A stretch of DNA of 64,000 bases from an uncultured cyanobacterium (GCA_963807635.1 CAWEDJ010000069.1:1-64000); one strand, 5' to 3'. Positions 1 through 64,000 are shown, counted from the first letter of the stretch. Program-made: numbers and translations. Notes: generated by a model not told the origin, from the sequence alone.

Positions 1-847
1 TATGTAGTTTTTTGCTTTTGGGCATCCCCCCACGAGGGATTGGACGATTCAATCTCAGTTGGTTTTAGTTATTTTGCCGGATGTTTGCTTGTTCAAGTGG
101 TCATGATGAGATTAGTCCGATCGCGTTGGAGTTTCCAGGGAGTTGATTTGAATTTAGTGGAATCCTCTACTGGAATGCCTATGAGTCAACAATGGTTTGA
201 TTTTAGTTTATTGAAAAGTGCTTTGATTACGGGCTTAGGGCTTTGTTTATTGTTACGGGCAAATCATTTCTCGACGATGTTATTGGCTGCGGGATTGGCG
301 ATCGCGAGTAAATTTATCTTTCGAGTACGGGGAAAACATTTTTTTAATCCAGCTAATTTTGGCATTATTGCGTCCTTAATCCTAACCAAAGATGCTTGGA
401 TTTGCGAGGACAGTGGGGAACGGATTGGTGGTATTTAGCCTTATTTTTGGCGACGGGTGGATTAGTTCTTAAAAAAGTAGGGAGATGGGAAACTTCAGCC
501 GTTTTTTTAGGAGTGTATGCCAGCTTGGAAGCGGTGCGGAATATTTGGCTGGGATGGGATAGCGAAGTTTTATTGCATCATTTGAGTAGTGGTAGTCTAT
601 TGGTTTTGCCCTATTTATGTTGACCGATCCTCGTTCGATTCCAAATGCAATCAAAGGGCGAATTATCTGGGCGATTAGTATTGCTGTCCTAACATTTATT
701 TTGCAATATACCCTTTATTTACAGACAGCGATATTTTGGGCCTTATTTTGTTTATCACCTTTGACTATTTTATTGGACTCTCAATATTTTTTCCCGCGTT
801 TTACTTGGCAGAAATCTAATGTTTTATCACCCCAATTAATTCCTTAG
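1..847 (+). CDS. RnfD/NqrB-like integral membrane protein (5' partial; split over 3 ORFs by probable sequencing frameshifts)
   Basis: ORFs 40-438, 396-623 and 617-847 carry consecutive RnfD/NqrB-type motifs (SALITGLGL, KHFFNPANFG, FMLTDPRS) in hydrophobic helices. Confidence 0.7.
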
Positions 848-976
848 TTAATCCAAAAAACGGTTACTTAAAAAGTTCAACTAAGTCTTGCAAAATATTT
901 CTCTCCGACTCAACATGATCCTAAAAAATATGCTGAAAATCCTAGTCTTTTTACAAGAAGAATAACGGTTATTAAT

Positions 977-2302
977 TTGTCTATTCGCAAATCATTTATA
1001 GCGTTATGTCTAACTTTTTTGAGTTTCTTTTCCCTAATCCAACCCGCTTGGGCTTTTTGTGGTTTTTATGTGGGAAAAGCCGATACTAGTCTTTATAATC
1101 AGGCTTCCCAAGTCATTATTGCAAGGGATAAACAACGCACGATTTTAACAATGGCCAACGATTACCAAGGCAGTGCTAAAGATTTTGCCCTCGTTGTTCC
1201 CGTTCCCGTCATTCTCAAAAAAGAACAAGTCCAAATCGGCGATCGCAAAATCATTGAAAGATTAGATGCCTTTAGTGCGCCTCGCTTAGTGGAATATTTT
1301 GATACTAATCCCTGTGATACTCGGATGTATGAATCTTTTGATGCGGCCCCTGCGGCTCCCAGTGCCAGTGGGATAAGCGGTAATAGAATGTCTCGTAAAG
1401 CGAAGGATTTAGGTGTCACAATTGAGGAAAAATTTTCTGTTGGAGAATACGATATTTTGATTCTCAGCGCAAAAGAATCCAATGGTCTTGAAACCTGGTT
1501 AATTCAAAATGATTATAAAATTCCATCGGGAGCAAACGCAGTTTTAAAACCCTATATTAAGCAAGGATTAAAATTCTTTGTCGCTAAAGTTAATTTACAA
1601 GCATATGCTAAAAATGAGTTTCAAGCTTTGCGCCCTTTAATGATGGCCTATGAATCTTCTAAATTCATGTTACCGATTCGGCTAGGAATGTTAAATGCTA
1701 GAGGAGATCAGGATTTAATTGTTTATTTGCTTTCTCCTCAAGGTGCAATAGAATTAACGAATTATCGTACTGTTAAAGTTCCTAGTGACATTGAATTACC
1801 CGAATTTGTCCAACAGGAATTTAATGGTTTTTATAAGGCAATGTTTAAAAATGCCTATCAGCGATCGGGTCGCAATGTTGCGTTTTTGGAATATGCCTGG
1901 AATATGGCGAATTGTGATCCCTGTTCTGCTGATCCTCTCAATCCTGAAGAACTTAAAAAAGCAGGTGTTTTTTGGATGGATAGTCCCTATGCGTCTAATG
2001 TGTTTATTAGTCGTCTTCATCTTCGTTATAGCCGAGAAAAATTTCCTGAAGATTTAAAATTTCAAACAACGGCTAATCAAAATACCTTTCAAGGGCGTTA
2101 TGTGATGCGTCGTCCCTATCGAGGAGAAATGTCTTGTTCGGCGGCGCAAAATTATAAACAAACGGTGAAGCAACGTCAGGAAAAAGAAGCTCAGACGTTA
2201 GCAAAGTTAACAGGTTGGAAAATTGAAGATATTCGTAAAAGAATTGATTTTCTAGCGGCGGAAAACTTACCTTGGTGGCGGAATATTTGGCCGTCTAAAT
2301 AG
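977..2302 (+). CDS. DUF2330 domain secreted protein
   Basis: Signal peptide followed by AFCGFYV, DFALVVPVP, FMLPIRLG, EYAW..CDPC and RLH motifs typical of DUF2330. Confidence 0.8.
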   Translation: MSIRKSFIALCLTFLSFFSLIQPAWAFCGFYVGKADTSLYNQASQVIIARDKQRTILTMANDYQGSAKDFALVVPVPVILKKEQVQIGDRKIIERLDAFSAPRLVEYFDTNPCDTRMYESFDAAPAAPSASGISGNRMSRKAKDLGVTIEEKFSVGEYDILILSAKESNGLETWLIQNDYKIPSGANAVLKPYIKQGLKFFVAKVNLQAYAKNEFQALRPLMMAYESSKFMLPIRLGMLNARGDQDLIVYLLSPQGAIELTNYRTVKVPSDIELPEFVQQEFNGFYKAMFKNAYQRSGRNVAFLEYAWNMANCDPCSADPLNPEELKKAGVFWMDSPYASNVFISRLHLRYSREKFPEDLKFQTTANQNTFQGRYVMRRPYRGEMSCSAAQNYKQTVKQRQEKEAQTLAKLTGWKIEDIRKRIDFLAAENLPWWRNIWPSK

Positions 2303-2408
2303 TTGCTTCAGTTCAATCTTGATACAGCGATTGCCTTCCTATTAAAATGAAATTATTGCCCAGTAGAAAAAATGTAAATCACATTAAAACCAGGTTACGA
2401 GATATAAT

Positions 2409-2660
2409 ATGAGCAAGAAATATAAGATTTTGAAACAAGCCCTATCTGGTTCCAAAAATATCAGCTTTAATGATGCTGTTTTACTAATTAAAGCTTTTGG
2501 ATTTATTCTGTCTCGTATTAATGGTAGTCATCATATTTTTATTCATCCTAAAATCCCTGAATTGGTTAATATTCAAAATGTTAAAGGACAAACAAAGCCT
2601 TATCAAGTACGACAATTTTTAAGTTTAATTGAAAAATACAATCTAAGATTAGAGGACTAA
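2409..2660 (+). CDS. hicA: HicA-family toxin (mRNA interferase)
   Basis: 83 aa, basic, GF..RINGSHHIF motif, KPYQVRQ; directly upstream of a hicB-like gene. Confidence 0.85.
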   Translation: MSKKYKILKQALSGSKNISFNDAVLLIKAFGFILSRINGSHHIFIHPKIPELVNIQNVKGQTKPYQVRQFLSLIEKYNLRLED

Positions 2661-2662
2661 AG

Positions 2663-2889
2663 ATGAAAGACTATCATATCAATATTTTCTACAGTGAAGA
2701 TGACGGGGGTTATATCGCTGACATTCCCGATTTAAGTTATTGTTCGGCTTTTGGTGAAACTCCTGCCCAAGCGTTACATGAAGTAGAAATGGCGAAAGAT
2801 GCCTGGTCAGAAGCCGCGAATTAGAGGGTAAACCCATTCCGTTTCCTTCCTATCGGCCCGTCATTTATCAAGTCAGAACTGCTTCTTAA
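2663..2889 (+). CDS. hicB: HicB-family antitoxin (one frameshift near 2820)
   Basis: Read by eye: MKDYHINIFYSEDDGGYIADIPDLSYCSAFGETPAQALHEV...; continues as LEGKPIP.PSYRPVIYQ after a 1-nt shift. Confidence 0.8.
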
Positions 2890-2912
2890 AAACGCGATCG
2901 CTCTCACAATTT

Positions 2913-5818
2913 CTAAAAACTGCGATCACGGATAATCCATTTCACCGCTTTGTCCCGACTCGCGGAAGCCAAGGTTTTACTATCGGGGAAATAACTCACA
3001 CTATTGACCGCAGATTGATGCCCGTTGAGGGTTTGGAGTAATTGTCCTGTGCCTACGTCCCACAATTTTACCGTTCCGTCAAAACTCGCGGTCGCCAAGG
3101 TTTTGCTATCGGGGGAATAACTCACACTCCACGCCGCATATTGATTCCCTCCCAAGGTTCGGAGTATTTTTCCCGTGCCTACGTCCCACAATTTTACCGT
3201 ATTGTCAGCACTCGTGGTCGCAAAGGTTTTGCTATCGGGGGAATAACTCACACTAGTGACTCTATTTTGCTCCTCTCCCAAGGTTTGGAGTTCTTTTCCC
3301 GTGCCTACGTCCCACAAATTTACCGTATCGTCATCACTAATGTTAGCACTCGTAGTCGCCAAGGTTTTGCCATCGGGGGCATAACTCACACTATTGACCC
3401 AAAGTTCACTCACTTTCAAGGTTCGGAGTACTTTTCCCATGCCTACGTCCCACAATTGTACTGTTCCGAACCCACCCGCGGGAAGCCAAGGTTTTACCAT
3501 CGGGGGAATAACTCACACTATTAACATTACTGACCGCATATTGATTCCCTCCCAAGGTTCGGAGTATTTTTCCCGTGCCTACGTCCCACAATTTTACCGT
3601 ATTGTCAGCACTCGTGGTCGCCAAGGTTTTGCTATCTGGAGAATAACTCACACTTATGGACCCATCTAAATCCCATTCCAATGTTAGGAGTACTTTTCCC
3701 GTGCCTAAGTCCCACAATTTTACCGTTTTTACCGTTTTGCCAACACTCGTGGTCGCCAAGGTTTTGCCATCGGGGGCATAAATCACACTCCAGACCTCAG
3801 ATTGATTCCCCTCCAAGGTTCGGAGTAATTTGCCCGTGTCTACGTCCCACAATGTTACCGTTCCGTCCTGACTCGCGGAAGCCAAGGTTTTGCCATCGGG
3901 AGCATAACTTACACTATTGACCACAGATTGATGCCCTTCCAAGGTGCGGAATACTTTTCCCGTGCCTACGTCCCACAATATTACTGTTATGCCCCCGCTC
4001 GTGGTCGCCAAGGTCTTGCCATCGGGGGCATAACTCATACTTCTAACCGCAGATTGATACCCTTCCAAGGTTCGCAGCACTTTCCCCGTGCCTACGTCCC
4101 ACAATGTTACCGTATTGTCGAACCCACTCGCGGAAGCCAAGGTTTTGCCATCAGGGGCATAACTCATACCCATGACCCAGGTTGATCTCCTTCCAATGTT
4201 CGGAGTAATTTGCCCGTGCTTACGTCCCACAACGTTACCGTATTGTCGTACCCATTCGCGGAAGCCAAGGTTTTGCCATCGGGGGCATAACTCACACGAT
4301 AGACCGAATCTTGATCTCCTTCCAAGGTTCGGAGTAATTTGCCCGTACCTACGTCCCACAATTTTATCGTTCCGTTTCCACTCGCAGCAGCCAAGGTTTT
4401 GCCATCGGGGGCATAACTCACACTATTGACCCCAAGTTCATTCACTTTCAAGGTTCGGAGTACTTTGCCCGTGCCTACGTCCCACAATTTTACCGTTCCG
4501 TCCCCACTCGCAGCAGCCAAGGTTTTGCCATCGGGGGCATAACTCACACTGTTGACCGCAAGTTCATTCACTTTCAAGGTTCGGAGTACTTTGCCCGTGC
4601 CTACGTCCCACAATTTTATCGTGCTGTCCCGACTCGCGGAAGCCAAGGTTTTGCCATCGGGGGCATAACTCATACTATAGACCGCAGATTGATGCCCTTC
4701 CAAGGTTCGGAGTAATTTTCCCGTGCCTACGTCCCACAATTTTATCGTTCTGTCCCGACTCGCAGAAGCCAAGGTTTTGCCATCGGGTGCATAACTCACA
4801 CTATTGACCTCAGATTGATGCCCTTCCAAGGTTCGGAGTACTTTGCCCGTGCCTACGTCCCACAATTTTACCGTTCTGTCCCGACTCGCAGAAGCCAAGG
4901 TTTTGCCATCGGGGCCATAACTCACACTATAGCCCGCAGATTGATGCCCTTCGAGGCGATTTTTTTCATTAACTTCCGTTGCCCCCACCTGAATATTGGT
5001 ATTTTCTAAATTATTTTGCGCTTCTATTGTTTTAAGCTCTGCACAACCAATTGCTGTCCTGCACCAACAATGGTAATCCCTAAAAAAATTAACCCTCGGC
5101 GAACAATTTGTTTTTGTTGTGTCTTCGCTTCGGCAACGTTTTGATTCGATTTTTCTATTTTTACTTCTGGTTTTTCCTTTGCTTTCTCCAAAATTAAAAC
5201 AGCCTGATGCTTTGCATATTCCATCTCACGGCTTGTTTTAAGGTAATTTATCTGTAACGCTGTTGGTTTTGGATCTTTATCCTCTGTGGCTTTTAACCAC
5301 TTCTCCCCATCACCTAACTCTTCACCGCGTAACAAAAATCCTTCTTTTCGTGCTTCGTTATCCCACTTCAAGGCTCGAACCAATACGTGGGTATGACCCT
5401 TAACATGGGCTATATCCAGATTCAGCGCATCGATCAACTCTTTAAACGATTGGTCAAAATTATCCGTATCCCGAAAAAATAACCAATTATGACTACTGAT
5501 CGCTTGATGAGCAGGATTTTCTTTCTCTAAAAGCTCGTAGGCATCTCGATACACAATCGGCAAAATCTGTTTATTGTACTTGACGGCGTGGTTAATCTCA
5601 TCCTGACAGACCTTAGAAGCCACAGAATCAGGACTAATCACAAAAACAAACGTATCAGCCCCTTCGATCCCCGATTCAATCTCCTTCCAGCATTCAGTTC
5701 CCTTGGCAATCCCTTCCCAATCAACCCAGGTTTCACGATTACTATTTTCCAAAGCCTCATACAAAATACGCACAAACTCTGAATTTTTACGAGAATAGGA
5801 AATAAAAACGTCAGACAT
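2913..5818 (-). CDS. TIR domain - transmembrane - WD40 repeat protein (split by ~3 frameshifts)
   Basis: N-terminal DVFISYSRKN...SPDSVASKVCQDEI TIR_2 domain, LLRGEEL helical region, hydrophobic segment, then ~16 WD40 repeats (VSYAPDGKTLASAS.D.TVKLWDV) in ORFs 4164-4988, 3406-4359 and 2913-3500. Confidence 0.85.
2940..4950 (-). repeat. Tandem ~126-bp coding repeats (WD40), ~16 units with high nucleotide identity
   Basis: Recurrent gtgcctacgtcccacaattttaccg and ccaaggttttgccatcgggggcataactcaca blocks at ~126-bp spacing. Confidence 0.95.
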
Positions 5819-5920
5819 GGCTTTTGCGGTTGAGTCAATTGATCAATTAGATCATAGAGCATTTTTAGATAAATTTCCCATAATTAATTAAATCAATGAC
5901 AAATTGTATTCACGAGTCCC

Positions 5921-6184
5921 CTAGTTAGTTGCTTCTTTCACCATTACAACTGTTTCCTCTACTTTTTTCACCACATCAACCTTAGTCTCTATCTCTACCG
6001 TCTTACGAACCTGACCATCATTGCTCTTTTGTTGCTTGGATAAACGCTCCTCATCTGCCTTATACAGATCCGTCATCGCATCCTTCATTTCTTGCACCCA
6101 ACCCGTCGTTTTTGCCTAGATCACCTTCTCTGAACTTTCTACCAACTTCCCAATATTTTTACGATCAGCCTCTACAGTGAGGAC
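5921..6184 (-). pseudogene. Degraded ORF remnant (charged, helical) with an internal stop
   Basis: Minus strand reads VLTVEADRKNIGKLVESSEKVI*AKTTGWVQEMKDAM...VKEATN* with coding-like composition; no family recognised. Confidence 0.35.
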
Positions 6185-6415
6185 TTGCGCGGTTTGTCTA
6201 TTCTTAAAAACGATGGGAAAACTAGATTACATCAGAAAAAAGGTCAAAAAAAAGCAATCAGACTTGTTGGCTAAAGACGATCAACGGGAACTATTTTGTT
6301 TCCTATTCTTGCAAATATTTCGATTTCTGGGGAATTACGCGATCGCCTTTTGTCTAAATGGCCACTGCCCAATGATTTCTGGGGATCAATTCTGTTAACG
6401 TTGATCTTATAAGGA

Positions 6416-6496
6416 TGCGGACGGAGAGACTCGAACTCTCACATCAAGGATACTAGAACCTAAATCTAGCGCGTCTACCAATTCCGCCACGTCCGC
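6416..6496 (-). tRNA. trnL: tRNA-Leu(TAG)
   Basis: GCGGACGTGGCGGAATTGGTAGACGCGCTAGATTTAGGTTCTAG...GTTCGAGTCTCTCCGTCCGCA cloverleaf, anticodon TAG, long variable arm. Confidence 0.97.
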
Positions 6497-6543
6497 TTAG
6501 ACTTACTATCCTATCAGAAGATTGCTCTTGTTCAAAATTTATT

Positions 6544-7464
6544 ATGATTAATTCCGTTCCGTCCTTGCTGAACCCACCTCCAACGACGGCGATCCAGATT
6601 GCGGTGATAGGAGATATTCATGATCAATGGGAACTCACTGATAACCTGATCTTACAAGCCTTGAATATTGATTTAGTGCTATTTGTCGGGGATTTGGGTA
6701 ATGAGTCGGTGGCGATCGCGGCTTTAATTGCGGATTTAGCCATCCCGAAAGCGGTTATTCTCGGCAACCATGACGCTTATTACAGTGCATCGGACTGGGG
6801 ACGGAAACTCTCTCCCTACGATCATCGCCAAGAAGACCGCGTGACCGAACAACTCAAACTCCTGGGAGAAACCCATGTAGGCTACGGCAAACTGGATTTT
6901 CCGCAGTTTCAATTGTCAGTGGTCGGCAGTCGTCCCTTTAGTTGGGGCGGGGCAGAGTGGAAAAATCGCACCTTTCTTCGCGATCGCTATGGTGTAAGTA
7001 ATTTTAGGGAATCGACCGAAACCATCACCAAGGCGGTTAAAGATACAGCCTATGAAACGGTGATTTTTTTAGGACACAACGGCCCCTTGGGATTAGGAAA
7101 TCAGGCAGAAGATATTTGTGGTAGGGATTGGAAACCCTTGGGCGGTGATCACGGTGATCCTGATTTTGCTGAAGCGATCGCCTGGAGCCAGAATTTAGGC
7201 AAACACATTCCCTTAGTCACCTTTGGCCATATGCACCACAGCTTGCGCCATACCAAAGCTCAATTACGAACGAGGGTAATGCAGGACGCAAAAGGCACGG
7301 TTTATCTCAATGCGGCGGCAGTTCCTCGCATTATTAACCACAACGGCGATCGTCACAGAAATTTTTCCATTGTCACCCTAGAAAACGGTAATATTAGGGA
7401 CATTTCTCTAATTTGGGTCGATCAAAACTTTCAGATTGCCAATCAAGAGTCCTTGTATTCCTAA
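6544..7464 (+). CDS. Calcineurin-like metallophosphoesterase (TIGR04168-like)
   Basis: GDIHD, GDLG, GNHD, H and GHMH metal-binding motifs. Confidence 0.85.
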   Translation: MINSVPSLLNPPPTTAIQIAVIGDIHDQWELTDNLILQALNIDLVLFVGDLGNESVAIAALIADLAIPKAVILGNHDAYYSASDWGRKLSPYDHRQEDRVTEQLKLLGETHVGYGKLDFPQFQLSVVGSRPFSWGGAEWKNRTFLRDRYGVSNFRESTETITKAVKDTAYETVIFLGHNGPLGLGNQAEDICGRDWKPLGGDHGDPDFAEAIAWSQNLGKHIPLVTFGHMHHSLRHTKAQLRTRVMQDAKGTVYLNAAAVPRIINHNGDRHRNFSIVTLENGNIRDISLIWVDQNFQIANQESLYS

Positions 7465-7493
7465 TATGCTAAACTTTAAAATGATTAAACTCT

Positions 7494-7578
7494 GGAGAGG
7501 TGGCAGAGTGGTCGATCGCATCCGACTTGAAATCGGAAGACTAGCAATAGTCCGGAGGTTCAAATCCTCTCCTCTCCG
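7494..7578 (+). tRNA. trnS: tRNA-Ser(TGA)
   Basis: GGAGAGGTGGCAGAGTGGTCGATCGCATCCGACTTGAAATCGGA...GGTTCAAATCCTCTCCTCTCCG, anticodon TGA. Confidence 0.96.
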
Positions 7579-7772
7579 TTTTTCCCATTAAATAAAGTTA
7601 TCTGCTAAATAAACGGGCTTTTTAGGGAATTATTAATAACTTTTACCATCCTGTCGGAGTGCGTTGTGGTCAGTGAGTTTATTTTAAGATAGAAGCTGGG
7701 TTTCTCCGTCTGACACTCTACGAAGTTGGAAAACCCCCACTCATAAAAATTTTTATCAAAACCAGTGACCTA

Positions 7773-9518
7773 ATGGCAACCTCTCGACTTCGGAATCTCT
7801 ATAATTATCTTGTTCCCCATTGGAAAATGGTCGGTTGGGGAGTATTAACCTTATTTATTGTTAATGCGGTGGGGGTTTATATTCCCCTCTTAATTCGGGA
7901 TAGTATTGATGACCTTAAAGCATCTTTTACCTTTGATCAAGTTATTCATTATGTTATTTTAATTTTTGTCCTAGCCTCGGTTATGTGGGCATTGAGAATG
8001 CTCTCACGGATTGCAATTTTTGGCGTAGGTCGTCAGGTGGAATACGGCCTCAAACAAGGCATTTTTCAACATTTATTAACCCTAGAACCCGCTTATTTTT
8101 CCATTAATACATCGGGAGACTTGATCAATCGGGCAACCAGCGATGTGGATAATATTCGTCGTTTAGTAGGATTTGCAGTTTTGAGTTTAGTCAATACGTT
8201 TTTTGCCTATACCTTGACCTTGCCTGCGATGCTGGCCATTCATATTCCCCTAAGTTTAATGGCGATCGCGGTTTATCCCGTAATGTTGATGAGTGTCCAA
8301 TTATTTAGTGGACAATTGCGGGATCAACAAATGGAAGTTCAAGAAAAATTGTCGGATTTGAGTGAACTGATTCAAGAGGATATGAGTGGCATTAGTTTAA
8401 TTAAAATCTATGCTCAGGAAGAAAATGAACGTAATGCCTTTAGAGAAAAAAATCGAGCTTTACTAAATGCCAATTTAAAACTTGCCAGAACCAGAAATTT
8501 AACCTTTCCGATTATTGAAGGATTGTCTTATATCAGTCTTTTATTATTATTAGCCTTTGGAACTGCCGCGATTCAAAAAGGTGAAATTAGTGTAGGGGAT
8601 TTCATCGCCCTTATTATCTTAGTAGAACGTCTGGTTTTTCCGACCGCTTTATTAGGATTTACTATTACCGCCTATCAACGGGGAGAAGTCAGTATCGATC
8701 GCGTGGAAGCCATTTTTCAAGCCCAATCAAAAATTCACAATGATCCTAATCCCGTTATTTTAAATAGTGATTCTATTCAAGGAAAAATTACCGCATCCCA
8801 TCTTTCCTACTCCTATCCTGACAGTCAGGTTCCCGCCCTCAAGGATTTGAATTTTACGATTAATCCAGGGGAAATGGTTGCTATTGTTGGGCCGATCGGT
8901 TGCGGAAAATCAACTTTAGCAAATGCCTTACCCCGTTTATTAGATATCGCACCAGGTCAATTATTTTTAGATGGTATTGATATTACTCAAATTTCTCTAG
9001 AAAATCTGAGAAAGGCGATCGCCTACGTTCCCCAGGATAGTTTCTTGTTTAGTACCACCATTCAAAATAATATTCGTTATGGTGATCCCCAAAAAGAAGA
9101 AATCTATGTAGAAAAAGCGGCGAAACAAGCCTATATTGACTCGGAAATTCAGTATTTTCCTCAAAAATATGAAACCCTGGTGGGAGAGCGCGGAATTACT
9201 CTCTCAGGTGGTCAACGACAACGGACTTCTTTAGCGAGAGCCTTGATGTTAGATGCGCCGATTTTGATCTTGGATGATGCTTTGTCGAGTGTAGATAATC
9301 AAACTGCTACCCAAATTCTTAATCATCTTTCCCAGGAACAACATAAAACGGTGATTTTTATCTCCCACCAACTTTCGGCGGCGGCTCAAACCGATCGCAT
9401 TTTAGTCATGGATCAGGGAATTATTGTGCAGTCAGGAACCCATGAAGAGTTATTAAATCAATCGGGTTTATATCAATCTTTATGGCAACAACATCAACTC
9501 GAAAAAGTGTTGCAATAA
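7773..9518 (+). CDS. ABC exporter, fused permease/ATP-binding protein
   Basis: Six-TM N-domain, Walker [17 protein letters not shown] signature, ILILDD. Confidence 0.92.
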   Translation: MATSRLRNLYNYLVPHWKMVGWGVLTLFIVNAVGVYIPLLIRDSIDDLKASFTFDQVIHYVILIFVLASVMWALRMLSRIAIFGVGRQVEYGLKQGIFQHLLTLEPAYFSINTSGDLINRATSDVDNIRRLVGFAVLSLVNTFFAYTLTLPAMLAIHIPLSLMAIAVYPVMLMSVQLFSGQLRDQQMEVQEKLSDLSELIQEDMSGISLIKIYAQEENERNAFREKNRALLNANLKLARTRNLTFPIIEGLSYISLLLLLAFGTAAIQKGEISVGDFIALIILVERLVFPTALLGFTITAYQRGEVSIDRVEAIFQAQSKIHNDPNPVILNSDSIQGKITASHLSYSYPDSQVPALKDLNFTINPGEMVAIVGPIGCGKSTLANALPRLLDIAPGQLFLDGIDITQISLENLRKAIAYVPQDSFLFSTTIQNNIRYGDPQKEEIYVEKAAKQAYIDSEIQYFPQKYETLVGERGITLSGGQRQRTSLARALMLDAPILILDDALSSVDNQTATQILNHLSQEQHKTVIFISHQLSAAAQTDRILVMDQGIIVQSGTHEELLNQSGLYQSLWQQHQLEKVLQ

Positions 9519-9537
9519 AAATCAACTATTCACTCCC

Positions 9538-10818
9538 TTATTCACTTCGTAAAGCCACGATCGCGTCTAACTTGGCCGCATTACGAGCAGGAACAACGCC
9601 AGCAATTAATCCCACACTAACCGACATCCCCAAGCCCGCCACAATCGATAAAGGAGAAATAACGAGGGGAACTTTCATGATTTTGGTTCCCGTGATCGTA
9701 ATCCCAATACCAACAAAAATTCCAATCATACCACCAACACTAGAAACAACAACGGCTTCTGTGAGAAACTGAGTCAAAATCGCAAAATAACTGGCTCCTA
9801 ATGCTTTTCGTAACCCGATTTCTTTGGTTCTCTCCACAACGGAAACTAACATAATATTCGCAATGCCAATGCCCCCCACGACTAAAGAGATTCCTGCGAT
9901 CGCAACCAATAGTACGGTAAAAAGACTAATTATACTAGTAAAAGTATTGATCACATCGACTTGATTAATAATGCGAAAATCATCCAACTGGGGAGGATAA
10001 ATATTATGGCGCAGACGTAATAAATTAGTTACCTGAAATTGGGCCGCATCGATTTGCGTACTATCCTTTGCCGCAATCCAAAACCCAGAAATGGCAACCC
10101 CAGAAACCGCATTATTCCCCACAATTTGACTAGACATATTACTCAGGGGAATAAAGAGGCGATCGTCCTGATCCGTTGGCCCCACTGCTCCCTTGGGCGG
10201 CATCACTCCAATGACTCGATAAAGTTTATTTTGAATACGAATTTCAGCCCCGATCGCCGATTCTTTACCAAACAATTGATCTCGTACTTTAGTCCCTAAT
10301 ACTGCAACAGAGTTGGCATTATCTAAATCCGTTTGAGTAAAAAATTGTCCCTCCTGGGGATAGGCATCTTTAACATCAGGATAATTTAAATCCGTCCCCA
10401 AAAGAGTCGTTGCAATATTTTGACCGTTATAGACGACTTGAATATTTCCCCGTTGTAAGAAAGCGGTGACTTTTCTCGCGGCGGTAACTTGACGGGCGGA
10501 GGCTTCGGCATCGGCGACGGTTAAGGTAGAAGCTGATCCCCCCCCCTGACTAATTCCCCCGCTACTAGCGGCTCCTGCTAAAACCAAAATCACATCGGAA
10601 CCCAGGGATTGAATCTGTTTTTCAGTCGCTTGTTTGACTCCCTGCCCGATGGAGGTAACCCCCACGACGGAGCTAATACCAATAATAATGCCCAACATCG
10701 TTAAACCCGTTCTGAGTTTATTACTCCAGAGTGAATTCACTGCCATTGTTAGAACTTCAGTGACCAAGGAGCTTTTCGTGAAAGATTCAGGCAAAAATTC
10801 TTTTTTATTTTTCTTCAT
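9538..10818 (-). CDS. MacB/FtsX-family ABC transporter permease
   Basis: LRTGLTMLGIIIG, GGIGIANIMLVSVVERTKEIGLRKALGA, PARNAAKLD motifs. Confidence 0.92.
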   Translation of the reverse strand: MKKNKKEFLPESFTKSSLVTEVLTMAVNSLWSNKLRTGLTMLGIIIGISSVVGVTSIGQGVKQATEKQIQSLGSDVILVLAGAASSGGISQGGGSASTLTVADAEASARQVTAARKVTAFLQRGNIQVVYNGQNIATTLLGTDLNYPDVKDAYPQEGQFFTQTDLDNANSVAVLGTKVRDQLFGKESAIGAEIRIQNKLYRVIGVMPPKGAVGPTDQDDRLFIPLSNMSSQIVGNNAVSGVAISGFWIAAKDSTQIDAAQFQVTNLLRLRHNIYPPQLDDFRIINQVDVINTFTSIISLFTVLLVAIAGISLVVGGIGIANIMLVSVVERTKEIGLRKALGASYFAILTQFLTEAVVVSSVGGMIGIFVGIGITITGTKIMKVPLVISPLSIVAGLGMSVSVGLIAGVVPARNAAKLDAIVALRSE

Positions 10819-10890
10819 GTCTAAATTGAGGAACAGGATTTTTGGAATCAGGGATAAGCACCAGACCGTAGCCATAGCTTCTGTTCCAAT

Positions 10891-11677
10891 CTAACGCTTC
10901 GTTCTCACCGTGACTTTTTGAGGTTGATGCTCTAACTTAACATGACGCTTCAAAAAACTGATCTCCGCAGGTTTGAGCGAACGATATTGTCCACTCACTA
11001 AGCGATCCTGGGGAAGATTCAGTTTAATCTCACCGATCGCCCGTCGATGGAGTTTTAAAACTTCAAAGCCAAACTCTTCAGCAATACGGCGAATTTGTCG
11101 GTTTCTGCCCTCGGTTAGGGTAATTTCCAGACAAGTGCGAGTGCGGTCATAATCCACGATTTCGACTTTAGCGGGTAGGGTTTTTTTATCATCCAGCAGA
11201 ATGCCCTGTTCCCATTGCTCTAACTGCTTTTCCGTTGGATGCCCCGATACCCAGACATCATAGGTTTTCGGCAAATGATAGCGGGGATGGGTCAATCGCA
11301 AAGTTAGTTCGCCATCGTTGGTCAACAGCAACGCCCCCGTAGAATGGCGATCGAGTCTGCCAACGGGATGAATCCCCTTACCTTCTCGGAGATGGGGTGG
11401 CAATAAATCTAAGACGGTTTTGCGCTGGGCCTGGTCTTGGCAAGTTGAAATCACGTCATTAGGTTTATTAAGCAACAGATAAACAAATTTGGGACGATCT
11501 CAGCGGCTCAATCCTTTTACCATCTACCTCTAGGCGATCGCGACTGGGATCGGCCTTATCTCCTAATTTGACCACTTTGCCATTTAAACGGACTCTACCC
11601 TCTAAAATTAATTCTTCTGCATGGCGACGGGAAGCTACTCCCCATTGCGATAAAATCTTTTGAATACGTTCGGACAT
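10891..11677 (-). CDS. RsuA/RluB-family rRNA pseudouridine synthase (frameshift near 11500)
   Basis: S4 domain ([19 protein letters not shown]) in 11468-11677; GRLD catalytic motif and EGRNRQIRR in 10891-11475. Confidence 0.9.
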
Positions 11678-11924
11678 GAATTTTCAGACTCCATTGTTAA
11701 TCAAAAAAAGAAAACATTGCCACTAAACGATGAAATCATTTGTGGGGTTACAAATCGTCTTTTAGATCCCTTGGGCGTGATCAATGAATTCTGTTAATCT
11801 CCCTAACCTTTTACTATACAAGAGTTTTGAATATTTAGTCAGCTATACGCAAGTAAAATAAGACTTTTAATCTATGAATAATGATTTTTAATCATCAGTT
11901 TCTCAAAAAAAAAGGTAATCATTT

Positions 11925-12077
11925 ATGAAACTTTTTACCGCGATCGTTGAAAAGGATATAGATACGAATCTCTATGTCGGTTATGTAGTTGGAGAAGCTT
12001 TAATGAGAGCGATCGCCGAAGGTCTTGATGGTGAAAATGCTAGTCGTGAAGAAATTTTTACTGTATTATCTGAGTAA
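11925..12077 (+). pseudogene. 50-aa chimeric antitoxin remnant (HicB-like N-terminus)
   Basis: MKLFTAIVEKDIDTNLYVGYV resembles a HicB start; the remainder (ALMRAIAEGLDGENASREEIFTVLSE) resembles the tail of a different small antitoxin. Confidence 0.4.
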
Positions 12078-12090
12078 TCCCTAAAAAACT

Positions 12091-12113
12091 GTAGGGACGT
12101 AAGGCTTACGCCC
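12091..12113 (+). repeat. GTAG-type REP-like hairpin
   Basis: gtagggacgtaaggcttacgccc, an imperfect palindrome preceded by GTAG. Confidence 0.6.
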
Positions 12114-12135
12114 AAACCTAGCAAGGAGTTAGAGC

Positions 12136-12495
12136 ATGGAACCGTTGACGCTATTGGCTACAGGAGCCACGATTATTTTGACGGGAGCGTTGACCCGTTT
12201 GGGGGAGCTTTCTTTGGATGGTTCGGTTGAAAAACTGAAAAATTTAATTGCGGCGAAGTCTCCTGATACGTTGAAAAAGTTGCAATCTGCTAATCAAAAT
12301 CCTGCTTTGTTACCTGAAACGATTGAGGCAGTGGCGACTTTACTGGAAGATCCAGAGATGCAAAAAGTTGCGGAACAAGTGGTTAAGGAAAATGAATCTA
12401 ATTCTTACGTTATTAATCAATTTTCTGCTTTAGAAAAAATTCTCAATTTTGCTAATCGGGATATTAATATTGAGGAACAGAATATTACCTTTTGA
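12136..12495 (+). CDS. Small Bell-like helical effector with putative C-terminal amyloid signalling motif
   Basis: Strong RBS (aaggag), hydrophobic N-terminal helix (MEPLTLLATGATIILTGAL), helical body, N/Q/I-rich tail ...NRDINIEEQNITF; directly upstream of and in frame with an NLR. Confidence 0.6.
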   Translation: MEPLTLLATGATIILTGALTRLGELSLDGSVEKLKNLIAAKSPDTLKKLQSANQNPALLPETIEAVATLLEDPEMQKVAEQVVKENESNSYVINQFSALEKILNFANRDINIEEQNITF

Positions 12496-15103
12496 CTACA
12501 GCCGCCTGTTCAGGAGCAGGTTAAACAAAACCTTCACAATTTACCGAATAGTGGTGTCGCGCAATTTGTGGGACGTGATGATGTTTTAACGCAATTAGAT
12601 CAGCAATTACAGCAAGCTGATCGCGTGGCGATTTCCACTTTGACGGGCATGGGTGGCATTGGGAAGTCGGAGTTGGCTTTGCAGTACGCGTGGCAGGAAT
12701 GGAATAAAAAAACTTATTTGGGGGGAATTGCCGGGTTAACGGTGGCGGATGGTGATCCTGGGTTAAGTCTTTTAAGTTTTGCTCAGTTGCATTTAGGGTT
12801 AACGTTACCGACGGAAGGAGAATTAAGCGATCGGGTTCGTTTTGTTTGGCAACATTGGTTTAAGAATGAACAGGATCAAGGGTTAATTATTTTTGATGAT
12901 GTGCGGAATTATCAACAAATTAAAGCCTATTTACCGCCTCAACCAGAAAAACGCTTTAAGGTCATTATTACAACCCGCAATAAAAATTTATCAGCGACGA
13001 TTCAGACGTTACATTTAGAGCTTTTAGATCAGGAGCCAGCCTTAGATTTATTGCGTTCCTATGTGACGGATGGACGTATTGATCAACAGTTAGAACAAGC
13101 AAAATTACTCTGTCGAGATCTGGGTTATTTACCCTTAGCCTTGGAATTGGTAGCGCGATTATTAAGGCGACGGAAAAATTGGACAATTCAATCTATTCGA
13201 GAACGGTTAGCAGAAAAGGGATTAGCGGATCAAAGTTTAGTTATCAACCCGAAGTTTGATTCAGAAATGACCGCGTTCAATTCAGAAATTACCGCAGAAC
13301 AGGGAGTTAAAGCGGCTTTTGATTTGAGTTGGGAAGCATTAGATAGCAATGCTCAACAGTTGGCCGATGTATTTGAGCTTGTTTGCCCTCGCTCCCTTTT
13401 CTAAATTTTTAATTGATGCGTTAGTTACTGAGCAAGATCCTGATGACTTGGAGGAGTGGTTGACAGATAGTTTGGTTAATCTCAATTTAGTTAGCGATCT
13501 GGGAGATGATTGGTATGAATTGCATACGTTGATTCGGGTTTATCTTAGGGAAAAATTAGAAGACTCGCCGTTAAAAGAGGAAGCAAAACGCGCCTATGGT
13601 CGGGTGATGGTCAGTATTGCTCAAACGATTAAGCAGACTTTGACGTTAGCAGATATTGCTAATCTAGAGCCGTATATTGAGCATTTAAAAGTAGCGGCTG
13701 AGGAGTTTCATCAATGGTTAGAAGGAGAAGATTTAACCTGGCCTTTTGTGGGTTTAGGTCGTTTTTATGAAGCCCAGGGACTTTATCAGCAAGCAGTTCC
13801 CTATTTTGAACGCTGTTTAACCTTGAGTGAAGAACGTTTCGGGCGAAAACATCCAAAAGTGGCAACCAGTCTCAACAATCTGGCGAATCTTTATGAGTCC
13901 CAAGGGAAATACCCAAAAGCCGAACCTCTCTATCGGCGATCGCTGGCGATTGGGGAAAAGCAATTAGGAGAAAATCATCCTCAAGTGGCAACCAGTCTCA
14001 ACAATCTGGCGGGTCTTTATGAATCTCAAGGGAAATACGCAGAAGCCGAACCTCTCTATCGGCGATCGCTGGCGATTAGGGAAAAGCAATTAGGAGAAAA
14101 TCATCCTCAAGTGGCAACCAGTCTCAACAATCTGGCGGGTCTTTATGAATCTCAAGGGAAATACGCAGAAGCCGAACCTCTCTATCGGCGATCGCTGGCG
14201 ATTAGGGAAAAGCAATTAGGAGAAAATCATCCTCAAGTGGCAACCAGTCTCAACAATCTGGCGGGTCTTTATAAGTCCCAAGGGAAATACGCAGAAGCCG
14301 AACCTCTTATGGCGCGATCGCTGGCGATTTGGGAAAAGCAATTAGGAGAAAATCATCCTGATGTGGCAACCAGTCTCAATAATCTGGCGGCTCTTTATAA
14401 GTCCCAAGGGAAATACGCAGAAGCCGAACCTCTCTATGGGCGATCGCTGGCGATTTGGGAAAAGCAATTAGGAGAAAATCATCCTGATGTGGCAACCAGT
14501 CTCAACAATCTGGCGGCTCTTTATGAGTCCCAAGGGAAATACGCAGAAGCCGAACCTCTCTATCGGCGATCGCTGGCGATTTTGGAAAAGCAATTAGGAG
14601 AAAATCATCCTCAAGTGGCAACCAGTCTCAACAATCTGGCGGCTCTTTATGAGTCCCAAGGGAAATACGCAGAAGCCGAACCTCTTATGGCGCGATCGCT
14701 GGCGATTTTGGAAAAGCAATTAGGAGAAAATCATCCTCAAGTGGCAACCAGTCTCAACAATCTGGCGGCTCTTTATGAGTCCCAAGGGAAATACGCAGAA
14801 GCCGAACCTCTTATGGCGCGATCGCTGGCGATTAGGGAAAAGCAATTAGGAGAAAATCATCCTGATGTGGCAACCAGTCTCAACAATCTGGCGGCTCTTT
14901 ATTATGCTCAAGAGAAATATGAAGAAGCCGAACCGCTTTACCAAAGAGCGATTGCCATTTTCTCAGAAAAATTAGGCGAAAATCACCCCAACACGCAAAC
15001 AGTAATCATGAATTATTATCTGATGCTTTCCCAACTTCCCGACGAAGAATTAAACCAACGCTTTGACCCCGAAACGGTGGAAATGTTGCATAACCTACGA
15101 TAA
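12496..15103 (+). CDS. NLR-like NB-ARC + TPR protein (no convincing own start; frameshift near 13365)
   Basis: HNLP...FVGRDD, Walker A GMGGIGKS, Walker B IIFDDV, VIITTR, GYLPLALEL, YELHTLIR, then kinesin-light-chain-type TPRs (HP.VATSLNNLA.LY). Confidence 0.9.
13855..14990 (+). repeat. Nine tandem 126-bp coding repeats (42-aa TPR units), near-identical
   Basis: gtggcaaccagtctcaacaatctggcg recurs every 126 bp; eight units contain a HIP1 site. Confidence 0.95.
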
Positions 15104-15108
15104 GCATT

Positions 15109-15212
15109 GTAGGGGCTTGGTCTCCAAGTCCAATCATTTAAAGGTTGAGAAACCCATAATTCAAGAATTTGTTAACCATTAAAGTTAAAGGATTTGGAAA
15201 CCAAACCCCTAC
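15109..15212. repeat. Inverted pair of GTAG-type REP-like hairpins (REPIN-like)
   Basis: gtaggggcttggtctccaagtcc ... ggatttggaaaccaaacccctac. Confidence 0.6.
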
Positions 15213-15322
15213 TATTACGTCGATTTACATTATTTTAAAATTAATCAAGGCCACTTCTTTAGCTTACATTAGTTTAAATGACTAGAAATGATTAGTTTGG
15301 CTTCTCCCAACTTCACTATTTT

Positions 15323-16039
15323 ATGACCCAAAATCAGCCCAGTAAACTTATTAGCAAAATTCTTTCCCCCGCTCTACGGCTTTGGTTGCGATCGCAGGTC
15401 GAACACGCCGAACAACTAGACATCCAGATCGAAGGACAAGACCGCCAACTGTTGCGGGGTCACGTTCCCCAGATTTATTTGACCAGTCAACGGGCGATTT
15501 ACCAAGGACTCCAATTAGGAAAAGTTTTACTCAAGGGTGAAAATATCCGCGTCAATATTGGTCAGGTGATCAAAGGAAAGCCCCTCGAACTGCTTGAACC
15601 GATTCAAGTCAGTGGAGAAGTTCAGTTAGCCGAGACAGATTTACAAGCTTCCCTCACTTCCCAGATTTTAGCCAATGCCTTCACCGAATTACTGCTTGCC
15701 CTGCTGGAACTCAAGGGTGTTGCTAATGCCACCGACTTTTTAGCTCCCTACCAAATTCATTGGAACGCGATCGCCTTGTGTCCTGATGCTTTTGGCTTAA
15801 AAGGAACCCTTTCACAAAAAAATGAAAAAAATATTCCCCTAGAAATTCGGGCAAAATTAACGCTTCTCAATCCTCAAACCCTCCATCTCCAGGAAATTGA
15901 AATAACAGGATTCCCTGGGCTGGGTGAAAATGAGACCAACAACTTTCCCGTCGATTTAGGGACTGATGTGGAAATTGAATCCCTCAAACTGAGTCAAGGA
16001 GAACTATCCTGCCTGGGACGGTTACTGATTCGCCCCTAA
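15323..16039 (+). CDS. DUF2993 (LmeA-like) protein
   Basis: LRLWLRSQVE, AIYQGL, GKPL.LLEPI motifs of a conserved cyanobacterial family. Confidence 0.75.
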   Translation: MTQNQPSKLISKILSPALRLWLRSQVEHAEQLDIQIEGQDRQLLRGHVPQIYLTSQRAIYQGLQLGKVLLKGENIRVNIGQVIKGKPLELLEPIQVSGEVQLAETDLQASLTSQILANAFTELLLALLELKGVANATDFLAPYQIHWNAIALCPDAFGLKGTLSQKNEKNIPLEIRAKLTLLNPQTLHLQEIEITGFPGLGENETNNFPVDLGTDVEIESLKLSQGELSCLGRLLIRP

Positions 16040-16040
16040 T

Positions 16041-16769
16041 TTAGGAATCCGCAGGCACTTCGGGAGTTGTTTCGGTGGGAGTATCAACGCTAATGGCCGC
16101 TTGAGCCTTCTTTTCCCGTTTTTTTCGTTCTGCTTCCATTGCCTCATCCAAGACCTTGAGCAATTGATCTGCCTTATCCAGATTATTACGGTACAACTCC
16201 AGATCTTTTTGTAATTTCTCGCTGGACAGGTTCAATGCTCCCGATAGCTGGGCAAGGACTTGATTTCGTTTTTCCTCTTCTTTGAGTGCGTCAGGATCAA
16301 CCGTATTGAGAATCGTATAAAGTCCGATCGCAAATAAACGACTATATTTAAAATTAGAATTCTGGTGAATATTGACCAACGTTTGCAGAAAATAGTTATC
16401 TCCTGCTGATTCTGGGGTCAAGTTAGCAACTTTCTCCATCAGATCAGAAACCGCGATCGCCTGGGAAGAAGCCAGTATATCTTGGGCATTTTGGCGATAG
16501 TGATGGGGATCGGCAGAAACAGAGCGACAAACCGCATTAAAAATCGAGCTTTTATCTTCTTCAGGGCGATATCCCTGCATAAACCGATCAAAGGAGGTAA
16601 CAACCCCCAATGCAAAAATCGGATCATAGCGAAAATCCACGTTAACCGTGAATAAATGCATTTCAACCATTAATTCTTCCACAAAACGCCGATAAATCGA
16701 ATTTATAGGACGATGATGATGGACATGGAACTCACGTTTGGTCTCGGAAACGGTACGAATTTTAGCCAC
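16041..16769 (-). CDS. psb29: Photosystem II biogenesis protein Psb29/Thf1
   Basis: RTVSETKREF, INSIYRRFVEELMVEMHL, FKYSRLFAIGLY, KDLELYR; GTG start inferred at 16769. Confidence 0.93.
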   Translation of the reverse strand: MAKIRTVSETKREFHVHHHRPINSIYRRFVEELMVEMHLFTVNVDFRYDPIFALGVVTSFDRFMQGYRPEEDKSSIFNAVCRSVSADPHHYRQNAQDILASSQAIAVSDLMEKVANLTPESAGDNYFLQTLVNIHQNSNFKYSRLFAIGLYTILNTVDPDALKEEEKRNQVLAQLSGALNLSSEKLQKDLELYRNNLDKADQLLKVLDEAMEAERKKREKKAQAAISVDTPTETTPEVPADS

Positions 16770-16907
16770 AAATCTAACTTTACAAATAGTAATATAATTC
16801 TCATTCTCCCTTGTAAAGTCCACTTTGCCAAGCCTAAAAACCGAAAAGCAGTTCAAAGCAGAAACGGCGGGCTGTTGTTTTTTTATGCTAAAGTGATGGG
16901 ATATAAG

Positions 16908-16979
16908 GGGTTACTAGCTCAACGGTAGAGCACTGGACTCTTAATCCATTGGTTCAGGGTTCAAATCCCTGGTGACCCA
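16908..16979 (+). tRNA. trnK: tRNA-Lys(CTT)
   Basis: GGGTTACTAGCTCAACGGTAGAGCACTGGACTCTTAATCCATTGGTTCAGGGTTCAAATCCCTGGTGACCCA, anticodon CTT. Confidence 0.95.
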
Positions 16980-17088
16980 TCCCTCCTTTTTTCCTGTAAA
17001 AATCCCGAATTGCGCTCAAAGAATCGTTAAGAATTACGAAAAAGGCATATTTACCAAGAAGTTTTATTATTACTCTAGGAAAATCATC

Positions 17089-19338
17089 ATGGATAATCTC
17101 ATCCTGCAATTACGGGGAATGAGTTGCGCTTCCTGTGCTTCCACCGTCGAAAAAGTGATTCAAGCGGTACCTGGTGTGATCGAGTGCCAGGTTAATTTCG
17201 GGGCGGAACAAGCCACTGTTCACTATAATCCCCAACAAACGGGACTAGAACAGATTCAATCAGCAGTCGCCAAGGCGGGTTATCAGGCATCCGTTCTTCA
17301 GGAAATTGGGGAAGAAGATGAAGAAAAGGCTTTTCGGCAAGCGGAATTAAGGGATCTAAAACGGAAAATCTGGGTGGGTGGAATTATTAGTGTTCTTTTG
17401 ATGTCGGCCATGATTCCAGGCATTTTTGGCTTAGATTTGCCCTTGATTTCTGTTGGGTTAGGGAATCCCTGGGTGCAATTAATTTTAACGACTCCTGTGA
17501 TGTTTTGGTGTGGACGTTCCTTTTTTCTCGGCGGAGGTAAAGCTTTTAAACGTCATACCGCAACGATGGATACCTTAATCGCTTTGGGAACGGGAGTTGC
17601 TTATCTTTATTCCCTATTTGTCACTTTGTTTCCCCATTTTTTTGCAACGGAAGGCGTAATGCCCCATGTTTATTTTGAAATAGCGGCAACGGTCACAACC
17701 CTTATTTTGTTAGGAAGATTATTTGAAACTATTGCTAAAGGCGAAACTTCGGAAGCTATCCGTAAATTAATCGGTTTGGGGGCAAAAACGGCGCGAGTCA
17801 TTCGTAATAATCAGGAAGTTGATATTGCGATCGCAGAAGTTATTTTAGGCGACATTGTTTTAGTACGACCTGGGGAAAAAATTCCCGTAGATGGAGAAAT
17901 TGTCGAAGGCTCTTCCACGATTGATGAAGCAATGGTGACGGGAGAAAGTGTTCCTGTTAAAAAACAAACGGGCGATGAGGTGATTGGTGCAACGATTAAT
18001 CAGACGGGAAGTTTTAAATTTCGAGCGACTAGGGTGGGGAAAGATACGGTTTTAGCCCAAATTGTCAAAATGGTTCAACAAGCCCAGGGTTCTAAAGCTC
18101 CGATTCAGAAATTGGCGGATCAAGTGACTGCTTGGTTTGTGCCTGGGGTCATTGCGATCGCGATTTTAACCTTTATTATTTGGTTTAACGTTATGGGCAA
18201 TCTTACCCTGGCGATGATTACCACTGTAGGAGTTTTGATTATTGCCTGTCCCTGCGCGTTAGGCCTAGCAACACCGACTTCTATTTTGGTCGGAACGGGA
18301 AAAGGGGCAGAAAACGGTATTTTAATTAAAGGAGCCGATAGTTTAGAACTTGCCCATCAAATAAAAACCATCGTTTTGGATAAGACGGGAACCCTCACCC
18401 AGGGCAAACCGACGGTGACGGATTTTGTGACAATAAACGGGATTGCGGATAATAACGAACTGGATTTGCTCAGACTGGCGGCTTCTCTCGAAAAAAATTC
18501 GGAACATCCCCTAGCAGAAGCAGTGGTCAGATACGCCCAATCCCAACAGGTGAATTTTGCAGACGTTCAAGAATTTAATGCGATCGCGGGAAGTGGGGTG
18601 CAAGGAGTCGTAGAAGGTCAATTAGTGCAAATCGGGACTCAACGTTGGCTAGAGGAATTAGGGATTCCCACCCAAAAACTGGAAGATTATCAACAAACTT
18701 GGGAAAATACGAAAAAAACGGTCGTCTGGATCGCGATCGCTGGTCAAATTCAAGGGATTATGGGGATTGCAGATGCTCTTAAACCCACTTCCGTTGCAAC
18801 CGTCAAGGCTTTAAAAAAAATGGGTTTGGAAGTCGTGATGCTCACGGGAGACAACCAAGCCACTGCCGACGCGATCGCCCAGGAAGTCGGGATAGTCCGC
18901 GTTTTAGCCCAAGTCCGTCCTGAACAAAAAGCCGCTAAAATCCAAGCGTTACAAGCAGAAGGAAAAATTGTCGCGATGGTAGGGGATGGAATCAATGATG
19001 CGCCCGCCCTAGCCCAAGCGGATGTGGGGATTGCCATTGGAACGGGAACCGATGTAGCGATCGCGGCTTCGGATATTACGCTAATTTCGGGAGATTTACA
19101 GGGAATTGTGACTGCCATCCAACTCAGTCGTGCAACTATGCAAAATATCCGTCAAAATCTCTTCTTTGCCTATATCTATAATGTGGCGGGAATTCCCATT
19201 GCGGCGGGGGTTTTATTTCCCATTTTTGGTTGGTTACTAAGTCCGATTATTGCAGGGGGTGCAATCGCCTGTAGCTCTATTTCAGTGGTAACTAATGCGT
19301 TGCGTCTGCGGAAATTTCAGCCCAAAGTTATCATCTAA
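17089..19338 (+). CDS. pacS: Copper-translocating P1B-type ATPase (PacS-like)
   Basis: GMSCASC metal-binding domain, [28 protein letters not shown]. Confidence 0.9.
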
Positions 19339-19346
19339 GGAGTGAA

Positions 19347-19856
19347 TTGATGGCAAGTAAAAACGTTATTTTTAGTCATATTATTCTAGCAATTTTAATC
19401 TTGATGACATCAGGAAAGGGTGCGTTTTCGATGTCGTCGGATCATTCCATGACAAATCCCCAGTTTCGTCCCGTTGAGCAACCCTTCGCCCTGAAAGCGA
19501 TCGTCACCTTGGGAGGATTGGGTTTAATCGGCTTAGAGTTATGGTGGTTTTTATTCAGTCAACCGAAGGCTCAAAAAACGGAATCCCAGCAAGGAATTCA
19601 ATCCTTAAATATCACCGTTGATGGGGGTTATGAGCCATCGCATCTTGTTGTTCAATCGGGACAATTGGTTCGCCTAAATTTTTTGCGGAAAGATCCGAAT
19701 AGTTGTTTAGAAAAAGTTCTCTTTCCTGATTTTCAGATTGCTCAGGATTTACCGCTTAATCAATCTGTCAAAATTGAGTTTACGCCCAAGGTTCCTGGGA
19801 AATATTCTTTTACCTGTGGGATGAATATGTTTCGGGGTGAAATAGAGGTTCAATAA
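19347..19856 (+). CDS. Cupredoxin domain protein
   Basis: GGYEP, SCLE and FTCGMNMFRG motifs; cotranscribed with the Cu-ATPase. Confidence 0.85.
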   Translation: MMASKNVIFSHIILAILILMTSGKGAFSMSSDHSMTNPQFRPVEQPFALKAIVTLGGLGLIGLELWWFLFSQPKAQKTESQQGIQSLNITVDGGYEPSHLVVQSGQLVRLNFLRKDPNSCLEKVLFPDFQIAQDLPLNQSVKIEFTPKVPGKYSFTCGMNMFRGEIEVQ

Positions 19857-19886
19857 AATTATTTTTAAGCGCGATCGCTGCTGAAA

Positions 19887-21141
19887 TCAGTCACAACTAT
19901 TTTTAGCCAATAACGCCGTCCCATACGGCCGCTTCTGTATAACAAGATGAACAAACAGAAACCCCTAAATAGCGTTCTCGAATTCTTTGCCAAATCAAAT
20001 TTTTTGCCCCACCTCCTGCCGTATAAACCTGGGTTAAAGGAGTCGCCCCCAAAGCTTGCAATTTCTGATAACCCAAGGCTTCAATGCGGGCAATTCCCTC
20101 TAATAAACCCTGTAAAAAATCCATAGGATTCTCAGGACGAGGCTCTAATTGGGGTAATAAATGGGGATCATTAATGGGAAAGCAATCGCCTGGTGTGAGA
20201 AGAGGATAATAATTTAATTGACTAACAGATTGGGGATTAATTTGTGCGCTATATTGAATTAATTCTCCCTCAGTAAAAAAGTGTTTTAAAACATTTCCCC
20301 CTGTATTAGAAGCCCCTCCCGTTAACCATAGGTTACCCAAACGATGGCTATAAACTCCTGAAGCTAAATCTTCAATGGGCGTTGTACTCAATAACTTTAA
20401 AACTAAGGTTGACCCCAAAGAAGTCACCGCTTCCCCAGGTTCTTTTGCCTTACTCGCTAAAAAGGCCGCAATACTATCCGTTGTTCCCGTACAGATTAGA
20501 CAATCAGGGTTTAAATTGAATTGTTGCGCGATCGCCGTTTCAATTTTTCTAACAACAGTACCAGGAGCCAAAACTTGAGGTAATAAATCAAAAAAACTCT
20601 GATTCGTTAACCAACTAGGATATTTTAAATTAACAACATCATAACCCAGTTTTAAAGCATTATGATAATCACTGATGCCCAACTTTCCGTGTAACAAAAA
20701 AGCTAACCAATCCGCTTGATGTAAAAAATAAACCGCTTGCTTAAAATAGGATTGCTCAGACCACCAAATTAATTTGGCTAGACTAGAACTCGCACTTAAC
20801 GTCAAATGATTCGGCGGAACAAATTGACTTAACTTTGTTTGAATACTTTTTCCTCTTCCATCATGATATAAAATAGGCTCAGTGATAGGATTCCCCCGAT
20901 TATCACAGAGTAATACCGTTGAAGAAGTTCCGTTAATCGCGATCGCCTGAATTGATCGGATCAGATCCTGGGGAATATTAGCGAACAGTTCAAATAAAGA
21001 TTGTTTCCAGATTTCAATGCAATTTGACGAAAAAGATTCAGAAAAATTTATCGCAGTTTCTAAGTGAATATTTTCCTCTAAATCAATCACAACAGCACGG
21101 CAACCTGATGTTCCAAAATCAATTCCTAAAAATGTTTTCAT
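19887..21141 (-). CDS. FGGY-family carbohydrate kinase (frameshift near 19927)
   Basis: GIDFGTSG, GTTDSIAA, GGASNTGG, TAGGGAKN; the expected C-terminus EAA-YGTALLA is in the adjacent frame. Confidence 0.88.
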
Positions 21142-21334
21142 TACTTTACGTTAGTGATTACTTGAAGATAGATCTAAAGGGGAAACGAAACCAATGTAAC
21201 TCAACTAAATGCGATCGCGAAGCAGCACTACGTGATCGCGTCAGAATCAAATTTTCCTGTACTGCCCTCAAAGGATATAATGAAATCTTAAATTTTCGGT
21301 CACATCGCCTACACTCATCAAAAGGAAACAGGGA

Positions 21335-22258
21335 ATGGAGATTCAAAGCCTCAAGGGAAGAGATATTCTTGCGATCGCAGATTTTAGTGTGGAAGAACTT
21401 CAGGCGGTTCTTAAGCTTGCGTCCCAACTCAAAAGCGGAGAAAAAAAGCCGCAATGTCAGAAAATACTAGGATTATTATTCTATAAAGCCTCCACTCGCA
21501 CCCGTGTTTCCTTTAGTGCGGCCATGTACCAATTGGGCGGTCAAGTCTTAGACCTCAATCCCAGCGTCACTCAGGTGGGCAGAGGAGAACCCATTACCGA
21601 TACAGCGCGAGTATTAGACCGTTATTTAGATATTTTGGCCGTTCGTACCTTTAAACAAGATGATTTGCAGACCTTTGCCGATTATGCCCAAATTCCCATT
21701 ATTAATGCCCTGAGCGATTTAGAACATCCCTGTCAGATTTTAGCCGATTTACAAACTATTCACGAGAATTTTCAACAACTTTCGGGGATTACCATTACCT
21801 ATCTCGGAGACGGCAATAATGTGGCCCATTCCTTAATCTTAGGAGGCGCGATGATGGGCATGAAGGTTCGAGTGGCAACCCCCAAAGATTATCAGCCCGA
21901 TCCTGCGATTATTGCCCAAGCTCAGGCGATCGCCGCCGAAGGAGCCGAAATTATCCTCACCGATAATCCCATTGAAGCGGTGGAAGGTTCCCAGGTTCTC
22001 TATACCGATGTTTGGGCCAGTATGGGACAAGAAGACTTAGCCGATGCCCGTATTCCCATTTTTCAACCCTATCAGGTTAATGAAAAGCTGTTGAGTCACG
22101 CCGATCCCGATGCCATTGTTCTTCATTGTTTGCCCGCCCATCGAGGGGAAGAGATAACCAATGAAGCGATCGAGGGGAAACATTCACGAGTTTGGGATCA
22201 GGCAGAAAATCGGATGCACGCCCAAAAAGCGTTATTAGTCAGTCTTTTAGGGCTTTAA
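21335..22258 (+). CDS. argF: Ornithine carbamoyltransferase
   Basis: STRTR, HPCQILAD, SMGQE and HCLPAHRG motifs. Confidence 0.97.
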   Translation: MEIQSLKGRDILAIADFSVEELQAVLKLASQLKSGEKKPQCQKILGLLFYKASTRTRVSFSAAMYQLGGQVLDLNPSVTQVGRGEPITDTARVLDRYLDILAVRTFKQDDLQTFADYAQIPIINALSDLEHPCQILADLQTIHENFQQLSGITITYLGDGNNVAHSLILGGAMMGMKVRVATPKDYQPDPAIIAQAQAIAAEGAEIILTDNPIEAVEGSQVLYTDVWASMGQEDLADARIPIFQPYQVNEKLLSHADPDAIVLHCLPAHRGEEITNEAIEGKHSRVWDQAENRMHAQKALLVSLLGL

Positions 22259-22264
22259 TCAGAA

Positions 22265-22762
22265 ATGATGGATGGGAACACCTCCCTAGATGCGATCGCC
22301 TATCAACAGCATTGTCACTGGATGAAACGGGCCTTGGCTCTGGCTGAAGTGGCAGGGGAGTCGGGAGAGGTTCCCGTTGGGGCGGTCATTGTCGATCGCA
22401 ACGGTCAAATGATTGCAGAAAGCAGTAATCGCAAGGAACTGTCAAATGATCCCACAGCCCATGCGGAAGTTTTGGCCATTCGAGCCGCTAGTCAATCCTT
22501 AAATAACTGGCATCTAGGCGATTTAACCCTCTATGTCACCCTCGAACCCTGCATTATGTGTACGGGAGCAATGATTCAATCACGCTTAGGTTTATTGGTT
22601 TATGGAGTGGATGATCCCAAAAGTGGAACGATTCGCACGGTTTTTAATTTGCCCGATAGTCCCGCTTCTAATCATCGTTTAAAGGTCATTTCGGGGATTT
22701 TAGAAAAGCCTTGTCGAGAACAATTACAGGCTTGGTTTATGAAGAAAAGAAGGGAAAAATAG
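22265..22762 (+). CDS. tadA: tRNA adenosine(34) deaminase
   Basis: GEVPVGAVIV, AHAE, TLEPCIMC. Confidence 0.93.
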   Translation: MMDGNTSLDAIAYQQHCHWMKRALALAEVAGESGEVPVGAVIVDRNGQMIAESSNRKELSNDPTAHAEVLAIRAASQSLNNWHLGDLTLYVTLEPCIMCTGAMIQSRLGLLVYGVDDPKSGTIRTVFNLPDSPASNHRLKVISGILEKPCREQLQAWFMKKRREK

Positions 22763-22801
22763 TGATTTTATGGGTTTTGATTTACAGGCGATCGCCTCTT
22801 G
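22724..22801 (+). repeat. Direct repeat copy 1 (3' end of tadA to a HIP1 site)
   Basis: ttacaggcttggtttatgaagaaaagaagggaaaaatagtgattttat...tttacaggcgatcgcctcttg; second copy at 23670-23745. Confidence 0.85.
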
Positions 22802-22870
22802 TTTTTCAAGACGATTTTTTTGATTAAACTTATTTTATATTTTGTTAATTTAACTGAGAGAATTATGGTT

Positions 22871-23212
22871 ATGGAGGGGGAATTAAGACAAATTCAACGC
22901 TATGTTACCGCAGAAGGTAAGATTCCATTCAGTGATTGGTTTAATAATCTTAAAGATATTCAGGCTAAATTAAAAATTACTAAGAGAATAGCAAGAGTTG
23001 AGTTGGGAAACTTGGGAGATTGTAAATCTGTAGGAGATGGTATCTTTGAGTTGAGAATAAATTATGGGCCAGGCTATAGAATTTATTTTGGTCAAATCGA
23101 TTTAGTCATTATTTTGTTATTATGTGGAGGGGATAAACAAACCCAGGCACAAGATATTCAAAAAGCAAAGAGTTATTGGCAAGATTATAAACGGAGTAAC
23201 AACCATGCCTAA
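22871..23212 (+). CDS. RelE/HigB-family toxin (addiction module killer type)
   Basis: PFSDWF, GNLGDCKSVGDGIFELRINYGPGYRIYF, LLCGGDKQTQ. Confidence 0.9.
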   Translation: MEGELRQIQRYVTAEGKIPFSDWFNNLKDIQAKLKITKRIARVELGNLGDCKSVGDGIFELRINYGPGYRIYFGQIDLVIILLLCGGDKQTQAQDIQKAKSYWQDYKRSNNHA

Positions 23213-23570
23213 GAGTCTCAGTTATCATAGTCACTTAATGGAATTTTTAGCTGATCCTCAAGTGGCGGCTGCTTATCTAGAGGATATTCTACAAGATAAT
23301 GAAGGTGAACCTCGTTTATTGGCTCTAGCGTTAAATCAGGTAGCAGACGCATTAGGATCATCTCAATTATCAGCCGCAGAACTTGAGAAACAAAAGCAAA
23401 AAATTGATCAACTGCTCCAAGGCAACGGAAGTGAGGTTATCTATAACTTAGAAGAATGGTTAGGAATTTTAGGGTTAAAATTATCAGTTAAAACGATAGA
23501 AAAAGAAAATCAAGAAAAACTATTGAAAATTGGGCATGATTCTTCTATAGCTAGTCTGATTTATTCGTGA
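23205..23570 (+). CDS. Cognate antitoxin / DNA-binding protein
   Basis: Overlaps the toxin stop; LADPQVAAAYLE, LALNQVADA and LGLKLSV resemble addiction-module antidote proteins. Confidence 0.7.
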   Translation: MPKSLSYHSHLMEFLADPQVAAAYLEDILQDNEGEPRLLALALNQVADALGSSQLSAAELEKQKQKIDQLLQGNGSEVIYNLEEWLGILGLKLSVKTIEKENQEKLLKIGHDSSIASLIYS

Positions 23571-23669
23571 TATTTTTTAGTATGCGTTCTTTTCACGGGA
23601 AAAATTTCAATTATTTGCCATCGGCTAGTTTAAGACTATGGCAAGAGTTTAAACCCGCAAAAAATCAAC

Positions 23670-23745
23670 TTACAGGCTTGGTTTATCAAAAAAGAAGGGA
23701 AAAATAACGATTTTATTTTTTGGGTTTACAGGCGATCGCATCTTG
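23670..23745 (+). repeat. Direct repeat copy 2 (duplicated tadA 3' end)
   Basis: ttacaggcttggtttatcaaaaaagaagggaaaaataacgattttat...tttacaggcgatcgcatcttg. Confidence 0.85.
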
Positions 23746-23769
23746 ACTTTCACCATTTTTGTGATTAAA

Positions 23770-25011
23770 TTAGTCGCTGGAAGGTAACAAAATTGGTGTG
23801 TAGGCGATCGCGTCTAATTGGGGCGATCGTTGAACAAAATCTTCATCGTCAAGGCGTTCTAAATAGGGAACAATTTCGGAATAACTTTTAACGCCGAGTA
23901 ATTCTAGTTCTTCTATCGTGATAGTTTCATCGGATAAAGAACCTCGTTTTTGTAGTAGTTGAAAAATGCGGTTTTCCATCACTTTTTCTGCTAGGAGTAG
24001 TTTGCGGTCTTTTTCTATGGTTTTAAATCCTTGTTGCAAAACTTCTGGGGTAATACGAGTTGCTCCTAAGTTAGCGGCAGTAGAGAGAACGGCATTACCT
24101 AAACGATTAAAAAAGCGGGGTTTACCAAGGGAAACACGACAGAATTCTTCGGCTGTTTCTTTTGAAAAAGGTAAAACAGAACAAGGGTCATTCACGTCAT
24201 CGCAATTATTATTAATTCGCGCACTATTAAGGTAATTAATCAGCATTTTGTAGGTGGTAGGCTGATCGAGTTCTTCTAATTTAAGTTGTAGATCAAATAA
24301 TCCCCTTTCACTGGTCAATAAATCCCCTGTTATTCCCAAAGGATGACCTGTGAGCATAAACCAGGCTTTTCCCTTTAAGATTCCCTGGGCATCGTGCATT
24401 AATTCTCGGACTCTTCTGGGGTTTTGTTTATCGAGATCATCAATGGCAATGAGGACACCATCAGGATATTTTTCGAGGGCGCGGTCTAATAAAATTTCTA
24501 GGCTAACGGTGGGATATTGGGCTTTGGTTGCAGAGACATCTTTTTCACTAAATTTGCCTACAAAAACCGCATTTGTTCCTGCTTCGGAGGTGCGTTCTTT
24601 TATCTCTTTTGCGGTTGGGATTCCCATTTGATGAAGTTGTCGTTGCGCCCAGTCATCATCAGGCAGGGCTTTCGCTAAGGCAATTAGGGCAGTCGTAGCC
24701 AGATCGAGTTCGGAAGGTAGAGAAATATAGGTTGTCAGCATTTTGGGGCGTTTACGAGTCAATACTGACAAAATTTCTAATAAAAAAGCAGTTTTGCCAA
24801 TCCCAATCCGTCCATAAATTAAAATGCGGCGACGTTCTCGGTTTTGAAAGAGATTAAAAACTTGACGGAGTTCCTTTTCTCGACCTGTAAATATACGATC
24901 TAGGGTTTTATTTTGGAGATCAGTCGGGCTTTCTGTGAAGGGAATTTCTCTGAGTCCTAAGTTGTGAATATTGTTAACGGATTGCTCGAAAATATCATCT
25001 GCTGTTGTCAT
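23770..25011 (-). CDS. AAA/STAND-like P-loop ATPase
   Basis: FTGREKEL, Walker A GRIGIGKT, Walker B LIAIDDLDK, G.PR motif, winged-helix-like C-terminus. Confidence 0.8.
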   Translation of the reverse strand: MTTADDIFEQSVNNIHNLGLREIPFTESPTDLQNKTLDRIFTGREKELRQVFNLFQNRERRRILIYGRIGIGKTAFLLEILSVLTRKRPKMLTTYISLPSELDLATTALIALAKALPDDDWAQRQLHQMGIPTAKEIKERTSEAGTNAVFVGKFSEKDVSATKAQYPTVSLEILLDRALEKYPDGVLIAIDDLDKQNPRRVRELMHDAQGILKGKAWFMLTGHPLGITGDLLTSERGLFDLQLKLEELDQPTTYKMLINYLNSARINNNCDDVNDPCSVLPFSKETAEEFCRVSLGKPRFFNRLGNAVLSTAANLGATRITPEVLQQGFKTIEKDRKLLLAEKVMENRIFQLLQKRGSLSDETITIEELELLGVKSYSEIVPYLERLDDEDFVQRSPQLDAIAYTPILLPSSD

Positions 25012-26648
25012 GCTAAGACCTCACTTTTTACCTGTTCCAAGACTTGCTGAACCGATTGATAAGTATTATCCACTTTTTCGGCGGCTTCGGTTTTACCTAA
25101 TTGTTGATAAATTTCACGGGCTTGGGCTAACTCGGACATTCCTTTTTCCAGATGACCTTGGGAAACGAACACATTCCCTAAACTTTCCCGACTTTTGGCA
25201 ATGCCAGGTAAATCCTGAAGATGTTCATACAGTCGCAGGGCATCCCGATAATAGAGACGAGCATTTTCTTGATCGCTGAGGAGTTCGTAGGCATAGCCTG
25301 TTTGATAGAGAGCGTTGGCATAAACTAGGGAATTATCCCCTGTTTTGAGTTGATTAAGGCTATTAATCAAAAGTTTCAATCCTTCTTGCCAGTTGCCATC
25401 ACGGACTAAACGACTGCCTAAAATGGCTTGGGTGGCGGGGATGGCTTGCCAATATTGTTGGCGATTGTAGTGTTCGGGACTGAGATAATTTAGGGCAATT
25501 TGATAAGCGGCGAGGGATTGTTGCAGATCTTCAGGATTTTTGCTGGTTTCATAACGACGAGCTAGGGCATTACCTAAATAATATTGATTATTAATAAAGT
25601 AAGAAGTACCAGGAGCAGAAACGGTTAAAGATTGGCGATATAATTCAATGGCTTGGTCTAAATCTTGAGCATTATTATTTAAAGATGATCTTACTGTTAA
25701 AGCTCCTGCTAAATTGCCTTGAGTCCATGCCCAATCCTGGGGAAAAGCTGTAAAAGTTCTGACCTTAAGAGCTTCTTGATAACAAGCGATCGCGGTTTCT
25801 AAATTGTCAGCCCGTTCTCCTCTGATTCTGTTACGGTAAGCAATTCCCAGATTCATTTGAGTCGTTGCCCAATAGAAAGGAAAAGCAGTAAAAGTACAAA
25901 CCTTAAGAGCTTCTTGATAACAAGCGATCGCGGTTTCTAAATTGTCAGCCCGTTCTCCTCTGATTCTGTTACGGTAAGCAATTCCCAGATTCATTTGAGT
26001 CATTGCCCAATCTTTAGGAAAAGCAGTAAAAGTATAAATCTCAAGAGCATCTTGATAACAAGCGATCGCAGTTTCTAAATTGTCAGCCCGTTCCCCTTTT
26101 ATTCTTTGAGCATAAGTATTTCCCAGATTCATTTGAGTCATTGCCCAATCTTCAGGGAAAGTGGTAAAAGTATAAACTTTAAGGGCCTCTTGATAACAAG
26201 CGATCGCAGCCTCTAAATTGTCAGCCCGTTCCCCTCTTATTCTTGCCCAGTAAGCAATGCCTAAACTACTTTTTAACTTTGCCCAATCTTGCAGATAATC
26301 CTGAAAAATAAACACCGTTAAAGCCAGTTCACAACTTTTAATAGCTAACTCTTGATTAATGGCAATAGACCCTAAAGGAAATTCCTTGATATAAATATTA
26401 AAACTAAAAAGATTACCCGCAAACCAATAAGCACTTTTTCCCGTCAGAGATGATAATTTTGCTTGAGCATATTGTTCCAGAATTGTTAATAAATTCTCAT
26501 TTTTCAAACCCTCCAGATTTGCCTTCCAATACTCATAAATCGCTTCACGACTTTCCCACTCCGCAATCATCTCCAAACTCTTCACCAGTATCTCATTCTC
26601 CCCTCTTATCAAGGGGGGCTGGGGGGGATCAAAACCTTCAACAGTCAT
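25008..26648 (-). CDS. Tetratricopeptide repeat protein
   Basis: 40-aa repeats WA.TQMNLG.AY..RIRGERADNLE.AIACYQEAL plus further TPR helices; stop overlaps the ATPase start (ATGA). Confidence 0.88.
   Translation of the reverse strand: MTVEGFDPPQPPLIRGENEILVKSLEMIAEWESREAIYEYWKANLEGLKNENLLTILEQYAQAKLSSLTGKSAYWFAGNLFSFNIYIKEFPLGSIAINQELAIKSCELALTVFIFQDYLQDWAKLKSSLGIAYWARIRGERADNLEAAIACYQEALKVYTFTTFPEDWAMTQMNLGNTYAQRIKGERADNLETAIACYQDALEIYTFTAFPKDWAMTQMNLGIAYRNRIRGERADNLETAIACYQEALKVCTFTAFPFYWATTQMNLGIAYRNRIRGERADNLETAIACYQEALKVRTFTAFPQDWAWTQGNLAGALTVRSSLNNNAQDLDQAIELYRQSLTVSAPGTSYFINNQYYLGNALARRYETSKNPEDLQQSLAAYQIALNYLSPEHYNRQQYWQAIPATQAILGSRLVRDGNWQEGLKLLINSLNQLKTGDNSLVYANALYQTGYAYELLSDQENARLYYRDALRLYEHLQDLPGIAKSRESLGNVFVSQGHLEKGMSELAQAREIYQQLGKTEAAEKVDNTYQSVQQVLEQVKSEVLA
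26600..26630. repeat. Small dispersed cyanobacterial repeat (CCCC-TT-ATC-AAGGGGGG type), in frame in the TPR gene
   Basis: cccctcttatcaaggggggctgggggggatc; related copies at ~29006-29035 and 37692-37742. Confidence 0.75.
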
Positions 26649-26850
26649 CAAAATTTTCCTCCTCAATTTTTGGTCGCAAACCCACCATAATTTTTAATTC
26701 ATTCAAAACTTCTAAATAGGATTGAATAGCATCCTGAATATTAGCAACGGCCTCTTCTCTCGTTTCACCCTGGGAAGCGCAACCTGGCAGACTAGGACAC
26801 CAAACCGCATAGCCTTCTTCACTTTTTTTAAGTTTAATTTGATATTGCAT
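26638..26850 (-). CDS. Orphan HicB-family antitoxin
   Basis: EEGYAVWCPSLPGCASQGETREEAVANIQDAI. Confidence 0.85.
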   Translation of the reverse strand: MQYQIKLKKSEEGYAVWCPSLPGCASQGETREEAVANIQDAIQSYLEVLNELKIMVGLRPKIEEENFDDC

Positions 26851-27196
26851 ATTATTACCCAAATAGCCTACCTATTTTGTATTAAAGCAAAAATTTAAAC
26901 TTTTAGCAGAATCAATAAAACGCGATCGCGAATTATTTTATTTTAAAACGGGAAATCTTCTATTTTCTGTAATTGAATATAGGTTTTAGGAGTTGAATTG
27001 GCGATCGCAGAATACAAATATATTTTCAATTATTTGACTGAGCTTACTTTACAATTAACCCTTTTGCAAAGAATTTATCCCACTAATCCAGAAGGCGATC
27101 GCCAATTTTGGCTATAAATTTTGAAATCACTATTTATCCATTGCCTGTTATTTTAATCATCAAGCTTGGTAAATAACGTAGTATATCAACGCTTAA

Positions 27197-27631
27197 TTAC
27201 TCCCTCCAGGAAGTTTTTTGTAAAATCTGATTGATTTGTTGGGGGAAAGGACAATCATCAGGAAAAGAAAAAGATTGATAATCCCGATTCTCTCTTAAGC
27301 TTTTGATGGCTTTAGCATAACAATCGAGAAAAATTTCTTCCCAATAGTGTTTAAGGCTGGGGGAATCTTCCAATAAATCCTGAAGTTCTCGCTGGCTACG
27401 ACGAATTGTTTCTGTCCAACCTCGATAGTCCTGAGCATAGGTAGAGTAACAAAGTTTGAGACAATGTTCTAGCATGGTAGTCAGTCGATTGCGGAGTTCT
27501 CGTCTTTGACTTCTGCCCAAGCTTTCAATTTCCTCAATTAAGTTTTCCCAGTCAACACTATCATAATTTTGTTTTTTTAATAGATCAATCGTTCCTTCTA
27601 GCCAAAGGAGATAATCGTTTGTTGCAAGCAT
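27197..27631 (-). CDS. DUF29 family protein
   Basis: DYLLW, VDWENLIEEIESLGRS, DSPSLK, FP..CPF motifs. Confidence 0.88.
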   Translation of the reverse strand: MLATNDYLLWLEGTIDLLKKQNYDSVDWENLIEEIESLGRSQRRELRNRLTTMLEHCLKLCYSTYAQDYRGWTETIRRSQRELQDLLEDSPSLKHYWEEIFLDCYAKAIKSLRENRDYQSFSFPDDCPFPQQINQILQKTSWRE

Positions 27632-27798
27632 AGGACTTGAGAGAATTTCTTTTTTTCCTATTCTATCCCCTAAAAACTGGTTTGAAGAAAGCGATCGCAT
27701 CTTTTTAAGTTCAGAAAATATTTTTAAAATCAATCAAATCCATAAAAAAAAGTGGGCCAGATAGCCCGCCCATCATTATCAATTCGGATAAATGAAAT

Positions 27799-28835
27799 CT
27801 ATTTAAGTTGAATAACTTTAGGAGCTTCAAATAAATGTACCGTATCGACAAACCGTGCTGTTTTTGATTGGGTAGAAATAACTAAACTTTGAGTCCGCGC
27901 ACCACCGTGGAAGAAGCGTACACCTTCCATCAAGGTTCCAGGCGTAATCCCGCAAGCCGCGAATAAAACGGTTTCACCACTAGCCAATTCTTCACACTCA
28001 TAGACGCGATCGCCATCGGTAATTCCCATCTCGCCAAGACGTTTGAGGTTACCTTCACGACTTTCACCGATTAAGCCCGTTTGGACGACAGCAGGATCAT
28101 AAACCAATTGACCCTGGAAGTGACCACCCAAACAACGCATCGCTGCCGCCGAAATGACTCCTTCAGGAGCCGCACCAATGCCCATCAGACAATGAATATT
28201 GGTTCCAGAGAAAGCACAGGAAATGGCGGCAGAAACATCACCATCACTGATCAAACGAACTCGCGCACCCGCATCACGGATTTCTTGAATTAATTCTTTG
28301 TGACGGGGACGATCCATGACAACGACAACTAATTCTTCAACGGCGCGACCCAAACACTCGCCCAAAATTTTAAGATTTTCGGTAGCCGATTTATTAATAT
28401 CAACTTTACCTTTAGCGGCTGGGGGAGCGGCTAATTTTTTCATATAAAAGTCAGGAGCGGCAAATAGGCCACCTTTTTCGGAAATTGCTAAAACGGCCAT
28501 CGATCCATTTTGTCCATAGGCGACTAAGTTAGTACCTTCACAGGGATCAACCGCAATATCGATTTCAACTAATTCGTCAGGATTACAAAATGCACCTGCG
28601 TTTCCTGGGTACAAATACCTACTTCTTCACCGATGTAGAGCATGGGAGCTTCATCCCGTTCTCCTTCTCCGATGACGATGCGCCCTCTCATGTGGATTTT
28701 GTTCATCCGTTCCCGCATGGCATCAACGGCAACCTGGTCAGCGATGTCTTTTTCGCCTTTACCCATCCATTTAGAAGAGGCGATCGCGGCCTGTTCAACA
28801 ACTTCAATAATTTCTAAACCGAGCGTATTTTCCAC
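27799..28835 (-). CDS. glpX: Class II fructose-1,6-/sedoheptulose-1,7-bisphosphatase (frameshift near 28603)
   Basis: [42 protein letters not shown]. Confidence 0.96.
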
Positions 28836-29005
28836 GAGTTAATCCTCCCAATTGCTGATTAAGTTTTCCTAGACTGGATCTTTTTTTGTTATCAGTCAAA
28901 GTCTATCAGAGTCGGGGATCACCTTAAAATAAAAAATCCCTCAAGGCAGACTATATACCCTAGAAAAATCAGAGAATTTCCCTAGCCACCTTGAAAAAAA
29001 TAAAA

Positions 29006-29035
29006 GCCCCCCTTATCAAGGGTTAGGGGGGATCA
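29006..29035. repeat. Small dispersed repeat downstream of the natB-like gene
   Basis: gccccccttatcaagggttagggggg-atc, same family as 26600 and 37692. Confidence 0.65.
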
Positions 29036-29038
29036 AAA

Positions 29039-30390
29039 CTAGGTTTTAGGCGAAACCTTATCAATGACCGCTAAAGTGCCATCAGGCTTAACCGTCCAGA
29101 CATCATAACTACCAACCACATCCCCATTGGCATCGATATCCACATTACCGCTTGCTCCCTGATAGTTAACGGGTTTACCCGCCTTCACCAATGCCAACGC
29201 TTCACAAGGATCGGTGACTTCTTGCCAGGCCCCGCCGCAACTTCCCGAATTTTGCTCTGAATTCCTTCACCCGTATTGGCTTTCGCCGCCTCAGCCGCTA
29301 ACATCATCAAAACTGCCGCATCGTAGGTATGGGGAACAAAGGCGGTCACATCTTTACCCGATTTTTCTTTCCAGGTTTTGCTAAAAGCCTCTAAAGATTT
29401 ACCGTTCGCACCAGGGACGGTTCCCAAAGCTCCTGCAATAATCGAGTTACCCGCCGCATCTTTACCGACTTTTTTGACAAAATCTTCAGAATACACCCCA
29501 TCGGTCAGGAGGACGATTACTCCCTTGGTTAAACCCTGTTTATAAGCCGCTTGCAACAGCGCACTTCCCGTATCGGCATAAAGCACGGCGGCCACTGCAT
29601 TGGGTTTCCCCGCAAAGGCTTGACCTGCTTCCGTATCTAGGGTTGCGGCCTTGGGGTCATAACGGACGGGTTTATCACCATGAAGAATTTTTCCACCATC
29701 CTTGGCAACGGATTCGACAAAAACTTTCTCAAAGCCTACGCCGTAATCATTATTAATCACCACAGTTGAAATATTTTTAAGACCTTTTTTCGCAGCCAAA
29801 GCGGCTAAGGCGGCGGCTTGATAGGTGTCAGGAGGAGCGGTACGAGCCCAGTAACCTTGGAACTCACCTTTTTGCGCTTGTTCTGTAAAGACGGGACTGG
29901 TGCTTCCTGGAGAAACCAACATCACTTTATTTTTAACGGCAATGGGAATAGCTGCACTGGAAACACTGCTGGCAAAGGAACCAATTACCCCTGCCACCTT
30001 ATCCGCTTCGGCAAGTTTAGTCATTGCGGAAGCTCCAGCCGTCGGATCGGTTTGATCATCTTCCACCACGAGAGTAACGGGTTTTCCGTTAACACCACCA
30101 CAAGCATTGATGGTATCAACGGCTAATTTAGCGGCAACGGGCATATTTTGACCGATAGAAGATAAATCTCCCGTCGCAGGCAATAAGGCTCCTAATTTCA
30201 AACCATCAGCACCAGTAGTCGCACTGGGAGCCGCAGAAGCTTCCGTTGTGGGTGTCGTTGTGGGGGTAGTTGCGGTTTGGTCGCCACCACCACAAGCCGT
30301 TAAAAAGTTGGCACTGAGTCCAGTCAAAATAAGAGTTAGAACAATTTGGGGCTTGATATGACGATTTTTTTTGAGCGATGATTTGAGCAT
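29039..30390 (-). CDS. natB: Amino-acid ABC transporter substrate-binding lipoprotein, NatB/LivJ-like (frameshift near 29224)
   Basis: Lipobox LTAC, INACGGVNG, SPGSTSP, ARTAPPDTYQ; C-terminus VNYQGASGNVDID in the shifted frame. Confidence 0.8.
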
Positions 30391-30602
30391 GAATGATTCC
30401 TCACGGGCATGATTAAGTAATATAAATCCAAAATAAGCTTAACCCAGGATTAACCATCAGTGAAAAATCTTATATTTCCCAGAATTTTCGCAGAAAACCG
30501 CACTAACCTGAATTACTGTCAAGAAGTGCTAAGGATTTTGACAAATTTTGGACAGTAAACGCCGCGAAATTTGAAAAAAGAAGCTATGGATAGTATTTAA
30601 AA

Positions 30603-30694
30603 CGGAGAGAGAGGGATTCGAACCCTCGGTACGGTCTTACGATTCGTACAACAGCTTAGCAGGCTGCCGCTTTCAACCACTCAGCCATCTCTCC
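30603..30694 (-). tRNA. trnS: tRNA-Ser(GCT)
   Basis: GGAGAGATGGCTGAGTGGTTGAAAGCGGCAGCCTGCTAAGCTG...GGTTCGAATCCCTCTCTCTCCG, anticodon GCT. Confidence 0.96.
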
Positions 30695-30849
30695 AAACTC
30701 ACGAGTATCTATCATAGCAAATAAGGCTACTTCTGCAACAAAAAAATTTTGGGGCTGTTTTTATTAAGTATTGCAACGGATTTATCTGCAATAGGGGAGT
30801 TGGCCTTTAAGATGTAAGGCTTAATATGCCCTATTTTGAGGAAGATCTA

Positions 30850-31113
30850 ATGTATTCTACTTTGTTACTCGCTACAACTGTCCCTGCAACCCTTGAATGG
30901 AGTCCCACAGTGGCGGGGGTGATGATTGCTTGTAATATTTTGGCGATCGCGTTTGGTAAATTGACGATCAAATATCCCAGTGTGGGGCCTGCTATGCCCT
31001 CTCCGAATTTGTTTGGTGGATTTGGATTAGCCGCAGTCTTAGGCACGATGAGCTTCGGTCATCTTTTAGGGACGGCTGTGATTTTAGGGTTAGCCAATGT
31101 GGGCGCGCTTTAA
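30850..31113 (+). CDS. psaK: Photosystem I subunit PsaK
   Basis: WSPTVAGVMIACNILAIAFG, SFGHLLG, ILGL; two TM helices. Confidence 0.95.
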   Translation: MYSTLLLATTVPATLEWSPTVAGVMIACNILAIAFGKLTIKYPSVGPAMPSPNLFGGFGLAAVLGTMSFGHLLGTAVILGLANVGAL

Positions 31114-31202
31114 ATTATTTTTCATCAAGTTGACAATCTGAAGACTGAAAATAATCAAAAAATACTCGGCAAGGGATTAAATTCTGACTGCTGGGTATTT
31201 TT

Positions 31203-32000
31203 TTAAATTTGTTCGCATAAAATCAATAATTTTTCTAATCTTTCAGCTAAAGAAATTAATTCAGACCAGGAAGATCCGCCGACTAAATCCTGGGCATGGG
31301 CGAGTTTATTGCGTAATTTTTCGGCATTTTTTAGAAATTTTTCCCCTGAACTTTTTGATTTTAATGCTAATTTTGCGATTAGTTCAAGATTGTGTAAAAT
31401 CAAATCCCGTTTATCACAAAATTGTAAATAATCTAATAGATCGGTTGCTTCGTTGCGATCGCGGCTTTCTTGTAATAATTTATGGGCAGCTTTTAAACGT
31501 TCTTCGGTTAAAATATTAGATACAGAATCGGGGGAATAATAAAGACGAATAATGCGTAATAGGTTCATCTCTAAAAGGGTCACTAAACTAAATAGAAGCA
31601 TCCTGACAGGGGATTTTTGTAAATCTCCTTGGGTAACAATTCCCGTGACAGAGTTGCAATCTAAGATAAATAGACGAGTTTTATTTTGTAATAAGGGAAG
31701 AAGTTTAATCAGAGGGGTAGAAATGGCAATTAAATCCTGGGGAAGAAAGGCTTTTTCATGATTTTTACATTTTCCTGAACTTTGAGCGTTTAAACTATTT
31801 TTTTCTAAATAACCCGTCACGATTCCCTCGGTTTCAATCCCCACCACATCAAAATCCTGTTCCTGCATCCATCCAAATATTTCTTGAATAGATAGGTTTG
31901 CATTAACGGTTTTTAAGGGTTCAGCTACATATTCAATAGTGATACTATTTTCAAATAAACTGCGGAGGTCTTGCGATCGTGACTTCAATTGTTTCATCAA
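31203..32000 (-). CDS. CBS-pair + putative Swt1-like HEPN domain protein
   Basis: Two CBS-like units (ending GIVTGYL and GIVTQGDL), then LLEMNL and an R-x4-H motif (RNKLAH). Confidence 0.6.
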   Translation of the reverse strand: MMKQLKSRSQDLRSLFENSITIEYVAEPLKTVNANLSIQEIFGWMQEQDFDVVGIETEGIVTGYLEKNSLNAQSSGKCKNHEKAFLPQDLIAISTPLIKLLPLLQNKTRLFILDCNSVTGIVTQGDLQKSPVRMLLFSLVTLLEMNLLRIIRLYYSPDSVSNILTEERLKAAHKLLQESRDRNEATDLLDYLQFCDKRDLILHNLELIAKLALKSKSSGEKFLKNAEKLRNKLAHAQDLVGGSSWSELISLAERLEKLLILCEQI

Positions 32001-32206
32001 ACTGCAAAGAGCTATTTTTGTGATTAAAATGATTTAGAAAAACGAGGTTTTCTTTTGGTTTAGTCTATTCATTATTCTGAAGTATTCCTAAACTAATTTA
32101 TTTTTTCAGGGATGGCTTGTGAATAATTGTTGCAAAAATAGAGGACAATACACGTAACCTAATAAAACAGCCTATTTTAAAATTTATTCAGCAATCAGGA
32201 GATAGT

Positions 32207-33682
32207 ATGTATATTGTTCAAATTGCCTCGGAATGCGCTCCTGCGATTAAAGCGGGTGGTCTGGGAGATGTGGTTTATGGGCTGAGTCGGGAATTACAGC
32301 TTCGCGGTCATTGCGTTGAACTAATTTTGCCCATGTACGATTGTATGCGCTACGACCATATTTGGGGACTCCATGAAGCCTATCGGGATCTCTTTGTGCC
32401 TTGGAATGGGCAGGCGGTTCATTGTGCAGTTTTTTGTGGCTGGGTGCATGGTAGCCTGTGTTTCTTTATTCGTCCCCATTCTGCTGAAAATTATTTTGAT
32501 CGCGGACATTATTATGGTGCGAGGGATGATGATATGCGCTTTGCTTTTTTTAGCAAGGCAGCGATCGAGTTTTTACACATTAGCAATAAACACCCCGATG
32601 TGATCCATTGTCACGATTGGCAAACAGGTTTAATTCCCGTGATGTTATTTGAAATCTATAAACATCATGGTATGGGAACACCACGAGTTTGTTATACCAT
32701 TCATAATTTTAAACATCAAGGAATTTCGGGTATCCATGCCCTGCGAGGAACGGGTTTAAATAACGAATCCTATTATTATCAACAGGATAAATTACAAGAC
32801 AATTTTAATCACGGCGCGATTAATTTTATGAAAGGGGGAATTGTTTATTCTAATTTTGTGAATACGGTTTCGCCCCACCATGCCTGGGAAGCCCGTTTTA
32901 CCGATATTAGCTATGGCTTAAGCAGTACCCTAGAAATCCATCAAAACAAGTTTGGGGGAGTGCTGAATGGGATTGATTACGAAGTTTGGAATCCTATGCT
33001 GGATAAAGCGATCGCCCATCCCTACGACATAGATACCTTTGATGAAAAAGCGAAAAATAAAAAGGATTTACAGGAAAAATTAGGTCTAGAAGTTTCCGAT
33101 AAACCGTTGGTTTGTTTTATTGGTCGTTTGGATGAACAAAAGGGCGTTCCCCTGGTTCACCATTCCATGTATTATTCCCTCGAAAAAGGCTGTCAATTTG
33201 TCCTATTAGGGTCAGCGACAGAACAAAGACTCAATCTTAAATTCTGGCATGAAAAAAATTATTTAGCGAGTAATAAAAATATTCATCTGGAACTCGGTTT
33301 TAATGAGGAGTTAGCCCATTTAATCTATGCCGCCGCCGATATTATTGTCGTTCCCAGTAATTATGAACCCTGCGGTTTAACGCAAATGATCGGTCTGCGC
33401 TATGGAACAGTTCCCGTTGTGCGAGCGGTGGGGGGACTCGTGAATACGGTGTTTGACTGGGATTACGATTCAGAACATTTACCCGAAGAACGTAATGGTT
33501 TTGTCTTTAATGATCCCAATGAATTAGGGTTAGAATCCGCGTTAGGGCGGGCGATCGATCTCTATGAAAAAAGTCCCAAGCTATTCCGTCAACTTGCCTT
33601 GCAGGGCATGAATTATGATTATTCTTGGAATCATCCAGGGGAACAATATCTGGGGATTTATGACTATATTCGGTACAAATAA
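32207..33682 (+). CDS. glgA: Glycogen synthase
   Basis: KAGGLGDV, HCHDWQT, RLDEQKG, EPCGLTQ. Confidence 0.96.
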   Translation: MYIVQIASECAPAIKAGGLGDVVYGLSRELQLRGHCVELILPMYDCMRYDHIWGLHEAYRDLFVPWNGQAVHCAVFCGWVHGSLCFFIRPHSAENYFDRGHYYGARDDDMRFAFFSKAAIEFLHISNKHPDVIHCHDWQTGLIPVMLFEIYKHHGMGTPRVCYTIHNFKHQGISGIHALRGTGLNNESYYYQQDKLQDNFNHGAINFMKGGIVYSNFVNTVSPHHAWEARFTDISYGLSSTLEIHQNKFGGVLNGIDYEVWNPMLDKAIAHPYDIDTFDEKAKNKKDLQEKLGLEVSDKPLVCFIGRLDEQKGVPLVHHSMYYSLEKGCQFVLLGSATEQRLNLKFWHEKNYLASNKNIHLELGFNEELAHLIYAAADIIVVPSNYEPCGLTQMIGLRYGTVPVVRAVGGLVNTVFDWDYDSEHLPEERNGFVFNDPNELGLESALGRAIDLYEKSPKLFRQLALQGMNYDYSWNHPGEQYLGIYDYIRYK

Positions 33683-34642
33683 TTGCAGGTGAAAGATTCA
33701 ATTTTGGAGAATGTTATTGAATTACAAGTTGAACAGGGAACGGAACGGTTAGACCGATGGTTGTCTTCCCAGTTGGCGGATTTGTCGCGATCGCGTTTAC
33801 AAAAACTAATTGATCAGGGACAAGTTCAAATTAATGGCCAGGTCTGTGGGGAAAAACAACACAAAATTCAACAGGGCGATCGCGTGGTTGTGACCATTCC
33901 TGTTGTGCAACCGTTGCTCGTGGAAGCCGAAAATATTCCCTTGGATATTCTCTATGAAGATAGTTCCCTGATTATTCTCAATAAACCTGCGGGGATGGTG
34001 GTGCATCCTTCCCCTGGTCATGGGTCTGGTACGCTTGTTAACGCACTGTTCGCCCACTGTCCTGATTTAACGGGCATTGGGGGAGTCGAACGGCCAGGCA
34101 TCGTCCATCGTTTAGATAAAGACACAACAGGCGCGATCGTGGTAGCCAAAACCGATCAAGCATTCCAACATTTACAAGCCCAACTGAAAGCGAAAACTGC
34201 CCAACGGGTCTATTGGGGCATTGTTTACGGCACGCCCAAAACTGAAACGGGAACCGTAGATTTACTGATTGGTCGTTGTCCCTACGATCGCCAAAGAATG
34301 GCCATTATCTCGGTTGAAAAAGGGGGACGAGAAGCCGTTACCCATTGGCAAATTTTAGAAAGAATGGGAAATTATACCCTCATGGAATTTCGTCTAGAAA
34401 CGGGGCGTACTCACCAAATTCGGGTTCACAGTAAGCAATTAGGACTGCCGATTGTGGGTGATCCCGTCTATAGTTCAGCCCATTCCTTGGGAGTCAATTT
34501 ATCGGGTCAAGCTCTCCATGCCCATCAATTAAGCTTGATTCATCCTGTAACGGGGGAAATGATTTCCCGCGATCGCGCCTTACCTGAGAATTTTGAAAAA
34601 CTGCTGATGATTTTGCAGAAAAGAAAGAATGCGTGTTTTTAA
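33683..34642 (+). CDS. rluD: RluA/RluD-family pseudouridine synthase
   Basis: S4 domain, NKPAGMVVHP, HRLDKDTTG, GRTHQIRVH. Confidence 0.88.
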   Translation: MQVKDSILENVIELQVEQGTERLDRWLSSQLADLSRSRLQKLIDQGQVQINGQVCGEKQHKIQQGDRVVVTIPVVQPLLVEAENIPLDILYEDSSLIILNKPAGMVVHPSPGHGSGTLVNALFAHCPDLTGIGGVERPGIVHRLDKDTTGAIVVAKTDQAFQHLQAQLKAKTAQRVYWGIVYGTPKTETGTVDLLIGRCPYDRQRMAIISVEKGGREAVTHWQILERMGNYTLMEFRLETGRTHQIRVHSKQLGLPIVGDPVYSSAHSLGVNLSGQALHAHQLSLIHPVTGEMISRDRALPENFEKLLMILQKRKNACF

Positions 34643-34767
34643 ATTTTCCCCATGTACCTCCGTATTATTACTGAAGTAGTGGAGCTTTTTAGAAAATATT
34701 AAGTATTATCTGGCAAATTGCCTCAAGTACGGTTAGAATTGTGTAGAAACATTAAGTCCCATCATCC

Positions 34768-37659
34768 ATGCCCGACCTCAATACTATCCGCATCCGAGGA
34801 GCCAGACAGCACAATTTAAAAAACGTCGATTTAGACCTGCCCCGCGATCGCATCATTGTCTTCACGGGCGTATCGGGATCGGGAAAATCTTCCTTGGCCT
34901 TTTGATACCATTTTTGCGGAAGGACAACGGCGGTATGTGGAATCCTTGAGTTCCTACGCACGGCAATTTTTAGGGCAACTCGATAAACCCGATGTAGATG
35001 CGATCGAAGGTTTGAGTCCCGCTATTTCCATTGACCAAAAATCCACTTCCCACAATCCCCGCTCTACGGTGGGAACGGTGACGGAAATTTACGACTATTT
35101 ACGCCTACTTTTCGGACGGGCGGGAAGTCCCCATTGTCCCCACTGCGATCGCAATATTGCTCCCCAGACTATTGATGAAATGTGCGATCGGGTCATGGCA
35201 TTACCTGATAGAACAAAATTTCAGATCCTAGCTCCCGTTGTCAAAGGCAAAAAAGGAACCCATATTCAATTACTATCGAGTTTAGCTTCCCAGGGATTTG
35301 TGCGGGTCAGAATTAATGACGAAGTGAGGGAACTTTCCGATTCCATTGAATTAAAGAAAAACCAGGCTCACCACATTGAAATTGTCATTGATCGTTTAAT
35401 CAAAAAACCAGGATTAGAAGAACGATTAACCGATTCCCTTAGCACTTGTTTAAAACAGGCAGAAGGGACAGCTATTATTGAAATCTTGAGTGATTTAGAA
35501 GAAAATATAACCCCAGAGTCCGACGAAAAAAACGCCTTTTTTGATCAGCCTGAAAGCAAAGAAATTGTCTTTTCTGAAAACTTTGCCTGTCCCGAACATG
35601 GGGGCGTGATGGATGAATTGTCCCCCCGTCTTTTTTCCTTTAATTCTCCCTACGGAGCCTGTCCCCAGTGTCACGGTTTAGGCAATTCTCGCACCTTTTC
35701 CGCCGATTTAGTAGTTCCCGATCCGTCCCAACCCCTCTATTCTGCGATCGCGCCTTGGTCAGAAAAAGATAATTCCTATTACTTATCGCTCTTGCATGGA
35801 TTAGGACAAGCCTTTGACTTTAATATTCATACTCCTTGGCAAAAATTAACCCCTGAACAAAAACATATTTTGCTCTACGGAAGCGAAGAACCTATTTGGT
35901 TTGAAGAAGATTCTCGCTATCAACAAACAAAAGGCTATTTTCGCAATTTTGCAGGCGTTTTAAATATCCTAGACCGCAACTATCAAGACACGACTTCCGA
36001 CGTTATTAAACAAAAACTCGAAAAATATATTGTCCATCAACCCTGTGAAACCTGCCAAGCTAAACGCTTGAAACCCGAAGCCTGGCCGTTCGTTTAGGAC
36101 AGTATAGAATCAGTGACTTGACGGGGGTTTCTATTCGCGAAACCATCGAACGAATTAATCAGTTAGAGTTGACTAACCGCCAGGCTCTGATTGGAGAATT
36201 GGCACTCAAGGAAATTAAATCCAGATTGCAATTTCTGATGGATGTAGGGCTAGATTATCTGACCCTAGACCGTGCCGCCATGACCCTTTCAGGAGGAGAA
36301 GCGCAACGCATTCGACTGGCAACCCAAATTGGTTCGGGGTTAACGGGGGTTTTGTATGTCTTGGATGAACCCAGTATTGGTTTGCATCAACGGGATAACG
36401 GGCGGTTACTCGAAACCCTCAAAAGATTACGGGATTTAGGTAATACGCTGATTGTGGTCGAGCATGATGAAGATACTATTCGCATGGCGGATCATTTAGT
36501 CGATATTGGCCCGAAAGCAGGGGTTCATGGGGGAGAAATTGTTTGTCAAGGCGATCTAAAAACCCTCCTGAAAAGTAAACGATCGCTGACAGGAGCCTAT
36601 TTATCAGGTAGAGAAGCGATCGCCACTCCTGCAACCCGTCGGCATGGTAACGGTTTATCCTTGCAACTCAAGAATTGCCATCAAAATAATTTACAAAATA
36701 TTGATGTCGAGATTCCCCTCGGTCAATTAGTCTCAATTACGGGGGTTTCTGGCTCAGGTAAATCGACCCTGATTAACGAGTTACTCTATCCCGCTCTCCA
36801 ACACCATTTAACCCGTCTCATTCCGTTACCTAAAAATTTAGGAGAAATTAAAGGTCTAGAGGCGATCGATAAGGTGATTGTCATCGATCAATCTCCCATT
36901 GGCCGCACACCTCGATCTAATCCTGCGACTTATACGGGTATTTTTGACTCTATTCGGGAAATTTTTACCCAAACCATCGAAGCCAAAGCTAGGGGATATA
37001 AAGCAGGACAATTTTCCTTTAATGTCAAGGGCGGACGCTGTGAAGCCTGTCTCGGTCAAGGAGTGAACGTGATCGAGATGAACTTTTTGCCCGATGTTTA
37101 TGTGCAGTGCGATGTCTGCAAAGGAGCCAGATATAACCGTGAAACCTTGCAGGTGAAATACAAAGGTTTGTCGATCGCCGATGTGCTGGGATTAACGGCA
37201 GAAGAAGCTTTGGAAATTTTTGAAAATATTCCCCGTGCCTTTACTCGTTTACAAACTCTGGTTGATGTGGGTTTAGGTTATGTGAGATTGGGCCAACCTG
37301 CTCCCACTTTATCAGGAGGGGAAGCCCAACGGGTGAAATTAGCCAGTGAATTGTCTCGGAGGGCAACGGGAAAAACCCTGTATCTGATTGATGAACCGAC
37401 AACGGGTTTATCGTTTTATGATGTCCACCATTTACTCAATATTTTGCAACGCCTGGTCGATAAAGGGAATTCGATTCTCGTTATTGAACACAATTTAGAT
37501 GTGATTCGCTGTAGTGATTGGGTGATTGATCTGGGGCCTGAAGGCGGCGATCGCGGGGGAGAACTGATGGCGATCGGCACTCCTGAAACGGTGGCCCAAA
37601 ATCCGAAATCCTATACGGGAAAATATTTAGCTGAAATTTTAAAGCAACATCCAGCTTAA
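34768..37659 (+). CDS. uvrA: Excinuclease ABC subunit A (frameshifts near 34900 and 36083)
   Basis: [11 protein letters not shown], two GVSGSGKS Walker A motifs, two LSGGEAQR signatures, zinc fingers. Confidence 0.97.
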
Positions 37660-37691
37660 TTAGCGAGTAAACTGACCATACATTTTCGCTC

Positions 37692-37742
37692 GATCCCCCC
37701 TGCCCCCCTTGATAAGGGGGGTGTCCGTAGGACGGGGGGATC
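37692..37742. repeat. Small dispersed palindromic repeat
   Basis: gatcccccctgccccccttgataaggggggtgtccgtaggacggggggatc. Confidence 0.75.
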
Positions 37743-37921
37743 TTATAAATTTTAAGACCCATCTACTCAGAGTACCCGTTAGTCAAAACACCTTCACATT
37801 TTGACCGTTACAACAAGACCAAAACAGAGTACGATAGATAGGCTATGGGTAAAATAGCCCTAGCTTTAACCCATTGAGTCCTTGACTCGCATATTCTTTA
37901 TAGGAGGTTTAAAACTCAAGA

Positions 37922-38104
37922 ATGACTCAAGTTGTCGTCGGTCAAAATGAACCCATTGAATCAGCCCTACGTCGCTTTAAGCGTCAAGTTGCCAAAGCAG
38001 GCATCTATACAGATTTCAAAAAGCATCAGTTCTTTGAAACTCCCCAGGAAAAGCATAAACGGAAAGAAGCAACGCGCAGAAGACAGCGTTCCCGTCGTCG
38101 TTAA
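37922..38104 (+). CDS. rpsU: 30S ribosomal protein S21
   Basis: [28 protein letters not shown]; strong RBS aggagg. Confidence 0.96.
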
Positions 38105-38132
38105 ACGCAACGAATTATTGTCTTGTCGGATT

Positions 38133-38167
38133 AACCCTTCTCACTGTGAGAGGGGTTTGCTTTTTTA
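38133..38167 (+). terminator. Intrinsic terminator after rpsU
   Basis: aacccttctcactgtgagaggggtt hairpin followed by a T-run. Confidence 0.7.
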
Positions 38168-38273
38168 TCGCAATAACGACATCGAATTTCTTGAGGCAAG
38201 GGGCTTAAGCCCCTTGTTAACGTGTTTAACATTATGGCGATATATCTTGACTTTTAGAAAAATAGCCCTATTT

Positions 38274-39475
38274 TCAAAGCTTTTGTTCTTTAAATATGGT
38301 TTTCCACTGGTTTTGTCTCTCCTCTGGGGATTCTTTGCCCAAATTCCAGAGACTTTCATAAAAGAAAAAAGAAACCCCTGCAAATTTTTCAGATCGCACA
38401 AAATTAACTTGTTCTTGGATTTGGGTCATGGGTAGGGGACGATTTTTCAGTCCTGATAAAATGCCGATCGCGACGGGAATCTTTTGTTTCGTGGTTTGGA
38501 CTTCGGGTTTTTGTAATTCTCGCTGAAAATCGCTGAGTTGATTGCGATAGACTTGCAAAACTAATTGATCGATTAATCCCTGTTGTTGCCAGCTTTGCCA
38601 ATCCATTAGAAAACAATTTTTAGAAAATCCTTGGGGATTAGGGGAAACGGAGACTAAAATCTGGGGTTTAACCGCTTTGATTTGTTGGGATAACTTGGCC
38701 ATATATTCCGTGATTTTCTGCGATCGCCAATCGACCCAGGCTTGCCATTCAGGATCATTGACCACACAATCCTCGACGGGTTTTAATACGGTTGGATTCG
38801 GCGGTAATTTTCCCGAATGTTCCCCTTGATAAAGCTTGAGCGTCAGGGGATCATAACCAAAATCGGCAGGATAACCAAAATGATCATCAAACTGAATGCC
38901 GTCAATATCGTACTGATTAACGATTTCGAGGACTAAATCACTAATAAATTGCTGGACTGCTGGATTGAGAGGATTGAGCCAGACCCGTTCATGGGTTTTA
39001 CCTTCTAACCAAACCGTTTCCCCATCAGGCTTTTGGGTCAACCAATCGGGATGATTTTTTGCCAAAATTGAATCAACAGGAGCCATAAACCCAAATTCAA
39101 ACCAGGGAATGACGGCCATTTTTTCCCGATGTCCTTGCTTTACGATTTCCTGCAATAGATCCCTATTTTGTAAACCTTCGCTGGGATCGACCAGTTTTCC
39201 TGTGTGCAACTCGGCAATCTGACTGGGATAGAGGGTATGTCCCCAATTCCAAACAGTGGGATAAAGGCTATTAAATTTGAGCTTGCGAAATCGGCGATCG
39301 CGTTTTCGGTTTGTTCGGCCTTGAATAATACGTCACTGTCGATATTGGTTAACCAGACTCCTCGTATTTCCCCCAAGCTTGAATTTTCGCTCAAGGAAGG
39401 GCGAATTGTCAGGGTCACAAATAGAACACAGATACCCAAGATGACTAAAAACAGCGATCGCTTCATTCGATTCAT
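38274..39475 (-). CDS. Glycoside hydrolase-like family 10 (DUF187) protein (frameshift near 39285)
   Basis: EIRGVWLTN, IPWFEFG, WLNP..P.VQ, YDIDGIQFDDHF. Confidence 0.87.
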
Positions 39476-39588
39476 CTTTTTTAATACTTAATAACTGAAC
39501 AATGGCCAAGACTGCTCTTTGGCGATCGCTAAAACGACATGATACCATGATAGACATATCAAGATAATTAGTAATCCCTCCAAAAACC

Positions 39589-40716
39589 ATGCAGACTGTT
39601 GATACCCAACCCGCACCAATTAGCACCATAGACGCACCGAAACAGGGTTTACCCGTAACGATTATTACAGGATTTTTAGGCAGTGGTAAAACGACGTTAT
39701 TAAATCATATTTTAACTAACCAAAAAGGCTTAAAAGTTGCCGTTCTAGTCAATGAATTTGGCGAAATTGGTATTGATAATGAACTGATTATTACCACAGG
39801 CGAAACGATGGTAGAACTCAACAATGGTTGTGTTTGTTGTACCATTAATGATGATTTAATCCAAGCAGTTTATAATGTCTTAGAACGTCCTGAAAAAGTC
39901 GATTATCTAGTAGTAGAAACGACAGGATTAGCCGATCCCTTGCCCGTTGCCCTCACTTTTTTAGGGACAGAATTGCGGGATATGACTCGCTTAGATTCCA
40001 TTGTGACAATGGTGGATTGCGAGAATTTTAGTCTGGATTTATTTAATAGTGAAGCCGCCCAGAGTCAAATTTCCTACGGTGATATTATTGTTCTCAATAA
40101 AACCGATCTCGTCGATGAAGCCGATGTGGATGCCCTCGAAATTAGAATCCGTGATATGAAGGATTCAGCCAGAATTCTCCGTACCACAAAAGCGGAAGTT
40201 CCTCTGCCCTTGGTGTTAAGCGTGGGTTTATTCGAGTCGGATCAATATTTTAAAACGGAAGAAGTTAAGGATGAACACCATGATCACGATCACGCCCATG
40301 AGCATGATCATGAATGTACTCCCGATTGCGGCCATGATCACCATCACCATGACCACGATCATGACCACCATCACCATGACCACTCCAGTCATTTAGAAAA
40401 TGATGGCTTTACCTCTATTTCTTTTGAGAGTGATAAACCTTTTTCGATTCGTAAATTTCAACATTTCCTCGATAATCAATTACCCAGTAATGTTTTTCGC
40501 GCAAAGGGAATTCTTTGGTTTAAGGAAAGCCCTAAACGTCATATCTTCCATCTCAGTGGTAAACGCTTTAGTTTAGAAGACAGTGAATGGAAAGCTGAAC
40601 CCAAAAATCAATTGGTTTTGATCTGCGAAGATTTGGATCATGACCGTTTACGCCAACAAATCGAAAGCTGTCTGAATGCGCCTGTTGCTACTCGTGGTAA
40701 GGGTTTTGGTCGTTAG
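39589..40716 (+). CDS. CobW/COG0523-family metallochaperone GTPase
   Basis: GFLGSGKTT, NEFG, GCVCC, ETTG, NKTD, long His/Asp-rich insert. Confidence 0.93.
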   Translation: MQTVDTQPAPISTIDAPKQGLPVTIITGFLGSGKTTLLNHILTNQKGLKVAVLVNEFGEIGIDNELIITTGETMVELNNGCVCCTINDDLIQAVYNVLERPEKVDYLVVETTGLADPLPVALTFLGTELRDMTRLDSIVTMVDCENFSLDLFNSEAAQSQISYGDIIVLNKTDLVDEADVDALEIRIRDMKDSARILRTTKAEVPLPLVLSVGLFESDQYFKTEEVKDEHHDHDHAHEHDHECTPDCGHDHHHHDHDHDHHHHDHSSHLENDGFTSISFESDKPFSIRKFQHFLDNQLPSNVFRAKGILWFKESPKRHIFHLSGKRFSLEDSEWKAEPKNQLVLICEDLDHDRLRQQIESCLNAPVATRGKGFGR

Positions 40717-40935
40717 AGATTAATATTATTGTTTATTCCCCGCGATGTGGCACATTATGCTTATTGTCGGGGTTTTTTTTTGTGGTTGCGATCGCAAAAA
40801 AAGGTGTTTATTTTGAATAATTTTCTGATGAACTTTTAAGTTTGGCAAGTTTCGGTAAGAAATCGCTGATAATTGAGTGTTTAGTCCCAAGCAAAATTGT
40901 ATAATGGCACTATCAAAAAAAATGAGGTTTTGGGT

Positions 40936-43041
40936 ATGCTAACAGGAGTAGAGCCTTTAATTGTTGATGCCTTAGCCAAAGGATTAATCGGGCAATTGGT
41001 GAAGTCGGGCTGGGAAGGTATTGCGAACAGTGAGTTACTCCAAGCCAATGTGGGGGATTTATGGCGAGATGGAAAATATCTCTTTGTCAGGGAATATGCT
41101 CAACGGTATTGGGGTCGGCACGGGCTCGTCAGAGTGTTGAAAATGGCTAAGCCGATGGATTTGGAATCAATTTATATTAATGTGCAATGTTTGGATAAAT
41201 TTACACGCGACAAATATGAATCCAGTCTCAACTTAGAAAAAGCATTTCGAGAAAGTAATCAACGGCGGTATCGTTCTCAAAAAGACGGCAAACAAGAGGG
41301 CATGATGTTTGCGAATCAGGAAAAATATTTGATGGTTTTTGGAGAGCCTGGTATTGGCAAATCTACTTTTTTGCGGAAGGTTGGTTTAGAGGCAATGAAA
41401 GGAAATAATGAAAAATATCAACCTAATTTAACCCCTGTTTTATTAGAGTTAAAGCACTTTAAAGAAGAGCAGATTGATATTCAGGGATTAATCCAAAAAG
41501 AGTTTGATATTTGTGGTTTTCCTAACGTAGAAAAAGCCATTCCTGATAAATTAAAGAAGGGTGAGTTATTAATTTTATTGGATGGTTTAGATGAAGTTCC
41601 TGATGCTAATACCAATAATGTAATTACAACCATTCAAAATTTTGTCGATCAACATAACAAAAATCGCTTTATCATTTCCTGTCGCACGGCGGCTCGTACT
41701 CATTTTAGACAATTTACGGATATTGAAATTGTCGAGTTTGATGATCAACAAATTGAGACTTTTATTAAGCATTGGTTTAGGGATGAACCAGAAACAGCGC
41801 AGGAATGTTGGCAATTGTTACAACAACCTAAATATGCCAGTGCTAAGGAATTGGGACAAACGCCCTTATTATTAACATTTCTTTGTTTAGCTTACGATGA
41901 AAATCAAGCGTTTCCCACTAATCGTAGTCGTTTGTATGGGGATGCTTTACGAATTTTATTAGAACGTTGGGCGGCAGAAAAAAGTTTACCCAATCGGCGA
42001 CAAATTTACGAGAATTTGAGTATTGAAAATGAAGAAATTTTACTGTCAGAAATTGCCTATTTTTATTTTAGTGAAGACCGATTATTTTACAATCAAGGGG
42101 AATTAACGGATCAAATTAAAACTTTTTTAAGGGATAGTCTCAATGCCCCCCATTATTTAGATGGTGAGCAGATTTTAAAAACGATTGAAAAAGAGCAAGG
42201 AATTTTTGTGGAACGGGCGCGGGGGGAATATTCTTTTTCCCATTTAACGTTACAGGAATATCTGACGGCGAAATATATTGTCGATAATAATTTGGTCGGG
42301 CAGGTGGTGAAAGCTCATCTCACGGAACCTCGTTGGCGAGAAGTTTTTTTGCTGATTGCGGGCTTGATTTTAGGGAAACAACAAACCAGTGACTTTTTTG
42401 GGGTAATGGCCCAGATGGCCAAAGATTTTCTTCAAACTCAACTGGGAAAAAAATTCCTACCTGTTTTAGAATGGGCAGACCGCATGACCAAAGATTCGGT
42501 GAATAGTCCCATTAAACGCCCAAGAAGAAGAGCGATCGCCTCCACCACCGTCACCACCGTCGCCGCCGTCACCGCCTACACCAATGCCTTCGCCAACGGC
42601 TACACCTATGTCACTGCCAACCCTTACGACACTCACGCCTTCGACTCCGTCACCGTCAGCCTCAGCTCCAACGCCAATGCCAATGCCAAATTCATCGAAT
42701 CTTGGATAACATTGACTGAATTATTTCAAAAAGACCAAATTTTTTCGACCGTTAATTATCAGTCTTTAAGCACAAAATTAAGAGAAGAGCAAGACTTTTT
42801 TAACACGAAACCTCAATTAACAGACAAAGAATTTAAGGAAAGAATCGAGGCTATATTTCAAGTTTGGAATCAAACCTTTTCCCTAACTCCAGACTTATTA
42901 AACTTTGGGTTTGAGGAAATAGGCAACATTGATCAGCAGTATTTCTATATTTATCGCTTGATGTTGGACTGCCAAAAAATCGCGCCGAATTTGGCTCCTG
43001 GGGTTTGGGCAGAAATTGAAAACGGAATGTTATTGCCTTAA
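40936..43041 (+). CDS. NACHT-domain NTPase (bacterial NLR-like) with low-complexity insert and helical C-terminus
   Basis: Walker A GEPGIGKS, LLDGLDEV, IISCR, TPLLL, FSHLTLQEYLTA, WREVFLL. Confidence 0.9.
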   Translation: MLTGVEPLIVDALAKGLIGQLVKSGWEGIANSELLQANVGDLWRDGKYLFVREYAQRYWGRHGLVRVLKMAKPMDLESIYINVQCLDKFTRDKYESSLNLEKAFRESNQRRYRSQKDGKQEGMMFANQEKYLMVFGEPGIGKSTFLRKVGLEAMKGNNEKYQPNLTPVLLELKHFKEEQIDIQGLIQKEFDICGFPNVEKAIPDKLKKGELLILLDGLDEVPDANTNNVITTIQNFVDQHNKNRFIISCRTAARTHFRQFTDIEIVEFDDQQIETFIKHWFRDEPETAQECWQLLQQPKYASAKELGQTPLLLTFLCLAYDENQAFPTNRSRLYGDALRILLERWAAEKSLPNRRQIYENLSIENEEILLSEIAYFYFSEDRLFYNQGELTDQIKTFLRDSLNAPHYLDGEQILKTIEKEQGIFVERARGEYSFSHLTLQEYLTAKYIVDNNLVGQVVKAHLTEPRWREVFLLIAGLILGKQQTSDFFGVMAQMAKDFLQTQLGKKFLPVLEWADRMTKDSVNSPIKRPRRRAIASTTVTTVAAVTAYTNAFANGYTYVTANPYDTHAFDSVTVSLSSNANANAKFIESWITLTELFQKDQIFSTVNYQSLSTKLREEQDFFNTKPQLTDKEFKERIEAIFQVWNQTFSLTPDLLNFGFEEIGNIDQQYFYIYRLMLDCQKIAPNLAPGVWAEIENGMLLP
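42535..42687 (+). repeat. Run of 51 consecutive NNC/NNT codons inside the NACHT gene
   Basis: atc gcc tcc acc acc gtc ... aac gcc aat gcc aat gcc; 44 codons end in C and 7 in T by manual count. Confidence 0.9.
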
Positions 43042-43218
43042 TTTTGTCCTGCACTTTTTTAAAATTTACCCATCATGACAATTGCGATCGCGTTTTTACT
43101 GGAGTTTTAGGGAGCGATCGCGTAATACTCACTCTCAAAACCAGTTGAATCAATGATGATTTTTACTGATTAACTCAGTTATCCTATAGTAAAGTTACAA
43201 ATCTTAACCTCAAGCCTT

Positions 43219-44182
43219 ATGCCTACCGTTAGTCTATTGCGTGCTGATTCCTACGAAATTGAACGTTTATCCGCTTCCGTCCAAGCCTTGCTCGAACCCC
43301 TGGGCGGAATCGAAGCTTTCGTTAAAAAAGGCGATCGCGTTTTACTCAAACCCAATCTGTTAACGGCGGGTCGTCCAGAGAGAGAATGTATCACCCGTCC
43401 CGAACTGGTTTATTGTGTGGCAAAGCTAGTGAAATCAGTGGGAGGAAAACCTTTTTTGGGAGATAGTCCCGCTTTTGGAAGTGCTAGGGGCGTAGTGGAA
43501 ACCAATGGCTATCTGTCCTATTTAGAAGAATTAGACATTCCCGTTGTGGAATTTCGAGGACAATCGTTATCAAACCGAAAGCGATAATTTCAATCATTTG
43601 CGTTTATCCAAGGAAACAATGGAAGCGGATGTGGTGATTAATTTACCGAAAATTAAATCCCATGTTCAATTAACCATGACCCTGGGCGTGAAAAACCTCT
43701 TCGGTTGTGTCCCTGGCAAAATGAAAGCCTGGTGGCACATGGAAGCAGGCAAGGACAGCGATCGCTTTGGCGAAATGTTAGTAGAAACGGCTAGGGCAAT
43801 TAATCCCAATTTGACTATTTTAGACGGAATTATCGGTCACGAAGGCAATGGCCCGATGAATGGGGTTCCCCGCGCTCTGGGAATTTTAGGAGCTTCTAGC
43901 AATGTGTTTGCTCTGGATTGGGCGATGGCAGATATTATCCAAGTGAATCCTGCCGATGTACCGACCTTAGCCGCTCAACAACGCTTAGGTCTCGGTTTTG
44001 ATCTGGCTGATCTAGATTTTCCCCTAGAGCATCCCCAGCAATTACAAGTGAGTGACTGGAAACTGCCCGAAGCTCTGATGCCCATTGATTTTGGCTTACC
44101 CAGGGTATTGCGATCGACCTTTAAGCACTTCTATATTCGCTTTATCAAGGAACCGTTAAACACCTATGCGTTGAAACCCTGA
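43219..44182 (+). CDS. DUF362 domain protein (frameshift near 43563)
   Basis: VLLKPNLL, GDSP, VINLPKIKSH, TLGVKNLFG, EGNGP. Confidence 0.88.
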
Positions 44183-44199
44183 CATTGATTGAATTTTTT

Positions 44200-44241
44200 G
44201 TCACATCAACTACATAAATTTCTAGGGTTTAGCCATAACTT
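44200..44241 (+). promoter_or_regulatory. NtcA-activated promoter of NsiR4
   Basis: GTC-N8-TAC (44200-44213), exactly N22, then -10 box TAACTT (44236-44241). Confidence 0.8.
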
Positions 44242-44247
44242 AGGAAC

Positions 44248-44313
44248 AAGACATAAAGTCAATATCACCCTCCGATTGCTAGAGAGCCGCCCATCCTTCA
44301 GTGGCGGTTTTTT
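44248..44313 (+). ncRNA. nsiR4: NsiR4 nitrogen-stress-induced sRNA
   Basis: AAGACATAAAGTCAATATCACCCTCCGATTGCTAGAG matches the NsiR4 sequence as recalled; GC hairpin + T-run terminator; NtcA promoter. Confidence 0.85.
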
Positions 44314-44661
44314 ATTGCCTCCAGATCTCCCCCCTTCAAGTTCCCCCATTTTTTTCTGTCAAACAGGCGATCGCGATCGCAGATCCCAGTAATGTTAAGA
44401 ATTTTTAGATAAGTTTACATAAAAAAGTTAAGAAAGTTACAGCCATTGAGATCCGCTTAATATTTTGAGATCCTTTGATAAGGCTGAATCCTTTTTTTAG
44501 CGATAAGTCTTACTGTGAAAGGATTTAAAGCTCATCTTCATTTTTCTGTTGTCATGACTTTTCTTCAAAATCTCTGCCTATTTATAGACATAAACAAGCG
44601 ATCAGCCCATACATAATTATTTTTTTTTCGTCAAGGGGGTTGTCATTTATCTTAATATAGT

Positions 44662-44679
44662 GTTACATTAGTTTACATA
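44662..44679 (+). promoter_or_regulatory. HLR1 (RpaB-binding) motif upstream of hli
   Basis: GTTACATT-AG-TTTACATA direct repeat. Confidence 0.85.
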
Positions 44680-44714
44680 AAGACAAAAGCACATAACTCA
44701 ACAGGAAATTAACA

Positions 44715-44933
44715 ATGACTTCTTCTACACGCGGATTTCGCCTCGACTCTGACAATCGTTTAAATAACTTCGCGATCGAACCCCAAGTATATGTTGATGA
44801 AACCGTCCAAGCAGGTTGGACTGAATACGCCGAGAAAATGAATGGACGCTTTGCCATGATCGGTTTTGTTTCCCTCCTAATCATGGAAGTTGTGACGGGT
44901 CACGGTGTCATCGGTTGGTTAACTAGCCTCTAA
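44715..44933 (+). CDS. hli: High-light-inducible protein (HliA/B type)
   Basis: [13 protein letters not shown] chlorophyll-binding motif, LNNFAIEP. Confidence 0.95.
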
Positions 44934-45070
44934 TCGAAAAACTGGGCTTTGCAGGCGAACGGAAACCTTTACTTAAAAGGAACCCCAGCCATTTATGAGA
45001 AAAATTAACGCCCCCTTCTCATTATTTTTAAACTTTACAAAAATTCTTTCTATACTCTGGAGCTACTACT

Positions 45071-45346
45071 ATGAATTCTGATTATGATATCTACGCCAAC
45101 AAAGACCTTTTTGCTCCCGTTGTTTTCCGCTCGGACTTTAATAGCTTTAAACCCATTTCGGGAAACCAAGCTTGGTCACTATTTTTCACAGGCGGCCAAG
45201 AAGACAAGGAATTAGGTGCTAATCCTGAAACGGGACGCTTTTTTACCAATACTCTAGCCGCGATCGGCGTTGTGGGAATTGTCTGGGCTTTCTGTTTTAG
45301 CCACCCCCAACTCTTCGGTTTTGCTCACACGCCCTTTATTGGTTAA
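45071..45346 (+). CDS. Small membrane protein, unknown function
   Basis: RBS ggag, 91 aa with a C-terminal TM helix, downstream hairpin. Confidence 0.65.
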   Translation: MNSDYDIYANKDLFAPVVFRSDFNSFKPISGNQAWSLFFTGGQEDKELGANPETGRFFTNTLAAIGVVGIVWAFCFSHPQLFGFAHTPFIG

Positions 45347-45576
45347 TTGCATGAAAAAACATTAATCCTCTGTCAACAATGAACTCGAACTTTCCTCTCA
45401 AGATAATTGGGGGGATTTTTTATCTATTTCCGATAAATTCAATAACCGTAAACTTGGTTAAAAGGCTGAAGTTTGGATTGAGCCGCGATCACCGCTTAAA
45501 ATCTGGTGTGGCTTTTCGTTCATCCGTAACCCAGGAAATCAGCTACAATTTCAGATGATCTGTAATGGCCTAAGCG

Positions 45577-47444
45577 ATGACTGACCTGATTCTAGATGTT
45601 CGTAACTTGCAAATTGAATTTGCCAGAGAAGGAAAAACTGCCCCCATCATCGCGGTTGATCGCATTGGCTTCCAATTGCAACGGGGAAAAATTCTGGGCA
45701 TTGTGGGTGAATCAGGTTCGGGCAAATCTGTCACGTCTTTGGCGATTATGGGACTGATTCCCAAGCCAGGTAGAATTGCAGAAAGCAGTGAAATTTATTT
45801 TTACCCCACTGAGGGCAGTCATGACGTAAATTTAGTCACTTTAAATGACGACGAAAAACGTCAGTATCGCGGCGGAAAAATTGCCATGATTTTCCAGGAA
45901 CCCATGAGTTCCCTTAATCCCGTTTACAATATCGGTTTTCAAATTACAGAAGCGATCCAACTCCATCAAAAAGTTACTCCCGAACAAGCCAAACAACAGG
46001 CGATCGCCTTATTACAAGAGGTTCGTGTTTTAGCGAGTGATGAGACCTTAGAAGAAACTTTTTTAACGAAAAATTTAGCGAAAAATCCCCAGAAATCGGG
46101 TGCTGTGACCGAGCAAATTAAAGCTTATATTAAACAACAAAAACAAGATTTTTTAAAACGCTATCCCCACGAACTTTCTGGTGGTCAACTGCAACGGGTG
46201 ATGATCGCCATGGCCATTTCCTGTAATCCCAGTTTATTGATCGCCGATGAACCGACCACCGCCCTAGATGTCACGGTGCAAGCAGAAATTCTCAACTTCT
46301 GCGGGATCTCTGCACCAGCGATGAGCGCAATATGTCGATGATTTTTATTTCCCACGATCTAGGGGTAATTAATGAAATTGCTGACCTGGTGGCGGTCATG
46401 TATCAAGGTAAAATTGTTGAAAATGGTAGTAAAGAGCAAGTCCTCTATGCTCCCCAACACCCCTATACCAAGGGATTATTAGCCTGTCGTCCTCGGTTAC
46501 AACCCCAACTGGCCCAATTGCCGACAGTGGCGGATTTTATGGAATCGGATCAGCCCGCCAAAACCTATGCAATTATTAGTCCCGAAGAAGAACAGCAACG
46601 ATTAACCCGTTTAGCGAAACAGGAACCTCTGCTCAAAGTGAGAGCATTAACGGTTGAATTTTCTAAGTCAGGATTACTCGGAAAGCAGGATTCTTTTAAG
46701 GCGGTTGATAATATTAATTTTCAAGTTTTTCCAGGGGAAACTTTAGGATTAGTGGGAGAATCGGGCTGTGGAAAATCAACCTTAGCCCGTACTCTTTTGC
46801 GGTTAATTCCTTCCCAATCAGGAGAAATTATATTTGGGGGAGAAACGATTTCTAAGTTAGAGATGAGAAGTAAAAAATTGCGAAACCTACGAAGAGAAAT
46901 GCAAATTGTTTTCCAAAATCCCTATAATTCCCTAAACCCTCGCATCAGCATCGGTAAAGCGATTATGGAGCCGATGATTATTCACCAAATCGAGAAGAGC
47001 GATCGCAAACGGAAGGAAAGAGTTTCGTCTTTATTAGAAAGAGTCGGTCTTGCTCCCGATTGGTTTAATCGCTATCCTCACGAATTATCGGGCGGTCAGA
47101 GGCAACGGGTTTGTATTGCCAGAGCCTTGGCCCTCAATCCCCAATTTATTATTTGTGATGAATCGGTATCTGCTTTAGATGTTTCTGTTCAAGCTCAGGT
47201 TTTAAATTTATTTAAAGATCTCCAACAGGAATTCCAATTAACCTATATTTTTATTTCCCATGATCTGAGTGTGGTTCGTTTTATGAGCGATCGCATCATG
47301 GTAATGAATAAGGGCAAACTCGCTGAAGAGATTAATTCTGCCCAGGCGATCATTACCCAACCCCAGAGTGCCTATACCCAAAAGCTGATCAATTCTATCC
47401 CCCAATTCCCCGACGATATGCAGTGGTTAAATGAGCAAAATTAG
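45577..47444 (+). CDS. Oligopeptide/dipeptide-type ABC ATPase with two NBDs (frameshift near 46295)
   Basis: GESGSGKS and GESGCGKS, two YPHELSGGQ signatures, HPYT motif. Confidence 0.9.
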
Positions 47445-47550
47445 TTGAGCGATCGCATCAAATCACCTCAAATTAAATCAAAAAATCGAGAATCTTAGGA
47501 TTAAAAAACCATTCCTCATTCTCGATAATTTAATTCATTAACAAAAACGA

Positions 47551-49131
47551 TTAGCCCACTAAAGCTTCCTGTTTTTGCTCTACTGCCTGACGTTGAGCCT
47601 CCTGAGCCAAATATTCCGCTAATTGAGCTTCAATTTCGTCACGGACAATCTGACGATATTCCATAAAATGCTCGTTGTGGGCGCAGAGGGTTAGATAATG
47701 CTCAAAAACGGCGGGATTGTGACGAATAATGCCAAATAAGTGATGCCAAAAACGCCAACGAGTATCCCGTTTAATGCCTTGTCTCCAAATGACGATCGCC
47801 AACGCTTTGATATCAATGAAGCTGGGTAATTTGGCGGGGGGATGACATCGGGGCGCACCCAATTTAAGGAAACAACGATAGATGCGGTCTAAATATAAAT
47901 GGGGATCATAAAGTTGCCAAAAAGCATGGACGTATTCGTTGGCAATATCCTCTAGGGGACGGGTGGGGATAAAGTTCATCAAGGTAGTTTGATTAATGTT
48001 GCCGTCTTTTTCTGCCCTGAGTCGATTTTCCCGTTCGAGACGATGCCACAGTGCCGTATTGGGTAACGCCTGAAGCATGGCAAAAGTGGTGGTCGGAATG
48101 GCAGTTAGTTCGGCAAACTGGATAATGCGATCGCCCGCGCCTTTTTTCTCCCCATCAAAGCCGATAATAAAACCAGCGATAGGACGTAAACCAATTTTAA
48201 GCAGTTTATCGATGGAATCGACGAGGGAATTGCGGGTATTTTGGAACTTTTTAGTTAATTGTAAACTTTCTTCATCGGGAGTTTCGATGCCCAAAAAGAC
48301 CGCATCAAAATAACAATCCACCATCAATTCCATCAATTCTTCATCATCGGCTAAATCAATAGAAGCTTCTGTATTAAAGCGGAAGGGATACTGATGTTCT
48401 TTTTGCCAGATTTTGAGTTCTTTTAACAGTAATTTAACGTTGCGTTTGTTACCGATGAAATTATCATCCACCATGAAAACACCTCGTCGCCAGCCGAGTT
48501 CGTAGAGATAATCTAATTCCTTAAGAAGCTGTTCGGGGGCTTTGGTACGGGGTTTGCGTCCGTAGAGAACAATGATGTCGCAAAATTCGCACTGGAAAGG
48601 GCAACCTCTGGAAAATTGCACCGACATAGAATCATACTGATCCAATTCCAGTAGGTCATAGCGAGGAACAGGGGTAATCGTGACATCAGGTTTTTCTTGG
48701 GTACGGAATACGCCAGAAGTCTCACCCTTGGCGATCGCCTCAATAAACATGGGGATGGTAATTTCGCCTTCATCCAAAACCATGAAATCTACGCCTGCAC
48801 CCTGTACTTCGTGGGGAACAGAGGTAGGATAGGGGCCGCCGACAGCGACTAATTTATTGCGTCGTTTTGCTTCTTTGATTTGATCTAATAAATCTTCTTT
48901 TTGGACAATCATGCCCGATAAAATCACAATTTCTGACCATTCCCATTCTTCTTCGGTGACGGCTCTGATATTTCGGTCAACTAGCTTAAATTCCCACTCC
49001 TGGGGCAAAATCGCGGCGACGGTAATCAATCCCAAGGGCGGCAGTAAAACTTTGCGATTTACGAGTTGGAGAATCTTTTCGTAAGACCAAAAAGTGGGGG
49101 GGAAAACGGGATAGATAAGTAATGCTCGCAT
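47551..49131 (-). CDS. B12-binding radical SAM protein (DUF4070 C-terminus)
   Basis: PPLGLITVAA, GGPY, RGCPFQCEFC. Confidence 0.9.
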   Translation of the reverse strand: MRALLIYPVFPPTFWSYEKILQLVNRKVLLPPLGLITVAAILPQEWEFKLVDRNIRAVTEEEWEWSEIVILSGMIVQKEDLLDQIKEAKRRNKLVAVGGPYPTSVPHEVQGAGVDFMVLDEGEITIPMFIEAIAKGETSGVFRTQEKPDVTITPVPRYDLLELDQYDSMSVQFSRGCPFQCEFCDIIVLYGRKPRTKAPEQLLKELDYLYELGWRRGVFMVDDNFIGNKRNVKLLLKELKIWQKEHQYPFRFNTEASIDLADDEELMELMVDCYFDAVFLGIETPDEESLQLTKKFQNTRNSLVDSIDKLLKIGLRPIAGFIIGFDGEKKGAGDRIIQFAELTAIPTTTFAMLQALPNTALWHRLERENRLRAEKDGNINQTTLMNFIPTRPLEDIANEYVHAFWQLYDPHLYLDRIYRCFLKLGAPRCHPPAKLPSFIDIKALAIVIWRQGIKRDTRWRFWHHLFGIIRHNPAVFEHYLTLCAHNEHFMEYRQIVRDEIEAQLAEYLAQEAQRQAVEQKQEALVG

Positions 49132-49392
49132 GGGAATTGATAAATGCCCTTATTTAGGAGATTGAAGATGGTTTTGTCATCATTGTTTAACCTGTTATAC
49201 CATAAATTTCAGGAAATGACCGAGTTTATACGGATTTTTTAAGTTTCTCTTTTCGGGAACTTTTTCCCCTCAGTTCTCGTAATTCTTCAACAATCAGCAA
49301 GATTAACTCCGATTTTTCTTGAATGCCTAAAACCTTTGGATTAGACGGTGCGTTAAACTCCAGGGTGAACTATTCGTCTCGTCCTTTCTTTT

Positions 49393-50226
49393 ATGTCCAG
49401 TGTTTCTGAAAACCTCGAACCCAATTCCCAAGCGATTCTTGACGCGCTCCAGCATTTAATTGAGGTGGTGGCTAAACTGCGATCGCCTGATGGCGGATGT
49501 CCCTGGGATTTAGAGCAAACCCAGCAAACTCTGATTCCCTACATTATTGAAGAAGCCTACGAAACCGTTCATGCGATCAAAAGTCAAGACCAAAACGCGC
49601 TCGCGGAAGAATTAGGAGATTTACTGTTACAAGTGGTATTGCAAGCCCAAGTTGCTCAGGATTCGGGCTATTTTAGCCTCAAAGAAGTCGCCCAGGGCAT
49701 TACGGAAAAACTCATCCGTCGTCATCCCCATGTCTTTGGAGAAATCGAAGTGGATAGCGTAGAAACCGTTAAGGAAAATTGGGAGAAGATTAAAGCGACG
49801 GAAAAGGGAATTAATCCAGAAGAAAAACAACTTTTAAGTGCGAAATTAACCCGTTATACCCAAAACTTACCACCTTTAATGGCAGGCACTAAAATTTCCC
49901 AAAAAGCGGCGACTGTTGGTTTTGAGTGGGAAAATATTGAAGGCGTCTGGGAAAAATTTGAAGAAGAATTGGCAGAATTTAAGGAGGCTTTACAAACAGA
50001 AGATAAACAACATCAAGAATCCGAATTAGGCGATCTATTTTTTACCTTAATTAATTTAGCTCGTTGGTATCAACTTAATCCTTCGGATGCTTTGGATGGA
50101 ACCAACCAACGCTTTATTCAACGTTTATCTTTGATGGAAAACTTTGCTGATAAACCCTTACAGGATTATACGTTAGGTGAATTAGAAAGCCTCTGGAAAA
50201 AAGCCAAATATAAACTTAATCATTGA
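49393..50226 (+). CDS. mazG: Nucleoside triphosphate pyrophosphohydrolase MazG
   Basis: GCPWD, EEAYE, EELGDLL, RRHPHVF, second ELGD. Confidence 0.95.
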   Translation: MSSVSENLEPNSQAILDALQHLIEVVAKLRSPDGGCPWDLEQTQQTLIPYIIEEAYETVHAIKSQDQNALAEELGDLLLQVVLQAQVAQDSGYFSLKEVAQGITEKLIRRHPHVFGEIEVDSVETVKENWEKIKATEKGINPEEKQLLSAKLTRYTQNLPPLMAGTKISQKAATVGFEWENIEGVWEKFEEELAEFKEALQTEDKQHQESELGDLFFTLINLARWYQLNPSDALDGTNQRFIQRLSLMENFADKPLQDYTLGELESLWKKAKYKLNH

Positions 50227-50271
50227 TTTTTTATAACGAAGATACAGATCTTTGTGTGTAAACTGAGCAAA

Positions 50272-50296
50272 GGACATAATACCATTATGTCCCTAC
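50272..50296 (-). repeat. GTAG-type REP-like hairpin between convergent mazG and bioD
   Basis: ggacataataccattatgtccctac. Confidence 0.6.
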
Positions 50297-50319
50297 AAAT
50301 CAATGCAATCTACTGTTAA

Positions 50320-51021
50320 TTATTGAAGATTAGTAGGTTCTAATCCCAGTTTCTCCCAATTTAAGTTTGTCGCAACTTTCGCTAAATAATCTAAATCTTT
50401 TAATTGCTCAGAGGATAAATAAGGTAATACTCCCAAAACGGGTAATTGGGTTAAACTTTGGATTAAATTCGTCGGAGCCCAATCTTCTATTTTTTCTTCT
50501 GCTTCTGGTTTATTACAACTTAAAATAATGCCTTTTAACGTCACTTTGGTTTGGCGAGCTAGAGCAACATTAGCTACTGCCTGCGCGATCGCACCTAATT
50601 TGACGGGAACCACTAACACCGCGTCTAAATGCCATAAACCTGCCAAATCTGCCACCGTTAATTCAGCCGTCACAGGAGAACCCAAGCCGCCCAAAGCCTC
50701 CACTAAAACCCATTCATGGTTATTTTGTAATTGGGTTAACGTTTGCCAAACGACATCCAAGGCGATCGCTTTATTTTCTCTTTCTGCGGCAATGGGTGGA
50801 GCAACGGGTTCTTTAAACTTCAGAGGAGTGACAATTTCCCAAGTGTCTTTCTGAGCAAAAAGAGATTGATAATGTTCATCATCGCCAACTCCCGTTTGTA
50901 ACAATTTCATTAACCCCAAAGAGCGATCGGAGCGGTATTGATGCCAATAGGCCGCCAAAACTGTTGTTAAGACGGTCTTGCCTACATCCGTATCTGTTCC
51001 CGTAATCAATAATGTTTTCAT
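50320..51021 (-). CDS. bioD: Dethiobiotin synthase
   Basis: ITGTDTDVGKT, VEALGG, LG.IP.L-like C-terminus. Confidence 0.93.
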   Translation of the reverse strand: MKTLLITGTDTDVGKTVLTTVLAAYWHQYRSDRSLGLMKLLQTGVGDDEHYQSLFAQKDTWEIVTPLKFKEPVAPPIAAERENKAIALDVVWQTLTQLQNNHEWVLVEALGGLGSPVTAELTVADLAGLWHLDAVLVVPVKLGAIAQAVANVALARQTKVTLKGIILSCNKPEAEEKIEDWAPTNLIQSLTQLPVLGVLPYLSSEQLKDLDYLAKVATNLNWEKLGLEPTNLQ

Positions 51022-51249
51022 CGGTTTAAAATGGATCGAATCCCGAAAATTCAACCACAGAAATAAGTTCAGTAAATTTGTTTAACTTTAAATAATCTTT
51101 AAATCAGTTTTATCGCGTTTCTACGGAGTTAAATGGGTGGGTGATCATTAAAAGTAAAGTTATCATTAAGAATGTCCAAACTAATAACTCAGAACAAACC
51201 AAACTCTGAGAAAATTAGAAAGCTATGAGTTGGGGGAAGAGTTCCTGTC

Positions 51250-52241
51250 GTGACCCGTACTGCTACTTTAACACGTCAGTCGATGCTGTCATCGCTGTCT
51301 GATAATAATCGTCTGCGTCTTTTTTCTGGATCGGCTAATTTTCCGTTATCGCAAGAAATTGCCCGTTATTTGGGAATGGATATCGGCCCGATGTTACGAA
51401 AACGTTTTGCCGATGGAGAACTGTATATCCAGATCCAGGAATCCATTCGGGGGGGGGATGTGTACCTCATTCAACCGAGTTGTCATCCCGTCAACGACAA
51501 CTTGATGGAACTGCTGATTATGGTTGATGCTTGCCGTAGAGCCTCCGCCCGTCAAATCACCGCCGTTATTCCCTACTATGGATACGCTAGAGCCGATCGC
51601 AAAACCGCAGGACGGGAATCGATCGCGGCAAAATTAGTCGCTAACCTGATCACCGAAGCAGGAGCGCAACGAGTTCTCGCAATGGATCTGCATTCTGCTC
51701 AAATTCAGGGCTATTTTGATATTCCCTTTGATCATGTCTATGGATCTCCCGTTATTATTGATTATTTACTCAGCAAAAAATTGAGTGATTTAGTGGTGGT
51801 TTCTCCCGATGTGGGAGGGGTTGCCCGTGCTGGGCCTTTGCCAAAAAATTAAATGAGGCTCCCTTAGCCATTATTGATAAACGTCGCCAGTCCCATAATG
51901 TAGCCGAGGTTTTGAATCTCATTGGGGATGTACAGGGAAAAACGGCGGTTCTCGTGGACGATATGATCGACACGGCGGGAACCATTCAAGAGGGAGCTAG
52001 ACTCCTAAAGGCACGGGGAGCAAGACAGGTTTATGCCTGTGCAACTCACGCGGTTTTCTCTGAACCAGCGATTTCTCGGTTATCGAGTGGCTTTTTGGAA
52101 GAAGTGATCGTCACCAATACGATTCCTATTCCTGAAGATCATAATTTTCCCCAATTAACGGTTCTGTCGGTGGCGAATCTCTTGGGTGAAGCCATTTGGC
52201 GGATTCATGAAGATACTTCTGTAAGTAGTATGTTCCGTTAA
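51250..52241 (+). CDS. prs: Ribose-phosphate pyrophosphokinase (frameshift near 51832)
   Basis: FADGE, PYYGYARADRK, DLHSAQIQG, VSPDVGG, VDDMIDTAGT. Confidence 0.96.
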
Positions 52242-52394
52242 TTTTTCGTAAAATCTTCTTCTTTTGTTGCGATCGCGATTTTTGTGACCATATTTTTGTG
52301 ACCATAGAAGTGTGTGAGTCTACTCTCCGAAATCCGTAAAATATCTTTGCGGATTTTTATTTTGTCAATTTATTGTTATTATTCTTAATAGTGT

Positions 52395-52412
52395 GTTACA
52401 TTTATTTACATA
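52395..52412 (+). promoter_or_regulatory. HLR1 (RpaB-binding) motif upstream of the second hli
   Basis: GTTACATT-TA-TTTACATA. Confidence 0.85.
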
Positions 52413-52442
52413 AGGCAAAACATTAAATTAAGGAAATCAGTC

Positions 52443-52661
52443 ATGGCAAGTAATACTCGTGGATTTAGACTCGACTCTGATAATCGTCTCAACAACTTCG
52501 CGATCGAACCCCAAGTTTACGTTGATGAAACCGTACAAGCAGGTTGGACTGAATATGCAGAGAAAATGAATGGACGCTTTGCCATGATTGGCTTTGTTTC
52601 TCTCTTAGCAATGGAAGTAATTACGGGTCACGGTCTTATTGGTTGGTTAACCAGTCTTTAG
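52443..52661 (+). CDS. hli: High-light-inducible protein (paralog of 44715-44933)
   Basis: [13 protein letters not shown]; nearly identical protein to the first copy. Confidence 0.95.
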
Positions 52662-52911
52662 TCTTTTAGTATATTGGCGATCGCTCACTCATACTAAACG
52701 AGATTACCTGACTCAGGTAAATGCTCCTATTAGGGCGGACTAAAGCGATAGAAATAAACGACACCAATATTTTTTATAACATTAATTTATATAATGTAGT
52801 TTTTAAGTTTTAACTCACTTTTCAACAATGAACTTTTTGTAACTCTTCCCTATTACTGGGAGGAGTTTTTTGTTATTGAGTCCCAGATAATATTGATGAT
52901 TAAATTGATAG

Positions 52912-53295
52912 TTAATTGACCTGGGCTAAATAGAGATCGGGTCTCAAATTTTGGGCCTGTCGGAGATAGGAATGATGGATTTCTGCCTGGGTTTTAGGGG
53001 TATTGATATAAATTAACACTCGAATACATTTTTCTAAGCTACCTTCTACAGCCATCTGTTGCACATCCAAGAGAGGTACATTGTCCCATTTGGGTCTTTC
53101 CCTGGCGATCGCGGCGGGAAAAATCGCATCGAGATCGCGGGTAGTCGTAAAAATCACACTAACAATCTCTTCAGGATCAACTTGATTGCGGAATTCGATT
53201 GCGTCTAACAATTCACTGACAGCTTCTCGGATAGGGGGGATCGCATTTTCTGAAACCGTTGTTGCTCCCCGAATTGCCCGCACTTTCCACTCCAC
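52912..53295 (-). CDS. aroH: AroH-type chorismate mutase
   Basis: VRAIRGATT, DLDAIFPA, CIRVL, LRPD. Confidence 0.93.
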   Translation of the reverse strand: MEWKVRAIRGATTVSENAIPPIREAVSELLDAIEFRNQVDPEEIVSVIFTTTRDLDAIFPAAIARERPKWDNVPLLDVQQMAVEGSLEKCIRVLIYINTPKTQAEIHHSYLRQAQNLRPDLYLAQVN

Positions 53296-53423
53296 AGTCC
53301 TTGACCTCCAGCGTATCAAAATCAATTTTAAGCATATCACTGCTAGGCAATTGACCCACAGAAAATTGCGATCAATTTCCGATTTTTAGATCAAGTGTCT
53401 CGATTAAGTCGCGATCGCCGAAT

Positions 53424-53762
53424 TCAGACAGATTCAACAGACAATTGGGAAGGAATGACCGTGAGAATGTGGTGCAGATCTTCCCGTACCTTAAATTCTT
53501 CTAATCGTTGGATGACTTGTCCTTGGGCAAATAGCAGTAGGGTAGGCAAATTTTTCAGACGATAGGTATTAGCCAATTGAAAATTACTATCAGCATTAAC
53601 ATTGACGACCATTAGATGGTCTCCCCAATCCGATTGCAATTTGGCTAAAACTGGATTTACAAAGCGACATAACCCGCACCAGGGTGTCCAGAAATAAACT
53701 AGAACAGGTTTGGGAGATTCTAAAACGGTTTCGTTAAATGTCTTTTCATTAACGGACAACAT
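53424..53762 (-). CDS. Atypical thioredoxin (WCGLC; TrxC-like)
   Basis: Thioredoxin fold with WCGLC active site, LPTLLLF. Confidence 0.85.
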   Translation of the reverse strand: MLSVNEKTFNETVLESPKPVLVYFWTPWCGLCRFVNPVLAKLQSDWGDHLMVVNVNADSNFQLANTYRLKNLPTLLLFAQGQVIQRLEEFKVREDLHHILTVIPSQLSVESV

Positions 53763-54019
53763 TGGATGCAGTCTCGATAACTTATCCAAGATCATGCTAC
53801 AACTAATCGGGATCAAGGGGAATAGATAATTTCGATATTACCTGCCCAAAAATTGATGGCTAAGTAGATAGGATATTGATAGGAGTGTGGCAGCGATTTT
53901 TGTGAGACAACTTTGGAGCTGTTAGGGATAACGAGTAAGGCAGAAGTTCAATCGCTAAATCTAATTGAATTTTGGTAAGATATTTGATCTAACAAACCCT
54001 TAGAAACCAGTCTGAATCC

Positions 54020-54664
54020 TTGCCTTATTATTCTCAGTATGCCAACACTTTTTCAGCAACCTATCTTAGGGAGTTGCAGGGAGAAATTTTAGCCTGTCCC
54101 TATTTTGCTGTTAATAATCTCAATCGGGATTTTGTGAATACCAAGGGTTTTTCGGTGGTTTTTCGGCGATCGCATTTAGCCACCGTTGAACAAAAATTTC
54201 CCTATTTTAAACCCTATTTAGACCGTGCTTTGTTACCTGAATGTAATGCTTTTTATCTTAATCCTTTGTTGTTAAAGACGGGTTCTAAAGTTGATCCCCA
54301 CATTGATCGATCGCTCCGTTCCTATTGCAAAACTATTAACCCGCCGTTGTTTGTTAGTGTTCTCTATGTGGAGGTTCCCTCGGATTTAGTGGGAGGAGAA
54401 TTAATTTTGCGATCGCCGAAACGTCAGGTGGGAAAAATTGTACCTCAATCTAATACATTGTTATATTTTCAGGGTGATCTCACCCATTCGGTTAATCCCG
54501 TCAGCAGTCGGGCAATTCGTCTGAGTCTGGTTTGTGAGCAATATAGTTTAGAAGATGAGCAATTGGAAGAAATTCCGACTTTTCAGATAGAGTCTAGGGT
54601 AAACCCCGTTGAAAGACAGAAAAAGAAACCAGGCAAAACGCGATCGCAAAGCGGCACTGTGTGA
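54020..54664 (+). CDS. 2OG-Fe(II) oxygenase superfamily protein
   Basis: HxD (HID), GGEL, distal H (HSV), R.SLV. Confidence 0.8.
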   Translation: MPYYSQYANTFSATYLRELQGEILACPYFAVNNLNRDFVNTKGFSVVFRRSHLATVEQKFPYFKPYLDRALLPECNAFYLNPLLLKTGSKVDPHIDRSLRSYCKTINPPLFVSVLYVEVPSDLVGGELILRSPKRQVGKIVPQSNTLLYFQGDLTHSVNPVSSRAIRLSLVCEQYSLEDEQLEEIPTFQIESRVNPVERQKKKPGKTRSQSGTV

Positions 54665-54739
54665 TCGCATTTTATTTAAGAAAGCAATCGCTTTTTAAGT
54701 GTATTTGAAAAAGACTTACTAAAATAGTTAAACAAAAAG

Positions 54740-55432
54740 ATGAAAATTTTAATCATTGAAGATGATGATCGCATCGCAAAACCCTTAGCAAAAGATTTAA
54801 GATATCAACACCATACCGTTGACTTAGCTAAAGATGGTCTCGAAGGTTGGGAATATAGTCAAGCGACGAAGTATGACCTAATTTTATTAGATTTAATGTT
54901 ACCTAAATTTGATGGAATTACTTTATGTAAAAAATTGCGAGAGAGTAAATGTCAAGCTTTAATTTTGATGCTAACAGCTAGAGATACCACTCAAGATAAG
55001 GTCATTGGTTTAGACGCTGGGGCAGATGATTATTTAGTTAAACCTTTTAAATTAGAAGAGTTATCTGCTAGGATCAGAGCTTTATCTCGGCGACACTCAG
55101 AGCTTATGCCTGCAAATTTAAGTCATGGCAAACTACAATTAAATCCGAGTAATCAAGAAGTAACTTATGATGGTAAAATTCTAATTTTAACACCTAAAGA
55201 ATATATGATTTTAGAATATTTTCTTAAGCATCCCAATCAAGTATTAAGTCGTTCAGCAATTTTAGATAAACTTTGGAATTTTGAAGATTCATCAGGAGAA
55301 GAAACGATTAGAACCCATATCACTAACTTACGAAAAAAAATCAAAAGCGCAGGTAGCCCAGAAGATTTTATTGAAACAGTCTATGGCATTGGTTATAGAT
55401 TAATTCCTGTCACTGACAATACTGAAAAATAA
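54740..55432 (+). CDS. OmpR-family response regulator
   Basis: IEDD, LLDLMLP, GADDYLVKPF, LRKKI, ETVYGIGY. Confidence 0.93.
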   Translation: MKILIIEDDDRIAKPLAKDLRYQHHTVDLAKDGLEGWEYSQATKYDLILLDLMLPKFDGITLCKKLRESKCQALILMLTARDTTQDKVIGLDAGADDYLVKPFKLEELSARIRALSRRHSELMPANLSHGKLQLNPSNQEVTYDGKILILTPKEYMILEYFLKHPNQVLSRSAILDKLWNFEDSSGEETIRTHITNLRKKIKSAGSPEDFIETVYGIGYRLIPVTDNTEK

Positions 55433-55476
55433 TTTTATTAATTAGCTCAACTCTTTATTGAAACCTATTTTAGATT

Positions 55477-56724
55477 TTGTTTAAACAGACTCGTTACCAA
55501 CTACTATTATCATATCTTTTGATTTTCGCGACTATTCTAGGCGTATTTGCTTTGGGTGTTCGTTGGGCCTTTTCCTATAGTTTAAAACAACAAATTATTA
55601 GCAAATTAAGAGTATTAGGTCAAGGAATTTCCTCTGGTGTCGAATGGGAACATAATCAAATAAAAACAGATAATGATTTTAATGTTGAGAAATTACTCAA
55701 TCAAAATCAATCACTGCAATGGTTCGATTCTCAAGGAAAATTATTATCAAACCAGGGAAAAACTTTAATTAATCTGCCTTTATTTAAAGAAAATTCTGGA
55801 AAATTTCAAGAAGAAAATTCTAAAGTTCAAGTTGTTATTCTGCCCATTATTGATAGTGACAATAATAGGTTAATTGGTTATCTCAGAGTGAGTCAATCCT
55901 TAGAAGAACTCCATGAAATTGTAGAAAAGCTGGATTGGGGTTTAGGGATAGGAATTATAGTAGCTTTGGTCTTAAGTGGTGTTGGTGGAATTATTTTAAC
56001 GAATCAAGCAATGCGACCGATTGAAGATAGTTTTAAACGCTTAAAACAGTTTACAGCCGATGCTTCCCATGAATTTCGGAGTCCTTTGATGGCGATCGCC
56101 AGTAATGTGGAGGTTTCCCTTAAATATCCCGTAGGAATGAGAGAAACAGACCGAGAAAGTTTTGAGGTGATCGCAAGTGCAACCAATCAAATGACTCAGT
56201 TAACGGAAGGATTGCTTTTGTTAGCAAGGACAGAAAACAATAATATTGATCAACAAGAAATAGTCAATTTAAAAACGATTATTGAAGAATTAGTTGAATT
56301 TTATCGACCTCAATTTACTGGAAAAAATATTAATTTAAAAACTGAATTAGATCAGTCCTTGTCGATTCAAGGTAATGCTGTGCAACTATCTAGACTTTTT
56401 AGTAATTTAATTGAAAATGCTCTCCACTATACCCCCGTAGAAGGATTAATTGAAATCCAAGGAAAGCAAAAAAAAGATTTTATTGAAATTCAAATAAAAG
56501 ATACGGGGATAGGCATCGCAACGGAAAATTTAGATAAAATTTTTGAACGATTTTGGAGAGCAGATACTTCTCGATCCTATTGGGATGGTGGTTCTGGTTT
56601 AGGATTATCAATTGTTGATGCGATCGCCCAAAATTATGGAGGAAAAATTACTGTTACCAGTCAATTGGAGATCGGCAGTTGTTTTACGGTTTCTTTACCG
56701 ATTAATCTCCGATCTAATCTTTGA
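55477..56724 (+). CDS. Membrane sensor histidine kinase
   Basis: Two TM helices, H-box ADASHEFRSPL, N/G1/F/G2 boxes. Confidence 0.93.
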   Translation: MFKQTRYQLLLSYLLIFATILGVFALGVRWAFSYSLKQQIISKLRVLGQGISSGVEWEHNQIKTDNDFNVEKLLNQNQSLQWFDSQGKLLSNQGKTLINLPLFKENSGKFQEENSKVQVVILPIIDSDNNRLIGYLRVSQSLEELHEIVEKLDWGLGIGIIVALVLSGVGGIILTNQAMRPIEDSFKRLKQFTADASHEFRSPLMAIASNVEVSLKYPVGMRETDRESFEVIASATNQMTQLTEGLLLLARTENNNIDQQEIVNLKTIIEELVEFYRPQFTGKNINLKTELDQSLSIQGNAVQLSRLFSNLIENALHYTPVEGLIEIQGKQKKDFIEIQIKDTGIGIATENLDKIFERFWRADTSRSYWDGGSGLGLSIVDAIAQNYGGKITVTSQLEIGSCFTVSLPINLRSNL

Positions 56725-57466
56725 GAACCCTAATTGGAGCAAGTTTTCTTTGTTGTAGCGTCGTAAAAATAATACAGACTCCCAAAATAGACAGTAGAAC
56801 AATCGAAGAACCAATCGTGCCATAGCCCAAGCCTCCTTTTTCGTGAGGTTTTGTTAAAAAATCTCCTAACGTTGCACCAAAGGGACGAGTGAGAACAAAG
56901 GCAATCCAGAACAACAAAATACCAGAAATTCGAGTATGATAATGAGCCGCTAATACAATTGCAAGTAAGCCAGAAATAAGCAATGCTCCACCCGCAAATC
57001 CAAGACCTGAACTATCTGCTAAAAAGTCTCCTAAAGCTGTTCCCAAGGTATTAGAAAAAAGAATCGTAATCCAATAAAGGATTTCAATTTTGGGGGTTTT
57101 AACGTTATCAACTGAGAGTGAGCCTAGCGTAAATCGCCAAAAAGCTAAGGTTGCCAAAAGAATGGTCACTAAAATAGCCGATCCTGTCGCGTATCCCAAT
57201 CCCAAAGTACGATCCATAAAATCTGATATGGTTGTGCCAGCCGTACTCGTTGAAAGAATGACAGTCCAATACAGCAATGGGTTGTATTTTTTTGACATTA
57301 ATTGAGTAACCAGAGTGACTAAAAAGATACTAATCAAGATAGTAGAACTCATTGCATAGCCTATCTTTAGGGTCATCGATAATAGATCGCCTGCTGTTTC
57401 GCCAAGGGTCGTAGCGCAGATCTTCATGATCCAGAAAAAAGCGGTAATTTGGGGAAGTTTACTCAT
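56714..57466 (-). CDS. COG4705 / DUF347 repeat membrane protein
   Basis: FWIMKICATTLGETAGD, LGTALGD, TRPFGATLGD. Confidence 0.88.
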   Translation of the reverse strand: MSKLPQITAFFWIMKICATTLGETAGDLLSMTLKIGYAMSSTILISIFLVTLVTQLMSKKYNPLLYWTVILSTSTAGTTISDFMDRTLGLGYATGSAILVTILLATLAFWRFTLGSLSVDNVKTPKIEILYWITILFSNTLGTALGDFLADSSGLGFAGGALLISGLLAIVLAAHYHTRISGILLFWIAFVLTRPFGATLGDFLTKPHEKGGLGYGTIGSSIVLLSILGVCIIFTTLQQRKLAPIRVLKD

Positions 57467-57619
57467 TTTACTCCGAGTTATTGTTGAATAATCCTATGTT
57501 GTTTGACTTAATTTATCCTAAAGATCAAAAGTCAAGAACTTTAAAATATTTGGCTAGGAATCAGAGTTTTTTATCTAAATTCCTAGCTACAGTTTTAGAG
57601 AGCTAAAAGTTTAAAAAGC

Positions 57620-57835
57620 CTATTTTTTTCCGTCATCGTTGGTTTCACCGTCATCATCAGAATCCTCTGTCTCTTGATCCTGTTGATGGTTTGGCGCGAT
57701 CGCCTTGATGCTTGCTGGTTTAACTGACTCGCCTAAATTTGGGATCTGGGTGGCATGAACTGCCTTAATTAAAGTCCCCGCCCCTAAAATACCGAATAAA
57801 GCGATAGTTAAGCCGATTTTAGCTGAATTTTTCAT
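57620..57835 (-). CDS. Small secreted protein with acidic tail
   Basis: RBS gaggaag, signal-peptide-like N-terminus, C-terminal ETEDSDDDGETNDD. Confidence 0.7.
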   Translation of the reverse strand: MKNSAKIGLTIALFGILGAGTLIKAVHATQIPNLGESVKPASIKAIAPNHQQDQETEDSDDDGETNDDGKK

Positions 57836-58026
57836 GATTTTCTTCCTCGATTGGAGTTGATAACCATACTTTAGGGAAGAAATATAAAGAACTTAGAAAG
57901 TTTGGCATTATTTATTGCAAATCAAAAAATCAACACAAGTTTGAAGATATATCAAGGAAATTCTGGGGATCATCATAGACTGCGAAAATGGAATTAATGC
58001 AAATCAATCCCTAACGGTGTTATTTC

Positions 58027-58989
58027 ATGCTCCCGAACGAAATGTCAATCCTATCAGTTAAGGAAATTCCTGAGAAAAAAGCGATCGCCTATCAGGATTT
58101 TAATTGTTTGCAAACCCTAACGGGACATTCAGGATCGGTCTATGCGGTAACCTTGACCCCCGATAACCAGCAAATTGTGAGTTGGAGTTTAGATAAAACC
58201 TTAAAAATCTGGAATTTAGCAACGGGAGACTGTTTGAGGACGCAAGCGGGCTTTTCGAGTGTAAATTCTTTCAGTATTACGCCGAACGGTAAAACCTTAA
58301 TTAGTGCGAGTTGGGATGAAACCTTGACGCTGTGGGAATTGGCAACGGGAAAATGCTTGCAACGTTTAGCCAACTTGACGGGAGAAGACGCTTTTGTCAG
58401 TTCTATGGTGATTACCGCAGATGGAAAGAAAATTATCAGTAGTAGTTGGGATAAAACCCTTAAAATCTGGGATTTGGAGACGGGAGAGTGCCTGAGCCAA
58501 CTGGAAGGACATATTGGGGATGTGAACTCCGTGATTTTAAGTCCCGATGGTCAACAGATTTTTAGTGGCAGTTGGGATGCAACCATTCGGCGTTGGGATC
58601 TGGCAACGGGTGAATGCTTGCAAATTCTCAAAAGCCGCTCCCATCAATTTGATTGTTTAGCGATCGCGCCCGATGGACAAACCCTCGTAGCCTCTAGTAA
58701 GGATAAGGCTCTAACTTTTTGGGATTTAGCGACAGGCAAACGTTTAAAAATTATTCGGGGTCATTCCAAAGAAATTGTCGGTATTTTGATCACTCCCGAC
58801 GGAAAAACCCTCATTACGGCGAGTTGGGATGAAACGATCCGCTTTTCAGACTTGGCAACAGGAGACTGTTTTAAAATTCTCAAAGGACATTCAGGTAGAA
58901 TTTGGGCGATCGCCTTAACTAGGGACGGCCAAACTTTGGTGAGTGGTAGTCAGGATAAAACCATCAAAATTTGGGGAATAAGTCCTTAA
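58027..58989 (+). CDS. WD40 repeat protein (7 blades, diverged repeats)
   Basis: Seven GH...PDG...S.D.TLKIW repeats. Confidence 0.9.
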   Translation: MLPNEMSILSVKEIPEKKAIAYQDFNCLQTLTGHSGSVYAVTLTPDNQQIVSWSLDKTLKIWNLATGDCLRTQAGFSSVNSFSITPNGKTLISASWDETLTLWELATGKCLQRLANLTGEDAFVSSMVITADGKKIISSSWDKTLKIWDLETGECLSQLEGHIGDVNSVILSPDGQQIFSGSWDATIRRWDLATGECLQILKSRSHQFDCLAIAPDGQTLVASSKDKALTFWDLATGKRLKIIRGHSKEIVGILITPDGKTLITASWDETIRFSDLATGDCFKILKGHSGRIWAIALTRDGQTLVSGSQDKTIKIWGISP

Positions 58990-59033
58990 TGCGGCATTCC
59001 CCAAAGATTTAGTTTTTAAATTGAATCCTCTCG

Positions 59034-60607
59034 TTATTTTTGGGAACCATCAGACAAAATTCGACCAATAGTACGATTTTCTGGCGTAAAAGTTTCTTTA
59101 GCTACCCGTTGAATATCCGCAGGAGTCACCGCCGCGATCGCCTCCAATTGATTGAATAAATTGCGCCAATCCCCTGTTTTAACCTGATATTCTGCTAATA
59201 AACGAGCCATCCCTGAATTAGAGTCTAACGCACGGAGTAAACCCGCTTGCAGTTGATTTTTTGCTCGTTCTAACTCTTCCTGACTAACAGGCTCAGTTTT
59301 CAGGCGGTCAATTTCCTGACGTAACGCTTCTTCCGCTTGCTCCACCGTTGCTTTCGGGGCAGTTTGGGCATAAAAGAGCATTAAATTAGGATATTTATCG
59401 CCAGGAAAACCATTTTCTCCCTCTGCGACCAAGGCAACCTGTTTTTTTTCTACTAACGATTTATAAAGACGGGCGGTGCGACCATCGCTCATAATCGTTG
59501 AAATGACTTCATAAACCGCATTATCAGGACTATTCAACGCAGGACGGTGATATCCTTCCAAATACCAAGGTTGGGAATTCAATTTGAGCGTTACTTCCTT
59601 GGTTTGCGTTTGTTTCGGTTCGACTTTAGCTAATTTCGGTGGCGCAGATTTTTTCGGGAATCGTCCAAAATATTCATGGGCTAATTGTTTCACTTCTTTA
59701 GGATCAACGTTCCCCACGATCGCGATCGTTAAATTACTGGGCCATAGTACTGCTGGAAAAAATCTTCTATATCTTTGCGTGTCAGATTACGAATATCCTG
59801 GTCATAACCAATCGTCGGACGCTTGTAGGGGTGGACATTGTAGGCTTTATCCAGAAAAGCTTCCACCATCAGCCCAATGGGACTATTATCCGTCCTCATC
59901 CGCCGTTCTTCGAGGATCACCTGTTGTTCCTTATGAAATTCTCGAAAAACAGGTTCCAAGAATCGCTCTGACTCTAAGGACATCCAGAGTTCTAGTTTAT
60001 TGGAAGGGAAACTATAGAAATAAACGGTAGAATCGGTAGAAGTTGCCGCATTAATCCCAACCCCGCCTGATTGCTCAACAATTTGACCAAATTCATTCCG
60101 TTTAACGTATTGTCCTGCTTCGGCTTGGAGTTGCTCGAATTCTTTGGCCAGGGCTTTAGTAGCGGCTTGATCTTTCTGTTTTTCAGCTTGATGAAGTTTG
60201 TTCGCAACTATATCTAATTTATCTAAAAGTATTTCTTCCTTTTGATAATTGGTCGTTCCAATCCTGGGGGTTCCCTTAAAGGCTAAGTGTTCTAAAAAAT
60301 GAGCAACGCCCGTTTTACCATCGGGTTCATTCGCGCCGCCCACGTCTGCATAGGTAAAAAAGGAAACAACGGGAGCATCATGATTTTCCATGACAATAAA
60401 TTTCATGCCGTTGTCTAACTTAAATTCGGTGACTCGACCGATCGCCCGATTGAGATAGGGTTTAATTGAGGTATTCGTCGTGGTGGGAACTGGAGGAGAG
60501 TCTGCCTGGACGATGAGAGGAAAACCTGTCCAAATTAGAGTAATGAGAATGAAAAGTACTGCAAATCGGGGATAATTCCGAGAAAGTTTCGGGAGGAGAT
60601 TCAACAT
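59034..60607 (-). CDS. M16-family zinc peptidase (frameshift near 59740)
   Basis: Inverted zinc motif HFLEH, INAAT, EERRMR, HPY. Confidence 0.92.
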
Positions 60608-60696
60608 AGAGTCGTTAAAATTGCCAAGATCTAGGTTCTATCATAACCGTTACCGCAAAACATTTAATGATCCGCACAATTCGGCGATCGCGATCT

Positions 60697-61677
60697 TTAT
60701 TTTGTTTGAAAAATATTTTGCACCATTTTTTTATTGCTCTTAGCGGCTAGTTGGTCTAATTCCGTTATTTCACTAGAACTTAATTGCCAAGCGATCGCGC
60801 CTAAATTTTGTTTTGCCTGTTCCACACTTTTGGCTCCTGGAATGGGGATCGTTGCTTTGGCAATACACCAGTTGAGGGCAACTTGGGCGATCGTTTTATC
60901 TCTCAATTGGGCTATTTCTTGTAAGGTATGTAAAAGTGGTTGAATTTCAGGAATGATCTGTCGAAAAAGCCAGCCACGAACACCGTTAGGAAACGGGCCA
61001 GATTTTGTATATTTTCCAGTTAATAATCCCAGAGCTAAGGGACTATAGGCAATGAGTCTAATTCCTACTTGATCACAAATTTCTTTGAGTCCTAATTCAG
61101 TGACAGGATAGGTAGAAAGGAGAGAATATTGGACTTGTAAACTGGTGATGGGAATGCCTCTTTCCGCCAATTTTTTCTGGACTTTTTCTAATCGTTTGGG
61201 GCCGTAATTAGAAAGTCCTACGCCTTTGACTAAACCCTGTTCATAGAGATCCGCTAGCCCGTCCAATAAAGCCCATTCTTGCCAGGGTGCGTAATTTGCC
61301 GTTGACCAGTGCATTTGTACCAAATCAATATTTCTACCTAACCGTTGGGCTGAAGCTTGAGCCGCAGTAACAAAAGATTGACGGGTTAATCGCCAAGGAT
61401 AGGGAGCCAATTTAGTGGCAATACAGATTTTTTCACTGTTAGGAACTTGACATTCTTGAGCAAATTTTCCTAACAAACTTTCACTGCGTCCATTTAATTT
61501 CCCTGTGCCGTAGGAATCTCCTGTATCAAAGAGAGTTACGCCATTTTCCACACAGAGATTAAAGACGGCTTGTAATGCTGTGTCCATGCTCTCGTTGTAG
61601 TCCCAAAGGAATCGGTTTCCCCAGGCCCAGGTTCCACAGCCCATGACGGGAAGCAATAATTTTTGATCGGTTGACAT
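60697..61677 (-). CDS. Aldo/keto reductase
   Basis: GTWAWG, DTGDSYG, GVGLSNY, AYSPLALG, IPGAK. Confidence 0.92.
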   Translation of the reverse strand: MSTDQKLLLPVMGCGTWAWGNRFLWDYNESMDTALQAVFNLCVENGVTLFDTGDSYGTGKLNGRSESLLGKFAQECQVPNSEKICIATKLAPYPWRLTRQSFVTAAQASAQRLGRNIDLVQMHWSTANYAPWQEWALLDGLADLYEQGLVKGVGLSNYGPKRLEKVQKKLAERGIPITSLQVQYSLLSTYPVTELGLKEICDQVGIRLIAYSPLALGLLTGKYTKSGPFPNGVRGWLFRQIIPEIQPLLHTLQEIAQLRDKTIAQVALNWCIAKATIPIPGAKSVEQAKQNLGAIAWQLSSSEITELDQLAAKSNKKMVQNIFQTK

Positions 61678-61857
61678 TGGGAAATTATTTAGGGCTTTAG
61701 GAATTTGCAGAAGCTATTAAACATGGCTAAATTCTAACATTCCCGCGATCGGAAAACGGCACTGCGCGATCGCACTTTTTCTAGCTTTTTTGGAAAGGGG
61801 TCGTCTGCAAAAAGATAGACTAAAATGAGTGTACCAGCCTGATTAACAAAATGAGTT

Positions 61858-62142
61858 ATGCCGACACCGACGATTATCGAAACTGATTTGCGCGAAGTTC
61901 TAGCAGAAATGAACAAGAAGCTAGATACAATTTCTAAAGATGTCAATCAAGTGCAGATTCGATTGGCTACTGTGGAGACTAAAGTTGATAATATAGAAAA
62001 ACGATTCGACAAAATGGAACAACAAATTGAAAAGGTCGAAGGTAATCAAAGTAAACAGGTTTGGGCTTTGATTGGGATTTTGTTTACGGCTGTCGTGGCA
62101 ACGTGTATTCGTTTTGTTTTAACAGCTTTACCTCCGACTTAA
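61858..62142 (+). CDS. Small coiled-coil protein with C-terminal TM helix (XhlA-like)
   Basis: Heptad coiled coil followed by VWALIGILFTAVV. Confidence 0.65.
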   Translation: MPTPTIIETDLREVLAEMNKKLDTISKDVNQVQIRLATVETKVDNIEKRFDKMEQQIEKVEGNQSKQVWALIGILFTAVVATCIRFVLTALPPT

Positions 62143-62175
62143 AAGGGAAACCTGATGCTCCATTTCTGGGTTTAA

Positions 62176-62375
62176 CTATTCTTCTTTCTTGTTCTTTATT
62201 CGATTAAAGGCGGCCAGAAAACCTGTTGCTGTGATAGAACCCAGGATAGTAAGCGGTTCGGGGACAGCAGTTGCTGTTGCATATGTGATATTAGGCAAGG
62301 TTTGACCGACTAAAGTGACTCCAGGTGGTGATCCTCCTGGAAAACTAATGTAACCATTATTTGAGTAATAATTAA
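62176..62375 (-). pseudogene. 3' remnant of a PEP-CTERM sorting-domain protein gene, cut by IS insertion
   Basis: Minus strand reads ...ITYATATAVP/EPLTILGSITATGFLAAFNRIKNKKEE* (1-nt shift at VPEP). Confidence 0.75.
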
Positions 62376-62745
62376 CAATACCTTTGCCAAATTACGAGAG
62401 TTCAATTGTTGTAGAAACATTGTGAATACGACCAAGAGAAGTAAGCTTGGCAAAAATCTGGGCTAATAAAATAGGCTCTGGCTGTTCGGGAAGCATTTTT
62501 AACATTGCATGAGCATAGTTCAAACCACGGTAGTAAGCTTTAAGATCAACAATGCCAGAGCCAGGATTATCTTCACGGAACTGAGCTAGAAGAAGATGGG
62601 ATAAATTGACCATGAAAAAAGAAAGGTTAGCCGCATTAGTAACAGAGGTTTGACCGAGGTTCATAAAATCTTCCAATCCCCAAAACTGCTTGGCATCACG
62701 AAAATTAAATTCGATTTGGAAGCGTAGTTTATAGTAGTCGATAAT
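62376..62745 (-). mobile_element. 3' part of an IS4-superfamily-like DDE transposase element
   Basis: YYKLRFQIEFNFRDAKQFWG (Y-x2-R-x3-E-x6-K-type motif); putative terminus caatacctttgccaa at 62376. Confidence 0.8.
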
Positions 62746-62753
62746 TGAGAGTT

Positions 62754-63316
62754 TCAAGCAAGTAATGCTAACTTCCAGTTGCGTAACAAATGAATACTAC
62801 CATTGACTCTAAATCTGGCGAATAAAGCCATAGTCCGGTCAACCATTTCTACTGAGCGAGACACAACTTTCGTTTTTCGATGAAAACGGGCAAACCAATG
62901 GCGATTATCCGAATTATTCCTTTCTATCCCCACTGTTTCGCTCTTCGTAATTACATGAAACGCATCGGGATGCTCGTCTAGCAATTCTCTATAGGGCTTC
63001 CAATCATCTGTGCAGTAGACGGTTACTTTCCATGACAACAACCGTTTCAGCATTTTTGCTAAGGTTTGACTATCACGACCTCCTAACTCCCAGTCGATAA
63101 GTCTCCCACTATTACGGTCATAAGCTTTCCACACCCACAATTTATTCTTTTTTTTTCTATGAAATGCCAGAGTTCGTCTAACTCAACAACTACGGCTATC
63201 CCAGGTTCTGGCTTTTCCTTGTTCAGCTTAGCGAAATCTCTAATCCAATTTAAGATGGCTTGAGCGGAAACATTGAGATGATTAGCGATGGCGTTCATCG
63301 ACATCCCTCCTAAATA
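62754..63316 (-). mobile_element. IS1-family element (InsA/InsB-type, 5' truncated) with -1 frameshift site
   Basis: HTH (LYLGGMSMNAIA), ELDELWHF, A9 run at 63148-63156 joining to KNKLWVWKA, CTDDW..Y, IERNN..RH. Confidence 0.88.
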
Positions 63317-64000
63317 GAGCTTGCTGAAAAAAGCTGAAAGCCTTATAAGAAAAGAGATGAGGGGATTTAGAGAGCAAAAAAAGTGCAAAAAAAAGGTCTA
63401 AAATGAGTGAAAAGGCTTGCACCCCTCCCCTTCCAGAGCATTGAACGATGTACCCCAAAAAAGAATCCGAAAAATCGACTGTTGAAAACTTCAAAATACC
63501 AAGTGAGTGGAAGCCAAAAGAAGAAAATCGTTGGGTAATCATGTCAAAAATAATTCCGTGGGAGGAATTTGAAGAAGAATATGCAAAACAATTTTCAGAA
63601 AATAAAGGAGCGACAGCCAAACCATTTAGGATGGCATTAGGGTCATTAATAATAAAAGAAATATTGAGAATAAGTGACCGAGAAACAGTAGAACAAATAA
63701 AAGAAAACCCTTACTTACAATATTTTATAGGACTAGAAGTATATGAAAATGAGGAGGCATTTGATGCGTCACTGTTAGTACATTTCTGTCAAAGAATAGG
63801 AATGGACTTGGTGAATCAAATAAATAAAGCAATGGTAAAAAAAGAAGAAGAAATATTATCAGAAGTAAAAGAAAAAAGTGAAGGGGAAAATCAGAATAGA
63901 GGAAAGCTATTAATAGATGCAACCTGTGCACCAGCAGACATCAAATATCCAACAGGTATAGGAATCTTGAATGAGGCAAGAGAAAAAACCGAAAAAATAA
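63317..64000 (+). mobile_element. IS5-family element; transposase ORF from 63448 runs off the window
   Basis: MYPKK...NRWV....IPWEEFE, RMALGSLIIK, SDRETVEQIKENPYLQYFIG, LIDATCAPADIKYP; left end gagcttgctgaaaaa. Confidence 0.9.

Follow-up and report, generated by a model that had tools for sequence, protein, structure and literature searches.

The locus examined here raises the question of how an NB-ARC/TPR protein (NLR) is made when its coding sequence lacks a start codon and follows the in-frame TGA of a small open reading frame (ORF). It lies in a 64,000-nt stretch of DNA from an uncultured cyanobacterium (GCA_963807635.1, CAWEDJ010000069.1:1-64000), hereafter the window. A sequence-only reading of the window had described an effector, an amyloid motif, a TGA followed by CTA and an NLR in one reading frame, and had proposed that occasional readthrough of the TGA joins the two parts.

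A start-less NLR continues in frame beyond a small ORF

Most of this layout was borne out by the window sequence. The 119-aa ORF ends in TGA, the next codon is CTA, and the frame runs on as LQPPVQEQVKQNLHNLPNSGVAQFVGR into an NB-ARC domain (PF00931, E 4e-17) (Table 1). The claim that the NLR has no plausible start of its own was likewise confirmed, the first in-frame ATG, GTG or TTG after the TGA being a GTG at 12568 that lies inside the FVGR motif. The single frame said to extend to 15103 was not found; the frame closes at 13402-13404, and an extra G at 13366 places the TPRs in another frame. Among the 2081 long ORFs of the same genome, none ends in TGACTA, and 70 end in TGAC.

Table 1. Features of the locus, with positions counted from the first nucleotide of the window.
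Feature	Position	Strand	Basis or remark
Shine-Dalgarno-like AAGGAG; 7-nt gap to the ATG of the small ORF	12123..12128	+	Sequence
Small ORF, 119 aa	12136-12495	+	Tail ends ...NRDINIEEQNITF, then TGA
Bell-like helical domain, residues 1-91; MEPLT start, hydrophobic first helix	12136..12408	+	Model, motif; putative effector
N/Q/I-rich C-terminal tail, residues 92-119; BASS-like putative amyloid motif	12409..12492	+	Similarity, composition
Conserved in-frame TGA; putative readthrough codon	12493..12495	+	Comparison across loci
8-nt spacer CTA CAG CC between stop and RNA structure	12496..12503	+	Spacing identical in 56 distinct elements (alignment A5)
Predicted H-type pseudoknot	12504..12534	+	Covariation
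Pseudoknot stem 1	12504-12508 with 12517-12521	+	Covariation
Pseudoknot stem 2	12512-12515 with 12531-12534	+	Covariation; 3 of 4 pairs form in the window copy
Pseudoknot A-rich loop	12522-12530	+	Predicted
Linker and NB-ARC without own start	12496..13404	+	Pfam match 12580-13179; early close 13402-13404
Extra G, frame-shifting	13366	+	Missing in G004 ortholog and in 4/4 runs
TPR-carrying ORF, shifted frame	13349-15103	+	Frame analysis
NLR remainder: helical region and TPR sensor	13367..15103	+	TPR_12 and TPR_10, 10 stretches each
Nine near-identical 42-aa units within the TPR sensor	13853-14986	+	Sequence

The extra G belongs to this assembly or strain alone, since it is absent both from the ortholog in another genome of the same genus (G004) and from the contigs of all four sequencing runs compared (three DNA and one RNA, from four studies). 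The G004 ortholog is 93% identical in DNA over 1501 nt and has 696 open codons after its TGA. At position 12733 the window copy also shows a Trp-to-Gly change, and a T in the three DNA runs restores the conserved Trp. A genome-wide test of this assembly for indels at GGCC sites gave a weak signal, with GGCC ranking fifth among the 4-mers (z 2.35); two of three coding single-base indels relative to ortholog pieces flank GGCC. The NB-ARC of the window is 94% identical to that of a Snowella sp. bin.

The in-frame TGA is conserved and both its flanks are under purifying selection

To retrieve related loci, we searched 89 genomes of the family with a profile built on the NB-ARC entry and leaving out the linker; it gave 110 matches in 47 genomes. 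An in-frame stop lies 13-15 codons ahead of the model start in 32 of the 110 loci, and it is TGA in every case (32/32); for comparison, in 60 NLRs that start at an ATG of their own, the nearest stop upstream is TAA in 34, TAG in 16 and TGA in 10. The 32 loci, that of the window among them, represent 10 genera and 24 distinct linkers; they do not count as independent, and many are close kin. In 30 of them an ORF of 115-159 codons lies upstream in the same frame; L040 and L058 are broken upstream. Their linkers lack ATG, GTG and TTG in 31 cases (in L104 a GTG comes first), and no near-cognate start within the linker is conserved across the set.

The nucleotides around the stop are less constant. 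The codon before it is not conserved, and the codon after it is CTG in 15 loci, CTA in 8, ATA in 3, AAG in 2, and TTA, GTC, GTG and CTC in one each. The sequence-only reading had pointed to TGA-CTA as a readthrough context. This context is present in the window and in G004, and the TGA is universal among the 32 loci with both flanks under purifying selection, but CTA occurs in only 8.

The TGA of the window is real and strongly conserved. In G004, TGA-CTA is kept although the ~25 codons before it have been replaced by a different tail, and the contigs of three DNA runs (X2, X3 and X11) carry still other tails, their match to the window beginning exactly at 12493. Since the TGA persists in G004 and in these runs despite the swapped tails, it is neither chance nor an assembly error. 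A 25-nt pattern that omits the stop recovered at least 118 loci from metagenomes. Among the matches listed, and with a GC split chosen after inspection of the table, 50 have GC up to 0.49, and 48 of these follow an in-frame TGA; the other two lack a downstream ORF. None of the 68 GC-richer ones, which by eye are chance matches, is preceded by such a TGA.

Both flanks of the TGA are under purifying selection. Over codons 13-250 after the TGA, dN/dS was 0.13-0.29 in 11 pairs of homologous loci, with dS saturating, and for the small ORF it was 0.14-0.27 in 7/8 pairs; one very close small-ORF (Bell) pair gave 0.75 on 9 changes.

A predicted RNA pseudoknot follows the stop

The linker carries a covarying structure. 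RNAalifold applied to 24 linkers placed a 5-bp hairpin at +9..+26, supported by double-sided changes, and the hairpin loop pairs with +36..+39, forming at least 4 pairs in 46 of 56 distinct elements (L104 and L123, with longer loops, were left out of this set). The loop/downstream pairing exceeds that obtained after swapping parts between sequences (p 0.001; 56 elements). When both stems are scored together in an H-type pseudoknot, pairing holds in 93.5% of 504 cells with 49 double-sided changes; 0/500 shuffles reached this level and slid controls gave at most 53%. Relatedness among the elements inflates tests of this type, and the retrieval patterns fixed part of the stem 1 bases. Pair +12/+23, for example, is UA in 26 elements, CG in 23, UG in 4 and GC in 2, and pair +17/+39 is GC in 24, AU in 12, GU in 7 and CG in 5. 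Stem 2 is the weaker of the two (87% paired), with alternative registers in 16/56 elements. When 16 elements were held out, those stem-1 pairs that retrieval had left free held in 16/16 and 15/16 of them, but only at a shuffle p of about 0.07. Stem 1 was found ahead of the NLR in 30/32 TGA loci versus 3/77 other NLRs.

The structure begins 8 nt 3′ of the stop, and the readthrough pseudoknot of MuLV is likewise placed 8 nt 3′ of its stop (PMC3159437). The main cis signal appears to be this pseudoknot rather than UGA-CUA. The hairpin loop also holds a Shine-Dalgarno-like GGA(G) run, the GGA of which is accounted for by stem 2. An Rfam search with the element matched no family, and the element is apparently undescribed.

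The small ORF is a Bell-like candidate effector with a putative amyloid tail

The small ORF is modelled as a helical protein of ~100 aa (mean pLDDT 62) with a low-confidence, mostly unstructured tail. Searches against Pfam, NCBIfam, PADLOC and PDB gave no match, and in fold searches the best Z was 5.0 with no Foldseek match at E<=0.001. Its MEPLT start recurs as MEP[LI][TS]-type starts across relatives, and among its Atlas neighbours PF20701 (HetE-N) is found on 12-20% of members, which we treat as a lead only. The N-terminal motif, size, helical model and genomic context together suggest a Bell-like protein, and the small ORF is likely a cell-death effector.

The tail scored 55 and 54 against the N-termini of two NLRs that have their own start (L038 and L045), with 0/300 shuffles as high, and the tails of 30 upstream ORFs are rich in N (16%), I (11%), Q (9%) and G (9%). 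In published Bell-BASS/NLR pairs (10.1101/2020.01.06.895854) the motif is present twice, once in each of two genes, or the parts form an all-in-one fusion; the pairs are frequent in cyanobacteria, and the motif also lies behind alpha/beta-hydrolases. Like those pairs, the window locus encodes a small protein, here modelled as helical, whose C-terminal motif of ~25 aa is enriched in N/Q/G/I/V, collinear with and directly upstream of an NB-ARC/NACHT-type protein with repeats (here PF00931 with TPR_10/12). Unlike them, it has one motif copy, an in-frame stop, a predicted pseudoknot and an NLR without a start; what precedes the NB-ARC is a 13-codon linker, whereas a canonical pair is defined by a further copy of the motif on an NLR with its own start, and we therefore did not file it as such a pair. 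Screens that need the motif at an annotated NLR N-terminus would miss such an NLR.

Junction architectures interchange among near-identical NLRs

Junction state was followed on a tree of 133 NB-ARC parts with identical rows merged (54 TGA, 32 own ATG with a short N-terminus, 32 long fusions, 8 with a -1 slip and 7 unclassed), where it changes 21 times between TGA and non-TGA, on a topology in which many nodes have low support and recombination is likely. Near-identical NLRs differ in junction type, being preceded by a TGA, by their own ATG plus a motif copy, or by an A_AAA_AAG -1 slip; in 8/110 loci the small ORF ends in A_AAA_AAG plus a stop and the NLR lies in the -1 frame. L061 and L047 have their own ATG, the motif, ATT at the TGA position and almost the same linker behind it, so a continuous motif-linker-NB-ARC protein is natural. 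These are two of the three non-TGA NLRs that have stem 1, and the stem decays in such loci. In L332, a Bell-like gene ends in TAA and is followed by ATG, a duplicated motif, a pseudoknot remnant and a decayed spacer.

Separately started NLRs with their own motif, and uninterrupted motif-NLR junctions, had been named as observations that would speak against readthrough. Both occur, but as alternatives on near-identical NLRs, and in this form they support the idea of an NLR that requires a motif at its N-terminus. No natural Bell-motif-NLR fusion was found among 3 matches of 1633 longer candidates, which is weak evidence. Five predicted proteins with W at the junction (P0083, P0085 and P0087-P0089) occur solely on contigs no longer than about 1.1 kb; long-contig members of their cluster are called as a 55-aa fragment, and the locus-type DNA has TGA (L200, L269 and G000:C42). 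These proteins probably reflect gene calling in which TGA was translated as Trp and were therefore not used as evidence.

The element occurs across cyanobacteria with varied partners

A TGA-plus-hairpin pattern matched 27 places in 21/301 genomes of the phylum (3 for the reversed-pattern control), 26 of which have the layout of small ORF, TGA and in-frame ORF. A covariance model, which includes the TGA and therefore favours it, gave 62 matches in 40/151 genomes. Of its matches at E<0.001, all 49 were inspected: 46 have TGA, two have TAG (L329 and L337, each with a hydrolase-like ORF followed by NB-ARC) and one is stop-less (L332). Among the weaker matches, 10/13 were inspected, of which 3 were real and 7 were chance. 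TAA was never seen at the element site, only TGA and TAG. The verified loci belong to 17 cyanobacterial families, one of them outside the order. Some copies are broken, for example L302 and L329. Plasmids gave no DNA match, and all six pattern matches in viral contigs (6/6) lacked the small ORF-NLR context.

The genome of the window carries four elements, at C69:12493, C50:43177, C105:62954 and C42:31195; the last three precede a 926-codon NB-ARC, an ORF of 783 codons and a 97-codon domain, respectively. Upstream partners are mostly proteins of 115-175 aa with MEP[LI][TS]-type starts and varied N/Q/G/I-rich tails, and some are alpha/beta-hydrolase-like (L143 and L196; PGAP1/LCAT matches weak). 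Downstream partners comprise NB-ARC, NACHT-like and other domains, the NACHT-like label being based on characteristic motifs. Some of the ORFs ahead of the element show no obvious amyloid tail (L032 and the hydrolase-like L196), and at G000:C42, L200 and L269 a 97-aa non-NLR domain lies downstream of it. The element appears, from these gene contexts, to serve non-Bell effectors and non-NB-ARC partners as well.

A proposed readthrough mechanism and its alternatives

The comparative tests (a conserved TGA, an NLR without a conserved start, and purifying selection) support the readthrough that the sequence-only reading had put forward. We give a probability of roughly three in four to programmed readthrough that would yield a free Bell-like effector and a rare effector-motif-NLR amyloid nucleator from one recoded gene. 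The small ORF and the NLR would then be a single gene in which most ribosomes terminate at the UGA, releasing free Bell-like protein with an amyloid-like tail. A minority would be delayed by the pseudoknot, which, 8 nt downstream, would sit at the mRNA entry channel of the ribosome, and would insert a near-cognate amino acid, probably Trp, at a low and fixed rate. The readthrough product would be effector-motif-X-NB-ARC-TPR (812 codons in the intact ortholog). Upon sensing of an invader by the TPRs, the NB-ARC may oligomerise and cluster the motifs of the fusion, which would act as templates for the identical motif of the free protein, present in abundance; once converted, the Bell-like domains would kill the infected cell, presumably by acting on its membrane, as a form of defence. 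A single DNA copy of the motif would serve both partners, and motifs or effectors could therefore be swapped in front of the TGA with compatibility kept. In E. coli, TGA is reported to be the leakiest stop and to be read mostly as Trp, and a G rather than a C after the stop to raise readthrough in reporters (PMC11126739). In the one RNA run (X20, share 0.05), contigs cover parts of the NB-ARC, with none across the junction.

Termination followed by reinitiation is the alternative that fares best, and we consider it unlikely, though it may operate at individual loci. Ribosomes would stop at the UGA and, aided by the RNA, restart at a non-canonical codon to make a separate NLR without a motif. 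The first codon after the TGA is indeed near-cognate (CTG, ATA or GTG) in 19/32 loci, and the GGA(G) run in the hairpin loop resembles a Shine-Dalgarno sequence; yet that codon is CTA, TTA, GTC, CTC or AAG in the other 13, L034, L035 and L119 have no near-cognate start within 26 codons, and the loop GGA is accounted for by stem 2 pairing. Reinitiation also leaves the missing TAA unexplained, and the resulting NLR would lack the motif that its own-start relatives carry. An overlapping NTGA start was discarded as well: it would be read in the -1 frame, which is not that of the NLR, and the base before the TGA is C in 17 loci, T in 12 and A in 3.

It is quite unlikely that readthrough takes place without amyloid templating, the fusion being an all-in-one effector-NLR or the free protein a decoy or regulator. 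The ORFs without an obvious amyloid tail (L032 and L196) and the non-NLR domain downstream of three elements would fit such a scheme, but most upstream ORFs end in N/Q/G/I-rich tails, and the presence of the same tail family at the N-termini of own-start NLRs is the published BASS-pair layout.

Other forms of recoding are very unlikely. A-to-I editing of UGA or UAG to a Trp codon, in a single step, would account for the occurrence of TGA and TAG but never TAA; bacteria are not known to have an ADAR-like mRNA editor. In bacterial selenoprotein genes, a SECIS structure just 3′ of a UGA allows it to be decoded as sense, and selenocysteine requires SelA, SelB and tRNA-Sec and cannot use TAG. The genome of the window has no SelA (0/1) and no tRNA-Sec over the cut-off, a relaxed ARAGORN scan giving only noise; SelA was likewise found in 0/5 near-complete carriers, and TAG variants of the element exist. 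Within the reach of these searches, selenocysteine was rejected. Stop hopping needs a conserved codon before the stop, and that codon is not conserved.

An inherited nonsense mutation or deletion scar, with the NLR half a silent pseudogene or recombination reservoir, is extremely improbable: the window copy is frameshifted with a Trp-to-Gly change and a few other copies are broken, but the open frames are long, dN/dS is 0.13-0.29 at saturating dS, and the stop recurs with its covarying structure in 17 families and ahead of partners that are unrelated, all of which goes against this reading.

Relation to known systems and significance

Programmed readthrough at this locus would resemble several described systems in part. 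As in MuLV gag-pol, a stop, an 8-nt spacer and a compact pseudoknot would give an abundant short product and a rare fused one, and the UGA-CUR context is that of alphavirus type II readthrough; unlike these eukaryotic viruses and their ribosomes, the cases here concern bacterial chromosomal genes and a smaller pseudoknot (5+4 bp), with no sequence relation (PMC3159437). The Q-beta coat/A1 pair in the same source has UGA read as sense on bacterial ribosomes, but is a phage case. Among defence systems, Bab/Agp of E. coli causes abortive infection through a Bell-related effector with a 'MEPIS'-type N-terminal helix, and its amyloid motif, common to effector and receptor, makes it a model for the mechanism proposed for the window; it differs in having two genes, two motif copies (BASS11) and a TPR-GreA/B-C-PIN receptor rather than an NB-ARC, and the portion of the preprint available does not mention recoding (10.1101/2024.11.07.622273). 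The window system would thus work like a Bell-BASS/NLR pair, carried by an apparently undescribed RNA element. The words 'readthrough', 'stop codon' and 'frameshift' have 0 occurrences in the text of 10.1101/2020.01.06.895854, and 'readthrough' has 0 in 10.1101/2024.11.07.622273, PMC7159879 and PMC8195603. A literature search, mostly of openly available journals and of the main texts of preprints, returned no report of readthrough for these systems.

To our knowledge, structure-stimulated programmed readthrough, other than for selenocysteine, has not been described before in bacterial chromosomal genes. We think it fairly probable that the element represents a mobile pseudoknot family and the first such case, and that it brings a third NLR architecture, cassette exchange and a tunable leak. 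Work on recoding would gain a reporter-ready candidate of 45 nt, placed as in MuLV, for readthrough stimulated by a pseudoknot on bacterial ribosomes; dozens of natural variants exist, TAG ones included. For immunity, one motif with two products would be a third layout beside two-gene and all-in-one NLRs, one that would settle motif compatibility and stoichiometry together and free effectors and motifs for swapping. If the mechanism is correct, the leak rate could be tuned by stress or infection, thereby setting a threshold for cell death. As to annotation, roughly three in ten related NLRs in the sample (32/110) lack a true start and would be labelled truncated or pseudogenes, which hides their signalling ends from paired-motif screens. 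Several copies of the element are carried by bloom-forming cyanobacteria, and may for this reason bear on phage-host dynamics.

Loci with a possible second route to a fusion

Besides the window copy, three TGA-pseudoknot loci were found in the same genome (see table), and those on contigs C50 and C105 are better suited as test cases than the window copy. The domain that follows the TGA at the C42 locus matches no known family. Variants were seen in another cyanobacterial genome, G201, where TAG replaces TGA ahead of the same pseudoknot in L329 and L337, downstream of an alpha/beta-hydrolase-like ORF, and where the pseudoknot loop is 3 nt shorter in L334-L336.

In 8 of the 110 family NLR loci, A_AAA_AAG with TAG or TAA closes a helical ORF of 166-168 aa (called shorter in L112), and an SD-like run lies upstream in most of the eight. 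The NLR of these loci has no start and lies in the -1 frame relative to the helical ORF. Judged from sequence, they are candidates for programmed -1 frameshifting, which would play the same role as TGA readthrough. L054 and L098 have a similar ORF/NLR overlap, but lack the exact A_AAA_AAG site.

Surroundings and possible lesions of the window locus

Table. Coordinates of loci and window features.
Feature	Position	Strand	Remark
TGA-pseudoknot locus	G000:C42:31195		leads into 97-codon domain
TGA-pseudoknot locus	G000:C50:43177		long intact NTPase frame
TGA-pseudoknot locus	G000:C105:62954	-	long intact NTPase frame
A_AAA_AAG loci	L031, L052, L055, L110, L111, L112, L116, L117
50-codon ORF	11925-12077	+	resembles internally deleted HicB-like antitoxin
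GTAGGG...CCC(TAC) palindromic repeats	12089-12118 (upstream), 15108-15212		flank locus
CCTGG-to-CCGGG change	12733
Single-base insertion	13366		adjoins GGCC
Single-base insertion	19926		adjoins GGCC; shifts end of sugar-kinase-like gene
Nine near-identical 126-nt TPR units	13853-14986		NLR sensor
TIR-like ORF, then WD40 repeats across several frames	3406-5818	-	presumed families

Insertions of one base beside GGCC and CCTGG-to-CCGGG changes are typical long-read errors at methylated sites; a genome-wide test for indels at GGCC in the present assembly gave a weak result. Differences among the nine TPR units are confined to a few fixed positions per unit, a pattern of variation that suggests shuffling of the sensor repeats. 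The palindromic repeats are REP-like; copies of the repeat upstream of the locus are numerous in this genome and in related ones. The 50-codon ORF, which we take to be HicB-like, has no match in Pfam, and an 88-codon frame occupies the corresponding place in L005 and L024. Separately, toxin-antitoxin genes often adjoin these NLR loci (L004, L006, L036 and L061).
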